Below, in pieces: positions 1 through 32,575 of a DNA stretch of 32,575 nucleotides. Position 1 is the first letter of the stretch, and every line of letters starts with the position of its first letter. The translations under genes were made by a program, and so were the position numbers. Origin of the DNA: Chiloscyllium plagiosum (taxonomy: Eukaryota); assembly GCF_004010195.1 (NCBI RefSeq), contig NC_057753.1:14790258-14822832 (forward strand), read 5' to 3'. Below the pieces are notes generated by a model. That model was not told the DNA's origin and made no database searches. It saw nothing but the letters and a program-made list of their open reading frames with translations.

Positions 1-640
1 ATATCTCAGCAAGAGGCCCAGCAATCACTTCCCTAGCTTCCCACAGAGTTCTTCGGTACATCTGATCAGGCCCTGGGGATTAATCCACCTTTAACCATTT
101 CAAGACATCCAGCATTTCCTCCTCTGTAATCTGCAACATTTTGCAAGATGTTGCCATCTATTTCCCTACGGTCTATATCTTCCATATCCTTTTCCACAGT
201 AAATACTGATGCAAAATATTCATTTAGTATCTCCCCCATTTTCTGTGGCTCCACACAAAGGCCGCCTTGCTGATCTTAGAGGGGCCCTATTCTCTCCCTA
301 GTTACCCTTTGTCCTTAATCTATTTGTAAAAACCCTTTGGATTCTCCTTAACTCTATTTGCCAACGCTATCTCATGTCCCCGTTTTGCCCTCCTGATTTC
401 CCTCTTAAGTATACTCCAACTTCCTTTATACTCTTCTCAGGATTCACTCTATCTATCCTGTCTATACCTGACATATGCTTCCTTCTTTTTAACCAAACCC
501 TCAATTTCTGTAGTCATCCAGTATTCCCTGTATCTACCAGCCTTCCTTTTCACCCGAACGGGAATACACTTTCTCTGGATTCTTGTTATCTCATTTCTGA
601 AGGCTTCCCATTTTTCAGTAAAGAGTTGAGGTCCTAGCAC
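1..640 (-). mobile_element. CR1/HER1-type LINE ORF2 fragment (degenerate)
   Basis: Minus ORFs 66-254 (MGEILNEYFASVFTVEKD) and 449-640 (KWEAFRNEITRIQRKCIPVRVK...WMTTEIEGLVKKK) match the typical CR1 ORF2 EN-RT linker; frameshifted. Confidence 0.9.
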
Positions 641-669
641 CGGCGCCTGCGTTCATGATGACCTGTCAC

Positions 670-1240
670 CCAGAAAAAGTTCCATTTATTCCTGCTCTCT
701 GCCTTCTGTTAAACAGCCTACTTTTATTCCCTATCCACGTCCTATGCCCTACATCATGAGTGTTTATAATTTACAATAACCTTGGATGCAATATCTCATA
801 AACTGCCATCTGTAACTCTAAATACAGTACCTCCACTGTATCCCTTGTATCTACAGCGCGTTACTTACAAATATACAAATTAGGAGAAAGTTACTGCCCT
901 CCTTAAGCCTGCCCTGCCAGGCAATAAGATCATGGCTGATCTGTTTCTGTTCAAAATTCCAATATTCCCTTCGATCCCAATCATGTTCAATTCCTTGCCT
1001 TAAAAATCTACCCACCTCTGACTTAAAATATTTAACGATTCCCCCCCTATCCCCATTCACCACTTTTCCAAGGCAGAGTGTTCCAACGTCACACAACTCC
1101 CCATGACTAGAATTCTCCCTGTGTTTGCCCTGAAAGGGTGGTCCACAATTTTTAAAAAGCTGCCCCCACCCCCGACCCTGTCCAAACCTCATCCTGGGAT
1201 GAGTGACAAGAGGAAACGTCCTTTCCCTGCCCACCTTCCG
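670..1240 (-). mobile_element. Old CR1 LINE fragments (RT part and 3' end)
   Basis: Degenerate CR1 motifs ccatttattcctgctctctg (~680) and 3'-tail-like gcaataagatcatggctgatctg (~920); ORF 851-1258 has RERTFPLV...KYFKSEVGRFL resembling the CR1 ORF2 C-terminus. Confidence 0.65.
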
Positions 1241-1364
1241 AAGACCACTCAGGATCAAACACTGGTCTGCCCTGCATATTTTCTAATCAGAGATGGCATG
1301 GTACGCCTCTGGACCAGTTGGGACTCAAGCCTGGGCTTCCCTGGCTCAGAGGTGGCATCTATTC

Positions 1365-2310
1365 AGGAGGATGGTCTCAGGCTACAGTCTGATATCGATC
1401 AGCTGGCAAATTGGGCAGAGCAATGGCAGATGGCATGTAATTCTGCTAAGTGGGAGGCGAGGTATTTTGGGAGGTCTCATCAGGGAAGGTGAATGGTAGT
1501 CCCTAGTGGGGTAGTGAGGAACAAGGGTATCTTGGTGTACAAGGCCAAAAAGGTGTCAGCACAGACAGACAGGGTGGTGAAGGCGGCAGATAGACTGGTT
1601 GCCTCCATTAGCCAAGGGATAGGAGCAAGGAAGTCTTGTTAAGACTTGATAAAAGGGGAAAGTGAGGGCTGCAGATCAGAGCTGAAAATGTGTTTCTGGA
1701 AAAGCGCAGCAGGTCAGGCAGCATCCAAGGAGCAGGAGCAGGGCTCATGCCCGAAACGTCGATTCTCCTGCTCCTTGGATGCTGCCTGACCTGCTGCACT
1801 TTTCCAGCAAGACTTGATAAACCCTTTGGTGAGGCTACAGGTGGAATGCTGTGTGCAGTTGTGGTCACCACAGTACTGCGTGGTGTGATTTACCCCGGTG
1901 AATGTGCAGCGGAGATTCTACCAGGATGTGCCTGGAATGAAAAGGCTGCTGTGAGGAGAGATTGCCTAAGGTTGGGTTTGTTTTCCCTGGAGCAGAGGCA
2001 GCAGGAATCGGTTTGAGGGGCGTCAATAGGGTACACAGGTTGAAGGAACGGAGGAAGTGGTTTAGAGGAGATCGGAGAAAGAAAGGTTTTCACCCAGAGG
2101 GCGGGAGAAGTATGGAACGTGCTGCCCAAGAATGCGTTGCCGGTGGTGCTGGAAGCAGAGGCATTAGGGACATTTAAGGGACTACCACACATGCACATGG
2201 ATAGCAGTGAAATGAGGGGTGTGTAGGTTAAGTTATTTTATTTTACATTAGGATTAATCCTCAGCACAAGACTGGGCCTGTTCTACGCTGTACTTTTCTA
2301 AGTGCTATGT
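1365..2310 (+). mobile_element. CR1 LINE 3' part, interrupted by a short insertion at 1654-1808
   Basis: EDGLRLQSDIDQLANWAEQWQM and RLGLFSLEQR are characteristic CR1 RT C-terminal motifs; ends in tail gggcctgttctacgctgtacttttctaag. Confidence 0.85.
1654..1808. mobile_element. Short Penelope-pLTR-derived insertion with internal inverted repeat
   Basis: 13-bp direct repeat aagacttgataaa at 1641-1653 and 1809-1821; inverted arms 1696-1738 and 1765-1807; loop contains gggctcatgcccgaaacgtc. Confidence 0.8.
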
Positions 2311-2319
2311 CCTAAGAAG

Positions 2320-3130
2320 TTGGTGAAGGAGGTACTCTCGCAACATTTAAGCATCGGGATGAACACTTAAAATGCCACTGCATAGTCAGCCACCGACCAA
2401 GTGCAAGCAAACGGGATTAATACAGTTTGGTATTTGTTGGTCAGCATAGACATGGTGGGTCAAGGGCCGGTTTCATGTGACTATGACTGCATTACAACGG
2501 CCACTGGACTCAAAGCATTAAACTTTTGCTTGTCTCTCGCCACAGATACCTATCAAACTTGATCGGCCTCCCCAGCAGTCTCTGGTTTTGTTTCAGATTT
2601 CCAGCATTCAAAGTTCTTTGTTCTAATTCAGTCCATTCAATTTTTTGCTCATAAGGCAACTCACTCACACCAGTGGGCCACCTCCAATGCATTTACATCT
2701 TTCCTTAAATAAGGTGATCAAGACTGCACACCGTAGTGGAGATGTGACCGCACCAATGCCCCATATAACTGAAGCATAAATTCCTTCCTTTCATGGCCAG
2801 TTCCTTTTCTAATAAAGGATAGCATCCAGTTAGCCGTTCCATTCACCACTCCCTCAAGGAACTCCAAGATATCGGTTCAATATGACCTCCTTGTTTAAAA
2901 TTGTAGCGCCCCTGCCCAATAATCCTGCACTTTTCTGAGTCCCATGCTATAAGGGGCACATGTATCTTTGATAATAGTTTGACATTTTCCCTATGACAGC
3001 CATCAAAGGTCTGTGTGTGTGTGTGAGGAACAAACCAGCAACTGATCTGATGATCGAGCATGAGCTGACTGAATACCAGAGCAGACTTGAAAGGCCGAAT
3101 GATCTACTCCAGCAACTATTTTCTATGTTT
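2320..3130. mobile_element. Mixed old CR1 fragments plus a Penelope-tail-like remnant (~2500-2620)
   Basis: CR1 3' tail gggtcaagggccggtttcatgtgactatgact (~2460); minus CR1 RT remnant ~2690-3000; tail tctctcgccacagatacc...tttcagatttccagcatt resembles 9130-9220 and 13185-13240. Confidence 0.55.
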
Positions 3131-3804
3131 CCAGGACAGACGTTAAACCAACTGGCCTGTGATTGCCGGCTTTCTATCTGCCTAGTTAATTTACGTGAAT
3201 AAAATACTTACATCCACTATTTTGCAATACAATGGGACTCTCCTTGGGTCTGGGGAAGATTTGGAAAATTACATCCGATGGGCACATTGCTGCACCCTGA
3301 TCACCATTCCCCCCCCCCCCCACCCACCCCAACAAGCAGAAACATTTCCTTTCCGCCTGCCCTGCCAGTTTCCCCCTTCCTCACTCGAACACCCCCGACT
3401 TTCAAACGCCAAGCTGTGCAGCCCCCCTTTCGCCTGCGTCCGACCTCCCGTTCGACTGGAGCCCCCACCGCCGGGAACCCCCAGCCGAAACCCCGGGCAG
3501 ACCGGTTCCGAGGGGGGGGGGGGGCAAGGGTAGGTCTGCTTATCATCACCCACCTCCCCACACCCCCCACCAAGGGCCTGGCCCGCCGTGCAACGGGGGA
3601 CGTCAGGGCTTCAATTCCGCCAACCGCCCCCTGTACCCACCCACCCACCGCAAACCCCGTCCACGGTCCAGGCTCCACTTGGGGCCCAGCCGCGCTGGCT
3701 CCTGGGCACCGACCCGGTCAGCAGACTGGGGGGGGGGGGGTCCGTCCCCACGCCGAGGAGACGTCTCGCTCGCACGGTCCCGCCGCCACCCCCGGGATAC
3801 TCAC

Positions 3805-4250
3805 ACGGAGCGGGAGGAGACGCTCCTTCCTCTGTCCCTCGAAGGCTTCGCCCACGCCCCGGGTCTTGGCTGCCGGGGCAGGGACCCGCTCACATCGTCT
3901 GGGAAAGGCGCCTGGTTTGTGCAGGGGCCTCCCTCGTGCACCGGCTGGGCTGCTCCGGTGCCCCTGCTGCTAATAGCTGCTCATGCAAACCCCAAACAAT
4001 AATAGTCTTTTTTTTTTAAAAAATAAAAAAAGAAATCAACAAAAAAAGGGGGGGGGTTGATGCAGATGCAGCAGCCAGGAATAAGCAGGCAGGTGGGTAA
4101 AGAGCAGCCCTCATGGGCATCCTCTCCCCTCCACAATGGCACACTGCTCCTTTTTGCTCTCTTTTTTTTTCCCTTTTGGTAACAGGGACAATGCAATCCC
4201 CTAAACTCCTCCCCAAAGGAGGGGGATGGCAACAAGGGGCCTTGCAGGCT
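3805..4250 (-). other. Candidate non-coding first exon (5' UTR) of an unidentified minus-strand gene
   Basis: Consensus donor CGT|GTGAGTATCC (plus tactcac, GT at 3804-3803) downstream of the CCAAT cluster; no ATG-initiated ORF runs into the donor; TSS approximate. Confidence 0.55.
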
Positions 4251-4999
4251 GGCAACTCTCAGCAGCACAGGCGCCCGCCCCCCTCCAGCTCGGTGATTGG
4301 CTGGAGGACCGAGGGTCGGCGGCGGACCTCCCAGTGACGACGGGGATCTCCATTGGCCGAGGCGCACGTCGGTCGGGCGAGGGCCCGCCCACCGAAGTCG
4401 GGGCCAGGAATCCGATTGGTTGAGGACGACGTCGTCGGCGGTCCGCCATTGGGTGATGAAGACAGAGGGCCGTCGGGGCGAGGGATTCCATTGGACGGAC
4501 CGGACGCCCATCAAGGCGGACGTCGACGGTCAACAAACGTTAAGAGGCAGGCGCCCGCCCCTTGACGCTGCGAGCCAATGGGTGAGCGCCCGCGCGCTGG
4601 GGGCGGGGAATGGACGAGCGATCCGTCTGTGAGACGTGTCACTCCAACAAGGGACCAATCGGAACACGAGGAGCCGCCGGCTATATTCAACAGAGAGCGG
4701 CTCGACCAAACAGAGCCCGCAGAGGCAATGGGGATTTCTGCATTGTGATTGGTCAGGAGGGGTGTCATTCAGAGATTGGTCCGGCCCACACGCGGGTACC
4801 GCCCTGTTCACGCAGTGACGCGTAACAATGGTAGGAGTCATGAATACTCCGCAACGGAATGAACTGAAGCCGAGCCGGTTGGTTCAAGGCACTGTCAATC
4901 ATGATAGGGCCACGCCCTCTGGCAAGGCTGCTTCCCTTATTGGTCGGAGAAACGTGCCAATCAACGCAAAGCGGGTGGCGAGCTGACGTCAGCTCGCTA

Positions 5000-5182
5000 A
5001 CGGTCGGCCGGTGGCGTCGGGCGGGAGGGGGACGGTTCGCCGATTAAAACCCTCGGCGTCCCGGTGAAAGGGACACAGGGCGCCTCTGCTCTCCACGTCT
5101 TCTCGGAGTGAGAGCACACAGCGTCGGCGGAGGGAGGGGAAGTTGAAAAATAAAATCAAGTGGTAACTGGGTGGAGATTGAG
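5000..5182 (+). other. Candidate non-coding first exon of an unidentified plus-strand gene
   Basis: Follows the CCAAT/CRE cluster; donor GAG|GTACGC with GT at 5183-5184 (alternative TG|GTAACT at 5163); start approximate. Confidence 0.4.
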
Positions 5183-5244
5183 GTACGCATGCGTACAGCG
5201 GGCTGGGTGGGAGATCACTTCTGCGCAGACGCAGTCTCCCCATT

Positions 5245-6898
5245 CAGTGTTGGAGGGTCACGTGTCCTCACTCCCCACTCCCCTCACTCTCAACATTGCA
5301 GTGTCTGCGGGAGGGTCACAGTGTCCTCACTCCTCACTCCCCTCACTCTCAACATTGCAGTGTCTGCGGGAGGGTCACGTGCCCTCACTCCCCACTCCCC
5401 TCACTCTCAACATTGCAGTGTCTGGGGGAGGGTCACACTGCCCTCACTCCCCACTCACCTCACTCTCATCATTGCAGTGTCTAGGGCAGGGTCACAGTGC
5501 CCACACTCCCCAGTCCCCTCACTCTCAACATTGCAGTGTCTAGGGCAGGGTCACAGCCTCACTCCCCATTCCCCTCACTCTCAACATTGCAGTGTCTGGA
5601 GGAGGGTCACAGTGTCCTCACTCCCCACTCCCCTCACTCTCAACATTGCAGTGTCTGGGGGAGGGTCACAGTGTCCTCACTCTCAACATTGCAGTGTCTA
5701 GGGCAGGGTCACAGTGTCCTCAATCCCCACTCCTCTCAATCTCAACATTGCAGTGTCTGGGGGAGGGTCACACTGCCCTCACTCCCCACTCCCCTCACTC
5801 TCAACATTGCAGTGTCTGGGGGAGGGTCACAGTGCCCTCACTCCCCACTCCCCTACTCTCAACATTGCAGTGTCTGGGGCAGGGTCACAGTGACCTCAAT
5901 CCCCACTCCCCTCACTCTCAACATTGCAGTGTCTGGGGCAGGGTCACAGTGACCTCACTCCCCATTCCCCTCACTCTCAACATTGCAGTGTCTGGGGCAG
6001 GGTCACAATGTCCACACTCCCCACTCCCCTCACTCTCAACATTGCAGTGTCTGGGGGAGGGTCAAGTGCCCTCACTCCCCACTCCCCTCACTCTCAACGT
6101 TGCAGTGTCTGGGGAGGGTCACAGTGTCCACACTCCCCAGTCCCCTCACTCTCAACATTGCAGTGTCTGGGGGAGGGTCACGTGCCCTCACTCCCCACTC
6201 CCCTCACTGTCATCATTGCAGTGTCTGGGGGAGGGTCACGTGCCCTCACTCCCCACTCCCCTCACTCTCAACATTGCAGTGTCTGGGGCAGGATCACAGT
6301 GCCCCCACTCCCCATTCCCCTCACTCTCAACATTGCAGTGTCTGGGGGAGGGTCACAGTGCCCTCACTCCCCACTCCTCTAACTCTCAACATTGCAGTGT
6401 CTGGGGGAGGGTCACAGTGCCCTCACTCCCCTCACTCTCAACATTGCAGTGTCTGGGGTAGGGTCACAGTGTCCACACTCCCCACTCCCCTCACTCTCAA
6501 CATTGCAGTGTCTAGGGCAGGGTCACAGTGTCCTCACTCCCCACTCCCCTCACTCTCAACATTGCAGTGTCTGGGGTAGGGTCACAGTGTCCTCACTCCC
6601 CACTCCCCTCACTCTCAACATTGCAGTGTCTGGGGTAGGGTCACAGTGTCCTCACTCCCCACTCCCCTCAGTCTCAACATTGCAGTGTCTGGGGCAGGGT
6701 CACAGTGACCTCACTCCCCACTCCCCTCACTCTCAACATTGCAGTGTCTGGGGAGGGTCACAGTGTCCTCACTCCCCACTCCCCTCAGTCTCAACATTGC
6801 AGTGTCTGGGGTCGGGTCACAGTGCCCTCACTCCCCACTCCTCTAACTCTCAACATTGCAGTGTCTGTGGGAGGGTCACAGGCCCCACACTCCCCATT
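5245..6898. repeat. Minisatellite, ~59-bp unit, roughly 28 copies
   Basis: Unit aacattgcagtgtctgggggagggtcacagtgtcctcactccccactcccctcactctc; e.g. caacattgca at 5291 and 5350. Confidence 0.97.
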
Positions 6899-7199
6899 TA
6901 TCTTGCACTTGACTTGTGTTGAACTTGTCATGCAAATTTGTATTTTGAGTGTGATTATATTGTCACCTTTACTGTGAAATTTGTATTGTTTGGGATGAAT
7001 TAGTGAGGAAATTGAAAATGCCTCATAAAGGTACCCTTTCTTTTTGGATCTGAGGAACGTTTGTTAAAGCTAAATTGAAACAAAACTCTCCCAGTTTGAG
7101 AGCATGGGTTCAAACATGGCAGGCCATCTTAATGGTTTCAGCTCAGTTTGTTTTTCTGTATTTTGTGTGTTAAGGGATGGGGGAGATGTCGTTATCGTT

Positions 7200-7493
7200 T
7201 AGATTAGATTAGATTACAGTGTGGAAACAGGCCCTTCGGCCCAACTAGTCCACCCCGACCCGCCTAAGCGCAACCCACCCATACCCCTACATTTACCCCT
7301 TACCTAACACTACCGGCAATTTAGCATGGCCAATTCACCTGACCCTGCACATCTTTGGACTGTGGGAGGAAACCCACGCAGACACGGGGAGAACGTGCAA
7401 ACTCCACACAGTCAGTCGCCCGAGGCTGGAAGTGAACCCGGGTCTCTGGCGCTGTGAGGCAGCAGTGCTAACCACTGTACCACCGTGCCACCC
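7200..7493 (-). mobile_element. HE1-type V-SINE
   Basis: Reverse complement has a tRNA-like head (gggtggcacggtggtacagtggttagcactgctgcctcacagcgcc), V-domain (gtgtggagtttgcacgttctccccgtgtctgcgtggg), LINE-derived tail and (TAATC)n end. Confidence 0.92.
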
Positions 7494-7779
7494 AAGTTTA
7501 ATTTTTACTTTCTGAGTGTGGTGCACGGTGCCTGCAAATTTGTTTATTTGCATCCATTTTAACGTGGCAGTTAAACCCCTTGAGGTGAACAATTTAATGT
7601 GTTTGGAGCAAAAAACAGAGCCGTCAAGTAAAAGCAACATTGTCACCTCACAGCAGGAATCCAGTAACACACAAGTTTTTAAAACGACCATTTAGAAGCA
7701 GTCAGGCAGTGCACATGCTCCATTCTGAGAAGAAATGTTACCTGTTTCACAGTTTACAAAGTAATCGTGGGCATACCAT

Positions 7780-8040
7780 GGGCGGCACGGTGGTTAGCAC
7801 TGCTGCCTCACAGCGCCAGAGACCCAGGTTCAATTCCCGCCTCAGGCGACTGACTGTGGAGTTTGCACATTCTCCCCGTGTCTGCGTGGGTTTCCTCCCA
7901 CAGTCAAAAGATGTGCAGGTCAGGTGAATTGTCCATGCTAAATTGCCTGTTGTGTTAGGTAAGGGGTAAATCGGTGGCTCGGTGTGGACTTGTTGGGCCG
8001 AAGGGCCTGTTTCCACACTGTAATGTAATCTAATCTAATC
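7780..8040 (+). mobile_element. HE1-type V-SINE
   Basis: Head ggcggcacggtggttagcac, B box GTTCAATTCC at 7828-7837, V-domain, tail gggccgaagggcctgtttccacactgt and (taatc)3. Confidence 0.92.
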
Positions 8041-8524
8041 AAAAAGCAGTCCAAAATTGCTCAAAAGAAACTCTAGAAGGTGAAAGATATGGACAATGAA
8101 TCTAAGGGACCCCGACCTCAGTAATGTAAAGCTGTCTTATCGGTCAGTTTCAGGCTCTTGAGAAGAGATGTACGCTAACGATAATGATATTGAGTGAATG
8201 CAGCAATTTACCGAAAGCAATCCCAGTGCAGCATTGCAAACTGAACAGGGCGATTAAAAGTGGACACCGGGTGACTGCTCCCTGAGGTTGAGTATCTGTG
8301 AGATTGTTACTGGGGGTAAGAGGGTCAAATCTTGATTTATGATCATTGTAATAACACCATTTCAGGTCAAACCTGTACCAAGAGGAATCATTGGTTCATC
8401 GTGTAGGGGGGGATCTGGCAGGAATTCCTGAAGCCAAATGGAACGAGGATACAGCTGATGATGATGGTTGTTCAGGGACAATTGGGTGAACACTTTACTG
8501 AATGTATCCTCCCGTGTTTAGGGG

Positions 8525-8850
8525 AGGCTTAGTGGTATTATCACCAGGCTGTTAATCCAGAGACCCAGGTAATGTCCAGAGAAACCGCGTTCATGTCCCA
8601 TCACGGCAGATAATGGAATTTGAACTCAGTAAGATCTGAAAGTAAGTGCCTAATGGTGACCGTGAATCCACTGTCGAATGTTGGAAAAGCCCATCTAGTT
8701 CACTAATGTTCTTTAGGGAAGGAAACTGACAACCTTTCCTGGTGTGGCCGACGTGTGAATTCAAACCCTTAACAGCCCTCTGGGCAACGAGGGTTGGAGA
8801 ATGAGTGCTGGCCGAGCCAGTGACACCCTTATCCCACGAATGAATAATAC
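8525..8850 (+). mobile_element. SacSINE1/DeuSINE-like tRNA SINE (degenerate)
   Basis: Head agtggtattatcaccaggctgttaatccagag; Deu-like core tagttcactaatgttctttagggaaggaaac; L2-like tail atcccacgaatgaataat. Confidence 0.7.
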
Positions 8851-8879
8851 AGGGAAACTGCCCAGCATCTCTGGGACCT

Positions 8880-9225
8880 CTTTTCCCCCATTCCCACTCA
8901 CCAGGCCTTGTCATCACATGGGCTGTTTTCACCCACTAATGGTTCACATTAGCAGCTTTTCTTTCTTCCAGGCTCACCATTATACATCCCTTCATCTGCC
9001 CAACTGCTAGTCTGTCTCGCTCTCGTGCGCCCTCGCTCTATTCACTCTCTGGGCCATTGTTTACTCCTTCCCTCCCCTGCCCCCACAGCCCCATTTTTAG
9101 CATATATCCCACCTTTCCCAATTGTTGGCTGTGCTTTCTCTCCACAGATGCTGCCACACCCGCTGCATCTCTCTGGCATCAATTCTGTTTTGATTTTGGG
9201 TTACCAGCTTCCGCGATTCTTTCTT
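8880..9225 (+). mobile_element. Degenerate Penelope-like 3' end (pLTR) remnant
   Basis: Ends in ctttctctccacagatgctgccacacccgctgcatctctctggc, similar to the tail that follows a hammerhead-like core at 13150-13240. Confidence 0.45.
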
Positions 9226-9246
9226 GGTTTACTGGGTGTGTACATG

Positions 9247-9345
9247 GAGGAGAAAGTGAGGTCTGCAGATGCTGGAGATCAGAGCTGGAAATGTGTTGCT
9301 GGAAAAGCGCAGCAGGTCAGGCAGCAGCCAGGGAACAGGAGAATG
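9247..9345 (-). mobile_element. Short Penelope-derived element (same family as 1654-1808)
   Basis: ggagaaagtgaggtctgcagatgctggagatcagagctggaaatgtgttgctggaaaagcgcagcaggtcaggcagc is near-identical to the 1660-1730 and 30208-30270 copies. Confidence 0.8.
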
Positions 9346-10084
9346 ACTTAGAGTGAGCTGACGATCGTGCTCCACAGTTACACAGGCTACCACAGGATGT
9401 CGAAAACCCCAGTCAGACCCTCCCCAAATGACTAGTTTGCCTGGCCCACTTCTCCTCGGGACAGAAGCAATTCACAGCAGGTTTTGTCAGTAGCAAAATA
9501 ATAAACGATATTACCCCATGTTTACTCTTAAACAAGAGCGTGGACTGAAAGGATTCCCAACCAGCCACTCTGCAACATAAAACTCCAAAGCCCCGAATAC
9601 ACACACGTGTAGATTCAATCATGATTAATACGGTTGGTTTAACACATATACTATGGGTGATAAAATATCGAGAGGATAAACAAGTTTGAGGTTCAGAGAC
9701 CCACAGCACAAGTGAAGAGTTAATTTCTGATAATGTTTGTGATTATTTTTGCAACGGTGACATGTTCTCTCGCCTTGTAGGGTGACGGTCATTTTTTGAT
9801 TCAATGGTCATTGAGATGAATTTGAGTCTTCCTTGTTTCTTAATTCATTCTTTTAAGGTTTTTCATCTTGTTCCCCTTCCCCATGCAGGGAGAGAGAGAA
9901 GGATGCTTTCTGTTTGCAGGCTCTGGAGGTTTCTTTTGACCTGCTGCTCTTGAACGCAGAGCTTTAACATCATGCACTGAACCCAAGCAGAGGGCTGTTG
10001 TCGGGCGAAATCGGGCCTGAACTCAAAAGACATCGGTGATGCTCAGTCTCAATTCTCCCTGTTACTGCTTCGCAAAGCAACATT

Positions 10085-10195
10085 CCACCTAGTTTTCCAG
10101 CAAGCTATGTTATGAGACACCTCTGGAACAGGTAGAAGTTCAGATCAGGCCTTCCAGCTCACAGGTAGGGACACAACCACTGCACCACAAGGGAC
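10085..10195 (-). mobile_element. Possible old tRNA-derived SINE head
   Basis: Reverse complement starts ttgtggtgcagtggttgtgtccctacc (A-box-like TGGTGCAGTGG). Confidence 0.4.
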
Positions 10196-10324
10196 CAAAG
10201 GCAACACTGTAATGTGTGCTTGGCAATATTAGAATGCGATTTCAAAGTGCAAAACGCCCTCAGCTCTATCGGTCCAATTTGCAGGATGTAGTCTCAAAAG
10301 GAAAGAATCTGAGCTCTCACAGCT

Positions 10325-11830
10325 TTTGTTCATGCACGGGGCATGGGCTTTGTTGGCTCAGCTAATATTTATTGCCCAACCTGAGCTGATTCTCAAGAAA
10401 GGGGAGGTGAACTGCCTTCCTGAGACGCTGCAAGCCATTTTGTGTTAGGGAGGGAATTCCAAGAGTTTGATGCAGCCACACAAAAGGAACGGCCTATGTA
10501 TTTCCAAGTCGGGGTGGTGAGTGGTTTGGAGGGGGGATCTTGCAGGGGTTGGTTTTCCCATGTGTCTGCTGCCCTTGTCCTCCAAGATGGAAGGGGCCGT
10601 GGGTTTGGAAGGTGCTGCCTGAGGACCTTTGGTGAGTTTCTGCAATCCATCTTATCGGTGGTACACACTCCTGTGACTGAACATTGGTGGTGGAGGGAAT
10701 GAATGTTTTGGCGGTGCTGCCCAATCAAGCAGGGGCTACCTTTGTCCTGGATGGTGTCGAGCTTCACAAGTGTTGTTAGAGGTGCACTCATCCAGGGCAA
10801 GTATTCCCTCACACTCCTGACTTGTACCTTGTCGATGGTGGGACATGCTTTGGGGAGTTAGGAGGATGTTAATATCATTGAGTGTCAAGAGACAATGTTA
10901 TTGGAAATGGTCATTGCCTGGCATTTGCATGGTGTGAATGTTACCTGCCCCTTCTCAGCCCAAGGCTGGGTATTGTCCAGATCTTGCTGCATTTGGACAC
11001 GGACTGCTTCAGTATCTGAGAAGTGGCAAAAGGGGCTGAATGTTGTACAGTCATCAGCGAGCGTCCCCACGTCTGACCACCCGATGGAGGAGGGTCATTG
11101 TTGGAGCAACAGAAGATGGTTGGGGCGAGGACACGACCCTGAGGAAGTCCTGCAGACATGTCCTGGAGCGGAGATGACTGATCTCCAACAACCACGGCCA
11201 TCTTCCAATGTGCCAGGTTAGACTTCTACCAGCAGAGTGTGCCCCGACACCCACTGCTTCCAGCTTTACTCAGGCTCCGTGATGCTCCCCTCAGTCGAAT
11301 GCGATCTTGATGCCATGGGGCTGTCCCTCTCCCCTCGCCTCCGAAGTTCAGCCTCTGTCCGTGTTTGAACCAAAGCTGGAATGCAAGTCAGGAGCCGAGT
11401 GGCCCTGGCGGGACCCAAACTGGGCGCCCCTGAGCAGGTTATTGCTGAGCAGATGCTGCTTGATAGCACAGTCGATGATACTTTCCATCACTTTACTGAT
11501 GACCAAGGGTAGACTGATGGGGCTGGGTTGAATTTGTCCTGCTTTTTTGTTTCGGGTACAGGATATACCTGGGCAGTTTTGCACATTGTGGGGTCGATAG
11601 ATGCCAGTGTTGTGACTGTACTGGAACACCTTGGCTAGGGGGAGCGGCAAGCTCTGGAGCACAAGCCTTCAGTACTATTGCTGGAATGTTGTCAGGGACC
11701 ATAGCCTTTGCAGTATCCAATGCCTCCAAACATTTCTTGATATCAGGTGGATTGAATGGAATTGGCTGAAGACTGGCATCTGTGATGCAGGGGACCGCTG
11801 GAGGAGGCTGAGAGGGATCATCCACTGCGG
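10325..11830 (-). mobile_element. L2/CR1-group LINE, RT to 3' end (degenerate)
   Basis: Minus ORFs: LDTAKAMVPDNIPAIVLKACAPELAAP, PISLPLVISKVMESII...QFGSRQGHSAPDL, GLPQGRVLAPTIF, LADDCTTFS (YADD-equivalent). Confidence 0.88.
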
Positions 11831-11834
11831 AGAT

Positions 11835-12910
11835 TATCAGAAAATCCCCAGAGGATTTGAAAAGTGTGACTGTAATGGTCTTACTTAAAAAGGGAGGGAG
11901 ATGAAGGGAAAACGTTGGAGTCTATTATAAAGGATGTAATAGCAGAGTATTTAAAAATATAGAGAGTCAGCGTAGTTTCATGAAGGGGAAGTCATTCCTG
12001 ACAAATTTCCTGGAATTCTTTTGAGATCAGATGCAGGATGAATGAAGAGGATATTTATAAATTTTGATTTCCAGAAGGCACTTGATAAGGTACCACATGT
12101 TAGGCTAGGTATTAACATAAGAGCATCTGGTGTCAGAGGGAGCATGTTAGCCTGGAGAGAGAATTGGCTCACTAATAAAAGACAGAGAAATAGGATAAGC
12201 TGGTCTAGGAACCAGAGCGGCATCATCTGAGAATCAGGGGTCGCCCGTTGATGACAGAGACAGGAAGGAATTTCTTCACTCTCCAAGGAAGTGAACCTGT
12301 GGGATTCGTTGCTGCAGAGTGCTGTCGAGGCTGGGTCATCAAGTTTATTCAAGGCTGAGACAGACAGAGGGAGAGAGAGGGAGAGAGAGAAGGGTAACCA
12401 AGTCAGGAAAGTGGAGTTGACGATGATCACATCAGCCGTGATTTCATCAAATGTTGGAGAGCTCTGTGTTGTTTTGATTACCACGCGAGAGGATGGATGG
12501 GATTGCACTGGAGAGGATGCAGAGATTCACCAGGAAGTTGCCTGGGCAGGAATGTTTGAGCTGTGTAGGGAGTCTGGATAGGCTGGGAGTTGTTTTCCTT
12601 CAAGCAGAATAGGTGCGGGGGTGGAATATCTGTTTGAGATGCACAAAATGAGCACAGTGAGGAAGAAATGATTCCCATTAGTAGAGGGGTTAGTAAACAG
12701 AGGGGCACGGTTGTAGGGTAAGGTACAGGAAGAAATATCTCACTCGGGGTAGTGGGTATCTGGAAGGGAACCTTAAGTCATTTAACAGGTTGTGTGAAGT
12801 GCCAGAGCGTACAAGGCTACAGGGCGAGGCTGGAGAATGGAGAGACATTTGATGACCATTACAGACATGATGGACCAAAAGACATCTTTATTTGAGCTAT
12901 TAAAGACCAA
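11835..12910 (+). mobile_element. Stacked CR1 LINE fragments
   Basis: FDFQKALDKVPHVRL...WRENWLTNKRQR (RT), NLWDSLLQSAVEAGSSSLFKAETDR (C-terminus), and a second 3' piece at ~12470-12900. Confidence 0.8.
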
Positions 12911-13139
12911 TGACTGTTATAGGGAGAGACTGGAGAAGGTAAAGAAGGGGATGGCAATGAGAAGACATATTCTCAAAGTCACAAGGGGACAGGGCAGGCC
13001 GGGAGAAACTATTCCCCATCATAAAAGGATGAAGAACGAGAGGGCCCTAATTTGGAGGAATTTGCAGGAGTAAGTGCAAGACATTGTAGAAATCTTCTTA
13101 CACAGCACGTGGTTAGGCTCTGCAGCACAGCATAGTCTA

Positions 13140-13245
13140 AGAAGCAGTTCAGATGAGGAATCACTGGGCTTGAAACATTATCTTTGCTTTCTCCCCACAG
13201 ATACAGTCAGAACTGCTAAGTTTCACCAACAATTTCTGTTTCCAT
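13140..13245 (+). mobile_element. Penelope pLTR remnant with degenerate hammerhead core
   Basis: CAGATGA-G-gaatcactgggctt-GAAACATT at 13150-13179, followed by tail ttctccccacagatacagtcagaactgctaagtttcaccaacaatttctg. Confidence 0.55.
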
Positions 13246-13545
13246 TCAGGAGAGACGTTAGGAAGCACTTCGACACACAAGGATAATGGATGTTTGGAAC
13301 TACCTTCTGCAAAAGGCACTGGGTGCTGGATTAGTTGTGAATTTTAATCTGAATAGATTTTATTTTGGTTGAGCGAAGGTATTTAGGGAAATGGGCCAAA
13401 GGCCTGGTATTATGGAGTTAGGCAGCTTCCATCTTGTAGGATGAGGGCAGCCGATACATGGGACCACCACCCCCCTGCAAGTTCCCATCCGAGCCCCACA
13501 CCATCCCGACTTGGAACTATATCGCCATTCCTTCACCGTCACTGA
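13246..13545 (+). mobile_element. CR1 3' fragment followed by L2-like 3' fragment
   Basis: aggagagacgttaggaagcacttc... (CR1). 13425-13545 is the inverse of 10490-10590 (L2-like). Confidence 0.65.
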
Positions 13546-13564
13546 TTGAGTGATTGTCACAAGG

Positions 13565-13669
13565 GGAGGGAGAGTCAAAAAGGGTGGTGCTGGAAAAGCA
13601 CAGCAGGTCAGGCACCATCCATGGAGCAGGAGAGTTGATGTTTCGGGCATAAGCCCGTCATCGGGAATA
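13565..13669 (-). mobile_element. Short Penelope-derived element with hammerhead-like core
   Basis: Same family as 1654-1808; near-perfect 12-bp TSD attgtcacaagg (13553-13564) / attgtaacaagg (13670-13681). Confidence 0.8.
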
Positions 13670-13671
13670 AT

Positions 13672-13896
13672 TGTAACAAGGAGTCAGCCAGCTGGACCTC
13701 ATAGACTACGAGTTGCCTGGTGGACCAGATCAACATCCCAATCAGGGAGATCTGGCTGACATAAAAGGATAAAAAGCGGGAATATTGATCCCCTGAATGC
13801 TTGACTCAGTGAGAGGCGATGTTATTGTCAAAGGTTATGCATTTGTAAATAAAGGTTGATTGGTGATGGGATGCCAGCCTCTGAAGAGTTATTACA
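13672..13896 (+). mobile_element. 5' LTR of a Gypsy/Ty3 retrotransposon
   Basis: TGTAA...TTACA termini, internal AATAAA (~13848), immediately followed by PBS-like gTGGCAACAAG and gag. Confidence 0.8.
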
Positions 13897-13981
13897 GTGG
13901 CAACAAGAGTAAAGCACGATCCTGAAGAGACTTTCTCACAGCAGTCGTTTTGAAGTTGGGTGTAAGCATTTTCCCTACATC

Positions 13982-14850
13982 ATGCCTCTGTTAGGGAAAC
14001 TTGACTCATTCAACGCTGCCATCAGGGACTGTGCCCATTATGAGGAAAAAATGCATTATTTTTACTGGGCAAATGAAAAACAAGTAATTCTCCTGACAGC
14101 CTGTGGAGCTGCAGCCTTTTCTGTTATTAGGAGCCTCCCTTTTCCTGAGACACCAGATACTAAAACATTTCAAACATTGATTGACACAGTTGAGGAATAT
14201 TATGAACCCAAGCGTCCTTCAGTTCTGAGACACTATCATTTTTACTCGGCAATTTGAGAATGAGGAGAGTCCGTATCAGGATTTGTGATGAGGTTAAGTT
14301 GCGAATTTGATTTAACCCTTAATGAGATGCTTCAAGACTGTCTAGTGTGTGAGATCAATGATGTGACTAGGTAAAAATGCCTACTTACTGCAGCTCAGCT
14401 GGACTTCAAATAAGTGCTACAACTGGCTTTATGGTGGGAAAATGGAGCATGTGAGTTGCAAGGTATTCTGATGGAAATGGACACCTCCTCACCAATCTGC
14501 CTGAGCTCAGGGAACACCACTTGAGTACAAGCAAGTATCCTGATCAGAGGGATTCCAGGTTGGCCCACAGTCTCAGCCAGTTACAACTTTCTTCAGAATC
14601 CTGCCTGGAAATATGTTGTAATTGTTGATATGTGGATTCTGGACAGCAACGGAGCCCTTAAATAGAGAAAGATAACTCATAGGCTGATAGCCAGGAGAGT
14701 TCAAAATAAATGTCTGGTTAAATGGTCTCCTGGTTGAAATGGAGGCCAATATTGGCTGTAATGCTGATCATAGAACCAGTTTTTAATAAAATTTTCTCTG
14801 GACTTCAGCCCTTAAGTATTGTCTAACTTCCCTGGTACAGGTTTTTATCC
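13982..14850 (+). pseudogene. Decayed Gypsy gag(-protease) region
   Basis: MPLLGKLDSFN...KQVILLTACGAAAFSVIRSLPFPETPDTKTFQTLIDTVEEYYEPK is a typical Gypsy gag N-terminus; stops and frameshifts downstream; 3' boundary approximate. Confidence 0.75.
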
Positions 14851-14859
14851 TAGCTGAAG

Positions 14860-15190
14860 TCTTAATAGCCTGGACAGAGTGGATAATGGGAAGATGTCAT
14901 TGGCAGGAGAGATGAGGACCTGAGGGAACATCCTTAGACTAAAGACAAGACCCTTCAGAACGGAGATAAAGAGAAACTTCTTCAGTGGTGAATGTTGAAT
15001 TCATTGCCAGGCTGTGGAGGCCAGGTCACTGGGTATGTCTAAAACAGAGATCAATAAGTTCTTGATGGGTCAAGAGGATCAAAGGCTACGGTGAGAAAGT
15101 GGGAAAATGGGGTTGAAGACCCTGTCAGCCGGGATCAAACGGTGGAGGAGATTTGATGGGCCGAATGGCCTAACCTCTGCCCAGATGCCT
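14860..15190 (+). mobile_element. CR1 LINE 3' end
   Basis: ggacagagtggat...agaaacttcttcag...gatgggccgaatggcctaacctctgctcc-like tail. Confidence 0.75.
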
Positions 15191-15690
15191 NNNNNNNNNN
15201 NNNNNNNNNNNNNNNNNNNNNNNNNNNNNNNNNNNNNNNNNNNNNNNNNNNNNNNNNNNNNNNNNNNNNNNNNNNNNNNNNNNNNNNNNNNNNNNNNNNN
15301 NNNNNNNNNNNNNNNNNNNNNNNNNNNNNNNNNNNNNNNNNNNNNNNNNNNNNNNNNNNNNNNNNNNNNNNNNNNNNNNNNNNNNNNNNNNNNNNNNNNN
15401 NNNNNNNNNNNNNNNNNNNNNNNNNNNNNNNNNNNNNNNNNNNNNNNNNNNNNNNNNNNNNNNNNNNNNNNNNNNNNNNNNNNNNNNNNNNNNNNNNNNN
15501 NNNNNNNNNNNNNNNNNNNNNNNNNNNNNNNNNNNNNNNNNNNNNNNNNNNNNNNNNNNNNNNNNNNNNNNNNNNNNNNNNNNNNNNNNNNNNNNNNNNN
15601 NNNNNNNNNNNNNNNNNNNNNNNNNNNNNNNNNNNNNNNNNNNNNNNNNNNNNNNNNNNNNNNNNNNNNNNNNNNNNNNNNNNNNNNNNN
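15191..15690. other. Assembly gap (N run)
   Basis: 500 N. Confidence 1.
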
Positions 15691-15907
15691 CAGGTTGAGG
15701 TGGATTGGCGTTGCTAAATTTCCCATAGTGCCCAGGGATGTGCAGGTTGAGGTGGATTGGCCGTGCTAAATTACCCATAGTGCCTAGGGATGTGCAGGTT
15801 GAGGTGGATTGGCCGTGCTAAATTACCCATAGTGCCCAGAGATGTGTAGGTTAGGGTGGATTGGCCGTGCTAAATTACCCATAGTGCCCAGGGATGTGCA
15901 GGTTTTT

Positions 15908-16135
15908 TTAGATTAGATTAGATTAGATTAGATTACTTACAGTGTGGAAACAGGCCCTTCGGCCCAACAAGTCCACACCGACCCGCCGAAGCGTAACCCA
16001 CCCATACCCCTACATTTACCCCTTTACCTAACACTACGGGCAATTTAACATGGCCAATTCACCTGACTTGCACATCTTTGGACTGTGGGAGGAAACCGGA
16101 GCCCCCGGAGGAAACCCACGCAGACACGGGGAGAA
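15908..16135 (-). mobile_element. HE1-type V-SINE inserted into the 52-bp array (5' part lost in gap)
   Basis: (gatta)n tail; near-identical to 7200-7390. Confidence 0.92.
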
Positions 16136-16573
16136 NNNNNNNNNNNNNNNNNNNNNNNNNNNNNNNNNNNNNNNNNNNNNNNNNNNNNNNNNNNNNNNNN
16201 NNNNNNNNNNNNNNNNNNNNNNNNNNNNNNNNNNNNNNNNNNNNNNNNNNNNNNNNNNNNNNNNNNNNNNNNNNNNNNNNNNNNNNNNNNNNNNNNNNNN
16301 NNNNNNNNNNNNNNNNNNNNNNNNNNNNNNNNNNNNNNNNNNNNNNNNNNNNNNNNNNNNNNNNNNNNNNNNNNNNNNNNNNNNNNNNNNNNNNNNNNNN
16401 NNNNNNNNNNNNNNNNNNNNNNNNNNNNNNNNNNNNNNNNNNNNNNNNNNNNNNNNNNNNNNNNNNNNNNNNNNNNNNNNNNNNNNNNNNNNNNNNNNNN
16501 NNNNNNNNNNNNNNNNNNNNNNNNNNNNNNNNNNNNNNNNNNNNNNNNNNNNNNNNNNNNNNNNNNNNNNNNN
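16136..16573. other. Assembly gap (N run)
   Basis: 438 N. Confidence 1.
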
Positions 16574-17014
16574 TGCAGGTTGAGGTGGATTGGCCGTGCT
16601 AAATTGCCCATAGTGCCCAGGGATGTGCAGGTTAGGGTGGATTGGCCGTGCTAAATTACCCATAGTGCCCAGGGATGTGCAGGTTAGGGTGGACTGGCCG
16701 TGCTAAATTACCCATAGTGCCCAGGGATGTATCTGTTAGGGTGGATTGGCCGTGCTAAATTACCCATCGTGCCCAGGGATGTGCAGGTTGAGGTGGATTG
16801 GCCGTGCTAAATTACCCATAGTGCCCAGGGATGTCCAGGTTAGGGTGGATTGGCCGTGCTAAATTACCCATAGTGCATTAGTCAGTTGTAAATGTCGGGG
16901 AATGGGACAGGGTGGGTTGCTCTTCGGAGGGTCAGTGTGGACTTGTTGGACCGAAGGGACTGTTTCCACACTGTAGGGAATCTTAAAAAAAAGTTAACTG
17001 GGGTATCCTTTGTT

Positions 17015-17265
17015 TTGTTATGAGACTGTGCCCTCCCCCCCCCTTCCGCCCCAGTCCTAGACTCTCCCACGAGGGGGAAACATCCTCTCAACATTTTCCT
17101 CCAGTCAAGCCCCTCCAGAATCTGATATCTTTCAATGAGATCACCCCCTCATTTTTCAAAACTCCAGCGAGGAGCGTCCCAATCTGTCCAGCCTTCGCTC
17201 ATAAGGCAACCCCTCCGCGCCCAGGATAGTCTGAGTGACCCTTCTCAGCACCGCCTGCCTTGAAA
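17015..17265 (-). mobile_element. CR1 LINE fragment
   Basis: Minus translations GLPYERRLDRLGRSSLEF and GCFPLVGESRT. Confidence 0.75.
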
Positions 17266-18225
17266 TAGTGTGTTTTCTGAAATGAGAGATGGGGTGGGGG
17301 GGGGAACCAAAACCGCTGGCAGTATTCCGGCCGCGGTTTCCCCAGCAACCTTGGGCAGCTGCGGTACGACCTCTGGGCCCTTCCCCTCTTGAAATAGGGG
17401 CCAACGCTCCATTAGCCCCTTCCTAATTCCCTGCAGCCGCTGCGCGCTGGCTGCCTGTGGTTCGGAGCCGTCCGGCTCCCCCCCTCGCATGCCTCAGTCG
17501 AACCCTCGAGAAATGTGAGGGAAAGGCTCTTCTTGTCTCGTGTTGACATTCTTGGTTCGGCCGATTACCGTGAACCTGCGCAATTTCCACTGCCCTCCCC
17601 CTCCCCAACTCCATCCAGACCCCTCTTGTTTCGGATCCAATCCAGCTCCTCTCGACTCGCACATCTGAGGGAACGCCACCTGGATTTGTCTCACTCCCAG
17701 CTCCTCCTGCACCTGAACATGCCCCTCCTCCAGCTCCCTCTTCCCCCTCCCAGTTCCCTCCTCCTTCTCCTCCTGTCTTTCCTGCTCAGCCCCGCTCTGC
17801 CCTCCCTGGTGCCTGGGTTGGTGCGAGGGGGTGTCCCGGGAGGGTGAGGTGGACAGTCAGGCGCTGAGATCCGCACTCTCCCATTCCTGGGAATCCTCCC
17901 TCATCCAGCACCGCCTGGGGGAACCAGCACGTCTCCGGGCCTGATGGTTTTGTCCCCCCCACACACACACACCCCCCCAACCCCCCTCTCTCTCCGTCTC
18001 CTCCTCTGTCGGATTGGGTGGCTCAGAGGGAATGGTCATCGGGTTGACGTTGCGCCGTGCCGAGGTCTGAGCCGGTGTGGAGCGAGGGACGGGAACGGGA
18101 GAGTGCAGCAGAACCCCTCCGATTCCGCCACCCCACCCCCCCCCCCCCCCGTTGACTGTACAATAATGAAGGACTGCCACGTCGTTTCTCCATCCCGCCC
18201 TGTCGGCTCTGCTTCTGCCTTTCAG

Positions 18226-18323
18226 ATTCCGACTCTGAGGAAGAAGACGGCACCGACCTGCGGTCCCGAGGTGCCATTGTGCCCGATGGCATGCTGCTGA
18301 CGTTTGAGCAGAGAGACGCCTGA
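18226..18323 (+). CDS. Candidate terminal coding exon of an unidentified gene: (D)SDSEEEDGTDLRSRGAIVPDGMLLTFEQRDA*
   Basis: Strong acceptor ctctgcttctgcctttcAG (AG at 18224-18225); phase-1 frame open to TGA 18321-18323; GC3-rich codons; GATAAA at 18463 followed by a GU-rich tract. Confidence 0.45.
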
Positions 18324-18595
18324 AGATTCAGGCCGCGTTCCCCATTCCCCCTCATCCCCTTTCCCTCCCTCCTTCCCTGCCCGACCCCAAGAGCCACTCC
18401 CAACCCCTGCCCGTTATAATACCGTATGGACATTGTGCTATGCAAGCAACTTGTTTTCTTTGGATAAAATGCCTCACAGATTTCGTGGGAGCTTCCTCTC
18501 GTGTAAGGTGTTTCTGTTCTTGTCGCACATAGAAAGTTCACGTTTGTGTGTCTGCGTGGGTGTGAGAGAGACTGCGCCTGGGTGTGTGTGAACAT

Positions 18596-20600
18596 GAATG
18601 TCCATTTGTCTGTCTGTGTACGTCATCGTGTGCATGTGTCTATCTGTGCACGTCATCGTGTGCATGTGTCTGTCTGTGTATATGTCACCGTGTGCGTGTC
18701 TATCTGTGCACGTCATCGTGTGCATGTGTCTATCTGTGTATATGTCACCATGTACATGTGTCTGTCTATGTCATTGTGTGCGTGTATCTATCTGTGTACG
18801 TCACCGTGTGCATGTGTCTGTCTGTCTGTGTACGTGTCACCATGTACATGTGTCTATCTGTGTACGTCTCTGTGTGCGTGTCTATCTGTGCACATGTCAC
18901 CGTGTACATGTGTCTGTGTACGTCACTGTGTGCGTGTATCTATCTATGTACGTCACCGTGTGCATGTGTCTGTCTGTGTACATGTCACCGTGTGCATGTG
19001 TCTGTGTACATGTCACCGTGTACATGTGTCTGTCTGTACGTCACTGTGTGCGTGTGTCTATCTATGTACATTACCTTGTGCGTGTGTCTATCTGTGTACA
19101 TCTCTGTGTGCGTGTCTATCTGTGTACGTCACCGTGTGCGTGTGTCTATCTGTGTACATCTCTGTGTGCGTGTGTCCATCTGTGCACGTCACCGTGTGCA
19201 TGTGTCTGTCTGTGTACATGTCAACGTGTACATGTGTCTGTTTGTCACTGTGTGCGTGTGTCTGTGTACATGTCACCATGTGCATGTGTCTGTCTGTGTA
19301 CATGTCACCGTGTACATGTGTCTGTCTGTGTACGTCACTGTGTGCGTGTGTCTGTGGACATGTCACCGTGTACATGTGTCTGTGTACGTCACTGTGTGCA
19401 TGTGTCTGTGTACATGTCACATGTGCATGTGTCTGTGGATGTGTGCATGTGTCTATCTGTGTACATGTCACAGTGTGCATGTGTCTGTGTACATGTCACC
19501 GTGTACATGTGTCTGTCTGTGTACGTCACTGTGTGCGTGTCTGTGTACATGTCACCATGTGCATGTGTCTATCTGTGTACATGTCACAGTGTGCATGTGT
19601 CTGTGTACATGTCATCGTGTGCATGTGTCTGTCTGTGTACATGTCATCGTGTGCATGTATCTGTCTGTGTACATGTCATCTTGTGCATATGTCTGTGGAT
19701 GTGTGCATGTGTCTATCTGTGTACATGTCACAGTGTGCATGTGTCTGTGTACATGTCATCGTGTGCATGTGTCTGTCTGTGTACATGTCATCGTGCGCAT
19801 GTTTCTGTGTGCATGTGTCTGTGTACATGTCACAGTGTGCATGTGTCTGGGTACATGTCAACGTGTGCATGTGTCTGTCTGTGTACATGTCATCTTGTGC
19901 ATGTGTCTGTGGATGTGTGCATGTGTCTATCTGTGTACATGTCACAGTGTGCATGTGTCTGTGTACATGTCATTGTGTGCATGTGCCTGGATGTGTGCAT
20001 GTCTTCGTGTGCATGTGTCTGTCTGTGTATATGTCATCTTGTGCACGTGTCTGTGGATGTGTGCATGTATCTATCTGTGTACATGTCACAATGTGCATGT
20101 GTCTGTGTACATGTCATCATGTGCATGTGTCTGTCTGTGTACATGTCATCATGCGCATGTGTCTGGATGTGTGCATGTGTCTGTGTACATGTCATTGTGC
20201 GCATGTGTCTGTGTACATGTCATTGTGCGCATGTGTCTGTGGATGTGTGCATGTGCCTGCATTTGCACGAGGGAGAATATCATGTATCTATGTGCATGTG
20301 TGTGTGTGTATGTACGTGCATGTGTGTTTGTACTTGCACCCATGTGAGAGAATCATGCCTGTGTGTTTGTGTGGGTGATTGTGTGTGGGGGGGGGGGGGG
20401 GGAGAGGGTGTGTGTATGTGTGCATGTATGTGACAGTAAGTCTGTGCAGGTGCATATGCGTGTATGAGTGCATCTGTGCGTGTGCACATGTGTATTTATG
20501 TGGGTGCATGTGAGTGTGTATTTATGTGTACACGTGTGAGGGTGTCAAGATGGGTGTGTTTGTGTCTGTGAGAGTTTGCATTTATATATATGTGTGTGTG
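18596..20600. repeat. GT/CATG-rich minisatellite (~28-32-bp unit) grading into (GT)n low complexity
   Basis: Unit like gtgtgcatgtgtctgtctgtgtacatgtcatc repeated to ~20260. Confidence 0.97.
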
Positions 20601-21765
20601 TGTCTTTTTTTTCCTGTTTTTTTATTGAAAAAGATTTTTATTTTTTACAAAATTATAAAATTACAAAACAAAGTATAACAATCTTAGGGTATAACAATAA
20701 ACAACCTAGTATTCGACTTTACAAATCAAAAGAACAATCTTCCCACACTACAATTCAATCAATAATTCGACATAATGAGTTAAATTAGGTTTAATTGAGC
20801 TCAACTAACTTAACTTACACCACTCAGCGCCATCCCACCGAAGCTCCCTTCATCGGGAGCATCAGTTAACACAGCCAGAGTGATTTGGGTTTCTTCCCCT
20901 CAGGCCTGCCAAATCCAGTCTTCGTGAGTATATAAAGGCCCGAAGCAGTGTGGCTGACAGATCTGTGTCTGTGTGATTCAGAAAGGGCCCCCCGCCATGT
21001 CTTCTAAAAACAACCTCCGTTTTCTGGTGCACCACGCTTGTAAGGAAGTCTGAGGGAACGTGCTCCGTCACTAACCTACCCCCCCCCCCATAAGGGCGGG
21101 TGTGGGGAGGGAGTTCCCGAGATCCAGCTCGTCAGAGTGCTCCTCCTTCGCTCAGTATGGGAGAGTTCCCAAGCTCACCTAGAGAAGGCAGTTTTCGGTC
21201 ATCCCAAAAGGTGGGATACAGGATCTGCTTAACCTCAGTCCCCGAGATCCCCTCCAACACCTTCGCTGTGGCGCACCAATCCCCACGAATCTTGTGGCAT
21301 GCCCACAAGCAAGGTGTGAGAGTACCGATGTCTGTTTTGCATTCAGGGCACTTTGGACAGGTTCCTTTATGAGATGTCACCCGCCACTCTGGGGCCAGGT
21401 GGGCCCTATGGGGAACCTTTAGTTGCACAGCCTGCATTTTACTACACGTCGAAACCTTTTTTCACATTCCCCCAGATATCCTCCCATGCTCCTGACGAGA
21501 CCTCGGCCCCCCCAATTCCTGAATCCAGACTCTGTCAGGCCTTTCCATATCTTCTGAGGCACCCCCTCCCTGCAGATGATAGAGGGGACTAATCGAGAGA
21601 GTACCTGTGGATCGAAGCACTCTCCTCTCCATATTGGCCTTAGAGGACTGACCCAGCAGCAGCATGGTCCTTCTCTGTGTACGGTCTCTGATCTGAAAAT
21701 AGCGGAAGAGCTCCTTCCTGGATACCCTGTATTTATGACTCAAACTGATCAAACGGCAGAGGTGA

Positions 21766-21886
21766 ACGTGAGGACTGCAGACGCTGGAGATCAGAGTCAA
21801 GATTGGAGTGGTGCTGTGAAAGCACAGGCAGCATCCGAGAGGCAGGAAAAATCGATGTTTCGGGCAAAAGCCCTTCAGCGGGAATG
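21766..21886 (-). mobile_element. Short Penelope-derived element nested in L1
   Basis: gtgaggactgcagacgctggagatcagagtc...gatgtttcgggcaaaagcccttcagcggg; same family as 13565-13669. Confidence 0.8.
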
Positions 21887-22506
21887 CAAAAGACATCATG
21901 ACCTCTCCCTCAGATAGGTCTCCCAAACAGGAGACCCCCTCCAGCCTCACGTACCTTAAAGCCGGAATGCATCCATCCATCCCGGCCGGAATCCCGGTGT
22001 TCCTACTGACGCGGGGTGAGCGGGGAGCTCTGACGCAGATTATTACCCTTGCGTCATTTCTCCGCGCTTTGACCGTGTTCACAGCAGTTGGATTTTTTAC
22101 AAGCACTCCGCGACAGTTCTCATCCTGTCCGCGAATGCGCAAACCAAGACAGGGAACGTTTTGCCCGGGGAAGTCTCAACCTTGTGCCGTAATCGACCTC
22201 GGATCCTGCCGAGCCCAGTCCCTCACACGAGGCAATAAAGAACTTATTCGATACCTTTTGAAGTCTGGGAGGTCGACCCATCGCCCATTCCCTGCGGAAG
22301 CTGCAGCTGAGCAAACTTATTAAGAGGGGTGCCAAGCCAACCAGGAAGTCTCCCCAGCGCCTGCCGAGGTAGCACCAGAGGGAGCATTCGCATGGGCTAT
22401 AGTCGGCGATGAAGAGCGTCCATTTTGATCAGAGCTATTTGACCCAACCAGGATGTCGGTAGCCCCTCCTAATGCCGGAGGTCTTGTCTTACCTTCTCAA
22501 ACCAAG

Positions 22507-23089
22507 TCCATTGAGTACAGGAGTTGAGAAGTCATGTCGCAGCTGTACAGGACATCGGTTTTGGAATATCGCGTGCAATTCTAGTCTCTTCCCCGCTAAA
22601 GCAAGGGTGTTGTGAAAAGGGTTCAGAAAAGATTTACAAGGATGTTGGAGGGTTTGAGCTGTATGGGAGAGGTTGGGTCTGTTTCCCCTGGAGCGTCAGA
22701 GGCTGAGGGGGTGACCTTGTAGAGGTTTATAAAATCATGAGGAGACATGGACAGGGTAAATAGACAAAGTCTTTTCCCCCTGGGGTGAGGGAGTCCAGAA
22801 CTAGAGGGGCATAGGTTTAGAGTGAGAGGGGAAAGATATAAAAGGGAGCTGAGGGGTAACTTTTTCACCCAGAGGGTGGTACGTGTATGGAATGAGCTGC
22901 CAGAGGAAGTGGTGGAGGCTGGTACAATGACATAATTTAAAAGGCATCAGGATGGGGACAGGGATAGGAAGGGTTTAGAGCGATATGGGCCAAGTGCTGG
23001 CAAACGGGACTAGATTGGGTTGGGATATCTGGGTCGGCATGGATGAGTTGGACTGAAGGGTCTATTTCCGTGCAGTACGTCTCTATGAC
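22507..23089 (+). mobile_element. HER1/CR1 LINE 3' fragment nested in L1
   Basis: Well-preserved CR1 3' ORF2 and tail ggactgaagggtctatttccgtgcagtacgtctctatgac; inverse copy at 27862-28520. Confidence 0.9.
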
Positions 23090-26000
23090 CCCAAGACTCT
23101 AATTGTACAATTGGTGAAAGGCTAGGGTAATGAAAATACCCAAATATAGGAAACCTCCCTGGGACCAGCTAAAGGAAATCGAGTCCCATCTTCCAGATCA
23201 GGTACTCCCACAATACCCTCCTCCCCTTCCCCCCACGGGCGTGGCCTCTGATTTCCTAAAATCAATCTTACACCCCGAAAAAGTGCCAAATAAATCAATA
23301 TTTTGTGTTAAACGGGGCACAGACGTTGCTGGGTTAGCCGGAAAGAGAAGAACATCATCTGCAATAGAGAGTGATTTTATGCTGTCCCATTCCCACTGCT
23401 GGGGCAGCTATTCTGGGGTCCTTCCGGATACTCTCAGCCAATGGCTCGATCAATAAAGTGAACGGCTGTGGCAAAAGGGGGCACCCTTGTCGGCTGCCTC
23501 TACCAATACTAAAATTGGCTGACTTTCTGCCATTTGTGAGAACCGCTGTCATGGGATTGCCGTACAACACTCACACACCCACCTGGCGAAGACCAAACCC
23601 CCCCCCCCCAAAAAAAACCTAACCGTTCCAAGACATTAAAGAGGTACGGCCATTCCACCCGACCGAACGCTTTTTCCATTTCGAGGGAGACTACCAAGCC
23701 CGGGATCGACCCTTGCTGGCACACCCGGACCATATTCAACACTCTCTCTGGTGTTGTCAGACCCTTACTGAAACCTGTCTGGCCCTCCGTTGTAACAGAG
23801 GGCAGTAACTTCTCCAGCCTCAGCGCTAACGTTTTAGACAGAATTTTGAAATCCGCATTTAGCGGTGAGGTGGCCCTGTACAAGGCGCAGTGCTCAGGAT
23901 CTTTCCCTCCCTTAAGAATAAGGGAAATATTAGCTTCCCTGAGAGGCAGTCCGGACTGTACGTATGGTTACACATGCCCCGACATTGGCTTGGCCTGCAG
24001 GTCTATAAACTCCTTATAAAACACGCTCAGGAGTCTGTCTGGGCCAGGCACTTCGGAGCTGCCTTGCCACCTCTTGTATCCCTTGTGTTGTCAGAGGGGT
24101 TTTCAAAAGGGAGTCCTGCTCCAAAGTTATACCTGAAAGATCCAGGTGCTCATAAACAAGGACTCCATCCTCACCACCTCACCCTCACAGCCCTCCAGCC
24201 GGTATACCTCTGCATTGAATGTCCTAAAAGCTGCGTTGATCTTTTTTCGGACTCACCAGTGGGAGTACCAGTACCCTCCCTAATGGACCTGAGGAACGCT
24301 CTTCCTCCTGGCCAGATATGCCAAGTATCTACCTGGCTTATCATTGTACTCAAATAGTCTTTGCTTCGTGAAGGAGACCTCTCTCTCTTCACTGCCTGGG
24401 TGAGCACAGAGTTCAGAGCAGCCCGGAGAGCCATAATCCGCTGTAACTCAGTCACAGATGGGCTGTCCAAATATGCCGCCTCAGCTGCCTCCAACCGGGC
24501 CTCAAGTGTACGCCGTGGCTCTCCCCTCTGCCCTGTCCGGGCCGCTGAGTATGAGATAATTATATCCCTCAAACAGGCCTTGGCAGTCTCCCAGAGCGCC
24601 GATGGGTCACCCTGGCCGTGCCCGAATTAATATCCCAGAAAGCCCGAAACTCCCTTGGGAAATACTCGACGAGATTACTGTCTTCCAAGAGAAAAGGATC
24701 CATGCCACGTGTCTGTTCCATTAGCCCTGATTGTGACCTCCGAATACACCGCCACATGGTCCAAGATGGCTCCATCCCCGATCCTACAGGATAGTACCGA
24801 ATCCGAAGAGATGGGTGGAGCGAAGAGCATCTTGAACCTTGTGTGGCACTCATGTGGGTCGAAGGAGAAAGTAAAAACCCCTTCCCTCAGGGTGAAGAAA
24901 CGTCCACCAGCCCCAACTCCCCGCAACTGTTCGGATTGCGGGGAGATGCCCGAGAGGTCCCTCGGCATCCTGCCCACCTCGGGATCCATAAGACGGTTGG
25001 AGTCTCCCCCCTATAATCGTATGGCGCACCCAGAGAGCCACCAGCCTGGGAAGTGCATCTGTTAAACAGGGGGGGCGGGGGGGGGGGACAAGTAGACATT
25101 CAAAATGCCGTACCCCTCCCCGCTTTGAGGATGACAAACCGGCCACGTTAGTCCTTAATTTGGTCTTATCAACTGGAATGGGAGATTCTTCCTTATTAGT
25201 AAAGCCACACCTCTGCTTTTGGAACTGTAAGACAATAGGAACACCCGGCCGAACTTCCCCCTGCTGTAACTTTACCGTGTAAGTGCGTTCCTTGTAGCAG
25301 AGCGCCATTGGCCCTCTCCTTGCTGAGAGTCAAGGGCTCTGTCGTTCTCTTAACTGGCGAGGGACTTCCCTCTATGTTCCGGGTGCACCGTCGAAACAAA
25401 CAACGAGCCATAACCATCCAGAGCGGCCCGGGGAGCGGCCCGGGGACCCCCCGCACCCCACCGAGAGGAAAAGCCCCATTCATAATGAGACAAGAAAAGA
25501 CTCATAAAAGCCACACACAAAAAAAAACAACCACACACAACCAAAACAACAACTCTTAATAGCTACTCCTAAGATAAACAAAAGCCAATTAACTGGAGAC
25601 CGTAGGGGGCCACTCACTAACACCTCTGTGGCTCCTCCCAGCTGAAGTCGCGCCCCAAACCCAGGCGAAGGAAACGTATGTCTCCTACACGACGGAAATT
25701 AAAAGTGGGCATCCAACCCATCCCACCCGCACGTCGATCCCACTTGTTAGCAATAAAAGACATGACCACCCCAGACCAAAAGAAAAACCAAAGGGGGGGG
25801 GTAACAGGGACGAACAAAAATAACAAGGGAGAGAAGGGAACATAACGTCCCCACACATTACAGGAACAAAGCCAGCGCAGACAAAGTAAACAACAGAGTG
25901 AACAAAGAAGACACTTGTCCATTGTATTTGATCCCACCCAGTCTATTTTAAAGCATCCAGGAAATCCTTCTCTACTGAAGCAAAATTATACATGGACCCT

Positions 26001-26584
26001 CCAGGGCTCTGAAGTGTAACTGGGTGCCTGGCAGAGTTTTGAACGTTCAAGCCTCTCAGCCTCTTCCTTACTCCAACCAGAGGTTTCCCTCTTCCTCATC
26101 ACAGCCCCAGAGAAGTCCCGGATTAAAAAAAAAAGGCATGATTTTCCACCCCTTGTACGTCAGGGCCTGTGGGTCTTTCCCCGAAGCTCCGGAAGCTTCC
26201 GTAACCATTTTTGTTTTGTCTCCGTAACGTTGAGATGTTGGATCTCCTGCTCGTGCTTTTGTAGCAGTCTTGGTCCGGGACCCCTCCGGTGCCGATTCAA
26301 TCTCCTCTCGGAGTTTGACGAACTCCGACACCAAACTGTGCTGCTTAGGTAAGTTCAAAGGCGGGAGTCAGCACCGGGGCAGGGGGTGGGGGGAGGGGTG
26401 CGGTCCCCACGGCCCCTTCCCTTTAGTCATCTTCCCTGAACGTTAAAAGCGATATTTAAAGATTCTGGGGGCTTTACAATGCTGATTTTTACGAAAACGG
26501 CTTCGTCAGGGGAGGGTGAAAGCGCGCACGTTGCCTGGATTGTGGTGCGGAGCTCAGCAAGGCAGGCCCGCCACCTTGAATCCC

Positions 26585-26930
26585 TGTGTGAGTCTATGTC
26601 AGTGAGTGTGAGAGAGTGTGTGTGTGTGTGTGTGAGTGAGAGAGGGTGTGTGTGTGTGTGAGAGAGAGAGAGTGTGTGTGGAGTGCGTGTTTGTGTGTGC
26701 GTGCATGCACGATTGACAGGGTGTCTATGGGTGTGCATGTGTGGTCGCCATGGTCGGGGAGGACCGAAGGTCTGTTTCCATGCTGTACATCTCTATGACT
26801 CTATGAGTCAATGTGAGTTACTGAGTCTCAGTAACTGCTGTGTGTGACTGAGCACACGGTGAGTGCATACAAGTGTGTGTTTAAGTACACGTCTGTGTAT
26901 GTGTACATGTGTGACTGTGTGTCTGTCATT
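26585..26930. repeat. (GT)/(GA) microsatellites flanking a CR1 3'-tail remnant (26747-26806)
   Basis: gtgtgtgt/gagagaga runs; ggaccgaaggtctgtttccatgctgtacatctctatgactctatga. Confidence 0.8.
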
Positions 26931-27584
26931 GCGACTCTGACAAGGAGAGTGTGCTGTTAATGAAGATGCACTAATCCACCAGCCATACCAAACGTGTGGA
27001 TGTTTTACTTAATCACGAAAACGGTCAATTTGTTTCTCTTTAATGCCATTAACTGGAATGAAAGACTCGCCAGGCTTTTCATTCAACTCGAAGAGAACAT
27101 GTCTATTACAGGCAAACGCAAACTTCAAACTAACAGAAAACTGGCTATCAACGACACTACAATGTGAATTAAACTCTCATCACTATTAATTTTCAACACA
27201 AGTTCATTCACACAGGGCTAAAGACACACAGAAGTCTGCAGAGCTATTAAGGTAGGGGAGGAATAAAAGCAAGAACATTTATTACCTCAGTTCAGAGGCT
27301 GTTACTAGGTCATGGTAACATAGATCCATCCTGGATTCCACAACAAAACTCCACCTTTACCGCTCTCTGTAAAATCATTGCTGGGTACTGTTTTTCAAAG
27401 TCACTTTATATTTAGTATTGACCAAAGTCTGCTTTTAAACTTTTCACTTTCCAGTTCCAAGTAATCACCATGATACATGCCATAATATCCAAAAAAGTCC
27501 ATTAACTATTTCTCATAATCCATAAATATATAAGTCCCCAATGGTGTATCTACGCGTACGTCTGTATGTATGTATGTGTGTTTC

Positions 27585-27850
27585 AGGGCATCCCCACAGG
27601 AGTCCCTCAGGGTAGTGTCCTTGGCCCAACCATCTTCAGCTGCTTCATCAATGACCTCCCCTCAGTCACAAGGTCAGAAGTGGAGGATATTCACCATCGA
27701 ATGCACAACACCATCCACGACTCTTCAGACACTGAGGCGGTCCGTGTTCAAAAGCAGCAAGACCTGGGTCACACAAATTAGTTGTACCGCACAAATGTGC
27801 AACAATGACCATCTCCGAAGAGACAATCTAACCAACGCCCCTTGACATTT
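27585..27850 (+). mobile_element. L2/CR1-group LINE RT fragment
   Basis: GVPQGSVLGPTIFSCFINDLPSV; same family as 10325-11830. Confidence 0.85.
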
Positions 27851-27861
27851 ATACTGTTGAA

Positions 27862-28670
27862 CAGCACGGAAACACACCCTTCGGTCCAACTCATCTGCAC
27901 CGACCAGACATCCCAATTTGACCTAGTCCCACCTGCCAGCACCCGGCCCATATCCCTCCAAACCCTTCCTATTCATGTCCCCATCCGGATGCCTTTTAAT
28001 GTTGTAACTGTACCAGCCTCCACCACTTCCTCTGGCAGCTCATTCCATACACGTACCACCCTCTGCGTGAAAAAGTTGCCCCTTAGGTCTCTTTTATATC
28101 TTTCCCCTCCCACCCTAAACCTATGCCCCTATAGTTCTGGATTCCTGCACCCCAGGGAAGAGACTTTGTCTATTTACCCTAACCGTGCCCCCTCATGATT
28201 TTATAAACCTCTATAAGGTCACCCCCCTGCCTCCGACGCTCCGGGGAAAACAGCCCCAGCCTGTTCAGCATCTCCCTATAGCTCAAATCCTCCAACCCTG
28301 GCAACATCCTTGTAAATCTTTTGTGAACCCTTTCACAACATCTTTCCGATAGGAAGGAGACCAGAACTGCACGCAGTATTCCAACAGTGGCCCTAACCAA
28401 TGTCCTGTACAGCCGCAACATGACCTCCCAACTCCTGTACTCAATACTCTGTCCAATAAAGGAAAGTATACCAAACGCCTCCTTCACTCTCCTATCGACC
28501 TGCGACTCCACTTTCAAGGAGTCGGCACGGTGGCACAGTGGTTAGCACTGCTGCCTCACAGCACCAGGGACCTGGGTTCAATTCCCGCCTCAGGCGACTG
28601 TCTGTGTGGAGTTTGCACGTTCTCCCCGTGGACCTTACCATTAAGTGTATACGTCCTGCTAAGTTTTGCT
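27862..28670 (-). mobile_element. HER1/CR1 LINE 3' part, interrupted by a SINE head
   Basis: MKVESQVDRRVKEAFGILSFIGQSIEYRSWEVMLRLYRTLVR...RMLPGLEDLSYREMLNRLGLFS. Confidence 0.92.
28523..28631 (+). mobile_element. 3'-truncated HE1-type V-SINE
   Basis: A box TGGCACAGTGG 28531-28541, B box GTTCAATTCC 28576-28585, start of V-domain. Confidence 0.9.
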
Positions 28671-28774
28671 TTCCCAAAATGCAGCACCTCGCAATTCGAT
28701 GACGGGGCCTACACAGTCCAGTGGGAGCCTGCCGTCCACCTTTGCCAAGAACAGCCAAGCCCCCAACCGCCGTA

Positions 28775-29095
28775 ACAAGATGGCGGCAGCGTGGGATTCC
28801 TGAGCCAAAGTTTGTCCGTTTCTTTTCTCCCTCTCTTCTCGTGATCCTTTCTCTTTGTACTTCCCGTCCTCAGGCAGCATTAACAATGTTGGCGGTAAAT
28901 GGCAGCGTCAAACTCCAGGCCTCAGCGTGGACCCGTACTCCCGGCCTCGGTACGGACCCGTACTCTTTTCCCTTAAGAATTTGTTTTTACAAATCTGTCC
29001 GAGTGCCTTAGTCCCTGGGATGGCACGGTAACTGGCGACTTGTAAACTTTTCACTGCACCCATGTGAGTAAATGTGACCATGAGCCTAATTCTGA
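28775..29095 (+). mobile_element. Possible short non-autonomous retroposon with Rex1-like tail
   Basis: Starts aagatggcggc; ends aaacttttcactgcacccatgtgagtaaatgtgacca, resembling a Rex1/Babar-type 3' tail (from memory). Confidence 0.4.
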
Positions 29096-29379
29096 TGTTC
29101 CAATACCATCACCTCTCATCTCCCTAAACACCAACGGGTACAGGCCCCACACTACCCAAATATTCTTTCTCAAACCATCCTCTAGGAATGAATCAAATGT
29201 CCCTCCTCTAACACAATCATGTCTGTTTACAAACAGGAAGACCTGGGCCTGACAACCAGAAACAGTTTGACAGTCCCTGGGGCGCGCCGGGTTTACGCTT
29301 TATTTTTCCTTTTTATTTGTGGGATGCGGGAGTCTACGGCACAGAAAAACGCCCACCGGGTCTGCACGATTCAAGGACT

Positions 29380-29640
29380 ATCCGAACCCCCATTTTCCAG
29401 CACCTAACCCGCGCTCTTGGCATTGCAAGTGCACATCCAAATCCCTCTTTCGACGTGTTGAGGGTTTCGGTCTCTCCCACCTTTACAGGCAGTGAATCTG
29501 AGATCCCCCCACCACCCTCTGGGTGAAAACGTCTTTCCCCACACAGTGTGTGAATCTCCTGTCCCCTGACCTTAAAACTGTACACCCCCGCCATCCCCGG
29601 TCATCCACCAGCAAGGGGGAAAGTTTCTTCCTGACTACCT
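29380..29640 (-). mobile_element. CR1 LINE 3' fragment
   Basis: Minus translation VYSFKVRG...RFHPEGGG...LPVKVGETETLNTSK. Confidence 0.65.
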
Positions 29641-29866
29641 GATAACATTATCCCCCTCTCACCCATCGCCCCAATTACTGTACACACACCATCTCCCCGA
29701 TAACCTTACACAGCCCCTAACCCCAATAACCTTTCACCCCCGACCACCCCAATAAACCTTCACCCCATCACCGCCCTGATAACCTTTCACCCCCACCACC
29801 CCATCACTGCCCCGATAACTTTACACACTCCCCTCTCGATAACCTTTCACCCCCACCACCCAAATA

Positions 29867-29907
29867 NNNNNNNNNNNNNNNNNNNNNNNNNNNNNNNNNN
29901 NNNNNNN
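29867..29907. other. Assembly gap (N run)
   Basis: 41 N. Confidence 1.
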
Positions 29908-30207
29908 CGACCACTAGGACTCATAACAGCACACAAACCAACAGCCACGCTCAGACAACAACTCACCAGGACAAAGGACCCGATACCCAGCATGAGCAAA
30001 ACCAACGTAGTATACAAAATCCCATGCAAGGACTGCACAAAACACTACACAGGACAAACAGGAAGACAGCTAACGATCCGTATCCATGAACACCAACTAG
30101 CCACGAAATGACACGACCAGCTTAGTAGCCACACACGCAGACGACAAGCAACATGAGTTTGACTGGGGCAACACTACTATTATAGGACAAGCCAAACAGA
30201 GAACAGC

Positions 30208-30287
30208 GCTGAAAATGTGTTGCTGGAAAAGCGCAGTAGGTCAGGCAGCATCCAGGGAACAGGAGAATCGACGTTTCAGGAATGAAG
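30208..30287 (-). mobile_element. 80-bp Penelope-derived insertion inside the Penelope ORF
   Basis: Perfect 14-bp TSD aaacagagaacagc at 30194-30207 and 30288-30301. Confidence 0.85.
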
Positions 30288-30480
30288 AAACAGAGAACAG
30301 CCAGGGAATTCCTAGAGGCATGGCATTCATCCACTGATTCAATCAACAAGCACATCGACCTGGACCCAATATACCGGCCACTGCAGCGGACAGCTGGAAC
30401 TGACACCCGGAAGCGGCAGAGACAAACCACTATAAATGCCGGAGGAAAGATCACAGAAGCGCTTCACAGGAGGCTCCCAA

Positions 30481-30520
30481 GCACCGAGGATGTCACCTAG
30501 ACAGGGGACGAAACGTCTGC
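30481..30520 (+). ncRNA. Minimal type-I hammerhead ribozyme motif (U4C variant) in Penelope pLTR
   Basis: GCA-CCGAGGA-T-GTCacctagacagggGAC-GAAAC-GTC-TGC: stem I gca/tgc, stem II gtc/gac, palindromic ACGT stem III, GUC cleavage triplet ending at 30517. Confidence 0.7.
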
Positions 30521-31049
30521 AACACAAATTCCCAGTTCGGCGAACAGAACCACAACAATCTTTCACCTCATTGTTGCCCCAATAACCTTTCACCCCATCA
30601 CCACCCTGATAACCTTTCACCCCATTGTTTCCCCGATAACCTTTCACCCCATCACCATCCTGATAACCTTTCACCCCATTGTTTCCCCGATAACCTTTCA
30701 CCCCATCACCGTCCTGATAACCTTTCACCCCATTGTTTCCCCGATAACCTTTCGCCCCATCACCGTCCTGATAACCTTTCACCCCATTGTTTCCCCGATA
30801 ACCTTTCGCCCCATCACCGTCCTGATAACCTTTCACCTCATTGTTGCCCCAATAACCTTTCACCCCATCACCGTCCTAATAACTTTTCACCCCCTGCTGC
30901 CCTGATAACCTTTCACCCCATCACCGCCCTGATAACCTTTCACCTCCCCACCTTTCACCCCAATAGCCTTTCCCTAACAGATCCGATAACCTTTGAACCC
31001 CCATAACCTTTCACCCCTTTGCTTATCCAGGACATCTTGAAGTGTGCAA

Positions 31050-32575
31050 CTGGGGGCGGGTCCTGTGGGGGGTAGGTTGCGAGGGTCGGCCAATGGTAGG
31101 CACTCCCCGTTAACGGACAGAGGCGGTATCCAATAGGGGTCCAGATAGCGGCACTTCTTAGTTGATAGACAGTGGTGTCCACCAATTGGGTGCGGGCGGA
31201 CTTTGACGAACGGGGATGTTGTCCAATGAGACGACGCGACAGTCCGTGCCTCGGGCGGACCGGTCGCCAATGGTCGTCGACGGGAGGTGGTGCTATCCAA
31301 TGGGCGCGAGAGCCTGGGGCACAAATGTGGACGTAAGTGACGTGTCCAATAAATGGGGGCGTTCCCGTCAGGGGCGGGGTTCAGGGTTGACGGACGGGCT
31401 AATCATCCAATGGGACGCCGGGGACAGGACCTCACTGACGGTCGGTGAGCCGTTAGTCCAATAGGGTGACGGAACGAAAGTCGAGCGGCTGACTGATGGG
31501 CAGTTAGCCCAATGGGATGAGGGGAAGGCGGGACCCCACTGACGACCGGTGAAGCATTCGCCCAATAGGGTGACGGGAGGCGGGCCCTGACTGTAACCGA
31601 CGGCCGTTTAGCTCAATGAGGTGACGGTAAGTGGGACCCGATGGTGGTAGGTGTGCAATGAGCGCGATAGGACACGGAGAGGCGGGACCTGACTGTGACC
31701 GTCGGGCCAATGGAATGTGGGGAGGCGGGACCGCACTGCGACCGACGGCCCATTCGCCCAATAAGGCGGCTGGTAGGGGGCACCCGCCTGTGACCGTCCG
31801 CCCTTTTACCCAATGGGGCTGTGTGAAGGCGGGACCAGACTGTGACCGACGGCCCTTTAGCCCAATGGGGTGACGAGGAGCGGCGGCGTAAGGGGGGACG
31901 GGTCCCATTGTGACCAAAAGAGCGACCGGGAAGGGGCGGGACGAGACTGTGACCGACGTCCCTTTCGCCCAATGGGGTGACGGGAGCGACGGCGACCTCA
32001 CAGTGAGCGTTGGCCCTTTCGCCCGATGGGGCGCTGCTGGAAAGGGCGGGGAACCCGACTGTGACCGACGGCCGTCTGGTCCAATAGGATGTGTCGAAGC
32101 TTCCCCCCCCCGCCCCACATCTTTGTGACCAACGAGGCGCGCGTGGCAAGGGGCGGGGAACCCGACTGTGACCGACGGGCCGTGGTGTGGCCCAATAGGA
32201 TGTGAGGGGAGCGCGTCCCTCCCCCTCATCCTGACCAATGGGACGCGCGCGGGAAGGGGCGGGGAGACCCGACTGTGACCGACGGCCATTTGGCCCAATC
32301 GGGGGCCTGGGGCGTCAGGCAGCTCGCCCCCCCCCCCCTTTTTGTTTTGTTCCCAACCCACCGGACGGCCCAATGGGGCGTCGGCCCCACCCCTGACGTA
32401 CCCCTGGTTGGGGCGGGCGTTGGGGGCTCGCCTACCCAATGGCGTACGGCGTGCGTGGCGGAAGTCCCTCCCACCCTTCCTCCTTCCTCCCTCCCTCTCT
32501 CTCCCTCTCTCTCTCTCGGTGGCCGCCATTTTGTGTCTGGTCCCGTGTCCGCGGCAGGAGAGCGCGCCTTTCTGT
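31050..32575 (+). promoter_or_regulatory. CpG-island promoter built on a CCAAT/GC-box tandem array; probable TSS near 32470-32520 of an unidentified plus-strand gene
   Basis: 22 plus-strand CCAAT; repeated GGCGGG; ETS CGGAAGT 32459-32465; pyrimidine tract 32466-32517; YY1 motif CCGCCATTTT 32523-32532. Confidence 0.8.

Follow-up and report, generated by a model that had tools for sequence, protein, structure and literature searches.

A CpG island of Chiloscyllium plagiosum carrying about a dozen tandemly duplicated DECA-CCAAT composites, in each of which the two sites are set 11 bp apart, is probably the promoter of a cellular gene that would start at about 32500-32525 and would load PBX-PREP, NF-Y and Sp2. 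The island lies at the right-hand end of the window, by which we mean the whole stretch of 32,575 nucleotides analysed (contig NC_057753.1), and all positions are counted from the first letter of that stretch. In the array, duplication is likely to have built a promoter platform of unusual size for a protein complex that is already known. While the DECA-CCAAT motif has been described before, the scale on which it is used here and its tandem origin appear to be new.

Organization and copy number of the array

The array extends over approximately 1.35 kb, and about half of its boxes are preceded by a DECA-like word at exactly 11 bp. All 22 plus-strand CCAAT positions given in the initial annotation match exactly, as do the variant boxes at 31613 (TCAAT), 31914 (CCAAA) and 32023 (CCGAT); two further variants, at 31655 and 32129, bring the total to 27 boxes. 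In 2000 dinucleotide shuffles the mean number of CCAAT per array was 0.89 and the maximum 5, against the 22 observed, while GGCGGG occurs 12 times against 2.6 expected. ATTGG, which is CCAAT on the opposite strand, is found once within the array. The parts of the array are listed below.

31055..32440 (+), whole array: 22 CCAAT boxes, five variants and 14 GC boxes (GGCGG[G/A]), with a DECA-like word 11 bp ahead of 13 boxes; CpG island
31055..31411 (+), distal diverged part: eight CCAAT boxes
Before CCAAT 31182 and 31407 (+), distal DECA at 11 bp, exact; before 31130 and 31223 (+), the same with one mismatch
31412..32085 (+), duplicated core: units of ~52 bp with the order GC box, DECA, 11 bp, CCAAT
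CCAAT 31758, 31862, 31969 and 32081 (+), exact composites of the core
CCAAT 31509, 31613 and 31810 (+), one-mismatch composites of the core
CCAAT 31458 (gap 14) and 31707 (gap 3) (+), shifted DECA-like words of the core
32086..32299 (+), higher-order units of ~107 bp: a DECA-CCAAT unit alternates with a DECA-less CCAAT or CCAAT-like unit
CCAAT 32295 (+), exact composite in the higher-order part
CCAAT 32192 (+), exact DECA at gap 15 and a one-mismatch register at gap 11
32300..32440 (+), proximal part: CCAAT 32370 and 32436, TGACGT at 32394, GC box at 32412

No DECA is present in the proximal part (32300..32440). The spacing of 51-55 bp originally described for the core holds for 11 of the 12 spacings between 31407 and 32023 but for only 12 of 26 array-wide. 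Likewise, the consensus of an alignment of 14 core units bears out the CCAAT/GC-box module, but CTGTGACCGACGG, the complete word, is present just four times.

A single contig from an independent DNA run (X1), spanning 30945-32463, covers the array and differs from it in 17 letters plus 6 gap letters; the array is not an assembly artefact. At 3.85, the depth of this contig over the array does not exceed the 4.6-8.7 of four short side matches, and at 84% likeness, a level below which older copies would escape, the same run showed no second copy. The array is apparently single-copy.

Tandem duplication had been proposed as the builder of the core, and Tandem Repeats Finder bears this out with periods of 52 and 107. 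The best 50-nt self-identity is 0.76 at lag 52, 0.92 at lag 107 and 0.86 at lag 249, and self-comparison reveals further duplications at lags 104, 107, 145, 214 and 249. Just one of the ten inner branches of the unit tree is supported (that joining 31458 with 31562) and the tree thus gives no order of duplications; several units carry indels that break the spacing. Comparison of the runs with the window listed 25 differences, seven of which were dropped (one outside the array, six clustered with indels at a run of C). Two of the 18 substitutions retained fall in motifs, against 3.3 expected (P=0.34); one substitution disrupts CCAAT 31297, and no DECA core is affected. Both long contigs (X1 and X2), albeit a small sample, keep the unit structure of the window, with no unit-number alleles. 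A further run (X11) yielded three pieces of 148-166 nt with 98-100% identity to the array, which are too close for a cross-species comparison.

Elsewhere the window contains a second CpG island (4250-5250, observed/expected CpG 1.02) with eight CCAAT on the minus strand and three on the plus strand and with no tandem structure. It holds two exact DECA-11-CCAAT composites (minus strand, 4770 and 4374) and, near 4900, a TGATTGACAG without mismatch; its only match to the array is 25 nt long (E=5.9). Lying 27 kb from the array, this island is likely to be a promoter that drives transcription leftward or both ways, in a head-to-head arrangement with the array. Directly adjoining this left island is a 59-bp minisatellite (5252-6896; 28.5 copies), which mirrors the 27/54-bp minisatellite (29650-29866 and 30545-31025; 16 GATAA and 6 CCAAT words) that abuts the array. 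An assembly gap and a retroelement-like fragment (29908-30545) lie between the two parts of the latter; we take the translation of this fragment to resemble the tail of a Penelope-type GIY-YIG endonuclease, although it has no Pfam match. A decayed LINE-like element occupies 20900-26400 on the minus strand, with an RVT_1 match above cut-off at 23512-23967. An unrelated 52-bp tandem repeat (15691-15904 and 16574-16876), interrupted by assembly gaps and carrying one ATTGG per unit, apparently derives from the end of a SINE.

The DECA site, its geometry and its conservation

The initial annotation noticed a third motif in the module and took it to be unrecognised. It is in fact already known as DECA, one half of the published DECA-CCAAT composite, whose GAnnGAC-11 bp-CCAAT geometry it matches to the base, and it is identifiable as a site for the TALE proteins PBX-PREP/PKNOX. 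The word TGACCGACGG ends nine bases before CCAAT, which in the published notation is GAnnGAC-11bp-CCAAT. The array contains 10 exact GAnnGAC cores on the plus strand and one on the minus strand. At 11 nt, an exact GAnnGAC precedes seven of the 27 boxes, and 13 boxes are counted when one mismatch is allowed, one of these (32192) being an offset register of a site that matches exactly at 15 bp; at gaps of 9, 10, 12 and 13 before the 27 boxes there is none. All seven exact composites place DECA 5' of CCAAT on the same strand, with the GAC half beside CCAAT. A DECA at 11 bp is missing from 14 boxes, including the two nearest the predicted start. Across the whole window, and with gaps of 9-13 considered, all nine composites have a gap of 11 (seven in the array, two in the other CpG island). 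Measured against the array's own background, the 11-bp DECA has P values of ~2e-13 (exact) and 5e-13 (at most one mismatch), both inflated by duplication; the core values of about 1e-13 overstate the case because the core units are not independent.

In the mouse Sp2 promoter the half-sites are given as cGA and GACgg, with two uncontacted bases between them, and the composite is described as bound by PBX1:PREP1 and NF-Y with Sp2 as a bridge; the accompanying models, which are predictions, accommodate gaps of 10-12 bp, whereas at 13 the Sp2 bridge is lost and at 8-9 there are clashes (bioRxiv 10.64898/2026.02.16.706105). The forms TGACCGACGG and CGACCGACGG found in the array correspond to the cGA and GACgg half-sites of mouse Sp2. 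The idea that a methylated TGACCGACGG might mimic TGACTGACAG was dropped, since the island appears to be free of methylation and GACgg is already the form found at the mouse Sp2 site.

Between 31090 and 32440 a pyrimidine occupies position -1 in 17 of the 22 CCAAT boxes, and the DECA-linked CCAAT boxes have T at -4 in 10 of 11 cases and G at +7 in all 11. NF-Y prefers a purine at -1, and hence the boxes with a pyrimidine there may be weak sites that lean on their partners.

The distal part is the better guide to whether the spacing has been selected or simply copied. All eight of its CCAAT boxes are perfect; two have an exact DECA at 11 bp (P=1.3e-4) and four have one with at most one mismatch (P=7e-5). 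Outside the motifs, the four distal DECA units are 0.29-0.40 identical to one another and 0.30-0.39 identical to the core, where chance is 0.28. That units with spacers this close to chance have kept the 11 bp points to selection on the DECA-CCAAT geometry, while the units themselves could be very old duplicates rather than independent origins. The other gaps of the module vary, from 4 to 13 between GC box and DECA and from 13 to 42 between CCAAT and GC box.

Within the core, the suggestion that the spacers are more diverged than the motifs holds only in part. Column identity over 14 aligned core units is 0.91 for CCAAT (a value that is partly circular, as the units were cut at CCAAT), 0.73 for the DECA core, 0.64 for the DECA-CCAAT linker, 0.54 for the GC-to-DECA spacer, 0.53 for the GC box and 0.40 for the CCAAT-to-GC spacer. 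DECA exceeds all spacer columns taken together (p=0.03), but against only the linker its advantage is not significant (p=0.16); nor is the GC box distinguished from the spacers (p=0.25). When all 18 boxes of 31407-32295 are compared ungapped, DECA positions (0.45) have no advantage over the linker (0.46), a consequence of the loss or shift of DECA in about half of the boxes. With the GC box as the least conserved motif, the core of the module is likely to be TALE/NF-Y/Sp2 rather than the NF-Y/Sp1 pairing first put forward.

These observations bear on a different history, in which slippage turned a single functional promoter unit into a minisatellite, so that a few start-proximal boxes matter and the remainder is decaying. 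The tandem-repeat-rich surroundings, with the 27/54-bp repeat abutting the array and the 59-bp repeat beside the other island, would be in keeping with it, as would the boxes that lack DECA, the indels that break the spacing of several units and the between-sample substitutions, which do not clearly avoid motifs. We nonetheless regard it as unlikely, given that the most diverged distal units hold CCAAT in eight of eight and the 11-bp DECA in four of eight boxes with spacers near chance, that CpG is retained along the entire array, and that sequencing run X2, whose library type is unrecorded, covers the array from end to end.

Helical phasing, to which the initial annotation attached a same-face NF-Y/Sp1 platform, stands for the ten core spacings (P=1e-4), which descend from one duplicated unit, but is not significant for the other 16 (P=0.17). 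The absolute phase of the 22 boxes gives R=0.34 (P ~0.08 at 10.5 bp per turn). Core spacings of 51-53 bp are accompanied by one 42-bp step that is still in phase, and CCAAT direct repeats in human promoters, there described as dimers and not as a run of twenty-odd boxes, peak at 31, 41, 52 and 63 bp, with 52 bp in common with the array (PMC4982600). NF-Y contacts are reported to span -7 to +17 (PMC4982600). In four units of the core the first base of the GC box is at +17 or +18, and DECA covers -19 to -10, which leaves little of a 52-bp unit uncovered; no in-phase length much below five turns would be expected to accommodate all three sites. The core spacings, the human CCAAT pairs and a lean of the distinct spacing values towards phase (P=0.05) would be expected if same-face NF-Y bends had been selected, with TGACCGACGG a passenger or bound by an unknown factor. 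Phase, however, lacks significance outside the core, conservation of the GC box does not exceed that of the spacers, and the third word stands to the base at the published DECA position, which makes that explanation improbable.

Promoter setting and predicted start

The array region has a GC content of 0.65 and an observed/expected CpG of 0.88 over 1526 bp, compared with a CpG ratio of 0.44 elsewhere in the window. A CpG island has GC above 0.5, observed/expected CpG above 0.6 and a length above 500 bp, and the region passes these thresholds as well as being TATA-less. The ETS and YY1 elements named in the initial annotation have counterparts in ETS-like and YY1-like words at 32459 and 32525, and TATA[AT]A is absent over the 1526-bp region. 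The elements downstream of the array are as follows.

32459..32465 (+), CGGAAGT, which we take to be an ETS-like word
32465..32517 (+), pyrimidine-rich tract
32522..32532 (+), GCCGCCATTTT, presumably a YY1-like word

The YY1-like word lies 89 nt after the last CCAAT. CCAAT boxes are reported to lie typically ~80 bp upstream of the start (PMC3730095), while YY1 lies at or just 3' of the start, which is set by the most 3' factor (PMC11269187); from these positional rules transcription is predicted to start near 32500-32525. The first exon is likely to extend past the end of the window, and no splice-donor match occurs downstream before that end. A polyA single-cell RNA run (X15) gave no reads in a sample of ~2% of the run with 32464-32575 skipped as repeat.

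A Pfam search of 300 of the 331 stop-free frames of at least 45 aa in the window found no cellular coding exon, RVT_1 (23512-23967) being the only match above cut-off, and the long open frames over the array were rejected as coding as they have no Pfam match. Rfam gave no matches. A sigma-70 scan was set aside as inapplicable to a vertebrate promoter. The 19-nt word at the YY1-like site recurs at nine loci in metagenome contigs, none with a CCAAT array or DECA composite, and these loci are read as chance; the GC-DECA-CCAAT pattern has no match in viral contigs.

In run X2 a 1245-nt contig has a depth of 15 over 31161-32404, against 2.8 on the flank, an enrichment that would fit an open-chromatin or ChIP-type library. 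Each of the small runs X2-X5 (160-201 million letters), which belong to one study and of which X2 alone was mapped to the array, contains 56-62% of the array's words.

A putative TALE/NF-Y/Sp2 platform and its known relatives

In the mechanism that we favour, each composite would load PBX-PREP and NF-Y with Sp2 as the bridge. PBX is reported to contact the left half-site and PREP the GACgg half-site, and Sp2 to stabilise joint binding of TALE and NF-Y on the composite (bioRxiv 10.64898/2026.02.16.706105); in published work NF-Y binds and bends CCAAT, and Sp2 links TALE and NF-Y when the gap is about 10-12 bp. Sp1 and Sp3 would occupy the GC box, which in the core begins 17-18 bp downstream of the first C in the preceding CCAAT, where the NF-Y contacts end. 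Sp1 and Sp3 are described as binding GC boxes and Sp2 as sitting at tandem CCAAT, with a ChIP signal that grows with CCAAT number (PMC4368557), and Sp2 is recorded in elephant shark and whale shark (10.1101/570598). The array would thereby hold ~1.3 kb open and unmethylated in surroundings filled with transposons (retroelement debris and minisatellites) and would focus initiation 3' of the last CCAAT, so that a broadly expressed gene would be driven from its right end. Units would turn over by duplication and decay, with the 11-bp rule retained.

The array fits the DECA-CCAAT definition by sequence, and its closest counterpart is the mouse Sp2 promoter, with which it shares GAnnGAC-11 bp-CCAAT, the order and strand of the sites, the GACgg half-site and tandem CCAAT in a promoter-like island (bioRxiv 10.64898/2026.02.16.706105; PMC4368557; PMC11802806). 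The mouse promoter is described with five CCAAT within 150 bp, three of them DECA-linked, whereas the array has 22-27 boxes over 1.35 kb, 12-13 of them DECA-linked, and is visibly tandem-duplicated (bioRxiv 10.64898/2026.02.16.706105). The TALE/NF-Y elements of zebrafish likewise place DECA beside CCAAT, ~20 bp from start to start, but their reported consensus is TGATTGACAG and the elements tested are enhancers, in contrast to the CpG-rich TGACCGACGG form and promoter-like setting seen here (PMC6023610; 10.1101/720102). A factor site tandemly multiplied in a cellular promoter is also known from the 33-bp VNTR of TRIB3, for which one to five young, near-identical copies and length alleles are described, while the units of the array are old and diverged and show no whole-unit length difference in two runs (PMC7425993). 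In a literature search that left most subscription papers outside its scope, no tandem DECA-CCAAT array was found in a cellular promoter of any vertebrate.

The U3 region of ERV9/LTR12 also has a duplication-built run of CCAAT units (5-17 copies) upstream of the start; its units are 41 nt long with GATA and MZF1 sites, and the element is reported with thousands of copies and a TATA-like box (PMC11853044; PMC3730095), as opposed to the ~52-bp units with DECA and GC box, the apparent single copy and the lack of TATA of the array. Although the tandem ~41-nt CCAAT repeats of LTR12 (PMC11853044) and the abundance of retroelement pieces in the window invite the thought that the array belongs to a retroviral LTR, or to some other mobile element, as its U3-like enhancer, this is very improbable in view of the one X1 contig at depth 3.85 with no second copy at 84% likeness, the missing TATA, the lack of other copies in the window or in viral contigs, and the NF-Y-bound MER elements, which are described with the TALE site 3' of CCAAT and ~50 bp from it, unlike the array (PMC12065363).

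With TALE/NF-Y/Sp2 as the preferred core of the module, a more far-reaching and decidedly tentative proposal is that this amplified module, together with Sp1 and laid wall-to-wall over 1.3 kb, might be a natural chromatin opener that shields a dosage-critical early-embryo gene from transposon DNA, the 11-bp rule being kept through the birth and death of units. TALE/NF-Y elements are reported to be active at genome activation in zebrafish (PMC6023610, 10.1101/720102, PMC11802806). If the proposal is true, the array would exceed in size every DECA-CCAAT cluster described so far and would trace the element back to cartilaginous fish.

The 11-bp rule for DECA-CCAAT has so far been based on ChIP in mouse, human and zebrafish, on gel shifts and on AlphaFold models. 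The array offers a natural series, with a dozen units at 11 bp, whose spacers have diverged as far as chance, and further units at 3, 14 and 15 bp, and adds evolutionary evidence for the rule. It may also serve as a substrate for asking whether multiple TALE/NF-Y/Sp2 complexes act additively, cooperatively or redundantly, and whether arrays of this kind hold promoters open among transposons.
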